Assembly: GCA_944372025.1 (NCBI GenBank) | Contig: CALVYE010000001.1 | Location: forward strand, 1-43,868 | Length of the DNA stretch: 43,868 nucleotides | Source: an uncultured Bacilli bacterium | GTDB lineage: Bacteria; Bacillota_I; Bacilli_A; RF39; UBA660 | Direction: 5' to 3' | Part shown: piece after piece, positions 1-43,868 of the stretch | Layout: the number at the start of each line of letters is the position of its first letter | Numbering within the stretch: position 1 is the first letter of the stretch | Made by a program: the position numbers and the translations under genes | The notes under the pieces: generated by a model | Database searches by the model: none | What the model was told of the DNA's origin: nothing | The model's input: the letters and a program-made list of their open reading frames with translations, nothing else

Positions 1-86
1 ATTGAGGAAACTCAGTTCTTTTTGTTGTGATTATAATATCACAAAATTTAAAATTTGACAAAACTTAGATAATCATAAGTCTTTAT

Positions 87-494
87 TTATTTTAAAACAC
101 TAAAAATTAAATTTTTAAAATCGTCTAAGCTTTTTATGTATCTATAAATTTCAAAAATATCTTTCGATGTAAAAATTATTAACATTCTATCTTTTTCATC
201 AAGTTTTACCACTTCCTTATTTTTAATTGTATCTATATATTTAAAAACATTTAATGAAAATATTTTTATATTAGGATTTTTAATTTTTAATTTTGAAATA
301 TAAGATTTGTTATTAGTTTCATACCTATTAATATTAATAATATAACACTCATCCTTGAAATTGTTGTCTATTATTTTTTTTAGTGAAACAAATGTGTTTA
401 ATGCCATTTCGTTTTTATTATCATTAAAATTTATGATTATTCTTTGATTTTTACTTATTATAATTATTAGTTTATTTTTTACAATATATTTCAT
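87..494 (-). CDS. hypothetical protein (135 aa), no recognisable family
   Basis: Intact ORF with a strong SD (AGGGGGA, 5 nt before the ATG at 494). It lies just downstream of the terminator of the 671-aa gene. K/N/I-rich, with no TM segment or signal peptide. Confidence 0.5.
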   Translation of the reverse strand: MKYIVKNKLIIIISKNQRIIINFNDNKNEMALNTFVSLKKIIDNNFKDECYIININRYETNNKSYISKLKIKNPNIKIFSLNVFKYIDTIKNKEVVKLDEKDRMLIIFTSKDIFEIYRYIKSLDDFKNLIFSVLK

Positions 495-560
495 GTTATC
501 CCCCTATATAAAAATATCATAAGTATTTTTTTTATACAATTAACAGAAATGAAAATTTTA

Positions 561-603
561 AAAAGATAAAACTTACAAAAACAAAGATTATTTTGTAAGT
601 TTT
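561..603 (-). terminator. rho-independent terminator after the 671-aa gene
   Basis: Perfect 13-bp arms, aaaacttacaaaa (568-580) and ttttgtaagtttt (591-603), with a 10-nt loop that contains the stop codon (588-590). Followed on the minus strand by ATCTTTTT. Confidence 0.6.
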
Positions 604-2603
604 AAATATTTATTAATATCTTCGCTATCAAACTTATATTTTTTAGGTTTATACAATAATTTTGGAATAACTGCATTTTTATTTTTATTTAAAATTCTTT
701 TTAAAATATAATTACATTCTTCAATTAAGTCATCTGAGTCATATAAAGAAATATATTCATTCATTTTTAAAATTAAAAGTTCTAGTTCCTCATTTAACTT
801 TTCTAGACAAAACTCTTTTACTAATAACTTGTTATTGTTAGAAATACTATATAACTTTTTATTTCTATAATCATAATATTCTTTAAACTTATAACTATTC
901 ATTAATTCTAAAAGATTTTGATTCATTTTTTCGATATATTTTTCTACATGAATTAAATAGATTGGAATTTCAAAAAAGTTTGCTATGTTCTTATCATTAT
1001 CATTAATCTCATCAAAACAAACAACGCAATCTGGTATAATGGGGTCGTTATTTCTATATCTTTTAATCGCAACTTCATTATATAACATATTTGTTTTTTC
1101 AATTAGTTTAGCTGATGGTAAATAATTACTTTTAGGATTTTTTCTTTGAGATTTAAAAAGTTCTATTGAAGAATTTATATCCTCGGTTCCCATATCTAAT
1201 ATATCATTAGGATCAATGCTGTTAAATCCCAAAATAGTTCCAACACCATCATCTACACCTAAAAACAATTCTGAGATTAAACTTGTTGATATAAAAGAGT
1301 CTTCAACATAAAATTGTGTCCATAATTTAGGATTTTGATGTAATTTATTGGCAATATCGCGATATTTATGACCTTTTATTCTATGTACTAATAAATTAAA
1401 GTCTTGACCATTTAATTCTACTAATTTTGCATTTTCTTTATAAAGTGAATCCACAATTTCTGACTTGCAATAATTGTTATATTTGTTTTGTATGCCATCA
1501 AAAAAATTGTTTAAATTTAAATTATATAAATTATTAAAAATAATTTTTAAATCGTCTTTGTTTTCAATAATGACAAACATATTTAATTTGTATAAAATTT
1601 CTAATTCTCTATTTGTATATGAAACTTTATTTATTTCATTTAAATTATTTATCTTATTAATGGTATTTAAAAATGTCTCATAGTTTATGCCAAAAAGCAT
1701 TCTAATAATTTTTTTCTTTAATTCTTCTATATCTTTAAAACTATCAAAATCATTTGATATTGTTTCATAAATTTTCTCTTCAATATTTTTTAAGTCTTCA
1801 ATTGTTTTAATTTCAAATTGTCTATTATTAAAATAAATTTTAAATTTTTCTATAATATCATCAGTTGGATATTTCTTTATATTACATAATAATTCTTCAT
1901 TTTTATTATAGAAACTTATAAACTCTTCAAATGACATATCTATTTTTATTTTAGATTTTAAAATTAAATTTATTAAAATTTCAATATTATCAAACTTATG
2001 ATTAATAATATCTTTGTAATTGTTTCTAGGGATAATATAAAAATTATATACAAAAAAATTAAAATAATCTTGTTCTTCTTTAGATGTTGAAATGAATTCT
2101 AAATATCTAATATCTTCACAATCAAAATTAAACACTGAATTACAAAAATTCATAATAGAAGTATTTTTTAAAATATTTTTACATTTAAGAATAAAATCAG
2201 GCGATGTATAACATGAATATAAAATTTCACTATATATTGGTATATTGTTATTATACATTACTATTAATTTTTCTTTTATAATTGGATCTCTTATTCCACT
2301 ATCTAAAAATTTTAATTCTATTTTTTCTATATTTCTCGCAATAAAATCTATATTATATTCTTCTAAATATTTCGGATTTTCAAAAATCTCAATATTCATA
2401 TTTAATAAATCAGCATTAGGATTATTTTCTAAAATTTTATCTAAAAGATATAAATTGTTATTTTTATTTGCAATTTTAATTAAACTTTTTAAAAGATGCA
2501 AAAACAAATCATTACTCTTTTTTTCTATATATTTATTAAAAATTTTTCTAATAGTTTTAGTATATTGTTTATTTTGTTCTAAAATTGTATTTATTTCTTC
2601 CAT
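588..2603 (-). CDS. large hypothetical cytoplasmic protein (671 aa); unknown family, possible degenerate ART-like core at aa ~395-535
   Basis: Long intact ORF with SD AGGTGA 6 nt upstream of the ATG, its own extended -10 promoter and its own terminator. No signal peptide or TM segment. Motifs 'LLVHRIKG' (aa 404-411), 'FISTS' (437-441) and 'SSIELF' (478-483) are spaced like the R / STS / ExE elements of C3/iota-type ADP-ribosyltransferases, but the first acidic residue is missing. Confidence 0.6.
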   Translation of the reverse strand: MEEINTILEQNKQYTKTIRKIFNKYIEKKSNDLFLHLLKSLIKIANKNNNLYLLDKILENNPNADLLNMNIEIFENPKYLEEYNIDFIARNIEKIELKFLDSGIRDPIIKEKLIVMYNNNIPIYSEILYSCYTSPDFILKCKNILKNTSIMNFCNSVFNFDCEDIRYLEFISTSKEEQDYFNFFVYNFYIIPRNNYKDIINHKFDNIEILINLILKSKIKIDMSFEEFISFYNKNEELLCNIKKYPTDDIIEKFKIYFNNRQFEIKTIEDLKNIEEKIYETISNDFDSFKDIEELKKKIIRMLFGINYETFLNTINKINNLNEINKVSYTNRELEILYKLNMFVIIENKDDLKIIFNNLYNLNLNNFFDGIQNKYNNYCKSEIVDSLYKENAKLVELNGQDFNLLVHRIKGHKYRDIANKLHQNPKLWTQFYVEDSFISTSLISELFLGVDDGVGTILGFNSIDPNDILDMGTEDINSSIELFKSQRKNPKSNYLPSAKLIEKTNMLYNEVAIKRYRNNDPIIPDCVVCFDEINDNDKNIANFFEIPIYLIHVEKYIEKMNQNLLELMNSYKFKEYYDYRNKKLYSISNNNKLLVKEFCLEKLNEELELLILKMNEYISLYDSDDLIEECNYILKRILNKNKNAVIPKLLYKPKKYKFDSEDINKYLKLTK

Positions 2604-2626
2604 ACTACTTCACCTAGTAATTATGT

Positions 2627-2635
2627 ATTATAACA
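2627..2635 (-). promoter_or_regulatory. extended -10 promoter element (TGTTATAAT) for the 671-aa gene
   Basis: The minus strand reads TGTTATAAT, placed directly after the T-tail of the ddl terminator and about 25 nt upstream of the ATG at 2603. Confidence 0.45.
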
Positions 2636-2668
2636 CAAAAATAGGAATGTGTATCACTACATTCCTAT
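2631..2668 (-). terminator. rho-independent terminator after ddl
   Basis: 10-bp perfect arms, ataggaatgt (2641-2650) and acattcctat (2659-2668), with an 8-nt loop. The minus-strand tail is TTTTGTG. The ddl TAG stop lies inside the stem. Confidence 0.65.
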
Positions 2669-3882
2669 CTTAATTTACCAAATTTACCTTTTGCGCCTTT
2701 AGAGCCATTAAAATTTTTCAAGATATTTGTTTCAAAAGAATAAACACGTTTACTTTTCTTTTTATAATCTTTAATTGCTAAAGTTATCATATCATCTAAC
2801 AATTCGGTATAACTTTTCCCTATAGGTTCCCATAAATAGAAAGATAAAGAACCTGGAATTGTGTTAACTTCATTTATATATGCTTTCTTCTTTTTATGAT
2901 CTATTAAATAGTCAATTCTAACAACACCACTCATGTTTAATGCTTCAGCGGCTTTTTTAGTCATTTCTATTATTTCTTCTCTTAATTTATTATCAATTCT
3001 AGCAGGTATAATTCTTTGTGCTGAAAGCATTCCTTTACTTCCAGAAGAACTACTCATTTTAGAAGATTTATTATTTAATTTTCCTTTATTATTGCCAATA
3101 TATTTATCTGCGTAACTTAAAAATTCATCAGTTCCCATAACTTCTTCTAATTCACTAACTTGATAGTATGAATAATCACCTAGCACACTAGCATTTACTT
3201 CTGTAAGATTTTGAATAGCTTCTTCAACTAAAATTTTATTATCATATTTAATTGCATCTTCAATTGCATTTACTAGCTCTTCTCTACTATTTGCGCGTGA
3301 TATACCTACACTACTTCCTAATCTAGCTGGCTTAACAATTACAGGATATTTTATCTTTTCAATATCTTTAATTATTTTATCTTCATCTTTTTTATACTCT
3401 TCATCAAAAAACCATACGTATTTAGGAACAGGTAATTTAGAAGCTTCAAATATTTGTTTCATAAATACCTTATCTTGACCGACTGCTGCTGCATAAACAT
3501 TGCTTCCAACATATGGAATTCCTAATAATTCTAAATATCCTTGAATTGTACCATCTTCACAATTAGTACCATGAACTATTGGTAATACTATATCTATTTC
3601 ATTTACAATTCCTTTAAAGCCCTTTTTATTTTGTAAAACAATTCTATTATCTTTTACGTACAAAATAATATTTTTAGCATATCTTTTTAGATTATCAATT
3701 TCTGAATATGTTTCGATATCTTTTAAGAATGCTCCTGTATACATTTCACGATTCTTGGCAATATAAATAGGTACTGCTTCATATTTTTGTTTATCTAAAT
3801 GATTCATAGCTTGAATTGCAGAAATTATACTTACTTCATGTTCAACACTTTCTCCCCCAAAAATTACTCCTACTTTTATCAT
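2665..3882 (-). CDS. ddl: D-alanine--D-alanine ligase (long form, 405 aa)
   Basis: N-terminal 'KVGVIFGGESVEHEVSIIS', ATP-grasp core 'PVIVKPARLGSSVGIS' and C-terminal 'INEVNTIPG'. SD GAGGAGG. Sits directly downstream of murF. Confidence 0.92.
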   Translation of the reverse strand: MIKVGVIFGGESVEHEVSIISAIQAMNHLDKQKYEAVPIYIAKNREMYTGAFLKDIETYSEIDNLKRYAKNIILYVKDNRIVLQNKKGFKGIVNEIDIVLPIVHGTNCEDGTIQGYLELLGIPYVGSNVYAAAVGQDKVFMKQIFEASKLPVPKYVWFFDEEYKKDEDKIIKDIEKIKYPVIVKPARLGSSVGISRANSREELVNAIEDAIKYDNKILVEEAIQNLTEVNASVLGDYSYYQVSELEEVMGTDEFLSYADKYIGNNKGKLNNKSSKMSSSSGSKGMLSAQRIIPARIDNKLREEIIEMTKKAAEALNMSGVVRIDYLIDHKKKKAYINEVNTIPGSLSFYLWEPIGKSYTELLDDMITLAIKDYKKKSKRVYSFETNILKNFNGSKGAKGKFGKLR

Positions 3883-3929
3883 TTTACTTCCTCCTCGTAT
3901 AACATTTTAACATATTTTTAAATTATTGG

Positions 3930-5522
3930 TTATTCATTAAATGAATCAGGTAAATCATTTTCAATTAATACATAAGTATTTTTATCTTTAAGACTATTAA
4001 TTAAAGTAAATCCATCTTTTACATCATTTATTATGTGAATTTTTTTAGCATTGTATCCATTTTCTTTTAAAGCATCTTGTATTGGTATAGTTTGTTTAGG
4101 GCCAACTAAAATTACTTCATCACATACGGAAGCAATTGATTTTCCAAAATCATAATTTAACTCGTATTGCTTTTCTCCTAATTCAATCATACCTGGAGTC
4201 ATAATTATTTTTTTACCAGGCATTAAATTAAGTACATCTAAAGCCATTTTAGAACCTACAGGATTAGAATTATAAGCATCATCTATTATGTTTATATCTC
4301 CTACTTTTTTAAGTTCTAATCTATGTTCCGTACTTCTTACATTCGAAACAGCTTTCCTTAATTGTTCATCCGTAATTCCTAAATAATGTCCTAAGGCAAT
4401 TCCTGCTAAAATATTATAAATGTTTGGTATACCTAAAAGCTTGGTTTTAAAGTTTCTTTTTTTACCGTCAATCATAACATCAAAGCTCATACCTAAATTA
4501 CTCATCTTTATATTAGTTGCTTGATAATCAGCATTTTTATTATCTATGGAAATCCATATTTTTTTTACAGGGTTTTTAATGTCATAATTAACTTGCTTTT
4601 CATCATCCATATTGAGAATTGCAACCCCATTTGAAGGTAATGATTCAATTAGTTCAAATTTACCTTTTTGAATATTTTCTTCACTACCAAAACTTTCTAG
4701 ATGTGCGGTTCCAATCTTTGTAAGAATTCCATATTGGGGATGTACTAAATCGCACAATTCTTGAATTTCTCCAACTTTGTATGCTCCCATTTCAGCTATC
4801 AAAATATCATCAAATTTATCTAAATGATTATTAATTGTCATGATAAGTCCATATGGCGTATTCAAATTTTTAGGTGTCGGTAATGCATTAAATTTAATAT
4901 TTAGAATATCCGATAAAATATTTTTACTACTTGTTTTTCCATAACTACCTGTAATTCCAATTACTTTTAAATTAGGATTACTATTAAGTTTTTTTACAGC
5001 CTTTCTTTTAAAAGAATGATATACATATCTTTCAACTGGATGATTTATGATATTTGCAATATAAATAACATAATAAGTAAGATATACAATAAATCCTAAA
5101 ATAATATAGTAATATTTTAAATAGATTAAATCAAAACCAATAAACATTATAACTATTGGAATTAGTAATAATATACATATTGTAACTATTAATCTATAAA
5201 TTCTTTTAGTATAAACTAAAGGTTTTTTTTCATGTTTCTTTTCTTCTTTATTATCAACATTATATTTAATAATACAAACAACTAGAAAAATATCAAAAAT
5301 TATAGTATTTATTATGTAATTATTTGAAAAAATTAAAAATATAAATGAAATTAAAATTAAAGTATCAATATTCAAAAAGAGTTTGTTAAAATTTTTGTTT
5401 ATCCATTTTATATATCTACTTTCGGTATTATATAAATTTTGTTGTAACATATGTAAACTTTTTTTTGCTTTTATTGAAAATAAAATACCCCAAAGAATTA
5501 AAGTAATAATAAAATGTATCAT
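3930..5522 (-). CDS. murF: UDP-MurNAc-tripeptide--D-alanyl-D-alanine ligase (MurF) with N-terminal polytopic membrane extension
   Basis: Mur ligase P-loop 'VIGITGSYGKTSSKN', 'GTAHLESFGS' and C-terminal domain 'IIDDAYNSNP'. Residues 1-~165 form about 5 hydrophobic helices in place of the usual soluble domain 1. Confidence 0.85.
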   Translation of the reverse strand: MIHFIITLILWGILFSIKAKKSLHMLQQNLYNTESRYIKWINKNFNKLFLNIDTLILISFIFLIFSNNYIINTIIFDIFLVVCIIKYNVDNKEEKKHEKKPLVYTKRIYRLIVTICILLLIPIVIMFIGFDLIYLKYYYIILGFIVYLTYYVIYIANIINHPVERYVYHSFKRKAVKKLNSNPNLKVIGITGSYGKTSSKNILSDILNIKFNALPTPKNLNTPYGLIMTINNHLDKFDDILIAEMGAYKVGEIQELCDLVHPQYGILTKIGTAHLESFGSEENIQKGKFELIESLPSNGVAILNMDDEKQVNYDIKNPVKKIWISIDNKNADYQATNIKMSNLGMSFDVMIDGKKRNFKTKLLGIPNIYNILAGIALGHYLGITDEQLRKAVSNVRSTEHRLELKKVGDINIIDDAYNSNPVGSKMALDVLNLMPGKKIIMTPGMIELGEKQYELNYDFGKSIASVCDEVILVGPKQTIPIQDALKENGYNAKKIHIINDVKDGFTLINSLKDKNTYVLIENDLPDSFNE

Positions 5523-5531
5523 GTTATCCTC

Positions 5532-6260
5532 CTATACAAAATTTCTAATAATATTTATAGTTTTATTTAAATCTTCTAAGTATGCATAATGAGTACAACC
5601 AGGATAAACTATAATGGCACAGTCTTCAATGTATTTTTCATATAATTCAATTTCTTCCAAAGGTACTGCTTCATCTACTTCTCCAGCAATTACAATTGTA
5701 GATGCATTTATATTTCTAACATAGTCCGTCAAATCTTCATTTACGGTATTAACCAATATTTTTCTCATTGTTTCACTTGCGTTGCGATAATCAGTAGACC
5801 CCATATGTTTTTTAGCAAATCCTTCAAGTTTGTTTAAACCAGGAACTTTTTTAAGACTTTTTAAAACTTTTACTTTCATACCTTGATTTTGTATTCTTTT
5901 AATAAACGGACTACTAAGTAAAACTAATTTTTTGCTCCTTTTTTCACTTGCATAAATTATTCCAATTCTTCCACCAAAAGAATGACCAACTATAGTAGGA
6001 TTTTTTACCTTAAGTTCTGTAAGTAGTTCATCTATGTATTGGTAATAATCAAAAAGTGATACTTCAAAAGGAGGTTCACTACTTTCTCCAAATCCTGGTA
6101 AATCTATTATTGTAATGTGATATTTATCTTTTAACCCTTGACCTATTGGATCCATCATTTGTATATTCTGCCCCCAACCATGTAATAAGACTATTTCTTC
6201 ACCATCTTTATTACCATATTGTATGTAATTTATATCACAATCTTTTATATGTTTCTTCAT
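5532..6260 (-). CDS. alpha/beta-fold hydrolase
   Basis: 'LLHGWGQN' oxyanion region and nucleophile elbow 'GHSFGG'. I chose the start at the internal ATG (MKKHIK) because it is preceded by GGTGA; the ORF-track start at 6284 has no SD. Confidence 0.8.
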   Translation of the reverse strand: MKKHIKDCDINYIQYGNKDGEEIVLLHGWGQNIQMMDPIGQGLKDKYHITIIDLPGFGESSEPPFEVSLFDYYQYIDELLTELKVKNPTIVGHSFGGRIGIIYASEKRSKKLVLLSSPFIKRIQNQGMKVKVLKSLKKVPGLNKLEGFAKKHMGSTDYRNASETMRKILVNTVNEDLTDYVRNINASTIVIAGEVDEAVPLEEIELYEKYIEDCAIIVYPGCTHYAYLEDLNKTINIIRNFV

Positions 6261-6327
6261 TATATCACCATTATTATTATACATTTATTCTAATTAAAAT
6301 ACAATAAAAGTGTTGAAATTGCCACTT

Positions 6328-6735
6328 TTATTGTTGTAATACTTCTATAGTAATAATATTAGAAATAATTTTATCATTCCCCTTACTATAAGCTTTAATA
6401 TTAGTTGTACCGTTTTTTATTCCTGTAACTGTACCATCATTTGTAATTGTCACTATATTAGGGTTACTAATAACCCATTCTATTTCTTCATTTTGGAGAT
6501 TTTTTGGAGTTATCCATGTAACAATTTTAAAACTATCACCTACTTTTATGTAAGCTTTTTCATTTTGATCTGTCTTAATTTCTAATTTATATACATCATT
6601 CATTGGTATTTCTAAAGTTATGTCAGAGATATTTTCATTTTCTTCCTTAGAAGTATTATTTTTTCTTGAACAACTACATCCTGTAATAGCTAATATTATA
6701 AAACTTATACACACTATTTTTTTAAACTTTTCCAT
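6328..6735 (-). CDS. lipoprotein with bacterial Ig-like (Big_2) domain
   Basis: Lipobox 'LAITGCS' after a hydrophobic leader. The C-terminal 'EWVISNPNIVTITNDGTVTGIKNGTTNIKAYS' is a typical Big_2 pattern. Confidence 0.7.
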   Translation of the reverse strand: MEKFKKIVCISFIILAITGCSCSRKNNTSKEENENISDITLEIPMNDVYKLEIKTDQNEKAYIKVGDSFKIVTWITPKNLQNEEIEWVISNPNIVTITNDGTVTGIKNGTTNIKAYSKGNDKIISNIITIEVLQQ

Positions 6736-6743
6736 AAAATCAC

Positions 6744-7991
6744 CTATTTATATTCGGAATAATAATCAGATATAGCTTGTGCCATTGCATTACTAATTTG
6801 CTCAAAATTATTTACTATCCAATTTAGATCAGAATCTTGATCATGAAAAGCTATTTCAACTAAAACCCCATTATTTACATTTGCTGGATTAGTCTCGGCT
6901 AAACTTTTATTGTTTCTAATTCCTCTACCTTTCGATGGATCAGGATATACACTTAAGACAGCATTATATATTCTATCTGCAAGCTCATATGCAGTCTGTG
7001 TTCCATTAGGGTGAACCCAAACCTCAGGTCCAATACCACCACCAGCATTTGAATGAATCGCAAAGTGAAAATCAACTTCATGTGATCTTGAATCTGCAAT
7101 ACTTTCATTAACACTCATAGTTGGTTGATTTCTAAATACTACTATTCCCTTAGATTCTAAAGTGGGTCCTAAATAATCAGCTATTATATTCATAATTTCA
7201 GATTCGTTTGTATAGCCATATCCAGGCAAAATAGAATTACTTCTTTGAGTAGATGGACTTAAGTATACTTTTACATTTGTTGGAATAATATATACTTTTC
7301 TATTATCACATTCATTATATAAATAATAACTATCGGTCTTATTTACCATACTACAAGTTACATTTTCTTTTTCTAGTATATTATAGGTATCTACTGTTGC
7401 ACGTTTCTCATTTCCATAGTAAGTAACATCATAATATAAAACTTCACTGAATAATCTTATTGGAACATATTTTTCTCCATCAATAACTAACAATGTTGCC
7501 TCTCTTTCGTTGTTATTTGCATCTGGATTTGAAGATGAAATTCTTTCGTTATTTGCAATTGTATATGTTATTCCTTCGACTACTTGTACTATCTCGGTAT
7601 ATATTTTATCTGTAAAGAAATAAATTCTATATTCAATATAATTATTTGGATTAAACTCATGTATTCTTATTGATATTCTGTTATTGTCTTTATTATAATC
7701 ACAGTTAGTATATATATTATTAGTAATATCACATATTTCATCCATTTTCATATACATTCTATAAACTGTTTTTCCACCATTACCATTTTCATCGACATCA
7801 ATTTTATCTAAAACAAATAAATTATCAATTGTTCTAGGTTCGACATTTTTAAAGTTAAAAGTAACACTAAAATTTTTATCACTTATTAATGCATTACCAT
7901 AATTACTTTCTTTAATTTCTTCAGCCATAACTGGAAGTTTAAAAATTAAAAAAGATATAAATATTAAAAATAATATGTTTAATTTTTTCAT
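6744..7991 (-). CDS. secreted N-acetylmuramoyl-L-alanine amidase (Amidase_3) with copper-amine-oxidase-N-like stalk domain
   Basis: Signal peptide 'MKKLNILFLIFISFLIFKLPVMA'. Stalk-like segment 'GEKYVPIRLFSEVLYYDVTYYG'. Amidase_3 hallmarks 'VYLSPSTQ', 'FHFAIHSNAGGG' and 'VLVEIAFHD'. Confidence 0.8.
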   Translation of the reverse strand: MKKLNILFLIFISFLIFKLPVMAEEIKESNYGNALISDKNFSVTFNFKNVEPRTIDNLFVLDKIDVDENGNGGKTVYRMYMKMDEICDITNNIYTNCDYNKDNNRISIRIHEFNPNNYIEYRIYFFTDKIYTEIVQVVEGITYTIANNERISSSNPDANNNEREATLLVIDGEKYVPIRLFSEVLYYDVTYYGNEKRATVDTYNILEKENVTCSMVNKTDSYYLYNECDNRKVYIIPTNVKVYLSPSTQRSNSILPGYGYTNESEIMNIIADYLGPTLESKGIVVFRNQPTMSVNESIADSRSHEVDFHFAIHSNAGGGIGPEVWVHPNGTQTAYELADRIYNAVLSVYPDPSKGRGIRNNKSLAETNPANVNNGVLVEIAFHDQDSDLNWIVNNFEQISNAMAQAISDYYSEYK

Positions 7992-8041
7992 AATTACTCA
8001 CATGATATGTTTCAAATATATCATGTTTACCTCCTTTTACC

Positions 8042-8503
8042 TTATAAATTTCCAATACAACATTTCCATTCCCCATCTATTTTTTTACAATCATCCCTAT
8101 TTTTACATGTTTCGTCAGTACAATTAATGTCTCTTTTAAATGATTGATTGCTAGGACATTCTAAAGGCTCTAATTCTTTAGCTTTTTTTGAACAATAACT
8201 AGGATTTGATATACAATCTATACATGCATTAGAGACATCTTGATTTATTTCCCACATTGCAAATTTTATAATCATAGGTACAAAGAATATTAAAGCACTA
8301 AATATTAATTTTTTAATAAGTTTTCTTATATATTTTGATGTATCCCCTGCATTTATTATTGCCTTAATTAATTCGAAAGATCCTATTAAAATTAATATAA
8401 TTGGTATTATAATTTGAATAATACTTATAGAATATCCTATAAAACTGAACAACTTGAAACTTGTTAAACTATTACAAAAATTGTCGCTTGATAAATAATA
8501 CAT
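8042..8503 (-). CDS. small two-TM membrane protein with Cys-rich C-terminal tail (153 aa)
   Basis: SD GAGGGG. Two hydrophobic helices ('IIQIIIPIILILIGSF', 'LIFSALIFFVPMIIKF') separated by a K-rich loop. There are 9 Cys in the last ~60 aa. No family recognised with certainty. Confidence 0.55.
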   Translation of the reverse strand: MYYLSSDNFCNSLTSFKLFSFIGYSISIIQIIIPIILILIGSFELIKAIINAGDTSKYIRKLIKKLIFSALIFFVPMIIKFAMWEINQDVSNACIDCISNPSYCSKKAKELEPLECPSNQSFKRDINCTDETCKNRDDCKKIDGEWKCCIGNL

Positions 8504-8570
8504 CTATATCAGCCCCTCGTATTTTACATAATATAATTATATCATTATTTTTGATATCTTTATAGTTAAT

Positions 8571-8597
8571 AAATAAAAAAAGTGAATATTATTCACT
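8571..8597 (-). terminator. rho-independent terminator after tcdA
   Basis: Stem agtgaa/ttcact (8581-8586 / 8592-8597) with the stop codon in the loop. Followed on the minus strand by TTTTTTTATTT. Confidence 0.5.
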
Positions 8598-9278
8598 AAT
8601 CACATCATCAATAATATATTTAGCACATAAAATACCAGCTACATTGGGAACAAAAGACATCGAACCTAAAACTTTTGTGTTTTCAAAATTATCTATAACT
8701 TTTTCTTTAGAAGATACTACAAAAATTTTATCTTTAATTTCTTCATCTTTTACCCATTTTCTTATTATCTTAGCAAGTTTGTCATAACTAGTTTTTCTAA
8801 TATCAACTACTTCTAATTTAGTAGGATCTAATTTTTTAGCTGTTCCCATACAAGATATAAATTTTATTTTATTATCTAAACATTTTTTAATTATTAATTT
8901 TTTAGTATCTACGGTATCACATGCATCTATTACATAATCAATTTTGTTTTCAAATAAATTATCAATATTATTTTTATCTATAAACTTATTAATAATTACA
9001 ACATTACAATTTGGATTAATATCTTTAATTCTATTAAAAAACATATCTGTTTTATTTTCATTAATTGTGGAATGTAACGCTATTATTTGTCTATTAATAT
9101 TAGTTATATCAACCTTATCAAAATCTACAATTATAACGTTTTCAATTCCATTTCGTACAAGAGTTTCTAATGCATATCCGCCTACTCCACCAAGACCAAT
9201 AATCATTACAGTTTTGGATTTTATAAGCGATAATTTATCTTTACCAATTAAAGTTTCAATCCTTGAAAATTCATTCAT
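8589..9278 (-). CDS. tcdA: tRNA threonylcarbamoyladenosine dehydratase (ThiF/E1-like; YrvM/TcdA family)
   Basis: Rossmann motif 'IIGLGGVGGYALETLVRNG', 'VDFDKVDITNINRQ' and 'VIDACD'. I moved the start to the internal ATG (MNEFSRI) because it is preceded by GGTGA; the 21-codon upstream extension overlaps a structured RNA. Confidence 0.85.
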   Translation of the reverse strand: MNEFSRIETLIGKDKLSLIKSKTVMIIGLGGVGGYALETLVRNGIENVIIVDFDKVDITNINRQIIALHSTINENKTDMFFNRIKDINPNCNVVIINKFIDKNNIDNLFENKIDYVIDACDTVDTKKLIIKKCLDNKIKFISCMGTAKKLDPTKLEVVDIRKTSYDKLAKIIRKWVKDEEIKDKIFVVSSKEKVIDNFENTKVLGSMSFVPNVAGILCAKYIIDDVISE

Positions 9279-9299
9279 AATATCACCATTTAAACATAA

Positions 9300-9475
9300 T
9301 AAAACCCAGAAGTGCGCTATCATGAGATTAAAAACCTGCACTTGTACAGGTGGGCATCACATGATAGATTTTAGGATCCTTGATTTTACAAGTCTTCTAC
9401 ACCACCTACCAATTAGATTCCCTTATAAACTCAATTAGTCGGTTTTAATTAATGACACACGCATCTTCTAGGTAT
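9300..9475 (-). ncRNA. ssrS: candidate 6S RNA (SsrS)
   Basis: A GC-richer island with no coding potential. The 5' end CCTAGAAGATGCGTGTGTCATTAATTAAAACC pairs with the 3' end GGTTTTTAATCTCATGATAGCGCACTTCTGGG to form a long irregular closing stem. An internal helix GGTAGGTGG/CCCACCT flanks unpaired central segments. It has its own extended -10 promoter. Its position next to tcdA/yrvM matches my recollection that B. subtilis 6S-1 (bsrA) lies in the aspS-yrvM intergenic region. Confidence 0.55.
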
Positions 9476-9479
9476 TTAT

Positions 9480-9488
9480 ATTATAACA
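9480..9488 (-). promoter_or_regulatory. extended -10 promoter (TGTTATAAT) of the candidate 6S RNA
   Basis: The minus strand reads TGTTATAAT, ending about 7 nt upstream of the first base of the closing stem. It lies downstream of the mtaB stop. Confidence 0.5.
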
Positions 9489-9525
9489 CATATATTTATA
9501 TATTAGTATATTTTTATATAAAAAT

Positions 9526-10821
9526 TTAAACTTTTAAACTAATATTTTTTACAAAACACTTATTTCCCTTTATTTCATCAATTTTTACTTTAATTAATTT
9601 ATTTATTAAATCTTCATCACTTTCAATCATTACCTCTAAGTAATTTGATGTATGTCCAACATACATATTATCAATTTTGCGTTCTACTAAAACTTCGACT
9701 TCTTTATTTAAAAATTTATTATAATACTTTTCCTCTAAGAAATTTGATAAATTAATTAATTCTTTAACTCTATATTTTTTCTCTTTATCATCTACCTGAT
9801 TTTCCATTGAAGCAGCTTTAGTACCTTCACGTTTTGAATATGGGAACACATGTATTTTAGAAAAATTAATTTTTTTAATAAATTCTAAAGTGTTATTAAA
9901 GTCTTCTAAAGTTTCATTTGGAAATCCTACAATAACATCCGTAGTAATTGAAATATTTGGACGTATTTTTCTAATTTGTTCTATTTTGTTATAAAAATAT
10001 TCTGTATTATATTTACGATTCATTAATTTTAAAATCTTATCATTCCCACTTTGTAAAGGTATATGCATATGATCTACAATTAAAGAATTATTTTCTAATT
10101 CCCCTAAAAATTCATCGGTAAGTTCAGTAATTTCAATAGATGATATTCTAATACGTTTTAAACCGTTTATTTTTCTTAGTTCCTTTAATAAAGTAGTTAA
10201 ATTATATCCTAAATCTTTACCATAGTTACCTGTATGGATACCTGTAAGAACAATTTCTTTATGACCGTTTTTTACTAACTTTTTTACTTCATCAATAACT
10301 TTTTCTATTTTTTTACTTCTTACATTTCCTCTAACATATGGAATTATACAATATGAACAAAAGTTATTACATCCATCTTGAATTTTTACAAAAGCCCTAG
10401 TATGAGTTTCAAACTTTTCAATTTCCATATCTTCAAATTCTTGATTTTTTAAATCATAAATTTTACTTATAAATTTTCTTTGTTTTAAATATTCTTCTAA
10501 AATATTTACAATTTTACTTTTATCCTTATTTCCAAGTATTATATCCACTGATGATTTATTACTAATGTCGCCTTTCTTATATTGAGTAAAACATCCACAT
10601 ACAATAATTATTGCGTTAGGATTATTTCTTCTAGTGTGATTTATTATTTTTTTACTTTTATTATCAGAGGTATTAGTAACAGTACATGTATTTATGATAT
10701 AAATGTCTGCATTATCATTGTAATCAACTTTTTTATACCCCCTAGAATTAAATAAGTGAGTTATAAACTCACTTTCATAGGCATTAACTTTACAACCTAA
10801 AGTATATACAGCAAAAGTCAT
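9526..10821 (-). CDS. mtaB: tRNA (t6A37) methylthiotransferase MtaB (radical SAM, UPF0004 + TRAM)
   Basis: 'FAVYTLGCKVNAYESE' N-terminal domain, radical-SAM 'CNNFCSYCIIP' and a C-terminal TRAM-like region. Follows rsmE as in the B. subtilis yqeU-yqeV arrangement. Confidence 0.85.
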   Translation of the reverse strand: MTFAVYTLGCKVNAYESEFITHLFNSRGYKKVDYNDNADIYIINTCTVTNTSDNKSKKIINHTRRNNPNAIIIVCGCFTQYKKGDISNKSSVDIILGNKDKSKIVNILEEYLKQRKFISKIYDLKNQEFEDMEIEKFETHTRAFVKIQDGCNNFCSYCIIPYVRGNVRSKKIEKVIDEVKKLVKNGHKEIVLTGIHTGNYGKDLGYNLTTLLKELRKINGLKRIRISSIEITELTDEFLGELENNSLIVDHMHIPLQSGNDKILKLMNRKYNTEYFYNKIEQIRKIRPNISITTDVIVGFPNETLEDFNNTLEFIKKINFSKIHVFPYSKREGTKAASMENQVDDKEKKYRVKELINLSNFLEEKYYNKFLNKEVEVLVERKIDNMYVGHTSNYLEVMIESDEDLINKLIKVKIDEIKGNKCFVKNISLKV

Positions 10822-11531
10822 TAATCTAAACTGTCCCTTAATTCTTTTAAAGCTTTTAAAAATTCATCACTAGAATAAAGGTTAGTATCAACATTCTTAA
10901 TATTTAACATTTCTTTAATATCATCTTGTTTAAAAAGTGTCGTAGTAGTTTCTTTTGGAGCGGGTGTATCACTTAAATCACTAAAATCTAAGATTTCAGT
11001 ATCATAATCAAAGTCTTCTTTGATTTCTTCTTTTTTAGGTTCTAATTCTACAGTTTGAACATTAACTTTGTTTGCGATAGCATTTTGTTTTACTTTATTT
11101 AAAAGTTCTGTATAGCTTATGATTGCTTTTTCTTCTTGTTCTACTTCATATTCTGTAAGGTCTATATTACTACTTTCAATATCTTCTTCAATTTGTTTAG
11201 CTGCATTTGCAATATCAAATTTTTCATTATTATCTTTTTTTTCTTCATAAGTTACACTTGGTATTGATGATGGACTTTCTTTTTCGATTTCAATCTTTTT
11301 AGCAACCTCATTAACTTTATCAATATCTACATTATCGACAAATACACTTTTAGAATTGGTGTCTTCTTTTTTTAAATCATCAAAAAAATCCATATCTATA
11401 TTAGTTTCTTTTTCCTCTTTATTTTTAATACATAAATAAATAATTAAGCCTATTAAAACAAAAAACATTATTATTAAAATTATAAATAAAGATTTACCTA
11501 ATACAGATAAATTATTAAAAATATCAATCAT
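10821..11531 (-). CDS. N-terminally membrane-anchored acidic (E/D/K-rich) hypothetical protein (236 aa)
   Basis: A single TM segment, 'LFIILIIMFFVLIGLIIYLCI', followed by low-complexity acidic sequence. The start is 6 nt after the rsmE stop, and the stop overlaps the mtaB start (TAATG). Confidence 0.55.
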   Translation of the reverse strand: MIDIFNNLSVLGKSLFIILIIMFFVLIGLIIYLCIKNKEEKETNIDMDFFDDLKKEDTNSKSVFVDNVDIDKVNEVAKKIEIEKESPSSIPSVTYEEKKDNNEKFDIANAAKQIEEDIESSNIDLTEYEVEQEEKAIISYTELLNKVKQNAIANKVNVQTVELEPKKEEIKEDFDYDTEILDFSDLSDTPAPKETTTTLFKQDDIKEMLNIKNVDTNLYSSDEFLKALKELRDSLD

Positions 11532-11537
11532 TTTTGA

Positions 11538-12257
11538 TCACTCCATATATTCATATTTAACCATACTACACAAAGTTATTGGTGCGGTCTCACATCTAAG
11601 TATACTTTTTCCAAGACTTGCTCTAATAAAATTGTTATTTACTAAATATATTTCTTCGTTTTCACTTATCCCACCTTCGGGACCTACTACAACAATAATT
11701 TTATCACATTTCTTATTATTTTGTAATACTTTCTTAATATTTGTTACATTTTGGTTTACACTACATACTATTTTTAAATCATAATTCAAACTAACTAATT
11801 TTTGAAGATTCATATTATTATTAACTGTAGGAATCATATTTCGTTTAGCTTGTTCTGAAGCCTCTTTACATATAGTTTGCCACCTATCTATTTTTTTATC
11901 TATTTTCGATGGATTTATTTTAACTACACATCTTTCTAATTCTAAAGGAATAAACTCAGTCGCACCCAATTCTGTACATTTTTGTAAAATTAAATCAATT
12001 TTATCTTCTTTAGTAAGAGGAAAAGCTATTGTAAGGTTAATTGGAAGTTCATTATTATCTTTTTTTTCTTCTGTTATCGATATATCTATATTATTATCAT
12101 ATATAGAATCAATGTTACAAATATATAATTTTTTATCATATATAACTTCTATTTTATCGTTTTTATTCATACGCATTACATTTTTTATATGATGTAAATC
12201 TTTTTTATTTAAAATTAGTTTATTATTTTCTTTTTTACAAGCAAAATATCTTTGCAC
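11538..12257 (-). CDS. rsmE: 16S rRNA (uracil1498-N3)-methyltransferase RsmE
   Basis: 'MQRYF' start, 'HHIKNVMRM', and the SPOUT C-terminus 'VVVGPEGGISENE' and 'LGKSILRCETA'. Confidence 0.85.
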   Translation of the reverse strand: MQRYFACKKENNKLILNKKDLHHIKNVMRMNKNDKIEVIYDKKLYICNIDSIYDNNIDISITEEKKDNNELPINLTIAFPLTKEDKIDLILQKCTELGATEFIPLELERCVVKINPSKIDKKIDRWQTICKEASEQAKRNMIPTVNNNMNLQKLVSLNYDLKIVCSVNQNVTNIKKVLQNNKKCDKIIVVVGPEGGISENEEIYLVNNNFIRASLGKSILRCETAPITLCSMVKYEYME

Positions 12258-12290
12258 TAAAACATCACCTAAATATATAATACTAAAATG

Positions 12291-12328
12291 TATATAAAAA
12301 ATAAAGCAATCTTACAATTTTGCTTTAT
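12291..12328 (-). terminator. rho-independent terminator after topA
   Basis: 10-bp arms aataaagcaa (12299-12308) and ttgctttatt (12319-12328). Minus-strand T-tail. The stop codon lies in the stem. Confidence 0.6.
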
Positions 12329-14358
12329 TTTTCTTTTTCAAAATCACAATTTACACATTTTATTTTCTTGCCCTTTTCAACTAAAATACCATTACACTGA
12401 GGGCAGTAATGTCCTGTTGGTTTATCCCATAACGCATAATTACATTTTGGATAATTATTACACCCATAGAAGATTTTACCTTTTCTTGTTTTCTTTTCTA
12501 CAATTTTACCTTCGCATATTGGACAGTCTATAAATTCCTTAATTTCTTTAGGTTCTTGTTTAATATATTTACAATTAGGATAATTACTACATGCTGTAAA
12601 CTCTCCATATTTACCTTTTCTTATAACTAACGGACTTCCACATTCGGGACAATTTTCACCCGTTTCTTTTGGAGCTTTCTTTTCCATTTTGTCAAAAGCA
12701 TCTTCTACTAAGGGTTCAAACTCATCATAAAAATCTTGAATTAATTTATACCAAACTAAATCTCCATCTGCAATTTTATCAAGACCATCTTCCATATTAG
12801 CCGTATATTTTACATTTATAATATTTGAGAAGAACTCTTGAAGTTTATCGGTTATTTCAAATCCTATTTCTGTAGGAATAAATTTTTTATCTACGACATC
12901 AACATAGTTTCTGCTAACTAAAGTCTCAACAATTTTAGCATATGTACTTGGTCTACCTATACCTAATTCTTCCATTTCTTTAATTAATTTAGCTTCAGTA
13001 TATCTTGCAGGTGGTTTAGTATGATGTTCACTTTTTTCTATACTTTCAGCAACTATTACTTTTGTATGATACTTATCGAAAGGTGGTAAAATTTTATCTT
13101 CATTTGATTCATATTCTTGATATACTTTCAAATATCCATCATAGATTAATACTTGACCTGTTGCTTTAAATTTATAATCATTATTATCTAAAATAACAGT
13201 CGTTTGTTCCACTTTAGCATCTTTCATCAAAGAAGCTAAAGCACGATAATATATTAATCTATATAGCTTATACTCATCAGGTGTTAAAAATTCTTTAACA
13301 CTATCTGGAGTACGATATATACTTGTAGGTCTTATAGCTTCATGTGCATCTTGAACATTTTCTTTCTTCTTACTTTGCTTAGGATAACCTATATAGTCTT
13401 TACCATAGTTTTCTTCTATGTAGTGAAATGTACTATTAACAAATTCATCTGCAAGTCTTATAGAATCAGTTCTCATGTAGGTAATTAGCCCAACAGTCTC
13501 ATTAGAAAGATCTACACCTTCATATAATTTTTGAGCGATACGCATAGTTTTACTCGCACCAAAATTTAACTTAGAGCTTGCTTCTTGTTGCATACTACTT
13601 GTAATGAAAGGAGCTTTAGATTTTCTATTTTTCTTTTTAGTATCGATAGATTCAAGATTGAATGCTTTAGAAAGTTTAGATAATACTTCATCTGCCTCTT
13701 CTAAAGTTTTCAATTCAATATCTTGGTCTTTATACTTTTCTAATTTAGCTTCAAAATCTTTAAAGAAAGCATCTATTTCATAGTAATCTTCAACTACAAA
13801 GTTTTCTATTTCACGTTCTTTATCTACGATTAATTTTAATGCGACACTTTGGACTCTGCCCGCACTTTTACCACCTGTTTTAGATTGCATTAATTTACTT
13901 AGTCTAAAGCCTATAATTCTATCTAAAATTCTTCTAGCTTCTTGGCTGTTAACCATTTTCATATCTATTTTACGAGTATGTTTAAAAGCATCTAGAACTG
14001 CATTTTTGGTAATTTCATTAAATACTACTCTATCATAATCACTATCTTTTAGGCCTAGTGCATCATATAAATGCCAACTTATTGCTTCTCCTTCACGGTC
14101 GGGGTCGCTTGCTAAATATACTTTATCACTATTTTTTACATCTTTTTTTAATTCTGTAATTACTTTACCTTTGCCTGGTATATTTATATAGTTGGGTTTA
14201 AAATGATTTTCGATATCTACACCTAATCCGAACTTTCCTGTGGTTGCTAAATCTCTTATATGCCCCTTACTAGAAACAACTTTATAGTCATTGCCCAAAT
14301 ATTTTTCTATTGTTTTACTTTTACTAGGTGATTCCACAATAACTAAATTTTTACTCAC
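12325..14358 (-). CDS. topA: DNA topoisomerase I
   Basis: TOPRIM 'LVIVESPSKSKTIEKYLG', 'LASDPDREGEAISWH', the active-site region 'ITYMRTDS', and three C-terminal CxxC...CxxC zinc ribbons. Confidence 0.95.
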   Translation of the reverse strand: MSKNLVIVESPSKSKTIEKYLGNDYKVVSSKGHIRDLATTGKFGLGVDIENHFKPNYINIPGKGKVITELKKDVKNSDKVYLASDPDREGEAISWHLYDALGLKDSDYDRVVFNEITKNAVLDAFKHTRKIDMKMVNSQEARRILDRIIGFRLSKLMQSKTGGKSAGRVQSVALKLIVDKEREIENFVVEDYYEIDAFFKDFEAKLEKYKDQDIELKTLEEADEVLSKLSKAFNLESIDTKKKNRKSKAPFITSSMQQEASSKLNFGASKTMRIAQKLYEGVDLSNETVGLITYMRTDSIRLADEFVNSTFHYIEENYGKDYIGYPKQSKKKENVQDAHEAIRPTSIYRTPDSVKEFLTPDEYKLYRLIYYRALASLMKDAKVEQTTVILDNNDYKFKATGQVLIYDGYLKVYQEYESNEDKILPPFDKYHTKVIVAESIEKSEHHTKPPARYTEAKLIKEMEELGIGRPSTYAKIVETLVSRNYVDVVDKKFIPTEIGFEITDKLQEFFSNIINVKYTANMEDGLDKIADGDLVWYKLIQDFYDEFEPLVEDAFDKMEKKAPKETGENCPECGSPLVIRKGKYGEFTACSNYPNCKYIKQEPKEIKEFIDCPICEGKIVEKKTRKGKIFYGCNNYPKCNYALWDKPTGHYCPQCNGILVEKGKKIKCVNCDFEKEK

Positions 14359-14484
14359 TATGCACCAGTCCTCTCTTTTCTTATTTAATTATATACAGTT
14401 TTTTTTATGATTTGTCAACTGTTTTTAAATTTAATTAATATTGTATGTATACTATAATATTCGAAAAATTAGTAAAATAAGTCT

Positions 14485-14515
14485 ACAAAAAAAGAAGTCA
14501 ATTATTCGACTTCTT
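14485..14515 (-). terminator. rho-independent terminator after the 159-aa lipoprotein gene
   Basis: Stem aagaagtc/gacttctt with an 8-nt loop and a TTTTTTTG tail on the minus strand. Confidence 0.6.
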
Positions 14516-14981
14516 CACATTCTGCACCTAATCCTTCATACATGCTTTGTAGTTTTTCTTTTAAAATTTTATTATCATCATTTAATAAATTTGACATTGT
14601 AGGATCATCTTCTGCCAATTTTTCTAAATTTAATTTTTCATAATCTATAGAAACATCACCTACTACATTATCTGTACCTCTAGTTATATCATATTCATAT
14701 CCACCATACGCTTCTTGCATTTTTGAATAAGTGTCGGTTAAAGTAGTTGCAAATTGATCTATTATACTTGAATCATCAGATGTTACTTTTTCAGCAGATT
14801 TAACAGAGTTTACAATATCACCTTTATAATGAATTTCATAAGTAGATTCTAATTTATAATTATTTATTACATCATTTTTTGATAAAGTACACTTTGTAAC
14901 TTTTGCTTCAGCTTCTTTTCCACATCCTACTAAGATAAGCATCATTGCTACACATAAAACCCCAAATATTTTCTTTTTCAT
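14502..14981 (-). CDS. lipoprotein, YehR/DUF1307-like
   Basis: Lipobox 'LVGCG'. Size and the pattern 'YEIHYKGDIV...' fit the small DUF1307 lipoproteins; this is a family call by eye only. Confidence 0.55.
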   Translation of the reverse strand: MKKKIFGVLCVAMMLILVGCGKEAEAKVTKCTLSKNDVINNYKLESTYEIHYKGDIVNSVKSAEKVTSDDSSIIDQFATTLTDTYSKMQEAYGGYEYDITRGTDNVVGDVSIDYEKLNLEKLAEDDPTMSNLLNDDNKILKEKLQSMYEGLGAECEEVE

Positions 14982-15071
14982 TTATTCTCACACTCCTCTA
15001 CATTGATAATATCATTTTAATATATTATAGTCAATCATATTTTTATAATTTGAAAATATGTATAAATTTTC

Positions 15072-15098
15072 AAAAAAAAGATATCATTTAAGATATCT
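15072..15098 (-). terminator. rho-independent terminator after the 181-aa lipoprotein gene
   Basis: Stem agatatc/gatatct with a 6-nt loop and a T8 tail on the minus strand. Confidence 0.55.
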
Positions 15099-15642
15099 AA
15101 TAATTATATATTCCATGTATTTTTTGTCTTTCAGTTTCCGTAAGATTATCTAATTCCCATTCGTCATCAACTTTAGTTAAAGTAAGTTCTAAAGTATATT
15201 TTACTCTATCTTTAGCTTCTTCCATTTTATCTAATTTATAATCAGTATATTTTTCTTTTGAATATTTTCCATCATCACCAAGAAATTCATCTTCATGACT
15301 ATTTAAATAATCTTCAGATTCTTTGATTGCACGTGTAAGATCTCTAACTTCAATTTCTGTTTCAACTGTAGCATTTTCTCCATCAATTTTTTCATTTTTA
15401 ATAGTATAAGTTAAATCTTGATATTGCTCCTTTAAAAGATTTCTATATCTTTCTTTTTGTTTATCTGATAAATCTTCTTCACTATCTACTACTTTGTTTA
15501 AATCATCTAAAACATCATCGTCTAACATTTGATATTTACCCATTAATTCTTCTACTTTCTTGGTTGGAGAATTTCCTACTTGATCACATCCTGTTGTAAA
15601 TAATAACATAATAGTCAATATACTAAATATAACTTTTTTCAT
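15097..15642 (-). CDS. lipoprotein, unknown function
   Basis: Lipobox 'LFTTGCD'. I placed the start at MKKVIF because the upstream 'MRRNN' codons are themselves the SD (GAGGAGG). Confidence 0.6.
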   Translation of the reverse strand: MKKVIFSILTIMLLFTTGCDQVGNSPTKKVEELMGKYQMLDDDVLDDLNKVVDSEEDLSDKQKERYRNLLKEQYQDLTYTIKNEKIDGENATVETEIEVRDLTRAIKESEDYLNSHEDEFLGDDGKYSKEKYTDYKLDKMEEAKDRVKYTLELTLTKVDDEWELDNLTETERQKIHGIYNY

Positions 15643-15699
15643 ATTATTCCTCCTCATTACTAATATGAGGTAAATATGTTAATTTTATACATTTTTTAC

Positions 15700-16920
15700 T
15701 TAGTCATAAATTCCTTTTAACATGTTAGATACAGCTGCATAAATGTATGATATTTTATACCAGGTAGCATAATTAACTATACCCGTAACAGGTAAATTAA
15801 ATACACTTTGAAATTTTTTGACTGCAGTAGTAGTATCTGGTCCAAAAACTCCATTTGCATCACTTATTAAAGGAATGGCAGGATAACTTCCTCTTATTTT
15901 ATTAAGCTCATTTTGTAAAAGTTGTACTTCCTCTCCACAAGCTCCTTCTTTTAAATTATAACCTGGAAACGATGTTGGAAGATCTGAAACTAACTCTGCA
16001 GTTGCAAGATTTATACTATTTCCATAATAATATCTTAATATTTGTATCGCACTATATCCTTGATCTCCCAAAGATTTTGATCCCCATTGACTTAACCAAC
16101 CTTCTCTTACTACTTTTATACCATCACTGTATTGTGCTAAAAAGGGATAAGGTCTATCAGGAAAAGTTAAATATTCTGTAAATATTTCATCTACAACATT
16201 TGATATTGTATCAAAAATAGTTCTATTATGAGTATATTTTTGATCGTAAGTAGTTGTAGATGTAATTGTAAAGTTGTAACCTTTAGATGGATACCATTCG
16301 GTAAAAATTCTATTTAAAGTAAAGGAAACTATCGCATGAACATTAGCCTTTAAAGTTTCTCTAGGCCAACTTGGATAAATTTCTGATGAAGCTACATTTT
16401 TTATATAATCTGGAAAAGATACATAATAATTAGCAGCCGATGTATTACTTGGTACTCCATCATGAACTATGATATATTCAGGAATAATAACTCTAGGTAA
16501 TACTTTTGCCATAATATTAACGTTGTTAGGATTTTCTATATTTTTTGCTGGATCATTTGCCCATAAAGCAGGTGCTGAAATAACTGTTAAATTTTCGCCA
16601 TTATTTTCGTTTGGTGGAATTAAAAAGACATCTTGATAGGAAACAATATCAGAAAAAATTTGTACTCCGCTAACTACACTTGGTTCTAGACCTTCTTTTG
16701 TAACAGTTACAGTATATTCACTGAAAGGTCTAATTACATCTTGAGGTTCTAAAGAATATTCTATATCGGGTGCTGCTAGTTCTATTTCGTTAGTTTTTCC
16801 TGATTCATCAGTAACAACATTTATATTTGTATTTTCTCCAACTATATTGACATTCGCACCACTTATAGGTTGTGCAATATTATCTACATATACACTAACA
16901 ATTAAACGTCCAATTGCCAT
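15700..16920 (-). CDS. sleC: SleC-like spore cortex-lytic enzyme (pre-pro form) with C-terminal PG_binding_1 domain
   Basis: The N-terminus 'LIVSVYVDNIAQPISGANVNI...LAAPDIEYSLEPQDVIRPFSEYTV' resembles what I recall of the clostridial SleC N-terminal region. The C-terminus 'GEEVQLLQNELNKI...FGPDTTTAVKKFQSVFNLPVTGIVNYATW' is a PG_binding_1 repeat. No signal peptide. I placed the start at the ATG preceded by AAAGGA rather than at the upstream GTG. Confidence 0.5.
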   Translation of the reverse strand: MAIGRLIVSVYVDNIAQPISGANVNIVGENTNINVVTDESGKTNEIELAAPDIEYSLEPQDVIRPFSEYTVTVTKEGLEPSVVSGVQIFSDIVSYQDVFLIPPNENNGENLTVISAPALWANDPAKNIENPNNVNIMAKVLPRVIIPEYIIVHDGVPSNTSAANYYVSFPDYIKNVASSEIYPSWPRETLKANVHAIVSFTLNRIFTEWYPSKGYNFTITSTTTYDQKYTHNRTIFDTISNVVDEIFTEYLTFPDRPYPFLAQYSDGIKVVREGWLSQWGSKSLGDQGYSAIQILRYYYGNSINLATAELVSDLPTSFPGYNLKEGACGEEVQLLQNELNKIRGSYPAIPLISDANGVFGPDTTTAVKKFQSVFNLPVTGIVNYATWYKISYIYAAVSNMLKGIYD

Positions 16921-17042
16921 AAAATTCAAATCCTTTCTTTTATACACTTAAATATATGTTTTTAAAAGAAAAAATATAAAATAAAATGAAACATATGAAT
17001 TTTAAATAATATAATAGTTAGTGATAAGATATGGAGGTAATT

Positions 17043-17879
17043 ATGGAATTTGAATTTTTTTATGAGGAAGATGAATATAGACAAGAGTTAAATCCAACAC
17101 TCGAAGAAGGCTCATCAGGAGATTATGTAATAATCTTACAAGAAAAATTAAAAATTTTAGACTATTATCTTGCCAGTATAACAGGTAATTTTGATGCTTA
17201 TACAAAAGAAGCGGTTATGAATTTTCAAGAAGATAATGATTTATTTCCAGATGGAACTGTAAATAATGAAACTTGGCAAGCTTTATATGAATTAACAGAT
17301 TATCCTGAAATAATTTCAAACGAAAAACAATCGAGACCTACTTTGAGACTTGGAAGTACAGGTCCTTATGTTATAGAACTACAAAATATTTTAAAAAATT
17401 TACTTTATTATAGTGGACCTATTAATGGTAATTTTGATACAGCAACACAAACTGCGGTAAAAAAATTTCAAACAAATAATAAACTTACTGCAGACGGTAT
17501 CGTAGGTAGAAATACTTGGAGTGCGCTTGTATCTTTGTATTCTCCCCTTGCTATTTGTAATGAAGAAAATACAGATGATAACATTTATATCGTTCAAAGT
17601 GGAGATACTTTATATTCGATTGCTAGAAGATTCGATACTACAGTTAATGATATTAAAAGACTAAATAATCTTACAAGTGATATTATATCAATTGGCCAAC
17701 AATTAATTATTCCCACAGCAGGTAGTGGTTCAGGTAATCAAATATATACTGTACAAAGTGGAGATACTTTATATTCGATTGCTAGAAGATTCGATACTAC
17801 AGTTGATGATATTAAAAGACTAAACAATCTTACAAGTGATATTATATCAATTGGCCAACAATTAATTATTCCGACTTAA
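17043..17879 (+). CDS. peptidoglycan-binding protein: 2x PG_binding_1 + 2x LysM, no signal peptide
   Basis: SD GGAGG 5 nt upstream. Two 'G..V..LQ..L...G.FD..T..AV..FQ' repeats, then two near-identical LysM modules 'YTVQSGDTLYSIARRFDTTV.DIKRLNNLTSDIISIGQQLIIPT'. Confidence 0.8.
   Translation: MEFEFFYEEDEYRQELNPTLEEGSSGDYVIILQEKLKILDYYLASITGNFDAYTKEAVMNFQEDNDLFPDGTVNNETWQALYELTDYPEIISNEKQSRPTLRLGSTGPYVIELQNILKNLLYYSGPINGNFDTATQTAVKKFQTNNKLTADGIVGRNTWSALVSLYSPLAICNEENTDDNIYIVQSGDTLYSIARRFDTTVNDIKRLNNLTSDIISIGQQLIIPTAGSGSGNQIYTVQSGDTLYSIARRFDTTVDDIKRLNNLTSDIISIGQQLIIPT
17595..17873 (+). repeat. tandem ~120-bp near-identical direct repeat (period 159 bp) encoding the two LysM modules
   Basis: 17595-17714 and 17754-17873 differ at only about 3 positions (gttaatgat/gttgatgat, aaataat/aaacaat, cccac/ccgac). 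Confidence 0.85.
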
Positions 17880-17883
17880 TATT

Positions 17884-17920
17884 AAAAAACTGCTTATTTT
17901 CCAAAATAAACAGTTTTTTT
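17884..17920. terminator. bidirectional terminator between the convergent LysM gene and aspS
   Basis: aaaaaactgcttatttt / aaaataaacagtttttt inverted repeat with one mismatch. An A-run and a T-run flank it on both sides. Confidence 0.6.
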
Positions 17921-17922
17921 AT

Positions 17923-19677
17923 TTATCTAAGTTTAATATGTACTTCCCTTAATTGTGTTTCACTTATTTCACTTGGAGAGCCCATCATCAAATCTTGTGC
18001 ACTTGCATTCATTGGGAAAGCAATAACATTTCTTATATTATCTTCGTCTTTTAAAAGCATCAACATTCTATCAATTCCAATGGCCATACCTGCATGAGGT
18101 GGTGCAGCAAAATGGAATGCATTATATAATGAAGCAAACTTAGTTTTTAATTCGTTTTCATCATATCCAGCCACTTCAAAAGCTTTTTTCATAATCTCTA
18201 CATCATGGTTACGTACTGCTCCACTTACTAATTCTACTCCATTACATACAACATCGTATTGATATGCCAAAATATCTTCAGGTTTTTTATTACTTAAATC
18301 ATCTAAACCACCTTGAGGCATTGAAAATGGATTATGAGTAAACTCATATTTTTCTAATTCATCATCCCATTCATACATTGGAAAATCTACAATAAAACAT
18401 AATTCAAAACTATCTTTATCTATAAGTTCTAGCTTTCTTCCTAATTCATCACGAATCATACCCGCAAATTTACAAGCTACTTTTTCTTTTTTATCTGCGA
18501 TAAAGAAAAGTACACTACCTTTTTTTAATGAAGCTTTATTAATTAAATTTTGTCTTTCTTCATCAGTTAAAAATTTATCGATAGGACCTTTGAAAGTCAT
18601 ATCATCATTAACAGATATATATCCTATTCCAGGCATTCCTATACTACTTGCATAATCTACTAATTCATTGAACCAAGAATTTGATTTTTGAGCTAAATCA
18701 TGAACAGTTATACCTCTTACAGTTGAATCTTTAAAAGGTTTAAAAGTAGTATTTTCAAATTCTTTAGTTAAGTCTATAATTTCTAAAGGATTTCTTAAAT
18801 CGGGTTTATCAGTGCCATACTTTAACATAGCTTTAGCATATGGAATCCTTTTAAAGTTATCACTAACTTTTTTATTGCTGAACTTTTTAAAAATTTCTTT
18901 TAAAACTTTTTCTAAAACTTCATATACATCTTCTGCTGTTGCAAAACTCATTTCCATATCTAATTGATAAAATTCTCCTGCTGTTCTATCAGCTCTTGCA
19001 TCTTCATCTCTAAAACAAGGTGCGATTTGATAATATTTATCGAATCCTGATACCATTAATAATTGTTTAAAAATTTGAGGAGCTTGAGGTAAAGCATAAA
19101 ATTTACCTGGATATTTTCTTGATGGTACAACAAAATCACGTGCTCCCTCAGGACTTGATGCGGTAAGTATTGGAGTTTGAATTTCCATAAATCCTAAATC
19201 TTCCATTAAATTTCTCGCATATTTTATTACATTACTTCTAAAAATAATATTTTCATGCATTGTTTCGCGACGTAAATCTAAGTAACGATATTTTAATCTT
19301 AAGTCTTCTTTAACTTCTTTATCTGGATAAATTTCAAAAGGAAGACTTTGTAGAGGTTTAGATAAAACATCTATTTTTGAAGCTACAAGCTCAATTTTAC
19401 CTGTTTTAATTTTATCGTTTATTGTGTCATCGCTTCTTTTACGAATTATACCTTCTACACTAAGAGTTGACTCTTTACTAATATGTTCTGCTAAAGTCAT
19501 TAATTCTTTATTATGCTCATCAATAACTACTTGCATCATTCCATAATGATCTGCAACATCCAAAAATAATATTCCGCCGTGGTCTCTATAGTTTCTTAAG
19601 AAAACAGCAATAATTACATTTTTACCAATATCATTTTCAGATAATTCACCACAAGTATATGTTCTATATTTATTCAT
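17923..19677 (-). CDS. aspS: aspartate--tRNA ligase (bacterial type)
   Basis: Class II motifs 'FRDEDARADR', 'QLDMEMSF' and 'GGLDDL...GMAIGIDR'. 584 aa with a GAD insertion. SD GAGGAGG lies in the 14-nt gap after gatB. Confidence 0.93.
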   Translation of the reverse strand: MNKYRTYTCGELSENDIGKNVIIAVFLRNYRDHGGILFLDVADHYGMMQVVIDEHNKELMTLAEHISKESTLSVEGIIRKRSDDTINDKIKTGKIELVASKIDVLSKPLQSLPFEIYPDKEVKEDLRLKYRYLDLRRETMHENIIFRSNVIKYARNLMEDLGFMEIQTPILTASSPEGARDFVVPSRKYPGKFYALPQAPQIFKQLLMVSGFDKYYQIAPCFRDEDARADRTAGEFYQLDMEMSFATAEDVYEVLEKVLKEIFKKFSNKKVSDNFKRIPYAKAMLKYGTDKPDLRNPLEIIDLTKEFENTTFKPFKDSTVRGITVHDLAQKSNSWFNELVDYASSIGMPGIGYISVNDDMTFKGPIDKFLTDEERQNLINKASLKKGSVLFFIADKKEKVACKFAGMIRDELGRKLELIDKDSFELCFIVDFPMYEWDDELEKYEFTHNPFSMPQGGLDDLSNKKPEDILAYQYDVVCNGVELVSGAVRNHDVEIMKKAFEVAGYDENELKTKFASLYNAFHFAAPPHAGMAIGIDRMLMLLKDEDNIRNVIAFPMNASAQDLMMGSPSEISETQLREVHIKLR

Positions 19678-19691
19678 TAAAATTCCTCCTC

Positions 19692-21140
19692 TTAAGATTT
19701 ATCTTTTAGCTTCATTAGTTCTTCTTTAATTAAATCCATTGCAGCTTTAGGATTTGCTTTACCACGAGTTTTCTTCATTATTTGACCTACAAAGAAATCG
19801 ACAGTTCTTCCTTTTTTTGGATCATAACTTAACGCAAGTTCCATATTTTCATTTATAACTTCTTTTATTACTGAAAGAATTTCATCTGTATTAGTTATTT
19901 GTTCCATATTATTTTCTTTAATTACTACACTAGGTTTTTTATTTTCATCTATACATTTATAAAATACATCTTTAGCTTGTTTAGATGAAATAGTTCCTTT
20001 ATTTATGTAAGTAATAAGTTCTACTAAATCATCGGTAGTAAATGTACAATCATTGATACTTATTTCCTCTTTATTTACATGACCTAATATACGTGTATTA
20101 ATCCAGTTAGCTGCCATTTTAGGATCGATACCTTTACTTATTACTTCTTCAAAATATAAAGCTGTTTCTATATTTTTAGTCAAAATTGAAGCATCGTATA
20201 GTGATAATTCGTAGTCTTTCATATATTTTTGAATTCTATCAAATTGTAACATAGGTAGCTTTTCTCTTAATTCATTTATTAATTTATCTGTAATTTTATA
20301 TGGTGGAATGTTTGGTTCTACGTAATATTTATAATCTACACCTTCTACTTTTTCACGCATTCTATATGTTTTACATGTAGTATCATCATATCTACGTGTT
20401 TCCATTATAATAGTTCCACCCTCATCTAATATTTCGCTTTGTCTTTTTATTTCATAAAGAATAGCGTCTTTAACATTACTAAATGAATTTATATTTTTCA
20501 TTTCAACTTTAGTTCCAAGTTTTTCAGAGTTTTTAGGCGCAAGTGAAATATTGACATCACATCTCATTTGTCCTCTATCTGTTCTCGCTTCACTTATACC
20601 CGTATAAAGAAATATTCTTCTTAAGGAATCTAGAAAAGCCAAAGCTTCATCCGCACTATGAATACATGGTTCTGTTACTGTTTCAAGTAATGGTATTCCA
20701 CTTCTATTATAATCAATTAGTGAATAAGTTTCATAATGGTCTAAACTAGCAGTATCTTCTTCTAGATGGATATCGTGTATATCTATTTTTTTAACTTCAT
20801 CATTTACATAAACATTTATATAACCATTTACACCTACAGGTTCAGTAGCTTGAGTTATTTGATAACCTTTTGGTAAGTCTGGATAATAATAGTTTTTTCT
20901 ATCAAAGTACATGTAATTTGGCAATTTACAGTTAAGCGCCATAGCCATCATAATAGATTTTTTTACTGCTTCCATATTTGCGATTGGAAGTATTCCTGGG
21001 AATCCCATATCTACTTCGCTAATATTTTCATTTGGAGTTTCGTTGTAATTATTAGGTGATGGTGAAAACATTTTAGTATTGGTTTTAACTTCGCAGTGAA
21101 CTTCAAGTCCTATTGTAACTTCATATTTATCGTTCATCAT
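19692..21140 (-). CDS. gatB: Asp/Glu-tRNA amidotransferase subunit B
   Basis: 'YEVTIGLEVHCEVKT', 'FDRKNYYYPDLPKGYQITQ' and a C-terminal YqeY-like tail. Overlaps the gatA end by 14 nt. Confidence 0.95.
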   Translation of the reverse strand: MMNDKYEVTIGLEVHCEVKTNTKMFSPSPNNYNETPNENISEVDMGFPGILPIANMEAVKKSIMMAMALNCKLPNYMYFDRKNYYYPDLPKGYQITQATEPVGVNGYINVYVNDEVKKIDIHDIHLEEDTASLDHYETYSLIDYNRSGIPLLETVTEPCIHSADEALAFLDSLRRIFLYTGISEARTDRGQMRCDVNISLAPKNSEKLGTKVEMKNINSFSNVKDAILYEIKRQSEILDEGGTIIMETRRYDDTTCKTYRMREKVEGVDYKYYVEPNIPPYKITDKLINELREKLPMLQFDRIQKYMKDYELSLYDASILTKNIETALYFEEVISKGIDPKMAANWINTRILGHVNKEEISINDCTFTTDDLVELITYINKGTISSKQAKDVFYKCIDENKKPSVVIKENNMEQITNTDEILSVIKEVINENMELALSYDPKKGRTVDFFVGQIMKKTRGKANPKAAMDLIKEELMKLKDKS

Positions 21141-22617
21141 TTACACCTCCCGCAATTTGATTTTTATAGTTCATAGTAGATTCAAGCGCATAAGCTATGT
21201 TTAAAACATCTAAATCTTTTTTTACTCCACTAGTAATAGAAAGTCCAATTGGCATATTTTTAACAAATCCGCAAGGTATAGTTATACTTGGAAATCCTCC
21301 AAAATTACCTATAGCCATATGATTTTCTAATAGTAAGTATCTATCGGATAATTTATCGATAGTTTCGGATCTAAAAGTAGGTGCGATACTTCCACTTGCA
21401 GGTAAAATCATCCCATCATATTCTTTAAATAGTTCGGTCATTTTTTCAACTATTATTCTTCTAATTCTTCCTGCATTTAAAAATAATTTTTCTTGGTTTT
21501 CTTTTTGTAATATATAGCTACCTAATACAAATCTTCTTTTTATAAGTTCAGAGAAACCTTCGGTTCTGGAATTAAACATAACTTCATCTATGCTTTTTCC
21601 TTTACTTCTTGGTCCAAAAGGTATTCCTGTGAGATTTGAATTATTACTTGTAGCTTCCGCACATGAAATTGTTATGTATGTAGGAAAAATAGCCTTTAAA
21701 ATTTCTTTATCGAAATCCACTTCTTCTACTTCCATACCAAGATTTTTGCATTTGTCAATTATTTCATCAAAATTATTTAGAATTTCATCTAACTCTTCAT
21801 CCATACTATCTTTATAATTATCTCTATTTACAATTTCTTTTAGATAAAATAATTTTTTACCTTTGACATTTCCATCAAGATGTTCACTAAATTTAATATT
21901 ATCATCGGGTAATGATGTCATATCTTTTTCATCTTTACCTTTAATTGCATCGATAACATATGCAACATCACTAACATTTCTCGTAAAACAACCGACATGA
22001 TCTAAACTTGAAGCAAAAGCAAATAAACCAAATCTACTTACTAATCCATATGTTGGCTTATATCCTACAATTCCACCATATGCGGCAGGCTTTCTAATAG
22101 AATCCCCTGTATCACTTCCTATACTAAAAGGTACTATACCTGCTGCTACTGAAGATGCAGAACCTGCACTAGAACCACCAATTAAACGACTTTTATCCCA
22201 TGGGTTTTTTACAGGTCCTGTATGTCCTGTTGTTCCTGTACCTCCCATTGCAAGTTCATCAAGTACAGTTTTCCCAATTAAAATCGCTCCTTTTGAATAT
22301 AGTTTATTTACTGAAGTAGCATTAAAAAATGGCACATAATCTTTTAAAATATTTGATGAAGCTGTAGATAAAATTCCTTTTGTAGAAAAATTATCTTTTA
22401 AAGCGTATGGAATACCTTTTAAAGGGTTATCTTCAACACTATCTAAATTTTCTAATTGATTTAAGGCATTCTTTTCTGTAAGTGTTACAAAAGAATTTAT
22501 ATCTTTTTGATATTTATGAGCTCTTTCAAAGCTTTCTTTCGCTAAAGATGTAGGAGTTACTTTTCCTTCATCTATAGCTTTTTTCATTTCACTAATACTT
22601 AAATCTAAATAACTCAC
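21127..22617 (-). CDS. gatA: Asp/Glu-tRNA amidotransferase subunit A (amidase signature)
   Basis: Amidase signature 'GGSSAGSASSVAAG...GSDTGDSIRKPA'. Abuts the gatC stop. Confidence 0.95.
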   Translation of the reverse strand: MSYLDLSISEMKKAIDEGKVTPTSLAKESFERAHKYQKDINSFVTLTEKNALNQLENLDSVEDNPLKGIPYALKDNFSTKGILSTASSNILKDYVPFFNATSVNKLYSKGAILIGKTVLDELAMGGTGTTGHTGPVKNPWDKSRLIGGSSAGSASSVAAGIVPFSIGSDTGDSIRKPAAYGGIVGYKPTYGLVSRFGLFAFASSLDHVGCFTRNVSDVAYVIDAIKGKDEKDMTSLPDDNIKFSEHLDGNVKGKKLFYLKEIVNRDNYKDSMDEELDEILNNFDEIIDKCKNLGMEVEEVDFDKEILKAIFPTYITISCAEATSNNSNLTGIPFGPRSKGKSIDEVMFNSRTEGFSELIKRRFVLGSYILQKENQEKLFLNAGRIRRIIVEKMTELFKEYDGMILPASGSIAPTFRSETIDKLSDRYLLLENHMAIGNFGGFPSITIPCGFVKNMPIGLSITSGVKKDLDVLNIAYALESTMNYKNQIAGGVNDER

Positions 22618-22908
22618 TTAATCCACCACCTTTGGAACTTTTACTTCTCTACCTTTTATATCTTTAGCATTACTAAGTGCATCTAAATATGAAACCGTAC
22701 GAGTGTCTTCATCATTTCTATATTCCACATCATCAAGTTCAAAAGGGAAAGTCATAGGTTTCACACCCTTTATTTCTTCGATTTCGCCAATTAAATCCAT
22801 TTGTTTTAAAATAACATCGAATTCTTTAGCTAAAGTCTCATATTCATCATCATTCATATCAAACATTAATTTATTAGCATAACTCTTCAATAATTCTTTT
22901 GAAATCAT
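22618..22908 (-). CDS. gatC: Asp/Glu-tRNA amidotransferase subunit C
   Basis: Small acidic protein immediately preceding gatA. I placed the start at MISKELL, 9 nt after AAAGGA. The earlier ATG (22917) directly abuts the SD. Confidence 0.85.
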   Translation of the reverse strand: MISKELLKSYANKLMFDMNDDEYETLAKEFDVILKQMDLIGEIEEIKGVKPMTFPFELDDVEYRNDEDTRTVSYLDALSNAKDIKGREVKVPKVVD

Positions 22909-22930
22909 TTTTATCATCCTTTCTTAATTA

Positions 22931-24316
22931 CTAAAATTCACAATTACCTGGAGTTCTTGGAAATGGAATTACATCACGTATATTTTCTACTCCTGTTAAA
23001 TACATAAGTAATCTTTCAAATCCTACACCGAATCCCGAATGATATACTCCACCATATTTTCTTAAATCTAAATACCATTCCATACCGTTTTCTGCTACTC
23101 CAAGTTCCTTCATACGTTTTACAAGTAAATCTATTCTCTCTTCTCTTTGACTACCACCCATTAATTCTCCTGAACCAGGTACTAAAAGGTCAACGGCCGC
23201 AACAGTTTTATTATCATTGTTAAGTCTCATATAAAAGGCTTTAATATCTTTAGGCCAATCTGTAATAAATACAGGACTTTTAAAATGTTCTTCAGTAAGA
23301 TATTTTTCGTGTTCTGTAGCAATATCTTCATCATAATTAGGTTCAAATTCAAATTTTTTGTTTGATTTTTTTAAAATATCTATAGCTTCTTTATGTGTAA
23401 TACGCACAAAATTACTTGTTAAAATCTTATTAAGTCTTTGTTTTAATCCTTTATCTACAAAGTTATTAAAAAATTCTATTTCGCTAGGACATTTTTCTAA
23501 TACATATTTTACGATAAATTTAAGTAAATCTTCTTCAATATCCATACATCCTTTTAAATCACAGAATGCCATTTCAGGTTCTATCATCCAAAATTCAGAT
23601 GCATGCGTTTTAGTGTGAGAATTTTCTGCCCTAAATGTTGGTCCAAAAGTATAAATGTTTTTAAACGCCATTGCGAAAGCTTCACCTTGTAATTGACCAG
23701 AAACAGTAAGTGAGGTTTGTTTTCCAAAAAAATCTTTTTTGTAATCTATAGTTCCATCAGTATTTCTAGGAAGCTTATCTAAATCTAAAGTTGTTACTTG
23801 AAACATTTCTCCCGCACCCTCACAGTCACTTCCTGTAATTAGTGGAGAGTGTAAATAAATATATCCTCTATCTTGAAAATATGTGTGTATTGCCATAGCT
23901 GCAACACTTCTTACTCTAAATACAGCTTGAAATAAATTAGTTCTAGGTCTTAAATATGAAATACTTCTTAAAAATTCTTGAGTATGACGTTTAGGTTGTA
24001 TTGGATAATTTTCAGGAGAATCACCTAATAATTCTATATTATGTGCTTTAAATTCATATGCTTGACCTTTTGCAGGAGAAGAAATTAGTTTACCCTTAAC
24101 TCTGATTGATGAGCCCACTCTCATTTTAATAATTTCATCAAAGTTAGCTGTATTATCATACACTACTTGTAAAGTTTTAAAGTTAGTACCATCAGAAAAG
24201 TCCAAAAAACCAAATTCTTTTTGTTTTCTATGATTTCTAATCCATCCTTCTAAGACAATGTCTTTACCTACAAAATTTTCCATATCTTTATATAAATCAT
24301 TTAAATTAACCAACAT
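22931..24316 (-). CDS. asnS: asparagine--tRNA ligase
   Basis: 'GWIRNHR' OB-fold start and class II motifs 'FRAENSHTKTHASEFWMIEPEMAF' and 'GFGVGFERL'. I placed the start at MLVNLN (SD AAAGGA); the longer ORF-track start would run into the T-box terminator. Confidence 0.93.
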   Translation of the reverse strand: MLVNLNDLYKDMENFVGKDIVLEGWIRNHRKQKEFGFLDFSDGTNFKTLQVVYDNTANFDEIIKMRVGSSIRVKGKLISSPAKGQAYEFKAHNIELLGDSPENYPIQPKRHTQEFLRSISYLRPRTNLFQAVFRVRSVAAMAIHTYFQDRGYIYLHSPLITGSDCEGAGEMFQVTTLDLDKLPRNTDGTIDYKKDFFGKQTSLTVSGQLQGEAFAMAFKNIYTFGPTFRAENSHTKTHASEFWMIEPEMAFCDLKGCMDIEEDLLKFIVKYVLEKCPSEIEFFNNFVDKGLKQRLNKILTSNFVRITHKEAIDILKKSNKKFEFEPNYDEDIATEHEKYLTEEHFKSPVFITDWPKDIKAFYMRLNNDNKTVAAVDLLVPGSGELMGGSQREERIDLLVKRMKELGVAENGMEWYLDLRKYGGVYHSGFGVGFERLLMYLTGVENIRDVIPFPRTPGNCEF

Positions 24317-24354
24317 TTTTATCATCCTTTCTTTACAATAAAAAAAGTTAATGA

Positions 24355-24572
24355 ACAAAGGGGTGAATAATCACGGTACCACCCTTTTTTATCATTAACT
24401 GATATCTCTTAATTTTAACGGATTCATCCGACTTAAACTACTATTATTTCATCTAAGTAACTAGTAGGTGTTATTCATATTAAGCTTATTATTAGGTTCT
24501 CACTATCCCTAACTCACTTTAAACAGTTTTTAATACTACTTCTCCTCATTATCGCCTTTCTTTTTTAATATG
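24355..24572 (-). promoter_or_regulatory. T-box leader (tRNA-sensing riboswitch), probable Asn specifier AAC
   Basis: The minus strand contains the conserved T-box core AAAAAGGGTGGTACCGTG (core at 24372-24384), followed by a GGGTG...CACCCC terminator and TTTGTT. The stem I base AGTAG...CTACT brackets a specifier-loop 3' side, GAATAACAC, in which AAC (24470-24472) is followed by the usual purine. Confidence 0.85.
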
Positions 24573-24577
24573 TTCTA

Positions 24578-24606
24578 ATTATATTCTTTTATTTATTGGT
24601 TGTCAA
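24578..24606 (-). promoter_or_regulatory. sigma-A type promoter of the T-box/asnS operon
   Basis: The minus strand has TTGACA (24601-24606), a 17-nt spacer and TATAAT (24578-24583). Both hexamers match consensus. Confidence 0.8.
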
Positions 24607-24642
24607 CTTTTAAATATAATTTATATTTGTAATTGAAAATAA

Positions 24643-25242
24643 TTAATCTTCTTCTATTATCTTTTTTACTTCTTTTTTAATATTTTTAGTTATGTCTTTT
24701 ATATTTTTATGTAATATTGCGCATTCAACAATATCTAATATTGAATAAATTATCAAAAATAGTCCTATAACTTTAGTTATTACTAAAGCACCCGCAAAAG
24801 GATTGAATACTAAGATAAGACCCCATACTAAAGTTAATAGACCAATTACTAAAGTTGGTATCCAAGCATGATTTTCATATTTTTTTAAATCGAGTGAATA
24901 TTGAATTTTTATAACACTATTTACAATAACCCAGAAACCTAAGACAAAAGGAATTATGGTTGCTAAAGCATTGGGGTTTAATATAATAATAATTCCAAAT
25001 ATGATACTTAAAATTCCATAAATTAGGCTGAAATCTATTCCTATTTCTTTATCTCTTTGAAAATATTTTGCAAAGGAAAAAGCACCTAACAATAATATTA
25101 TAATTCCTAAAGTATATGAAATTGTTGCGATTGTAGTTTCAGGTTTAAAAAATAAAAACATTCCTAGTGCGATAAATACTACTGAAGTTATAATTGAAGT
25201 AGTAAAAAATTTATTAAAATTTTTCCTCATTGATTCTAACAT
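24643..25242 (-). CDS. HdeD/DUF308-family membrane protein
   Basis: Six hydrophobic helices with the repeated pattern 'G....I..GIL.IIFGI..L..P'. I placed the start at MLESMRK, after GAAGGTGA; the ORF-track start is a TTG. Confidence 0.6.
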   Translation of the reverse strand: MLESMRKNFNKFFTTSIITSVVFIALGMFLFFKPETTIATISYTLGIIILLLGAFSFAKYFQRDKEIGIDFSLIYGILSIIFGIIIILNPNALATIIPFVLGFWVIVNSVIKIQYSLDLKKYENHAWIPTLVIGLLTLVWGLILVFNPFAGALVITKVIGLFLIIYSILDIVECAILHKNIKDITKNIKKEVKKIIEED

Positions 25243-25276
25243 ATAATCACCTTCCAATTATCATTATACCATATAT

Positions 25277-25891
25277 TTAATTTATTTTTTTATATTTATT
25301 TTGCTTAGAAAATTCACATCCACAGTAATCTTGTCTATATAAATTATATTCTCTTGATAATTCTATACTTCTTTTATATCCGTTTTTCTTTTTAAAGTCA
25401 GAAAATAAATATTTTACATTATACTTATCTTGTAAAGATTCTCCTATTTCATTTAATTTATTTGAATTTTTATAAGGACTTACTGTTAAAGTTGTACCGA
25501 AGTAATCAAATCTTTTTTCTTTAGCAAGCCTTGCTGTTTTTTCAAGTCTTAAATTATAACATTTAAAACATCTATTTCCGCCCTCAATATCACTTTCTAG
25601 TCCTTTAGAAATTTCTAAAAATTTATCATTATCGTAACTATCTTCAATATATTCTACTTTATATTTTGTTTTTAAATTTTTAATGAATCTTTTTTGTTCT
25701 TCTTTTCGTTTTATATATTCTTCTTCAGGAGATATATTTGGATTATAATAAAAAACCGTTATTTTAAAATAGTTAGATAAATATTCTAATACATAACTAC
25801 TGCATGGAGCACAACAACTATGAAGTAATAAAGTTTCTCCATTTATATTTTCTAAAATTTTATCTAATACTAATTGATAATTTGTTTTCAT
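25277..25891 (-). CDS. queH: epoxyqueuosine reductase QueH (DUF208)
   Basis: 'LLLHSCCAPCSSYVLEYL', 'FYYNPNI.PEEEY' and C-terminal 'YCGCEFS', the characteristic Cys pattern of QueH. Confidence 0.85.
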   Translation of the reverse strand: MKTNYQLVLDKILENINGETLLLHSCCAPCSSYVLEYLSNYFKITVFYYNPNISPEEEYIKRKEEQKRFIKNLKTKYKVEYIEDSYDNDKFLEISKGLESDIEGGNRCFKCYNLRLEKTARLAKEKRFDYFGTTLTVSPYKNSNKLNEIGESLQDKYNVKYLFSDFKKKNGYKRSIELSREYNLYRQDYCGCEFSKQNKYKKIN

Positions 25892-25939
25892 AAAATCACC
25901 AAAGATATTATATCATTTTCTTAAAAAATATAAAGTTTT

Positions 25940-26890
25940 TTATCCAAGGAAAACATAAATATAGTACATAATGAAGATTCCCAGCATAATAATGGATTCC
26001 CTACGAGTTATTTCTTTTTCACTTCGTGCAAAGAGATATAGTAAATATGAGGATAAAAATACTATTAAAATATCTATAAGACCAAAACCCGTTAAATGTA
26101 AATCTCCGTATATTGCTACAGGTAATCCTAAAACAATACATATATTAAAAATATTTGTTCCAATAATATTACCTATTGCGATATCAAATTCCCCTTTTTT
26201 CGCACTTGTAACCGTCATAAAAAGCTCAGGAAGACTTGTCCCAATAACAATTGTAGTCATAGTAATTATCTTTTCACTTATACCAAACATTGAAGCAATT
26301 TTGGTCGCACTATTTACAATTAAATCACTACTAAAAATAATCATTATAATAGAAACAATTAATAATATAATTGAAATGAAGATATTATATTTTGGAGAAT
26401 CGACTTCTGTATTACTTCTTTTATTTAAGAATAAATGTACCAAATAAAATACAAATAATGAGAAGACAAGTATTAAAATTATACCATCAGCTTTTGAAAA
26501 AACATCATCCGTTTTGGGATTAAAAAGACTATCCAACATTAATACGGAAAAAATTGCAGTTATAATTACCAAAATGGGAAGTTCTTTTTTAATAGTGTTA
26601 TGTTTAATTTTGATAGGTTTTATAATAGAAGCAATTCCTATTATTAAAAATACATTAACAATGCAACTACCAATAATATTTGAAAACGCTATTGAACCAT
26701 TTGATGTGGATACACTTTGAATAGATATAGCTATTTCAGGCGCACAAGTACCAAAGGAAACTATAGTAAGGGCGATTAACATTTTAGGTACTTTAAATTT
26801 AATTGCTAAAGAACTGGCGGCATCAACTAATAAATCAGAGAAAAATATAATAACTACAAATCCTAATAATAAATATATAAAGTTAGCCAT
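25940..26890 (-). CDS. Ca2+/Na+ antiporter (CaCA / YrbG family)
   Basis: Two alpha-repeat motifs, 'GTCAPEIAIS' and 'GTSLPELFMT', and about 10 TM helices. Confidence 0.85.
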   Translation of the reverse strand: MANFIYLLLGFVVIIFFSDLLVDAASSLAIKFKVPKMLIALTIVSFGTCAPEIAISIQSVSTSNGSIAFSNIIGSCIVNVFLIIGIASIIKPIKIKHNTIKKELPILVIITAIFSVLMLDSLFNPKTDDVFSKADGIILILVFSLFVFYLVHLFLNKRSNTEVDSPKYNIFISIILLIVSIIMIIFSSDLIVNSATKIASMFGISEKIITMTTIVIGTSLPELFMTVTSAKKGEFDIAIGNIIGTNIFNICIVLGLPVAIYGDLHLTGFGLIDILIVFLSSYLLYLFARSEKEITRRESIIMLGIFIMYYIYVFLG

Positions 26891-26972
26891 ACTTTTATCT
26901 CCCTTATATCATAATTATTATATAATAATATTTTGTTTCATTATTTAGTTTGTATCATAATCTTATATTTAT

Positions 26973-26998
26973 GAAAAAGAAGCTATTACTTAGCTTCT
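26973..26998 (-). terminator. rho-independent terminator after ezrA
   Basis: 8-bp stem agaagcta/tagcttct, with the stop codon in the 5-nt loop and a TTTTTC tail. Confidence 0.55.
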
Positions 26999-28713
26999 TC
27001 TAAAAGTCTATTGTATATTCCGGGTTCAACCTCTTCTATATTGTCTATCGAAATTTCTAAAGCTTTTTTGTAATCACCTTTATAAAATAATCTTTCAGCC
27101 ATTTTAAGACCTTCATCGATATTTTTTTCTCCAACTCTATATCTATTTCCATATACTATTGCCATTTCGGCAAGTCTAGCAGTTTTAACCATTTCATTAG
27201 TTGTACTGTAAAGTTTTAACACTAAGTCTCTAGCAGTATCAACTCTAACATTTAGTGTATTTATATTTATAGGTTTCTTTTGAAGCTCAGTGATGACTTC
27301 CTTAATTGAATCATTAGCCTCTCCTAATTCTATAAAATAATTATTAGTTATAATTGGAAGCCTATATTCTTTGATTTTATATTTAGCTTCTTTTAGAATT
27401 GATTTGATTTCTTTTAATTGGTCACGAGCTCTAAGTTCATCATCTTTCATAGTTCCTAAAGTTTCAAGACAATAATCTAATCTATCTTCAATTTTAGAAG
27501 CTTTTATATTTAAAATATCGATTTCTTTATTTAATTTTGAATAAGCAAAAGTCTTATTGTTACTATGCATCATCAAAGTATCATAATCTTTATGAACTAA
27601 CTCTAAATCTTTATTTATAGTATTTAAAACATCTAATTCTTCTGCTGTTAAATCATAACTAACTTTTAAGTCATCTAGTTGTAAGTATAAGTCACCCATA
27701 ATTTTTTCAAGTTTTTTAATTTTAGAGATAACTACTTTACATGTATCATCAAAAACTTTTCTACTACGTTTTTCTAAATCGAAATCATTCATAACAGAGT
27801 CAAAATATTCAACCATGGTTTTAAGTTCTAAAATACTATCTTCGATATTAAGAATTTTGGCTCTATCGAATATATTAAGAATTTTCTTTTCTATTTCTGC
27901 AATATTATATTCAATATTTAAATAGTCTAATTGGAATCCATCGTTTACAAGTTTTTCATACAATTTATTAGTTTCTTCAATTCTAGCAGGTATTAAATTT
28001 CTACCCATTAGTACAATTGTTGGAACTTCTTCAATTACAACTGAAATATTTTTTATCATTTCATCTAAAGAATCTACTAATTTTTCAACTTCATCATATT
28101 CATTTTCTTCCAAAAGGGTCTCAAAATCTTTAAAACGTTTTTCAATATTTTCCATTTGTAACTCTATAGAATCTGTTATTTCACCATAATCAGGTTTATT
28201 TTTATTAAATTTTTGAATAACTTCTCTATATTGTGCTTTTAACTTTGTAATATAATCTCTATTTCTAGCTTCACTAGAAGTTATTAGCTGCATTTCATCT
28301 AATAAAAAATCGGCTTTTTTCTTTGATTTAAATATTTCAATTTCAATCGTAGTTATTTTTCTTACGGTAAGTTTATATTGTTTTTTTTCAAGTAAAGAAT
28401 CTATTTCAAGAATCATATCTGTAATATGAGGGATAGTTTTATCTTTTAAAATATTAATTTCTCTATTCCAGTTATTGTATCTGTCTGTCATTCTTTCATT
28501 TTTAACTAAGTTTTGAACTTTAGATAATTCAGTTAAAACAGGTGCATTTACAATCATATTTTTTTCTATTTCTAATTCTTCAATGTGTTTTTTTAATTTG
28601 CTTATTTTCTTATTTTTAAGCACAATGAAAATTATACTTAAAAATGTAAGTACTACAACGACAATAGCCCAAATTAATGTAGTTGAATTTACAAATTTTT
28701 CCAAACTAACCAC
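26986..28713 (-). CDS. ezrA: septation ring formation regulator EzrA
   Basis: N-terminal TM anchor, then a long coiled coil. The C-terminal 'IVYGNRYRVGEKNIDEGLKMAERLFYKGDYKKALE...EPG' matches the conserved EzrA tail (B. subtilis 'IQFGNRYR...AERRFY..DY'). Confidence 0.85.
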   Translation of the reverse strand: MVSLEKFVNSTTLIWAIVVVVLTFLSIIFIVLKNKKISKLKKHIEELEIEKNMIVNAPVLTELSKVQNLVKNERMTDRYNNWNREINILKDKTIPHITDMILEIDSLLEKKQYKLTVRKITTIEIEIFKSKKKADFLLDEMQLITSSEARNRDYITKLKAQYREVIQKFNKNKPDYGEITDSIELQMENIEKRFKDFETLLEENEYDEVEKLVDSLDEMIKNISVVIEEVPTIVLMGRNLIPARIEETNKLYEKLVNDGFQLDYLNIEYNIAEIEKKILNIFDRAKILNIEDSILELKTMVEYFDSVMNDFDLEKRSRKVFDDTCKVVISKIKKLEKIMGDLYLQLDDLKVSYDLTAEELDVLNTINKDLELVHKDYDTLMMHSNNKTFAYSKLNKEIDILNIKASKIEDRLDYCLETLGTMKDDELRARDQLKEIKSILKEAKYKIKEYRLPIITNNYFIELGEANDSIKEVITELQKKPININTLNVRVDTARDLVLKLYSTTNEMVKTARLAEMAIVYGNRYRVGEKNIDEGLKMAERLFYKGDYKKALEISIDNIEEVEPGIYNRLLEEAK

Positions 28714-28877
28714 CTCTAGCTTTAGTCAATTCTTATTTTACCACATTTTTAGATTTTTTTTTACATTTTTTTATAATTATTATTTAAATATACTCACTAT
28801 TGTAAATATATTAAATAAAAATAATAAAAGTATAAAAATTATACATTTATTATTTTTAAAAACTAAATATTTAACTA

Positions 28878-29981
28878 TTATTTTATTAAACTTTTTTCTT
28901 TTTTATCTTTTAGTTGTCTTATAATTTTTTCCTTACCATTTATTAAATTAGAGATAGATTGTTTCTTATTTAAAGTATTTATATATTTTGCAAGTAATCT
29001 AGAACAGTCTACTTGTTTAATCCATTCTTCTTTTTTATATTCATCTTTCATATATGTAAGATTAGTAGTGTAAAGTTTATTAAATATTCCTTTTCTATAT
29101 GAATCTTCAAACTCTTCGATTCCATTCGTAAAGAGTGAAAATGTGGCAGCTAAATAAACGTTTTTTGCGCCTCTATTTTTAAGTTCTCTAGCAACTTCAA
29201 GCATAGAACCACCAGAAGCAATCATATCATCGACTATCATAACATTAAGGCCAGCTACATCCTTACCAAGATATTCATGGGCAACTACAGGATTTTTACC
29301 ATTTACTAATTTTGATAAATCACGTCTTTTGTAAAACATCCCGACATCGGTTTTTAACATATCTGCAAAATAACGTGCTCTATCCATTGCTCCTGTATCG
29401 GGACTAATTATTAACAGTTTTTCAAAATCAATATCCTCATTTTCTATAAAACTACTTAAGATTGTATTTGTGGGATATATATTTTCAAAAGGTAAATATG
29501 GAATCGCATTTTGTACATTAGGATCATGAGCATCAAAAGTTATTACTTCTTTTACTCCATATAATTTTAATTCTTGAAGAGCCATCGCACAATCTAATGA
29601 TTCTCTTCCCTTTCTCCTATGTTGTCTAGATTCATATAAAAGAGGCATCGCTACTGCGATAGATAATGCATGTCCCATAATCGCGCCAATAACTCTCTTT
29701 ATGTCTTGAAAATGATCATCAGGTGACATATGATTTTCTATACCATGCATCATATATGTACAACTATAATTTCCAATATCCGAAATTATATATACGTCTT
29801 TCCCCCTTATAGTTTCTAAAAGCTTCGCTTTTGCTTCTCCATTGCTAAATCTAGATACATCCACAGGAACAATATAATTTTTGTCTTCATTTCTCATCTG
29901 ATTTAAATGTTTATTTACTTCTTTTCCAAAATCTTTACAATTATCTAATACAATTAAAGCTAAATCATTATTTAAATTCAT
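28878..29981 (-). CDS. prs: ribose-phosphate pyrophosphokinase (long form, 367 aa)
   Basis: 'RFSNGEAKAKLLETIRGKDVYII' and the PRPP-binding loop 'MIVDDMIASGGSMLE'. About 50 aa longer than classical class I Prs. Confidence 0.8.
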   Translation of the reverse strand: MNLNNDLALIVLDNCKDFGKEVNKHLNQMRNEDKNYIVPVDVSRFSNGEAKAKLLETIRGKDVYIISDIGNYSCTYMMHGIENHMSPDDHFQDIKRVIGAIMGHALSIAVAMPLLYESRQHRRKGRESLDCAMALQELKLYGVKEVITFDAHDPNVQNAIPYLPFENIYPTNTILSSFIENEDIDFEKLLIISPDTGAMDRARYFADMLKTDVGMFYKRRDLSKLVNGKNPVVAHEYLGKDVAGLNVMIVDDMIASGGSMLEVARELKNRGAKNVYLAATFSLFTNGIEEFEDSYRKGIFNKLYTTNLTYMKDEYKKEEWIKQVDCSRLLAKYINTLNKKQSISNLINGKEKIIRQLKDKKEKSLIK

Positions 29982-30023
29982 AATTCCTCCATTTATTCTA
30001 CATATTTCTTATAAAAATACAAT

Positions 30024-30053
30024 AAAAAGAAGTCAAAGATTTTACTTGACTCC
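30024..30053 (-). terminator. rho-independent terminator after efp
   Basis: Stem agtcaa/ttgact (30032-30037 / 30047-30052) followed on the minus strand by CTTTTTATT. Confidence 0.5.
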
Positions 30054-30054
30054 T

Positions 30055-30612
30055 TTATTTTCTAGATACATATTTACCATCTTTTGTCGATACAATAATT
30101 TCTTCTCCTTGTTCGATGAAAAGAGGTACTCTAAGTTGTAGTCCTGTTTCTATTTCGGCATCTTTTTGAGCATTGTTAGATGTGTTACCTTTAACAGCAG
30201 GTTCAGTTTTAGTAACAACATAATCAATTTTTTCAGGTAAATTAATTCCTAACATTTCACCTTCATAGAAAACGATATCTACCATTAAATTTTCTTTTAA
30301 ATATTTTACTTCATCTGCGATTTGTGCTTTATTAAGTTCGATTTGATCGTAAGTATTCATATCCATAAAGTGATATGTATCCCCATCTGCATATAAAAAT
30401 TGCATATTTTTCTTACTTACCATTGCTTTTTCTACTTTAACACTTGAATTAAATGTAATTTCTATAATCGCACCTGTTCTTAAATTTTTTAATTTGGTTT
30501 TAACGAAAGCTGCACCTTTTCCAGGCTTAACATGTTGATAGTCCATAACTTGATACAAATTACCTTCGTAAGTGATTGTCATTCCTGTCTTAAAATCGTT
30601 AACACCTATCAT
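30055..30612 (-). CDS. efp: elongation factor P
   Basis: 'GMTITYEGNLYQV.DYQHVKPGKGAAFVKTKLKNLRTG', including the conserved modified-Lys loop PGKG. 185 aa. Confidence 0.95.
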   Translation of the reverse strand: MIGVNDFKTGMTITYEGNLYQVMDYQHVKPGKGAAFVKTKLKNLRTGAIIEITFNSSVKVEKAMVSKKNMQFLYADGDTYHFMDMNTYDQIELNKAQIADEVKYLKENLMVDIVFYEGEMLGINLPEKIDYVVTKTEPAVKGNTSNNAQKDAEIETGLQLRVPLFIEQGEEIIVSTKDGKYVSRK

Positions 30613-30630
30613 AATTTTTCCTCCTCACTA

Positions 30631-30659
30631 CAAAAAATAAGCTTAAATTAGGCTTATTT
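30631..30659 (-). terminator. rho-independent terminator after rpmG
   Basis: 8-bp stem aaataagc/gcttattt with a 9-nt loop and a T-rich tail. The stop codon is in the stem. Confidence 0.5.
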
Positions 30660-30818
30660 ATCTTCTTTATGTGCCGTATGTTTTTGGCATCTTGGACAAT
30701 ATTTATTAATTTCTAAACGTTCTGGATTATTTTTCTTATTTTTACTTACTCTATAATTTTGTTCTTTACATACTGTACATGATAATGTAACTTGGTTTCT
30801 GTTTCCTACTTTTGCCAT
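30654..30818 (-). CDS. rpmG: 50S ribosomal protein L33 (Zn-ribbon C+ form)
   Basis: '[52 protein letters not shown]'. I placed the start after GAGGAGG; the longer ORF-track start lacks an SD. Confidence 0.9.
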
Positions 30819-30886
30819 TTCGATAACCTCCTCGTCTTTCAAATACTTAAACATTATATCAAATAAATTATATCTTGTAAATTAAT

Positions 30887-32146
30887 TTATTGCTTTTTAT
30901 TATCTATTATTGTTTGAATTGCCTTTAAAACTCCTATTTTTCCATATTCATAGGTAAGTCCTCCTTGCATGTATGCAATATATGGTTCCCTTATTGGACC
31001 ATCACATGATAATTCTATCGAAGAACCTTGTGTAAATGTTCCTGCTGCCATTATTACTTCATCATCATAACCTGGCATATCCCAAGGTTCTGGTACAACA
31101 TAAGAATCGATTGGCGAACCTTTTTGAATACCTTTTACATAGCTAATTAAATCTTCTTTATTACCAAACTCGATATTTTGTACGATATCTACTCTTTCTT
31201 CATTATATTTAGGTTCTACTTTGTAACCTAGTTTTTCTAAAAGATAACTTGCTAAGATTGCAGTTTTTAAGGAACTTGCAACTACAGATGGTGCCATAAA
31301 CAAACCTTGTAAAATACTTTTATTTATTCCAAGCGTTGGACCTACTTCTCTTCCTTCACCTGGTAAAGTTAGTCTTTCACTAGCCAAATCTACAAGTTCT
31401 TTTTTACCGGCAATATACGCACCATTAGGTGCGATTCCACCACCTAAATTTTTAATTAAAGATCCAACAATTATATCTGCCCCTACTTCTAATGGACTTT
31501 TTGTTCCTACAAACTCACAATAACAGTTATCAATCATTATAATTATATTTGAATCTATACTTTTTATTAAATGAATTACTTTCTCTAACTTTTTGATTGA
31601 CAAGCTTTTACGTGTCGAATATCCTTTCGATCTTTGAATTTCTATTAACTTAACTTTGTTTTGTTTTAAATATTCTTCTATTTTTTTATAATCAAAATCA
31701 TCATTTACTAAATCAATTTGCTCATATTTAATTCCAAATGATTTTAAAGAACTTTTATTTTCTTTAATTCCAATTACTTCGTGAAGTGTATCATATGGAG
31801 TCCCTGTAATACTAAGCATAATATCATTTGGTCTAAGATAAGCAAACAAAGCTACTGTAAGAGCATGACTTCCTGAAATAAATTGACTTCTAACTAAAGC
31901 ATCATCAGCACCTAGGATGTTCGCAAAAACTTTTTCAATAGTGTCTCTTCCAATATCATTATATCCATATCCCGTAGTAGAACCAAAATGAATTTCAGAT
32001 ACTCTATTTTCTTGAAAAGCTTTCATAACTTTAGAACTGTTTATGAAGCAATCATTATCAATCTTTTTAAAAATATTTGTAAGTTCTGTCTCAGCAATGT
32101 CTAATTTGTCTACTAATTCTTTATTTATTCCTAAAGTTTCATACAT
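30887..32146 (-). CDS. YnbB / 'aluminium resistance' family PLP enzyme (Met_gamma_lyase-like)
   Basis: 'HFGSTTGYGYNDIGRDTIEKVFA', 'SGSHALT' and 'GSLIKNLGGGIAPNGAYIAG' are characteristic of this family. I placed the start at MYETLG after GGTGG. It overlaps the SDR stop by 8 nt. Confidence 0.75.
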   Translation of the reverse strand: MYETLGINKELVDKLDIAETELTNIFKKIDNDCFINSSKVMKAFQENRVSEIHFGSTTGYGYNDIGRDTIEKVFANILGADDALVRSQFISGSHALTVALFAYLRPNDIMLSITGTPYDTLHEVIGIKENKSSLKSFGIKYEQIDLVNDDFDYKKIEEYLKQNKVKLIEIQRSKGYSTRKSLSIKKLEKVIHLIKSIDSNIIIMIDNCYCEFVGTKSPLEVGADIIVGSLIKNLGGGIAPNGAYIAGKKELVDLASERLTLPGEGREVGPTLGINKSILQGLFMAPSVVASSLKTAILASYLLEKLGYKVEPKYNEERVDIVQNIEFGNKEDLISYVKGIQKGSPIDSYVVPEPWDMPGYDDEVIMAAGTFTQGSSIELSCDGPIREPYIAYMQGGLTYEYGKIGVLKAIQTIIDNKKQ

Positions 32147-32894
32147 AAAAACCACCGTCTATTCTAATAACTTCATTATTTATATAACTAGCATCATCAC
32201 TTGCTAAAAAGGTAATTACTTTTGCAATCTCACTTGGTTCTGCAAATCTTTTTAAAAGAATCTTATTGTTTTCTTTTTCTATAAAATCTTTATCTAAATT
32301 TTGATTCATATCGGTGTTGACCCATCCAGGCGCAACGGCATTAACATTAATTGTAGGAGCATATTGAACTGCTAAATTATGAGTTAAAGATATTATAGCT
32401 GATTTAGAAGCATCATAATCTAGACTCATAGGATAATATGTATCTATCGCATTTGTAGAAGAAACATTTATGATTTTTCCATAATTATTTTTAAGCATTT
32501 CATCTCCTGCATACTTACTAACTAAAAATGTTCCAATCAAATTAACATCTAAAATTTTTTTGAAATTTTCTTTAGTTTTATCTTCAAATAAAGTATCAAT
32601 TGCGATACCTGCATTATTAACTAATATATCAAGTTTTCCAAATCTATCAATTATTTCATGAATCATATTTTTTACTTCTTCTTCATTATCAATAGATGCT
32701 TTTATAATCATGCATTCAACATTATATTTTTTGATGATTTCTTTTTGTAATTCTAAAGCAATTTCTTTACTATTTTTATAATTTATAACAACATTACATC
32801 CATTTTTAGCAAACTCTTCTACAGTAGCTTTACCAATTCCTCTACTTCCTCCTGTTACAAGAGCAACTTTATTTTTAAAATTCATTAAGTCCAA
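32139..32894 (-). CDS. SDR-family oxidoreductase (FabG-like 3-oxoacyl reductase)
   Basis: 'VALVTGGSRGIGKA', 'NNAG' and catalytic 'YDASKSA'. Confidence 0.8.
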   Translation of the reverse strand: MDLMNFKNKVALVTGGSRGIGKATVEEFAKNGCNVVINYKNSKEIALELQKEIIKKYNVECMIIKASIDNEEEVKNMIHEIIDRFGKLDILVNNAGIAIDTLFEDKTKENFKKILDVNLIGTFLVSKYAGDEMLKNNYGKIINVSSTNAIDTYYPMSLDYDASKSAIISLTHNLAVQYAPTINVNAVAPGWVNTDMNQNLDKDFIEKENNKILLKRFAEPSEIAKVITFLASDDASYINNEVIRIDGGFYV

Positions 32895-32947
32895 CTCCTC
32901 TTTAAAACATCATTATTATACTATATTCTAGATTAAATTACCAATCA

Positions 32948-32976
32948 TAAAAAGAAATGATTAGTCATTTCTTTTA
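32948..32976 (-). terminator. rho-independent terminator after the PBP gene
   Basis: 10-bp arms aaagaaatga (32951-32960) and tcatttcttt (32965-32974) with a 4-nt loop and a T-rich 3' side. Confidence 0.6.
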
Positions 32977-35037
32977 AGGATATAATTCAAAGAATTTATT
33001 AGAAATCCTAGATGATATTCTTTTATTAACATTTGATGAATAGCTGGAATTATTGTAGTTATGGCTTACATTTGGAGACAAAACTACAAAAGACATTTTA
33101 GGGTTATCAGCAGGAGCATATCCAATAAAAGTTTTAGATACTGTCTCTTTATCAATTACGCCATCTCCATCACTGTCATAAAAGGATTCACTTGTTCCTG
33201 TTTTTCCTGCTGGATTAGGAGCATTTCCCATATATCCAACCCCAAGTCCATTGCCATTCATAACCGCTATAAAACCTTCTTTAACACGATTCAAATATTT
33301 TTCTTCAGTATCAATTTTATTTAATACTTTTCTTTCGGTTTTCGATTTTAATTCATCTAAAGTTCCTTCTTTATTTGATACATAAACTTCTTTTAAAAGA
33401 TGAGGCTCTAATCTATCACCACCATTAGCAAGTGTCGTTACGTACTGACTTAATTGAATTGGAGTATATGTATCATATTGTCCTATTACAAAGTCTAAAA
33501 GATGTCCCGCTAAAGTACTAGTACCTTTATACCCTGTACTTTCTACAGGTAAATCTATACCCGTTTCAACTCCTAAACCAAAACTATTATACATATTTCT
33601 ATATATATCAAAAGCTTCTTCGTTAATTTTTAAAGGTTGATTATATTGATAATTTCCTCCACCAACTCTAATAGCTATTTTAAATTGATAAACGTTAGAA
33701 GATTGCGCTAAAGCTTTTATATCATCTAAAGTTCCTAATCTTTTTGACCATGAACATTTTTCAGGGGTATCTTTTATTTTTATACATTCATCTTTAATTT
33801 TTTCGCCGATTTGAAGATTACCTGTGTTATAACCAACTAGCATAGAAGCACCTTTTACTACTGAACCTACAATAACAGGAGAAGTAGTTATACCAGGAGT
33901 ATAGTCATAAACTTTATATTCATTACCTTCTTTTACTACTTGCTTTCCTGCCATTGCAAGAATTTCTCCTGTATTAGGATCTTGAATTACTGCCATACTT
34001 TTATCATAATATTCAGTATTAGGCTCTTGTTTTGTAGCTAAAACTTCTTCGGTTAAAATTTTTTCGAGTTCCTGTTGTAAATTTATATCTATACTTAAAA
34101 CAATATCGTTACCTCTTTTACCTTCTTCTACAAGTTCATAGGAATTATCACTTAAAATTTTATATTTGGGTTTTGTACCTTTTAAAATATCTTCATATTG
34201 GTATTCTAAATAACTTATACCAACTCTATCATTTAAACTATATCCTTTTTTTAAATAGTCATCTTTTAATTCCGCAGGTATCCCTTGTGATTGACTCGAT
34301 ACCTTTCCTAAAATAGTTTTAAATGTATCTCCATATGGATAAGATCTTTCCCAATCAAGTTTAGTATTGAATCCCTTAAGTTCTTCGGCATTCTCACTTA
34401 TGTTTGCATATTCTTGTTCAGTTACATCTTCGTTTTTTATAATTTTTTCATCATATGAATATCCATTATTCATTAAATAATATATATATGCTGTCTCCTT
34501 ATCAAGTTCGGAGAATTCAGCCAATTCTTCTGCAGTTATCCTACTAATTTTTAAATTATATATATCTTTGTCAGATAATTTCCTTTCATTATATTTTGTC
34601 CATTCATTTTCTTTTATTTTTTTTTCAGCTTCTTTTTCATATTTTGCAAGCCAAAACTCTTTAAGATTTGTTTCGCTCAATTTACTGTAATCTATTTCTA
34701 TAATTTCTGCAACTTTATAAGCCAAATCTATTTCTTCTTTAACAGTAGTACCTTTTATTTTTTTATAATATATAGTTTTGACAGGAATATTATCTACAAT
34801 TATATTGTAGTTTCTATCATAAATTCTACCACGTGGCGCACTTGGTCCATCGACAATATTAGTAGCATTTTCTAAGGCAAGTTCGGTATATTTTTCGTTT
34901 TGAATTAATTGTACAGTAAATAATCTAAAAGCTACAATTGAAAAAATACATATTATAATACCAATTAAAATATTAAATCTTTTCTCAATTATTTCTTTTA
35001 TAAACCTAGTCTTTTTAAAATTAAATTTATATTTCAA
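32974..35037 (-). CDS. class B penicillin-binding protein (PBP2-type transpeptidase)
   Basis: N-terminal TM anchor, dimerisation-domain 'PRGRIYDRNYNIIVDN', and transpeptidase motifs SxxK ('GSVVKG'), SxN ('QSSNVY') and KTGT ('GKTGTSE'). Confidence 0.9.
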   Translation of the reverse strand: MKYKFNFKKTRFIKEIIEKRFNILIGIIICIFSIVAFRLFTVQLIQNEKYTELALENATNIVDGPSAPRGRIYDRNYNIIVDNIPVKTIYYKKIKGTTVKEEIDLAYKVAEIIEIDYSKLSETNLKEFWLAKYEKEAEKKIKENEWTKYNERKLSDKDIYNLKISRITAEELAEFSELDKETAYIYYLMNNGYSYDEKIIKNEDVTEQEYANISENAEELKGFNTKLDWERSYPYGDTFKTILGKVSSQSQGIPAELKDDYLKKGYSLNDRVGISYLEYQYEDILKGTKPKYKILSDNSYELVEEGKRGNDIVLSIDINLQQELEKILTEEVLATKQEPNTEYYDKSMAVIQDPNTGEILAMAGKQVVKEGNEYKVYDYTPGITTSPVIVGSVVKGASMLVGYNTGNLQIGEKIKDECIKIKDTPEKCSWSKRLGTLDDIKALAQSSNVYQFKIAIRVGGGNYQYNQPLKINEEAFDIYRNMYNSFGLGVETGIDLPVESTGYKGTSTLAGHLLDFVIGQYDTYTPIQLSQYVTTLANGGDRLEPHLLKEVYVSNKEGTLDELKSKTERKVLNKIDTEEKYLNRVKEGFIAVMNGNGLGVGYMGNAPNPAGKTGTSESFYDSDGDGVIDKETVSKTFIGYAPADNPKMSFVVLSPNVSHNYNNSSYSSNVNKRISSRISNKFFELYP

Positions 35038-35221
35038 GTTATCACCACTTTCCTATAAAGATATTATATATGTTTATTTTGTACATATTTAACGAATTTT
35101 TGCATTTTCTTTTATTTTAGTCATCCTTTAAAAAACATATTATCAAATATTGTTTTATAAATCAAGTTTAAAGATGTAATCAAATAATAATTTGTAACAT
35201 ATAAAATTATAGGTGATGAAA

Positions 35222-35479
35222 ATGTATGATTATTTGATTAATGAATATGTAAATAAACTTAGTGAAAAAGAAATAAAAGATTTTGCTTTTAAACAAGGGA
35301 TTGAATTAACAGAAAGTGAATTAAAAATAATATATAGTACAATTAAAAACCACTGGAGAACTTTTGTACATGGTAATCCAAGACCTATATTAGAAGATCT
35401 TAAAACACAGGTTCGTCCTCTTACTTATAATAAAATGGAAACTCTTTATATTGATGCAAGAAATAAATATTTAAAATAA
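35222..35479 (+). CDS. small hypothetical protein (85 aa), DUF2624-like
   Basis: SD AGGTGA 6 nt upstream of the ATG. A helical small protein starting 'MYDYLINEYVNKLSEKEIKDFA'. The family call is by eye only. Confidence 0.5.
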   Translation: MYDYLINEYVNKLSEKEIKDFAFKQGIELTESELKIIYSTIKNHWRTFVHGNPRPILEDLKTQVRPLTYNKMETLYIDARNKYLK

Positions 35480-35513
35480 TATTTATTTTTTTCTTATTTA
35501 TCACTATGCTCAC

Positions 35514-36368
35514 TTATTTGTTTTCTAACATTATATTGTCATCAACATATTCATATGGTAACAAATTATCTTTACTAATAACAGTTTCATTTAGGTTCTT
35601 TTCAATATCATCACGAGCAACTTTAGCAGCATGTCCACCCATTTTAGCAACTTCTTTGTTTTGTTTTAATCCACACGGTTTATGTTTCTTTGCTAACTCT
35701 CTAGTTGCTATTTCTCCTAAATCAGCTAATGCCACCTCAATATCTGTCATATTATCTCTTAAAGATTCTTTTCGAAGACCCTTATGAACTTTATACTCTT
35801 TGGCAGTCATTCCAGACCATTCCTTATAAATTTCATTAGTAAGAATAGCATATTCAACTTCTTCGGTAACTCCGTTATCTTTCCATATATTAGTTAATTT
35901 TTTTCTATCCTGAATACCCTTAATTCTTTTAATAATCCACTCTTCGTCATAACCTTTAGCACGATATATATCTATTGCTCTTTTAACAGGTATTGATGGA
36001 TCAAATATTTCATCAATTCTCTCACTACCAAGTTTAGCAAGCCATTGTTTTATAGGTTCAGCATTTTTGCTTGGAATAGATTCAATTATTCTAAACATAC
36101 CCTGAATATCACATACATCAGTATTGTAATATTTACCATCAGAAGACTTTAATTTCAGTTGGTGACAAATTGTCACCAACTCATTCCCTTCTTCTTTAAG
36201 ACGTTGTTTTAACTTATTCCAATACTTTCTGCCATCTTTACTTTCAGACACTACACTAACTATATCAATGACACTTATATAATATTTTTCTTTTTCTTTA
36301 TCCCAAATAGTTCTAATTGTTTCATTATTAAATATTTTATTTATTAAATACATTTTATCTTGTTTCAT
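35514..36368 (-). CDS. Bro-N domain / DNA-damage-inducible protein D (DinD)-like protein
   Basis: Bro-N-like N-terminus 'FNNETIRTIWDKEKEKYYISVIDIVSVVSES...YWNKLKQRL', and a DinD-type C-terminal half 'KEYKVHKGLRKESLRDNMTDIEVALADLGEIATRELA'. Confidence 0.7.
   Translation of the reverse strand: MKQDKMYLINKIFNNETIRTIWDKEKEKYYISVIDIVSVVSESKDGRKYWNKLKQRLKEEGNELVTICHQLKLKSSDGKYYNTDVCDIQGMFRIIESIPSKNAEPIKQWLAKLGSERIDEIFDPSIPVKRAIDIYRAKGYDEEWIIKRIKGIQDRKKLTNIWKDNGVTEEVEYAILTNEIYKEWSGMTAKEYKVHKGLRKESLRDNMTDIEVALADLGEIATRELAKKHKPCGLKQNKEVAKMGGHAAKVARDDIEKNLNETVISKDNLLPYEYVDDNIMLENK
36157..36181. repeat. 25-nt perfect palindrome inside the Bro-N/DinD-like CDS
   Basis: AGTTGGTGACAA-A-TTGTCACCAACT, read directly. 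The 12-nt arms are perfect. Confidence 0.9.
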
Positions 36369-36455
36369 ATTTTATCTCATCCTTTCATTTTATATAATTA
36401 TATATAAGTAGAAACTATTCAAAAATTAATTTACAACATTACTTATAAAACAACT

Positions 36456-36484
36456 ATACTATAAAAACATATGTTTGTATACAA
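36456..36484 (-). promoter_or_regulatory. putative promoter of the Bro-N/DinD-like gene with palindromic operator in the spacer
   Basis: The minus strand has TTGTAT (36479-36484), a 17-nt spacer and TAGTAT (36456-36461). The spacer contains AAACATATGTTT (36465-36476), which overlaps a second palindrome TTTGTATACAAA (36474-36485). Confidence 0.35.
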
Positions 36485-36517
36485 AAGTTAGATTTTTTTA
36501 CTCGACAAAATACGACA

Positions 36518-36547
36518 TCAAAAAATACATGAATCAAAATCATGTAT
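36518..36547 (-). terminator. rho-independent terminator after nfo
   Basis: 8-bp stem atacatga/tcatgtat with a 7-nt loop and a TTTTTTG tail on the minus strand. Confidence 0.6.
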
Positions 36548-36556
36548 CTTAAAATT

Positions 36557-37468
36557 TTACTTATAATAATCTCTAATGTCTTCAATTAAATTCTTATTAA
36601 ATTTTTTGTTTCTAATCATTTCTATTTCAAATTTATATGGTGGATATAATCTCTCTTTACTTTCATCATTTGGACTAACATATGGAGTTTCTAATATTTT
36701 AGGTATATTTTGAAGTTTATCATTGTATATAATTTTTATTAATTTATCAAAGCCAAGATATCCAAATCCTATATTTTCATGTCTATCCTTTTTAGTTCCT
36801 ATTTCATTTTTACTATCATTTATGTGTATACATGCAATTTTTTCTATTCCAACAATTTTATCAAAATCCATTAATACTTTATCAAAATCTGAAAGATCAT
36901 AACCTGCATCATTTAAATGACATGTATCTAAACAAATCAATATCCTATCATCATTTTGAACATTATCAATTATTTCTTTTATCTGCTCAAATCTATAACA
37001 ACATTCCGTTCCTTTACCACTCATAGTTTCCAAACATATTTTTACATTACTTTGCTTATTTAAAACCTCATTTAAACTATCAATAATATTTTGTATACCC
37101 TTTTCTATACCAATTCCAACATGGCTTCCTGGGTGCAAAACAAGTTTGTTTATTCCTAAAGTTTCACATCTATTTATTTCTTGTTTCAAAAACCTAATTG
37201 CAAAATTTCTTTTTTCTTCATCTCCACTTGCTAAATTAATTATATATGGGGCATGTACTACTACATTTTTATAATCGATGTTATTTTTTTTCATTAAATT
37301 TAAAGCTAACTCAGTTTTTTCTTTATTAATATCTACTCTATTTGTATTTTGAGGAGCACCTGTATAAAACATAAAAGTATTTGCTCCATAACTTAATGTT
37401 TCTTCAACACACCCTAATAGTTGTTTATCTTTAGTAAAAGAAACATGTGAACCAATTATTAAGTTCAT
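36557..37468 (-). CDS. nfo: endonuclease IV (deoxyribonuclease IV)
   Basis: 'IGSHVS', 'VVHAPYIINLAS', 'LVLHPGSH', 'ICLETM' and 'CLDTCHLNDAGYD', the TIM-barrel metal ligands of Nfo. Confidence 0.9.
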   Translation of the reverse strand: MNLIIGSHVSFTKDKQLLGCVEETLSYGANTFMFYTGAPQNTNRVDINKEKTELALNLMKKNNIDYKNVVVHAPYIINLASGDEEKRNFAIRFLKQEINRCETLGINKLVLHPGSHVGIGIEKGIQNIIDSLNEVLNKQSNVKICLETMSGKGTECCYRFEQIKEIIDNVQNDDRILICLDTCHLNDAGYDLSDFDKVLMDFDKIVGIEKIACIHINDSKNEIGTKKDRHENIGFGYLGFDKLIKIIYNDKLQNIPKILETPYVSPNDESKERLYPPYKFEIEMIRNKKFNKNLIEDIRDYYK

Positions 37469-37485
37469 CTTATTACCTACTTTCT

Positions 37486-39276
37486 CTAATTGTTTTTTGT
37501 AACTATTAACATACGTTTATTTTCAAATAATATTTTTACGTTTTCTAAATCGTTTTTGTTAAAATCATCCTTAAATATTATTAAATTTTTATTGGTTTCA
37601 TTTTTATACCAAGATTTTAAACTTTGTTTATATTTATAAGATATTAAATTGCCGTTATAATTATATTTTGGAAATATATCAGTTAATGCTTCCACCCATC
37701 TTAATTGCCAATAGTTTCCTATTGTTGATATTTCATTATTTTCATTTATTAGTTTTTCTTTATTGTTTGTAATATATTTAATTCCATCTATACAACTTTT
37801 ATTTAAAGTATCTATTGGATTTAAAATCAAATCAAAATTATGATTATATATATCCATTGTTTGTGATAAAATAGTATTTCCTGTGAGTTCAAAATTAAAT
37901 TCTTTAAGTCTTTCTTCGAATTTAAAAATCGAAAAAAAGAATATTAATATATATGAAATAATAAAAGATTTAAAAATCAGATTATTGTCTTTTTCAATTT
38001 TAATTAAAGCAATATATACTAAGTGCCAAGATAATAACCATATTAAAAAATAAGTTTTATGAAAATAATAAGCACTTAAAGAACCACATAAAACACTAAA
38101 TAATAATAGAGATACAACAATAACAGTAAAAATACATAGTATTTTTATAAAATTTTTTTCTTCTAATAATTTATATCCATATATAATAAAAGGTATTAGC
38201 AAAATAAAATTTGAAATAAAATTTTTATAAGACATTCCTTCGGAGGTTATCCCACTTGTAAATTCTTCAAAATTAGAAAAATTCGGTACTAAAAAATATA
38301 AACATCCAAATATAAAAGGTATTATTAAAGAAATTAGTATTAATAATAGAAATTCTTTTGATTTAATTTTATTATTTTCTTTATATATGTGTGTGAAGTA
38401 TATAAGTAAAGATGGATATACAATTGGTACAAATATATAATATGAGCAAAAAAGTCCAAAGGTTAAAATATTAAATACAAAAAAAGAATATATTTTATTT
38501 GAATCATTAATTTTGTACTGACTAATAAAATTAATAATTGTATTTATTATTAATATTCCAATTCCCCAATAAAATAAACCGTAAAGTAAATTATTTAATG
38601 GATATCCTAGAGTATATAAAATTGTGACAAAAAATGCAAGTAATATGTTTTTTTTTCTTTTTTCTTTTTTAGAAATTAAATAAAAGCTATACCCTGTTAA
38701 TACAAATAAAAACAAATTAAATATTACAAATATTTTGTATAGATCTAATATACTTAAAAAATTAAAAGATTTAAAAAGCATTCCTAAATTTACATAGCCT
38801 AAAAATTGAAATCCATTACCATAATTTTGAGCATTTTTAATATTTAATGTTGTATTCAATGAATCTCCCAATGCAAAATATCTAGAAGAGGTAAAATGTG
38901 CAGCTGCATCTGGCGAATTATAACTAAACAAAAAATCTTTGGTGAAAAAAAGAAAAAATACAATTATGGATATTATAATTAAAATAAATAAAATAATTAT
39001 ATCGCTTTTTCTAAAATAAAAACTATTGATGTTCTTTTTCTTTAGAATATCATATAAAAAATATAACGATGGAATTAAATTTAAAATTGTCATAGAAATT
39101 AATGTAATAGGAATGTATAGTAAATTCAATATATAAGCGCAAAATGAAGTATAACACATTATTACAACAATATTAATAGTTATCAAAAACATAACATTAA
39201 CTTTTTTATCAAAAAATTTTTTAAAAGTCAAAGTTATAAGTAATAATAATGTTGATAAAATATACAATAAACTCAT
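37486..39276 (-). CDS. polytopic membrane protein (596 aa, ~13 TM + ~120-aa C-terminal soluble domain); possible GT-C-type glycosyltransferase
   Basis: Very hydrophobic F/I/L-rich ORF. SD GGAGGG sits directly behind the pilin terminator. The first large loop carries 'SYNSPDAAAHFTSSRY'. Co-oriented with nfo, with a 17-nt gap. The fold class is an inference only. Confidence 0.5.
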   Translation of the reverse strand: MSLLYILSTLLLLITLTFKKFFDKKVNVMFLITINIVVIMCYTSFCAYILNLLYIPITLISMTILNLIPSLYFLYDILKKKNINSFYFRKSDIIILFILIIISIIVFFLFFTKDFLFSYNSPDAAAHFTSSRYFALGDSLNTTLNIKNAQNYGNGFQFLGYVNLGMLFKSFNFLSILDLYKIFVIFNLFLFVLTGYSFYLISKKEKRKKNILLAFFVTILYTLGYPLNNLLYGLFYWGIGILIINTIINFISQYKINDSNKIYSFFVFNILTFGLFCSYYIFVPIVYPSLLIYFTHIYKENNKIKSKEFLLLILISLIIPFIFGCLYFLVPNFSNFEEFTSGITSEGMSYKNFISNFILLIPFIIYGYKLLEEKNFIKILCIFTVIVVSLLLFSVLCGSLSAYYFHKTYFLIWLLSWHLVYIALIKIEKDNNLIFKSFIISYILIFFFSIFKFEERLKEFNFELTGNTILSQTMDIYNHNFDLILNPIDTLNKSCIDGIKYITNNKEKLINENNEISTIGNYWQLRWVEALTDIFPKYNYNGNLISYKYKQSLKSWYKNETNKNLIIFKDDFNKNDLENVKILFENKRMLIVTKNN

Positions 39277-39292
39277 AAACCCTCCGTATATT

Positions 39293-39319
39293 AAAAAGCA
39301 AACTGCATGTTTGCTTTTT
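39293..39319 (-). terminator. rho-independent terminator directly after the pilin gene
   Basis: 11-bp perfect arms aaaaagcaaac/gtttgcttttt with a 5-nt loop. Confidence 0.65.
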
Positions 39320-39345
39320 AATATTATTTATTTTTTAAATTTTTA

Positions 39346-39786
39346 TTATCCAGATATTGAAAAACCATCTGAACCGATTTCAGCTTTTAATTCTGATGTA
39401 GTGCTAGGTCCATCAATATAAATACCATATCCATTTGAAGAATATTTGAAGTTTGATATTTCGTAACTATCAGCACTATCACCTATGGTATAAAAATATG
39501 TATTACTACTATTAGATACACCGCTTGCAGTAGATACACTTTTGTCAGATCTTTCATAATAACCCTCTAAATCTTCAGGACCACAATTATCAGTATTTTG
39601 TTCAGCAGCCATACAAGTTTCTATAGATTTGATTAGCATTAAAGCTTCATCTTTAGTTGTGTTTTGTTTTGCTGTTCTTTGAATATTTAATACACTAGGA
39701 ACCGCAATAACTAAAATGATTGCTAAAATAACGATAACCGCTAACAATTCAATCAACGTAAACCCTTTTTTATTTAATTTTTTCAT
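39346..39786 (-). CDS. type IV pilin / pseudopilin-like protein with prepilin N-terminal cleavage-methylation motif
   Basis: 'MKKLNKKG|FTLIELLAVIVILAIILVIAV' is the canonical G/FTLIE class III signal with Glu+5. There are two Cys (C58, C68) in the globular part. SD GAGGAGG. Confidence 0.85.
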   Translation of the reverse strand: MKKLNKKGFTLIELLAVIVILAIILVIAVPSVLNIQRTAKQNTTKDEALMLIKSIETCMAAEQNTDNCGPEDLEGYYERSDKSVSTASGVSNSSNTYFYTIGDSADSYEISNFKYSSNGYGIYIDGPSTTSELKAEIGSDGFSISG

Positions 39787-39817
39787 GATAAATTTTCCTC
39801 CTCTATTTTATAATATA

Positions 39818-39846
39818 AATATATCACAGCAATATTTTTTATGCAA
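39818..39846 (-). promoter_or_regulatory. putative sigma-A promoter of the pilin gene
   Basis: The minus strand has TTGCAT (39841-39846), a 17-nt spacer and TATATT (39818-39823), about 30 nt upstream of the ATG. Confidence 0.45.
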
Positions 39847-39878
39847 TAGGTAATCGCAAATAATTATCAAAATAATCA

Positions 39879-40436
39879 CTAAATTTTACAACAATTTTTA
39901 TAAATATATAAATATGTAGAACCATATTTTTTTTGTTTTATGAGTTCTAAATTTTTAATGTTTTTATCTAAATATTCAGTATCAAATTCACAAATTATTA
40001 TACCACCATTATTAATTAAATTTTTTTCTATTATTTTATTAATAATATCATTTAAAATATGCATTTTATATGGCGGATCTAAAAAAATAATATCAAATTT
40101 AATTTTATTATTTTTAAAGTGATCCAAAGCATTTGTATAATCACTTTTAATAACTTTTGTTTTATTTTCAATATTAAAATCATTTAAATTTTTATTTAAG
40201 ACTTTAATAGCATCTATACTTTTATCTACAAAATAGCATTTTTTTGCGCCATTACTAATAGCTTCAATTCCAAGTGAACCACTTCCCGCAAATAAATCTA
40301 AACAAATAGAATCATTAACATAACTTTGAATAATTCCAAATAAACTTTCTTTTACTCTGTCCATGGTAGGTCTTGTACCATCTAAAGTATAGCCTAAAAT
40401 ATTTCTTCCTTTTAAAAAGCCACTAATTACTCTCAT
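39879..40436 (-). CDS. rsmD: 16S rRNA (guanine966-N2)-methyltransferase RsmD
   Basis: 'MRVISG..KGR', 'TRPTMDRVKESLF', 'DLFAGSGSLGIEAISNGA' and 'FLDPPY'. Confidence 0.9.
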   Translation of the reverse strand: MRVISGFLKGRNILGYTLDGTRPTMDRVKESLFGIIQSYVNDSICLDLFAGSGSLGIEAISNGAKKCYFVDKSIDAIKVLNKNLNDFNIENKTKVIKSDYTNALDHFKNNKIKFDIIFLDPPYKMHILNDIINKIIEKNLINNGGIIICEFDTEYLDKNIKNLELIKQKKYGSTYLYIYKNCCKI

Positions 40437-40938
40437 TTACATCACCTACAATAAATTCAATTTTACAATTGGTAAGCTTTTTAAGTCTTTTAATTTCTAT
40501 TCGCTTTTGAGTTTCTAAAAAAATGAAATTATATACTGCTTCCCAAACAACTACCCAGCTTATTATTAACAAAGTTTCTGGTATCCAGGATAACTCAAAA
40601 TTGTTTAAAAAATTATAAATACATATTAAAAATATTCCAACAATAAACAATATTAATCCTTTAACATTAGTATATTTAATGTATAGCATATTTTCTTTGA
40701 TATCTATTCCATAGTTTGAACGTATCATATCTACAATTTTTTCTTTTTCATCATCAGTAAATTGTTTTGAAGTGTGAATATTTATTTTTATATTTTCTTT
40801 TAAAGAATTACCTTTACATTCACTATAAATATAATTACTTAACTCATCGGATAGTGTTGTATTGTTAAATTTATTTGTTATATCATCTAAATTATCTACT
40901 GTAATATTAATGTTAATTTCTTTATTATTCATATTCAT
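40423..40938 (-). CDS. hypothetical membrane protein (171 aa, 2 TM)
   Basis: Intact ORF whose stop overlaps the rsmD start by 14 nt. Two hydrophobic helices lie in the C-terminal half. The start may be the third codon (ATG at 40932), which has better SD spacing. Confidence 0.5.
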   Translation of the reverse strand: MNMNNKEININITVDNLDDITNKFNNTTLSDELSNYIYSECKGNSLKENIKINIHTSKQFTDDEKEKIVDMIRSNYGIDIKENMLYIKYTNVKGLILFIVGIFLICIYNFLNNFELSWIPETLLIISWVVVWEAVYNFIFLETQKRIEIKRLKKLTNCKIEFIVGDVNESN

Positions 40939-40962
40939 ACTCCATTCTTAAGATATTATATA

Positions 40963-41010
40963 ACAAAAAAAATATAAGATAAATATTTTTAAATAAATTT
41001 ATCTTATATT
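40963..41010 (-). terminator. strong rho-independent terminator after the 886-aa gene
   Basis: 13-bp perfect arms atataagataaat (40971-40983) and atttatcttatat (40996-41008), extended by A/T runs. T8 tail on the minus strand. Confidence 0.7.
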
Positions 41011-41039
41011 TTAGTTTATAGTGTTTGTTTATATATCCT

Positions 41040-43700
41040 TTATGGAATTAGGACTACGCGAAACCCGTCGTTAGAACTAGATGTACCATTATTGACGTTG
41101 GAGTAGACGACACCCGCAGTGGACGTAGTAAGATAGTTACCACCACGATTAGACCAAGGAAGACTAACATATGGAAAGTTATAGGCGTCGGAATACCATC
41201 TCATAGTTTCATATGTTGCATCTCCTTTGATTGATTTTTCTGATGTTATACTACTTGAACTTGTTCCTGTATATTTTTCATAATATTTACTTCCATTACT
41301 TCCTCCTGGAAAATTACTTGTTGTAAATCCTGAACTCCCTACTGTTCCTGCCCAGTTACTCATTGTGTATTCATACGATCCTCCACTCATATCATATATT
41401 CCATATATCGTCCCTGTTGTTGAAGCCCCTGTCCCTTTTCCTGCTACTTTTTCTCCTTTTGTATTTGTATTATAATTTAATAAATAATCATCGTATGTAT
41501 AAAAACCATATGTAATATATTGTGTTGTACTACTTTGATCTGGATATGTTTCATTTATTGGTGTACTTCCCCCTGGTCCTCCTCCACTTCTTCCTGTATA
41601 GTGACTTGAACTATTATTTTTATATATTTCTTTGTTAACTCCACTGTAATTAGGATTTCCCATCTTTCCATATTTGCTTTGGGATAAGTACGCTACTGCT
41701 CCCCATTCGGTATTCTTCATCATGTGTGTATCTGTACTTGATGTTAATCCATATGTTGCATTACCTGAGAATGTTACTGTTCCATTACTTGTACTTCTTG
41801 TTCCTCCTGCAAACTTCAATGATGTATCAAATTGGGTACTTACATTTTGACTTCTTAATGCTGCTACATCAGGTTTTATTGTTGGTGTTGTTGAACTTCC
41901 ACTTGTCTCAAATTTTCCTACCCAGATTCCTTCTAACTCTTCATCCCAGCCTCCTTGGTCATATGCTGTTGTTTTGTATACACTGCTTCCATCCCTAAAT
42001 GCTGGATGTGTATAATAACAACTTGTTGATGTGATTGAACACGATTCTAAAGCAGTACCCGTTGTATTTGTTCCACTTTCAAATACTACATCTATTTCTG
42101 GTGGACTTGTTACTGCACTACTACTTCCTATATTTGATGGTATTCTATATTTATATCTTGGTATCCATACCCACATACTATTTATTGAACTCATCGGTAT
42201 TGTCGTTCCTGGAGAAGCTGTTCTATATGTTGAAGAACTTGTCGTTACTGCATTCGCCCATATTCCATTTTCATAATCATGCCATGCTTGTTTTGTGTTA
42301 GCCTTTACCCAGTTCCCTGTTGTACTATTATATACTACCGGTATCATTCCTTCTGTTAATTCTGGTTCATTCGCTCCACTGCTATCAGAATATATCTTTG
42401 TTAATTTTGCATATCCATTTCCAGATTGAGCTCCGGTTTCTCCTGAGGTATTATCTCCACTTGAAAAACTTCTTGTTTGATATGAAGATCCACTCCATCC
42501 TCCTCCATAACTTTGGTTATCATCGGCGCATCCGCCTCCTCCAAAACCACCTCTACATATTCCACTATTTCTTGTGTAATATCCTCCTACTGAGTTATAA
42601 CTTATGAATTGAGAAATCCCTAATACGGATGATAGATTCGCTGAAGTATTACTACTTGTTCCTGCTGCTGTAGTTTTACTATATGCAGTTAGGTTACTTG
42701 GTGAATACCATGTGTCTCCAACTCCATCTTTTCCATCGTATGCTGAACCTCTATACGAACTATCTCCAGTTCCTCCTCCACCTGCTGCTACCATTAATAC
42801 TTCATAATTTGTTGAATCTTTAGTAAATTGATAATTACTATTACTTATTGATGATATTGTTTTGAAGATAAAAGTTCCTCCTCCACCTGCTCCACTTGTT
42901 CCATCTTTTGCCGTTGCCTGTGTTACACTTCCTTGGCCTCCTACTACTAAGGTAATTACATCTCCTTTATTTAAATTGAATTTTGATTTTAGTTTAGCTC
43001 CTTTTCCTGGCACTGGTGTTGTCGATGAGGTATATGAATATTCATTTCCTCTTGTTCCTTCTGCTCCTGCTACTTCTATTTCATATAACCCTGTCTCTGG
43101 TATTGTATATGTTCTTACTGCTCCTGTATATGAGAATGTTGTTGTATTACTTGTTGTCTCTATTGTTTCTTTAGATAATGATGAGTGTCCACTACTTAAG
43201 GATACACTATTATTCTCATATCCTCCTTCTACTCCTATTTCTACTGTTAAACTTGATGTTGATGTATTCTTTACTGCTACCATAACTTCTGTAGATGCTC
43301 CTGATTCCAATACTGTAGATTCTACACCTGGACTTATGTATGCAATCTTTACTGTTGAACCACTTGGTAAACTTGATGGAGTTATTGCGTCATAGTAAAC
43401 TTTATATTTTGCAGTTATTGGAGAATTATTAGTTATTGTAAAATTTATATATTTTGTTACTCCTGCTGCTACGGTTATTCTCTTTGTACTATTACTATAT
43501 GTTGTATCTGTTGATGTGATTGAAAAATTTACTGTACCGGCAGTAATTGAAGCTACATTAGTTTTTTCTACTGTTCCTGAAAATAAAGCTAAAGATTCAT
43601 ACAACACAAAACCTAGCATTGATAATGCTATTACAAATAGAACTATAATTTCTCTTATATAATATTCTTTTTTTAATATTTCCCTAATGCTAGTCCACAT
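41040..43700 (-). CDS. large exported Ser/Thr/Gly-rich protein: SipW/TasA-type leader + beta-rich domain + ALK/LTK-type glycine-rich domain + divergent FGE-sulfatase-like domain
   Basis: SD AGGTGA. Hydrophobic segment at aa 15-35, then 'SLALFSGTVEKTNVASITAGTVNF'. At aa ~186-436: 'FSYTGAVRTYTIPETGLYEIEVAGAEG...LVVGGQG...GAGGGGTF...VAAGGGGTG...GGFGGGGC...YGGGWSG'. At aa ~445-886: 'MWVWIPRY', 'HPAF', 'GIWVGKFE', 'NTEWGAVAYL', 'GIYDMSGGSYEY', 'RGGNY' and terminal 'GFRVVLIP'. Confidence 0.8.
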   Translation of the reverse strand: MWTSIREILKKEYYIREIIVLFVIALSMLGFVLYESLALFSGTVEKTNVASITAGTVNFSITSTDTTYSNSTKRITVAAGVTKYINFTITNNSPITAKYKVYYDAITPSSLPSGSTVKIAYISPGVESTVLESGASTEVMVAVKNTSTSSLTVEIGVEGGYENNSVSLSSGHSSLSKETIETTSNTTTFSYTGAVRTYTIPETGLYEIEVAGAEGTRGNEYSYTSSTTPVPGKGAKLKSKFNLNKGDVITLVVGGQGSVTQATAKDGTSGAGGGGTFIFKTISSISNSNYQFTKDSTNYEVLMVAAGGGGTGDSSYRGSAYDGKDGVGDTWYSPSNLTAYSKTTAAGTSSNTSANLSSVLGISQFISYNSVGGYYTRNSGICRGGFGGGGCADDNQSYGGGWSGSSYQTRSFSSGDNTSGETGAQSGNGYAKLTKIYSDSSGANEPELTEGMIPVVYNSTTGNWVKANTKQAWHDYENGIWANAVTTSSSTYRTASPGTTIPMSSINSMWVWIPRYKYRIPSNIGSSSAVTSPPEIDVVFESGTNTTGTALESCSITSTSCYYTHPAFRDGSSVYKTTAYDQGGWDEELEGIWVGKFETSGSSTTPTIKPDVAALRSQNVSTQFDTSLKFAGGTRSTSNGTVTFSGNATYGLTSSTDTHMMKNTEWGAVAYLSQSKYGKMGNPNYSGVNKEIYKNNSSSHYTGRSGGGPGGSTPINETYPDQSSTTQYITYGFYTYDDYLLNYNTNTKGEKVAGKGTGASTTGTIYGIYDMSGGSYEYTMSNWAGTVGSSGFTTSNFPGGSNGSKYYEKYTGTSSSSITSEKSIKGDATYETMRWYSDAYNFPYVSLPWSNRGGNYLTTSTAGVVYSNVNNGTSSSNDGFRVVLIP

Positions 43701-43739
43701 TGTATCACCTATTTTATTGTACTTTATCTCATTATTTAA

Positions 43740-43768
43740 AGTATATTATATTTTTGACATTTTTTCAA
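43740..43768 (-). promoter_or_regulatory. putative promoter of the 886-aa gene
   Basis: The minus strand has TTGAAA (43763-43768), a 17-nt spacer and TATACT (43740-43745), about 40 nt upstream of the ATG. Confidence 0.4.
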
Positions 43769-43868
43769 TATAAAAAATATTTCAATATTAATATTTTATA
43801 TAATAGTAGAATAAAAACTGAAGTGCACAGAAGTAGTGCAGTAAATATTAAAAAGAAGTATAATAACA

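Follow-up and report, generated by a model that had tools for sequence, protein, structure and literature searches.

The window (43,868 nt of DNA from an uncultured Bacilli bacterium, the whole stretch that was analysed) probably contains, towards its far end, a housekeeping backbone interrupted by two independent variable slots, not a single appendage locus. Slot A is occupied by the gene for an 886-aa exported modular protein, and slot B, the gap between a type IV prepilin gene and nfo, by the gene for a 596-aa protein with a predicted GT-C fold. The open reading frames of the 886-aa, 171-aa, RsmD, 146-aa prepilin, 596-aa and Nfo proteins proposed in the initial annotation were all confirmed on the minus strand, and the features of the region are as follows:

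41040–43700, minus strand: 886-aa exported modular protein, slot A (open reading frame; homologues at 90, 82 and 80% identity)
40423–40938, minus strand: 171-aa protein with two C-terminal TM helices (open reading frame)
39879–40436, minus strand: rsmD, 16S rRNA m2G966 methyltransferase (TIGR00095, 2.2e-50, above cut-off)
39346–39786, minus strand: 146-aa type IV prepilin (N_methyl and TIGR02532 matches)
37485–39678, minus strand: strain-variable 2.2-kb cassette comprising the head-coding part of the pilin gene, the hairpin and the GT-C gene (blastn against strain L136)
39288–39324, no strand assigned: hairpin in the gap between the pilin and GT-C genes (GCAAAC-loop-GTTTGC, then a T-run on the minus strand)
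37486–39276, minus strand: 596-aa predicted GT-C-fold membrane glycosyltransferase, slot B (AF2 model and fold matches)
36557–37468, minus strand: nfo, endonuclease IV (NF002196, 2.7e-127)

Among relatives the backbone follows the order thiI-SASP-...-171aa-rsmD-pilin-nfo-...-PBP, and the three envelope genes (886-aa, pilin and GT-C), which are co-oriented here and span 6.4 kb, are found in all pairwise combinations and singly. The pilin and GT-C genes are present without an 886-aa-type protein in a sister species (L010); an 886-aa-type protein and the pilin are present without the GT-C in a conspecific strain (L136); the pilin occurs without the other two genes in L092 and in many genomes of the bacterial family; L090 and L094 likewise bear out the independence of the three genes; and close homologues of the 886-aa protein (80–82% identity) are placed in unrelated contexts (L013, L135). 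Such separate assortment tells against the cooperation of pilin subunit, pilin modifier and tip adhesin that had been put forward for this locus, and a single appendage system built from the three products is now considered highly improbable: all three are envelope-directed and co-oriented, and the head and glycine-rich domains of the 886-aa protein are also fused to true pilins in this genome, but rsmD and a terminator-like hairpin stand between the genes, the N-terminus of the 886-aa protein is of the TasA/SipW type and not of the pilin type, and that protein belongs to a family with at least 12 dispersed copies in the genome. The lesson for annotation is that envelope genes sharing an orientation among housekeeping genes are no evidence of a system; strain-level comparison resolved the locus here.

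The 146-aa protein carries a class III signal, with the prepilin leader MKKLNKKG/FTLIELLAV (the slash marking the cleavage site) and Glu+5 present, and matches PF07963 (N_methyl; 1.6e-8) and TIGR02532 (1.9e-8), both above cut-off. Comparison between strains and relatives reveals a conserved N-terminal helix and a variable head. A prepilin gene is found directly 5′ of nfo in 12 of 28 other relatives, the rsmD-pilin-nfo order recurs in G011, and the pilin–nfo pairing is, as judged by gene order, ancestral in the bacterial family; together with the failure to find coaD in this genome, this led to rejection of the proposal that the pilin had been inserted at the coaD position after rsmD. Nor is the pilin unusual as an ‘orphan’, given that approximately nine further prepilin-motif genes are dispersed over other contigs of the genome and that its position 5′ of nfo is conserved in the family. 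Its conservation, its size and the expression signals legible in the sequence suggest that it is probably the major pilin. The proposed promoter, TTGCAT-17-TATATT, has a TG upstream of the −10 element and matches three of six positions in the −35 hexamer; a sigma-70 pattern scan of this AT-rich DNA returned 66 sites against 61.8 expected, no better than chance, so that the pilin's ‘own promoter’ is to be taken as a reading of the sequence. The hairpin noted earlier downstream of the pilin gene is real and would probably act as a leaky terminator, with the Shine-Dalgarno GGAGGG of the GT-C gene coming right after it.

As had been anticipated, no PilB, PilC or PilD is encoded in the window, and pilus machinery is located elsewhere in the genome, on contig C11:

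C11 17065–18780: PilC-like protein
C11 18795–19559: PilD
C11 19.6–24.2 kb: Tad-like set
C11, cut by the contig end: PilB-like ATPase

The pilin would be processed by this single PilD and assembled by the PilB/PilC of the same contig. A competence (Com-type) pilus for DNA uptake, with the 146-aa pilin as its major subunit, is an unlikely alternative to an adhesive pilus; the genome encodes ComEC, a single set of PilB/PilC/PilD type was detected in addition to the Tad-like systems, and the pilin N-terminus scores with the ComGC, ComGE and GspG models, but the ComGC model (NF040999) yields 33.5 bits against a cut-off of 75 over a match limited to residues 6–56, the gene is located outside any comG operon, and the strong diversification of the head between strains is more typical of exposed, selected pilins. 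The simpler notion of a ComGC-type protein, raised at the outset, was discarded on the basis of this sub-threshold score and the solitary position of the gene.

The extent of slot B variation was defined by blastn comparison with the conspecific L136, where the flanks match at 94.1% (41006–39679) and 96.5% (37484–34142), rsmD and nfo being 97% and 98% identical, respectively, and where the cassette finds no match, 473 bp standing in its place. The unmatched block is exactly the pilin head, hairpin and GT-C gene, and L136 has a different pilin head; the cassette boundary falls within the pilin gene, which implies joint movement of head and enzyme. In L137, which derives from another sample, the pilin allele of the window recurs (95% identity) with the GT-C gene after it, and a pilin and GT-C pair is also found in the sister species, there with a pilin head that cannot be aligned. 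In L090 the partner of a pilin with a related head (66% identity) is another membrane protein, of 216 aa, and the pairings in L090 and the sister species indicate that head and enzyme do not strictly co-vary, which tells against a pilin acceptor. Slot B contents elsewhere include this 216-aa protein and an LRR protein of 833 aa. On gene arrangement, the pilin–GT-C pairing may on its own constitute a functional unit, a reasonable but unproven one.

From its structural model, the 596-aa protein can confidently be predicted to be a GT-C-fold membrane glycosyltransferase of an uncatalogued family. The AF2 model (pLDDT 92.8, pTM 0.94) has approximately 14 TM helices, and its top 15 PDB fold matches (Foldseek) are all GT-C enzymes (STT3, ArnT, DPY19, AglB, AftA, ALG12, Pmt4), at probability 1.00, TM 0.4–0.5 and ∼10% sequence identity; the polytopic, possibly GT-C-like character first ascribed to the protein was thereby borne out, and the count of 13 helices was not. 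The protein has no Pfam or NCBIfam match and a PDB sequence search returned nothing useful; among 76 relatives, one matches DUF6056 and one EpsG, and the family comprises 612 representative clusters. Residues D123 and H127 are invariant in alignments of both 76 and 12 sequences, and the full invariant set (D123, H127, G347, Y403, Y404, K407 and N480) is extracytoplasmic in a positive-inside topology (14 K/R versus 2). D123, within the motif SPDAAAH in a loop (residues 112–175) predicted by the same topology to be external, is the candidate catalytic Asp, and in the model the last 145 aa form a small α/β domain. With solved GT-Cs (STT3/PglB/AglB, ArnT, DPY19, AftA, ALG12, Pmt) the protein has in common its overall fold and, in the predicted topology, a C-terminal domain outside the membrane and a conserved acidic position in the first large loop on that side; it differs from them in having two extra N-terminal helices before the putative catalytic loop.

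The enzyme would take its sugar from a polyprenyl-phosphate carrier on the outer side of the membrane, and two acceptors are proposed. Transfer to pilin-head Ser/Thr, either in advance of assembly or while it proceeds, by analogy with TfpW, is a possibility a little short of an even chance. Transfer to a wall glycopolymer is likewise a serious proposition, though held below even confidence; here the enzyme would act, in the style of YfhO/GtrC, on a glycopolymer of the cell wall or on an acceptor resembling lipoteichoic acid, its gene having reached the recombination-prone pilin–nfo gap by chance. A survey of the family in reference genomes, queried with the 12-sequence alignment, found a pilin nearby at 1 of 37 loci; the neighbours of the other 36, which favour a wall-polymer acceptor in being polysaccharide-synthesis genes, include GT2 (13), GT1/GT4 (7), Glycos_transf_4, GtrA and sugar epimerases, and the family's paralogues in G004 sit within an array of large membrane proteins. 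The same acceptor is favoured by a wall-polymer cluster on contig C19 of this genome, with four GT2 genes, an ABC exporter and further large polytopic proteins, and by the acceptance of unrelated genes (those of the 216-aa membrane and 833-aa LRR proteins) into the slot. The joint movement of pilin head and enzyme argues against it, as do the retention of the pilin/GT-C pair in a sister species despite an identity of only 62%, the tight gap of ∼70 nt with its hairpin, suggestive of read-through from the pilin promoter, and the lack of a GT2 or GtrA partner adjoining the gene here.

Pilin glycosylation is well studied in a few Gram-negative pathogens, and there alters phage susceptibility and immune recognition. 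In Pseudomonas aeruginosa group IV, the GT-C gene tfpW lies directly 3′ of pilA and is required for pilin glycosylation (bioRxiv 10.1101/2020.04.19.049825); a phage-defence role is described for this pilin accessory cassette (bioRxiv 10.1101/150227). As in pilA-tfpW(-tfpX), a polytopic GT-C gene is found immediately 3′ of the pilin gene in the window, across a 70-nt gap, and, as in pilA-tfpW, strains exchange the pilin allele jointly with its accessory gene, other strains having another accessory gene or none in the slot. Unlike TfpW, the 596-aa protein belongs to a monoderm, a small-genome gut member of the Bacilli, and has no detectable sequence relation to it; its C-terminal 145-aa α/β domain has no TPR match, whereas TfpW has a periplasmic TPR domain; and a single invariant Asp (D123), with His127, is found where TfpW has a DDX motif. 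It is tentatively suggested, with less assurance than either acceptor, that the pilin–nfo gap corresponds, in a monoderm, to the pilin accessory-gene island of Pseudomonas, with the 596-aa protein founding an uncatalogued GT-C family that would O-glycosylate a Gram-positive type IV pilin, and with strains swapping head and enzyme jointly, pressure from phages or hosts being a plausible cause. Should the pairing prove functional, it would offer a small two-gene system, pilin with or without enzyme, in which a natural enzyme-less allele is available from a conspecific. To our knowledge, which here includes no targeted survey of the literature, a dedicated pilin-linked GT-C in a monoderm has not been encountered.

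The 886-aa protein of slot A is modular, with the following parts:

43176–43700, minus strand: aa 1–175, signal-anchor with SipW-type LALFSG motif and TasA/camelysin-like β-sandwich (hhalign; AF2)
42399–43097, minus strand: aa 202–434, ALK/LTK-type glycine-rich domain (PF12810, 9.8e-10, 39.3 bits against a cut-off of 24.5)
41043–42392, minus strand: aa 437–886, C-type-lectin/FGE-sulfatase-fold head (AF2, structural match)
41043–41177, minus strand: aa 842–886, hypervariable tip (column entropy; VR position of sister-genome homologues)

Residues 1–190 have no direct Pfam match; hhalign of the family profile against the TasA-like proteins of this genome, one of which passes the Peptidase_M73 cut-off, gave a probability of 98.1 (E 7e-14) over aa 18–172, and the AF2 model has a pLDDT of ∼90 over aa 59–175. 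The model is poor over the glycine-rich domain; in the head, pLDDT is mostly >90 and the closest structure in the PDB is that of the DGR variable protein TaqVP (5vf4, E 4e-7). PDB sequence searches with the protein and with its family profile returned nothing useful, and the protein has no match to PF03781 at E<=0.1, although a few homologues have one. None of the 33 invariant columns of the head is Cys, and an identity as an FGE enzyme is ruled out by the missing conserved Cys. By its TasA/SipW-type N-terminus, without a class III signal, the 886-aa protein is not a pilin. It would comprise a SipW-cleaved TasA-like carrier, a glycine-rich domain and a C-type-lectin/FGE-fold binding head, of which the last ∼45 residues would form a diversified ligand-binding tip.

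SipW-dependent fibre proteins of the TasA/camelysin (Peptidase_M73) class include Bacillus subtilis TasA (PMC9674648) and Clostridium perfringens BsaA/BsaC (PMC11580942). The leader and β-sandwich of the 886-aa protein align with the TasA-like proteins of this genome, which has a tasA-like/sipW operon (on contig C6; SipW matched by TIGR02228 at 101 bits); unlike TasA, the module covers only the first ∼175 of 886 residues and is followed by two large extra domains, and its placement in a fibre is predicted. Modular type IV pilins have been described in Streptococcus sanguinis (PilB/PilC; PMC8179133), and comparable grafts onto a pilin module are found here in a 606-aa protein on contig C11 (lectin head) and a 387-aa protein on contig C2 (glycine-rich domain), both of which, unlike the 886-aa protein, are of the class III signal type. 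The lectin head also follows true prepilin N-termini on C59 and C9/C29, and many database homologues with PF07963 matches confirm that the ‘HPAF...WVGKFE’ head occurs behind such N-termini, as the initial annotation had suggested. These reduced-genome gut Bacilli place a shared lectin head and glycine-rich domain on either of two fibre carriers, a type IV pilin or a TasA-like module.

The lectin-head family is large, with at least 3517 database matches to the C-terminal half of the 886-aa protein and 12–30 copies per ∼1.1-Mb genome; at least 12 copies are dispersed in this one, a lower bound, as the assembly (94% complete, 98 contigs) is fragmented and has many paralogues at contig ends. FGE-type C-type-lectin proteins are known as DGR variable proteins, for example Thermus aquaticus TaqVP (PDB 5vf4, PMC6328139). 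With TaqVP and Treponema denticola TvpA, aa 437–886 share the fold and a variable patch at the extreme C-terminus, and DGRs do target homologues in sister genomes; the differences are that no RT or TR was found here and that the head is borne on a TasA-like module and glycine-rich domain, in at least 12 copies. Active-looking DGRs adjoin lectin-head homologues in three sister genera, by which the family is hypermutated there: VR/TR pairs lie at the equivalent tip position in G025 and G013, and in sister genomes 11/11 and 9/9 mismatches fall at template adenines and the cassettes have Msl-Avd-RT, and an RT locus in G006 has no VR/TR repeat within its short contig. Among the paralogues of this genome, tip column entropy is 1.2–1.9 bits (0.03–1.03 in all earlier 15-residue windows), and A is found at none of 18 invariant columns in the last 135 nt versus 33 of 79 upstream, an adenine depletion that is suggestive of a DGR signature.

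The lectin-head copies in this genome look fixed, with sister genera rewriting the tip by DGRs. Continuing diversification of these paralogues, the 886-aa protein among them, by a DGR with an RT and TR missed by the fragmented assembly is considered quite improbable, although the hypervariable C-terminal tip lies at the VR position and lacks any invariant adenine, active-looking DGRs adjoin homologues in sister genera, and several copies share a GC-rich 3′ end. An RVT_1 profile search of this genome detected no RT and no additional TR-like copy of any paralogue 3′ end is present in the assembly, absences that fragmentation keeps from being proof, and tip variation is not limited to a few positions, 111 of 129 columns being variable.

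In the backbone, the open reading frame of the 171-aa protein overlaps the start of rsmD by 14 nt, and the gene is translationally coupled to rsmD. A homologue is present in 9 of 41 relatives, its gene being tandemly duplicated 5′ of rsmD in L090 and L136 and located elsewhere in G001 and G004. At the other end of the backbone, nfo falls just beyond the start coordinate (37486) of the interval delimited in the initial annotation.

Every gene between 36.5 and 43.7 kb of the window, which is contig C1 of a genome assembly of 1.16 Mb (98 contigs, ~25% GC, 93.7% complete), was called on the minus strand, and the gene layout described in the initial annotation was correct, with all ORFs confirmed:

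41040–43700, minus strand: 886-aa protein
40423–40938, minus strand: 171-aa protein, two TM helices at its C-terminus, 14-nt overlap with rsmD
39879–40436, minus strand: rsmD (TIGR00095, 2e-50)
39346–39786, minus strand: 146-aa prepilin, KKG/FTLIELLAV (cut after G), N_methyl 1.6e-8
39288–39324: hairpin between the pilin and 596-aa genes
37486–39276, minus strand: 596-aa polytopic protein, no family match
36557–37468, minus strand: nfo (3e-127)

The 886-aa protein, the pilin and the 596-aa protein had been proposed to form one appendage system, as tip adhesin, subunit and modifier, respectively. This three-gene model is unsupported, and the 886-aa protein is not linked to the pilin locus: it occupies this position only in a conspecific strain (locus L136), a 51-aa ORF is all that the sister species has at the site, a further relative (L090) carries an opposite-strand 328-aa gene, and homologues of 80–82% identity adjoin unrelated genes. 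The defensible unit is the pilin with the 596-aa protein, which we read, from position and cassette polymorphism, as a variant of the pilin/accessory-glycosyltransferase theme.

The suggestion that the 596-aa protein is a GT-C enzyme is upheld at fold level. An exhaustive HMMER search recovered 612 representative clusters, almost all of ~600 aa, and of the 76 members that were aligned, not one could be placed convincingly in a Pfam family; the AlphaFold2 model from this alignment (pLDDT 92.8, pTM 0.94) gave GT-C glycosyltransferases as all of its best 15 Foldseek matches in the PDB, including STT3 (8pn9_A), ArnT (5f15, TM 0.51), DPY19, AglB, AftA, ALG12 and Pmt4. Residues D123, H127, Y279, G347, Y403, Y404, K407 and N480 are invariant. 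As predicted cytoplasmic loops of the model hold 14 Lys/Arg residues versus 2 in the short external loops, D123/H127, G347, Y403/Y404/K407 and the 145-aa C-terminal domain are predicted to lie on the extracytoplasmic side; the active site of a lipid-linked-sugar transferase is expected to face outside.

The conspecific strain (amino-acid identity 97% for rsmD, 98% for nfo) has the order SASP, 885-aa protein (90% identity), 166-aa protein, 169-aa protein, rsmD, 145-aa pilin and nfo, with the GT-C gene absent. Its DNA matches the window at 90.4% over 43805–41037, 94.1% over 41006–39679 and 96.5% over 37484–34142, whereas 39678–37485, holding pilin head, hairpin and GT-C gene, has no counterpart, 473 bp standing there instead; pilin head and GT-C thus form one 2.2-kb cassette that differs from strain to strain. 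The left boundary falls inside the pilin gene, directly past the conserved alpha-1 helix, and the two pilins share 65% identity across the N-terminal 82 residues and are unalignable thereafter. The same pattern is known in Pseudomonas aeruginosa for the alleles of pilA and the accessory genes that go with them. The pilin–nfo gap holds a GT-C gene in this genome, in the sister species and in another sample with the same pilin allele (L137). In L090 it codes for a 216-aa zinc-ribbon polytopic protein and in L094 for an 833-aa LRR protein, after two additional pilins; it holds no gene in L092 or L136. When L136:8662–9511 is compared with window 41007–41036, the 166-aa protein of L136 is an additional paralogue of the 171-aa membrane protein, coming after the big gene and before the 169-aa copy; a single copy is present in the window, and in relatives this gene type is often a tandem pair upstream of rsmD.

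In P. aeruginosa, the GT-C enzyme TfpW is encoded directly after pilA and is needed for pilin arabinosylation (bioRxiv 10.1101/2020.04.19.049825). A comparable role in pilin glycosylation is here a tentative reading, given somewhat less than an even chance, and a wall polymer as the acceptor is just as tentatively proposed. Strict co-variation of pilin head and GT-C is disfavoured by L090, where a head related to that of the window (66% identity) accompanies a different accessory gene, and by the sister species, where a GT-C of 62% identity is paired with an unalignable head. Nor is the GT-C family generally tied to pilins: it is present in 3 of 61 related genomes, and a pilin adjoins it at 1 of 37 reference-genome loci (Bacilli bacterium RGIG3080, a goat-rectum MAG of the same genus), the other 36 having as immediate neighbours GT2 (13), GT1/GT4 (7), Glycos_transf_4 (4) and GtrA (3), as well as sugar dehydratases. 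Also recurrent there, as conserved synteny within one clade, are QueH and RuvB, and one relative (G004) has three GT-C paralogues amid other large membrane proteins. A distant family member at 29% identity (L014:4244–9188) is encoded four genes upstream of a 634-aa protein with a weak T2SSE match, within a run of unannotated genes that may be a filament-assembly cluster.

The pilin had been expected to depend on machinery encoded elsewhere, which is borne out by PilB/PilC/PilD-type genes on contig C11. There, a cluster (C11:10822–26138) comprises a 606-aa pilin–lectin-head fusion, PilC-like and PilD proteins, a Tad-like set (two TadE-like proteins, TadZ, TadA, TadB, TadC) and a PilB-like ATPase truncated by the contig end. 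With a further T2SSE/TadBC-like set on C2 and about nine other prepilin-motif genes dispersed on C2, C9/C29, C11, C21, C22, C29 and C59, the 146-aa pilin thus uses machinery encoded elsewhere and is one pilin among many; ComEC is also present. A prepilin ORF co-oriented with nfo lies 50–110 bp upstream of it at 12 of 28 nfo loci of other relatives (11 in the same taxonomic family, one in another), and the order rsmD–pilin–nfo recurs in one genome (G011), so the pilin is an old resident of its position. No match to coaD (TIGR01510), expected by the initial annotation beside rsmD, was found anywhere in the 94%-complete assembly; this CoA pathway step may be absent from the small-genome bacterium.

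Confident AlphaFold2 regions of the 886-aa protein cover aa 59–175 and 437–886, flanking an ALK/LTK glycine-rich domain (Pfam, aa 202–434). The segment aa 18–172, including an ‘LALFSG’ leader, aligns with TasA/camelysin-like proteins of the same genome (hhalign probability 98.1, E 7e-14), the comparison set coming from four genes in tandem on C2 and from a tasA-like/x/sipW operon on C6, with one protein above the Peptidase_M73 cut-off and SipW above that of TIGR02228. The region aa 437–886 has >3500 homologues, mostly of ~600 aa, with a prepilin N_methyl motif in many of them and an FGE-sulfatase match in a few; its closest PDB match is TaqVP, a variable protein of a diversity-generating retroelement (DGR) with an FGE-type C-type-lectin fold (E 4e-7). 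The TasA-like N-terminus, with these domain and fold matches, identifies the protein in sequence and model comparisons as a TasA/SipW-type carrier of a glycine-rich domain and lectin head, not a pilin. It is not a formylglycine-generating enzyme, because the head-family alignment contains no conserved Cys. Pilins have one published tie to TasA-family operons, the PilA3-dependent secretion of BsaC in Clostridium perfringens (PMC11580942), and a distant functional connection with the pilin is therefore conceivable for the 886-aa protein. The four tandem ~195-aa genes (C2:38450–40989, ‘FAYFTATATTT’ leaders) and the tasA-like/206-aa/sipW operon (C6:27943–29837) probably encode a TasA-type fibre system. 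The 886-aa gene has 36–37% GC against ~23% for the genome, and is 90.4% identical to its conspecific copy against 94–96.5% for the flanks.

Lectin-head matches occur at 17 places in the genome, with at least 12 distinct copies over the same segment, many at contig ends. Carriers are of the SipW/TasA type on C22, C15, C34, C73, C5 and C51, and true pilins on C11 (606 aa, within the T4P/Tad cluster), C59 and C9/C29, in keeping with the initial annotation, which placed this domain behind pseudopilin-type N-termini. A 387-aa modular type IV pilin (C2:33522–34685) combines N_methyl with a full ALK/LTK glycine-rich domain (PF12810, 8e-48) and adjoins a 117-aa pilin. The head family is confined to the same taxonomic family (17 of 36 genera) and one neighbouring family, reaching 27–30 copies per ~1.2-Mb genome.

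In three sister genomes a ~370-aa reverse transcriptase (RT) lies directly downstream of a head-family member, and two of these have classical variable/template repeat (VR/TR) pairs at the 3' end of the head gene, of 136 bp and 158 bp, with mismatches at template adenines in 11/11 and 9/9 cases. Both cassettes are complete DGRs (L103, G025:C3:20500–27500; L104, G013:C11:1–5000), the target being followed in turn by the TR, a small MutS-like gene, Avd and RT; in G013 a glycine-rich-domain gene adjoins the target. Neither an RT nor a TR-like copy of head-gene 3' ends was found in the 94%-complete assembly of the window's genome. Its paralogues vary far more in the last ~45 head residues than in any other part (1.2–1.9 bits vs ≤~1.0 elsewhere), and within the final 135 nt adenine accounts for 0/18 invariant columns, versus 33/79 upstream. 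We read these copies, from such sequence signatures, as probable fixed descendants of DGR-type heads; continued diversification by an unassembled DGR seems improbable. Just downstream of an 80%-identical big-protein homologue in another metagenome lies an RT (L013:11280–12536; RVT_1 and GIIM) that is, by domain content, of the group II intron type rather than a DGR RT.

Follow-up and report, generated by a model that had tools for sequence, protein, structure and literature searches.

Outside adaptive immunity, the variable proteins of diversity-generating retroelements (DGRs) are, to our knowledge, the sole natural example of targeted protein hypermutation. TaqVP of Thermus aquaticus (PDB 5VF4), TvpA of Treponema denticola (2Y3C) and Mtd of Bordetella phage BPP-1 have the FGE-subtype C-type-lectin (CLec) fold, with a variable region (VR) at the extreme C-terminus and codon variation of the AAY type. 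CLec VRs in FGE-type domains, joined to varied appended domains, are an established class of DGR target, and targets remote from the element have been documented (Wu et al. 2018, PMC5758913). Here we analyse a gene on a 43.9-kb contig of an uncultured Bacilli bacterium, taken whole (43,868 nucleotides, hereafter the window), whose product resembles TaqVP, TvpA and Mtd in the three features named above. Unlike them, the protein also carries a TasA-like leader, an Ig-like stalk and a glycine-rich domain; its contig has neither a template repeat (TR) nor Avd nor RT, and it lacks a post-VR hairpin. We consider it probable that the gene encodes an exported ligand-binding protein whose C-domain carries a DGR-written VR; a stranded, now fixed allele is the most likely present state, and a remote target a possible one.

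Gene structure, expression signals and composition

The gene is a single unbroken ORF of 886 aa at 41040-43700 on the reverse strand (stop codon at 41040-41042), just as the original prediction of an uninterrupted 2.66-kb ORF had it, and an identical protein is present in the public collection (P0231). Five ORFs of at least 60 aa run along the forward strand inside it (41726-41998, 42031-42276, 42035-42301, 42320-42607 and 42862-43395), confirming the number of spurious antisense ORFs first counted. The Shine-Dalgarno sequence that had been read is also present: AGGTGA, at 43710-43705 on the reverse strand, 4 nt from the ATG at 43700. A consensus scan recovered the hexamers of the proposed promoter-like element (TTGAAA-17-TATACT, a -35/-10 pair at 43740-43768, reverse strand), but in such an AT-rich region they count for little, matches of this kind being about as frequent in shuffled sequence (27 found vs 20.4 expected). 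Beyond the stop codon, a hairpin followed by a U8 tract forms an intrinsic terminator (40961-41012, hairpin at 40969-41012, reverse strand; −14.9 kcal/mol, z = −4.2), although its A+T stem is of 16 bp and not of 13 bp as claimed.

The odd composition reported for this gene is real. The protein is rich in Ser (14.9%), Thr (13.2%), Gly (12.2%), Tyr (7.1%) and Asn (6.3%), and the GC content of the gene is 0.356 vs 0.19-0.30 for its neighbours. GC3 is at the level of the neighbours (0.16), the excess lying wholly in GC2 (0.53). Since only the second codon position is affected, the excess reflects amino-acid composition and not foreign origin; the native GC3 rules out horizontal transfer as the source of the high GC.

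Membership of the C-domain in a DGR variable-protein family

AF2, Foldseek and profile searches assign the C-domain (aa 437-886; 41043-42392, reverse strand) to the C-type-lectin/FGE-like fold of the DGR variable-protein type. The AF2 model has a pLDDT of 89.2 and a pTM of 0.93, and its best Foldseek match in the PDB is TaqVP, known from the literature as a DGR variable protein (5vf4, E 1e-7), ahead of Mtd (2e-3), FGE (~1e-2) and TvpA (1.4e-2). The family profile, searched against PDB sequences, gave 5vf4 as its sole significant match (E 1.4e-5), over ~150 residues. The likeness to TaqVP goes with modest Foldseek TM-scores (0.40-0.49) and ~14% sequence identity, and with its 450 aa the C-domain exceeds TaqVP (381 aa) by ~70 residues. 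The domain corresponds to the category 'b' DGR targets of Wu et al. 2018 (PMC5758913).

The original prediction had placed an FGE-sulfatase-like domain here, and was right about the fold: FGE (PF03781) is of the same fold family, and the motifs HxMxNxEW, GIYDMSGG and RGG are common to both proteins. What did not survive is the link to the enzyme. PF03781 failed to match the whole protein or the C-domain alone even at E <= 10. FGE enzymes have a catalytic Cys pair near the C-terminus; the only cysteines of the 886-aa protein are at positions 382, 391, 554 and 561, with none in aa 562-886, and such a pair is therefore impossible in its last 325 residues. Among 70 family representatives, PF03781 reached E <= 1e-3 in seven, and P0030, P0039 and P0021, when scanned singly, remained under the cut-off (e.g. 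21.5 vs 23.3 bits for P0030). We read the C-domain as a binding scaffold, presumably for a ligand, and not as an enzyme.

Matches at E <= 1e-3 put the family of this 450-aa domain at 3,369 representative clusters (50% identity), the bulk of them in uncultured gut Bacilli, and Pfam misses the domain in our protein and in most other members. A prepilin N_methyl leader is found in 20 of the 70 representatives, which makes those members pilin moieties with a grafted binding module. In this they resemble modular type IV pilins such as PilB of Streptococcus sanguinis (PMC8179133). The window protein differs from that pilin type in having no prepilin motif: PF07963 (N_methyl) gave no match, and its 'G-FVLYE' string comes after the hydrophobic stretch and not before it.

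The closest non-orthologous homologue, P0004, has the same architecture and 68% identity in the C-domain, and its gene (locus L087) is followed by bAvd and RVT_1. Of the 23 mismatches in the 140-nt VR/TR pair of that locus, 21 fall on TR adenines. Avd and RT lie just downstream in 10 of 80 genome loci, with RTs 47-54% identical to that of L087, and eight of these ten loci have VR/TR pairs with adenine-biased mismatches. The bias is near-exclusive in six (15/15, 17/17, 20/21, 19/21, 16/17 and 11/12) and weaker in two (13/16 and 16/23). The C-domain family is a recurrent DGR target in uncultured gut Bacilli, and the window C-domain is a member of this family of DGR variable proteins. RT-linked VRs have a median GC3 of 0.55 (range 0.51-0.78) vs 0.16 in the remaining gene, while decayed VRs have host-like values (0.08-0.25). 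The RT beside the paralogue P0003 (L090) was rejected as a DGR: it belongs to a group II intron (RVT_1 plus GIIM, GTGTG 5' end), and no VR/TR repeat accompanies it.

The last 49 codons look like a DGR-type variable region

The last 49 codons of the gene (aa 838-886; 41043-41189, reverse strand) look like a DGR-type VR, which the earlier reading had missed. They stand out by their divergence, their GC3 and the placement of their variable codons, and they are homologous to a VR with a bona fide TR, that of P0004. Compared to the orthologue P0001, amino-acid differences amount to 40.8% in the VR and to 8.4% over the remaining protein (p 4.7e-9). The ratio of nucleotide changes at codon positions 1 and 2 to those at position 3 is 27:11 in the VR and 89:145 in the remaining gene (p 1.7e-4); third positions diverge at the background rate (11/49), positions 1-2 being strongly raised. 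GC3 is 0.39 in the VR vs 0.15 outside it. In comparisons with P0001 (p 8e-4), P0002 (0.014) and P0003 (5.6e-6), the codons that vary fall where the L087 TR has AAY, a test that is indirect in using the TR of a relative and not the cognate one. Diversification in the P0001 lineage is not fast, as P0001 is identical in two samples.

Present state of the variable region

No TR, Avd or RT is present in the 43.9-kb contig: no window ORF contains RVT_1, and a tblastn search of the window with the RT and Avd of L087 returned chance matches only. Patterns for the presumed cognate TR gave zero matches in three scans of the sequence collection, and no TR was found in the orthologous locus L001. The L087 TR is not the template of the window VR, given the 31 non-adenine differences between them.

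A stem-loop directly 3' of the VR is said, from work by Guo et al. in 2011, to be the recognition element of BPP-1-type DGRs. Such a hairpin follows the VR in L001, L002 and L087 and is absent from the window. Fold energies after the VR are −19 kcal/mol for L087, −19.5 for L001 and L002, and −3.7 for the window. Where the hairpin of these three loci straddles the stop codon, the window has its terminator.

The window copy might still be diversified in trans, a DGR on some other contig of its genome reaching it as a remote target, which we consider rather unlikely. Besides the precedent for remote targets (PMC5758913), several traits of the VR itself speak for it: a GC3 well above that of decayed VRs, seven of 49 codons still AAY, and the G+C-rich stretch TTTCGCGTAG kept at its 3' end. 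The DGR-type hairpin of the orthologue (L001) and a VR GC3 of at least 0.47 in ~20 of 83 RT-less family loci point the same way. Against it stand the lost hairpin (−3.7 vs −19 to −22 kcal/mol), a VR GC3 under that of every RT-linked VR, and the three TR scans. The sole test for trans targets within one MAG (the L043 TR against paralogues at L061, L083 and L085) also argues against it, with no match at 72% identity or above.

Could ordinary diversifying selection and recombination between paralogues have produced a hypervariable C-terminus in a lineage where no DGR was ever involved? L092 appears mosaic: it matches the window at 100% over the 146 nt ahead of the ATG and at ~100% over this upstream region and the first ~1,750 nt together, after which identity drops to ~85% and the downstream genes differ. 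Moreover, evolution is faster throughout the C-domain than in the N-terminal half, and the hypervariable VRs of P0002 and P0003 have a host-like GC3. Yet selection does not explain a GC3 foreign to the genome that is confined to the VR, as in RT-linked VRs. It also fits poorly with third positions at background rate beside strongly raised positions 1-2, with the coincidence of variable codons and AAY codons of a related TR, and with an orthologue bearing the hairpin of the DGR-linked L087. We therefore regard this explanation as improbable and favour a VR written by a DGR.

A modular, presumably exported protein

The earlier reading of an exported, modular protein headed by a hydrophobic leader is supported; export, cleavage and surface location are predicted. 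Residues 1-38 (43587-43700, reverse strand) comprise, from the sequence, a charged n-region, a hydrophobic stretch (aa 17-34) and S-L-A, with putative cleavage before L39; AF2 predicts aa 2-46 as a helix. Most homologues with a leader of the same kind have [ST]-[YFL]-A and then [YLWM]-[FW] after the h-region. The protein may be cleaved after Ala38 or retained by an uncleaved leader.

The N-domain (aa ~55-180; 43161-43538, reverse strand) is, by AF2 and Foldseek, an Ig-like beta-sandwich that may act as a stalk. Its strands span aa 59-178 with pLDDT mostly 84-91, in agreement with the beta-strand domain originally placed at aa ~60-180. Foldseek matches are generic Ig-like ones only (WxLIP, complement MG domains, Saf/Caf pilins; E 0.01-0.1). 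The N-domain is common to P0005, P0009, P0011-14 and P0016, and the N-terminal 190 aa, used by themselves as a query for homologues, returned one fragment.

The ALK/LTK-type glycine-rich domain (aa 186-436; 42393-43145, reverse strand), already recognised by motif, holds up well. PF12810 matches aa 202-434 above its gathering threshold (E 9.8e-10, 39.3 bits vs a cut-off of 24.5, 236 of 243 profile positions), and Foldseek matches ALK/LTK GRD structures (PDB 7LRZ, 7NX1) with E 1.9e-11 and probability 1.0. The domain differs from those of ALK and LTK in being bacterial, extracellular and without a kinase, and it sits between the Ig-like stalk and the CLec domain. A literature search found no function for the ALK-type glycine-rich domain in bacteria; here it could serve as a second binding module or as a rigid spacer. 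The combination of domains is not unique: at least 11 other clusters join a glycine-rich domain to the same C-domain, and at L006 the two are encoded by adjacent genes. A home-made HMM of the glycine-rich domain missed the Pfam-positive P0004 and P0084 and was discarded in favour of the Pfam scan of 70 representatives. Related glycine-rich domains also occur in phage proteins.

The earlier reading of the whole protein was a SipW-processed fibre or adhesin subunit of the TasA/camelysin kind with an FGE-sulfatase-type domain. Some of it is sound. The leader and the 'ALFSGT...ITAGTVNF' string are there, giving the order seen in TasA/camelysin (Peptidase_M73; TasA/CalY), a hydrophobic leader and then an A-x-F...AGT-hydrophobic motif. 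PF12389 is matched above cut-off by some homologues (P0030, P0039), limited to the leader and first strands, and hhalign ties the leader group of our protein to the PF12389-positive leader group (probability 81%, E 1.2e-5). FGE enzymes are among the fold matches, too. However, the leader resemblance is one of motif, no model matching the query leader. PF12389 gave no match to the protein in the Pfam search, and NCBIfam gave no TasA- or SipW-type match for the first 100 aa; the expected TIGR04088-like match is absent. Neither the whole protein nor the leader gave anything usable in NCBIfam, a weak BasB match being disregarded (E 0.007, 16 bits vs a cut-off of 230). The N-domain is generically Ig-like, with no TasA fold among the best 50 Foldseek matches of the aa 1-440 model, and 20 of 70 family representatives have prepilin leaders instead. 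That sipW is lacking nearby had been stated correctly: neither the window nor any of nine inspected neighbourhoods of homologues has a sipW or other Peptidase_S26 gene. With PF03781 not significant and the catalytic cysteines missing, we judge the fibre reading very unlikely.

Genomic neighbourhood

The gene is flanked by rsmD and a PBP gene, and the orthologous locus has SASP and thiI, a housekeeping context shared by homologues elsewhere. A lone prepilin gene lies at 39346-39786, 1.3 kb downstream, and a phage-like gene with Bro-N is found at a distance of 5 kb. A 596-aa neighbour was rejected as a paralogue, and a 171-aa neighbour was rejected as linked to the C-domain family, being found only in L001, L002 and L019. 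An identity as a tail-fibre or receptor-binding gene of a prophage is hardly credible. In its favour, the C-domain matches phage proteins in BFVD by fold, both SUMF-like ones and tail fibres, among them tail collar fibre proteins from gut phages; the glycine-rich region, and no other part of the protein, is matched by PHROG families of unknown function; and Bro-N is near. The Sec-type leader, a promoter-like element and a terminator of its own, native codon usage and the housekeeping flanks of the gene, its orthologue and its homologues all argue against it.

A model for the window gene and its relatives

On the DGR reading, the protein would be a cell-surface or secreted ligand binder of four modules: a Sec-type leader with a cleavage region like that of TasA/camelysin, an Ig-like stalk, the glycine-rich domain and the C-type-lectin/FGE-like domain. 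In its relatives, an Avd-RT cassette copies the TR into cDNA with errors at adenines, and this cDNA overwrites the last ~140 nt of the gene, randomising ~17 AAY-encoded residues of the binding surface and leaving scaffold residues fixed. The window copy bears the same imprint in its last 49 codons. Its contig has neither TR nor Avd nor RT, and an ordinary terminator has taken the place of the stem-loop found behind the VR in both the orthologue and the DGR-linked homologue.

The window copy would be an example of a variable protein uncoupled from its retroelement, with a partly ameliorated VR composition and a lost hairpin, and should be useful for the annotation of orphan VRs. The gene gains a concrete annotation and a predicted binding site (aa 838-886). 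More broadly, a large family mostly unseen by Pfam (>3,300 clusters at 50% identity) is now placed among DGR variable proteins; it comes from poorly known uncultured gut Bacilli, with two kinds of leader, TasA-like and prepilin, and in some members a fusion to an ALK-type glycine-rich domain. A more speculative proposal, which we think rather unlikely, is that uncultured gut Bacilli maintain a large DGR-programmed family of hypervariable binding proteins, that the window gene is still active in it, being rewritten in trans by a DGR located elsewhere in its genome, and that paralogues swap their 3' halves. If so, some members would be exported with a TasA-like leader and others in the form of modular type IV pilins, an ALK-like glycine-rich module being added in some, and the ligand specificity of the cell surface would vary on two tiers, by cassette exchange and by mutagenic retrohoming.

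The window gene and its surroundings

The gene is a single uninterrupted ORF of 886 aa (41040-43700, minus strand) with a Shine-Dalgarno sequence (AGGTGA) 4 nt ahead of its ATG, and five ORFs of 60-177 aa lie opposite it within its span, in agreement with the original prediction. A terminator was also correctly foreseen, but the hairpin following the stop has a 16-bp A+T stem, not one of 13 bp, and then U8 (-14.9 kcal/mol, z -4.2). Hexamers corresponding to the proposed promoter-like element are present (43768-43740, minus strand), but such matches are no commoner here than in shuffled sequence. A small hairpin further upstream (43840-43824, minus strand) is the probable end of the upstream gene, which at the orthologous locus is a SASP gene. 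Residues abundant in the protein are Ser, Thr, Gly, Tyr and Asn, and the GC content of the gene (0.356) exceeds that of its neighbours (0.19-0.30), again as anticipated. GC3 (0.16) is that of the neighbours and the excess lies wholly at codon position 2 (0.53), so the anomaly is one of amino-acid composition, not of foreign DNA. The window and related loci contain sporulation and peptidoglycan genes, which show the host to be, by its predicted gene content, a walled spore-former.

Downstream of the window gene, at a distance of 1.3 kb, is a lone prepilin-type gene (39346-39786, minus strand; 146 aa, MKKLNKKGFTLIELL; PF07963, E 1.6e-8), kept at the same place in the orthologous loci L001 and L002; the window holds no pilus assembly genes. 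The gene for a 596-aa polytopic membrane protein with no Pfam match (37486-39276, minus strand) is absent from every fetched locus, including L001, where an AP_endonuc_2 gene directly follows the prepilin gene; the 596-aa protein gene looks like an insertion in the window lineage. A gene at 40423-40938 (minus strand), which overlaps the rsmD start by 14 nt at its end, encodes a 171-aa protein that matches no family and has two hydrophobic segments at the C-terminal end; in L001 and L002 two copies of it occur in tandem (166 and 169 aa, with identities of 51% and 86%). A Bro-N domain protein (35514-36368, minus strand; phage family phrog_15286, E 4e-98) stands alone amid housekeeping genes, and L001 has different small ORFs at its position. 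Inside the gene for a PG_binding_1 and LysM protein (17031-17879), a 145-nt tandem direct repeat of 92% identity (17572-17875, plus strand) represents the two LysM repeats.

A modular protein with a predicted C-type-lectin domain

A first homologue search found 82 clusters, and a BLAST map showed the protein to be modular. The predicted ALK/LTK-type glycine-rich domain was confirmed twice: PF12810 (ALK_LTK_GRD) is the only Pfam match of the protein (E 9.8e-10 over aa 202-434, exceeding the gathering score), and the AF2 model of aa 1-440 (pLDDT 81.9) matched the glycine-rich domains of ALK/LTK in Foldseek at E 1e-11. In this model a helix (aa 2-46) and a beta-sandwich (aa 59-178) precede the glycine-rich domain; the N-domain retrieved generic Ig-like folds only. 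NCBIfam searched with the whole protein, and the PDB searched with the single query sequence, gave no match.

The C-domain (aa 437-886) was modelled with a pLDDT of 89.2 and a pTM of 0.93. Its top Foldseek match was TaqVP (5VF4; E 1e-7), the variable protein of a Thermus aquaticus diversity-generating retroelement (DGR), followed by Mtd, FGE enzymes, TvpA, PvdO and EgtB. A profile of the C-domain family had 5VF4 as its sole significant match among PDB sequences (E 1.4e-5), and the viral predicted structures that matched were SUMF-like proteins and gut-phage tail-fibre proteins. The FGE-sulfatase/SUMF1 assignment made originally therefore holds for the fold, but PF03781 matched neither the whole query nor its C-terminal half even at E <= 10, and no cysteine occurs past residue 561, which leaves the protein without the FGE catalytic pair. 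It is not an FGE enzyme. As modelled, the C-domain is FGE-like at the fold level, its predicted subtype being the C-type-lectin (CLec) scaffold of DGR variable proteins.

A large family with alternative leaders

With the C-domain as query, an exhaustive phmmer search matched 3,369 representative clusters at E <= 1e-3, of which 763 still matched at E <= 1e-30. Genome hits fell nearly all in MAGs of uncultured gut 'Bacilli'/'Tenericutes' (goat, rabbit, Hadza, mouse, chicken), and multiple copies in one MAG are common. Most relatives are ~600 aa long and join leader and N-domain directly to the C-domain, without a glycine-rich domain. Among 70 diverse representatives, Pfam detected N_methyl in 20, FGE-sulfatase in seven (best E 1.5e-6), dockerin in four, and a glycine-rich domain and Peptidase_M73 in one each.

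The prevailing leader consists of an n-region, an h-region and the residues [ST]-[YFL]-A, after which comes [YLWM]-[FW]. Certain relatives have leaders that exceed the PF12389 (camelysin/TasA) cut-off, over leader and first strands only, and this group aligns with the query's leader group at an hhalign probability of 81% (E 1.2e-5). TasA was not among the 50 best Foldseek matches of the aa 1-440 model, and membership of the window protein in the TasA family is not demonstrable. Other relatives start with the classical prepilin motif KGFTLIE, and a leader of this kind is found on many family members. The window protein itself is not a pilin.

The fusion of glycine-rich domain and C-domain, of which no characterised example was initially known, recurs in at least 11 other clusters (P0001-4, P0024, P0061, P0065, P0068, P0072, P0084 and P0205). 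The two modules also exist as separate neighbouring genes: at L006:10468-14679 a C-domain gene (P0056) adjoins a 123-aa ORF, a 330-aa ALK_LTK_GRD-only protein and a row of three sigma-70-family genes. Giant proteins of 3,700-4,500 aa (P0084, P0088, P0099) carry seven to ten C-domains, to which P0084 adds three ALK_LTK_GRD, eight Flg_new repeats and one Gly_rich_2 domain.

Relatives are coupled to DGRs

P0004, which has the architecture of the window protein and a 68% identical C-domain, is followed at locus L087 by genes for bAvd and for an RVT_1 reverse transcriptase (RT). A 140-nt repeat joins the 3' end of its gene to a copy upstream of avd, and 21 of the 23 mismatches lie at adenines of the second copy, the signature of a template repeat (TR) and its variable region (VR). 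Of 80 genome loci, tblastn with this RT and Avd showed 10 to have a cassette 1-3 kb downstream of their C-domain gene, with RTs 47-54% identical to that of L087. VR/TR pairs with adenine-biased mismatches were present in eight of the ten (15/15, 17/17, 20/21, 19/21, 16/17, 11/12, 13/16 and 16/23 at adenines). On this linkage the C-domain family is a DGR target, and it fits the published class of CLec VRs within FGE-type domains, a class in which the appended domains vary and some targets are remote (PMC5758913).

Between target gene and avd, four DGR loci (L028:12653-13794, L029:7018-8467, L034:7639-9042 and L050:12637-13803) have TR-like repeats of ~110 nt in four or five copies, ~340 nt apart. 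One copy only shows clean adenine-only mismatches to the VR; the repeats could serve as several templates or be additional short targets. Downstream of the P0045 gene, 190 nt away (L089:12012-12106), there is a 95-nt TR-like copy of its VR with 22 mismatches, of which 16 fall at adenines; a 125-aa ORF comes next. No RT occurs within 10 kb, and the DGR may be decaying or may have its RT at a distance.

The window gene bears the imprint of a VR

The window protein is 90% identical to its orthologue P0001 at the same locus. Amino-acid differences amount to 40.8% in the last 49 codons (the VR; aa 838-886, 41043-41189) versus 8.4% over the other 836 (Fisher p 4.7e-9). Third-position changes in the VR (11/49) are at the background rate, and the ratio of changes at positions 1 and 2 to those at position 3 is 27:11 in the VR and 89:145 elsewhere (p 1.7e-4). 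The L087 TR has 17 AAY codons, and it is with these that the variable codons coincide, whether the comparison is with P0001 (13/17 AAY vs 7/29 others, p 8e-4), P0002 (12/17 vs 9/29, p 0.014) or P0003 (17/17 vs 10/29, p 5.6e-6). GC3 is 0.39 in the VR against 0.15 for the remainder of the gene; in the VRs of P0001 and the DGR-linked P0004 it is 0.55 and 0.53. In a survey of 93 family 3' ends, RT-linked VRs had GC3 values of 0.51-0.78 and RT-less ones were bimodal with a median of 0.22, placing the window VR in between.

From these patterns we conclude that the window VR is probably of DGR origin, and by fold and by VR the protein belongs to the DGR variable-protein class. The individual locus differs from that class: the whole contig, which is the window (43,868 nt), contains no TR, RT or Avd, and a plain terminator replaces the 12-14-bp hairpin that straddles the stop codon in L087 and L001/L002. 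The template was a different TR from that of L087, given 31 differences at non-adenine sites. We favour a stranded, partly ameliorated allele. Diversification in trans seems unlikely to us; scans for a cognate TR found nothing.

A conserved ~90-nt stretch (…CCCTCA…AAGCAGGAAAA…AAAATACAAAGAAGAG…) is common to L087, L001 and L090, directly after the post-VR hairpin. A group II intron (L090:12760-14536; GTGTG start, RT with GIIM) sits just past the terminator of the paralogue P0003, and a 5' fragment of it lies downstream of P0001 (L001:12828-13010).

A third cluster member, P0232 at L092, comes from another metagenome. When L092:1-2798 is compared with 41040-43868 of the window, the two are ~100% identical over the 146 nt ahead of the gene and over its first ~1,750 nt, with five synonymous differences. 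Beyond this point identity drops to ~85%, and L092 has a different terminator and unrelated downstream genes. On the upstream side of the gene, the two contigs break off in the same intergenic region. This pattern points to recombination or duplication that swapped the 3' half of the gene (a mosaic paralogue or recombinant), or to an assembly chimera between paralogues.

A putative surface-displayed binding protein

The window protein would work like TvpA, TaqVP and Mtd. It would be exported by Sec, its leader either cleaved after S-L-A38 by type I signal peptidase or left uncleaved to retain the protein. The Ig-like stalk would then display the CLec domain, whose VR face would bind ligand, and the glycine-rich domain may serve as a second binding module or a rigid spacer.

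Literature searches returned no description of the C-domain family or of bacterial PF12810 proteins. What is new is the C-domain sequence family itself, mostly missed by Pfam, its alternative leaders, TasA-like versus prepilin, and the fusion of the C-domain with an ALK-type glycine-rich domain.
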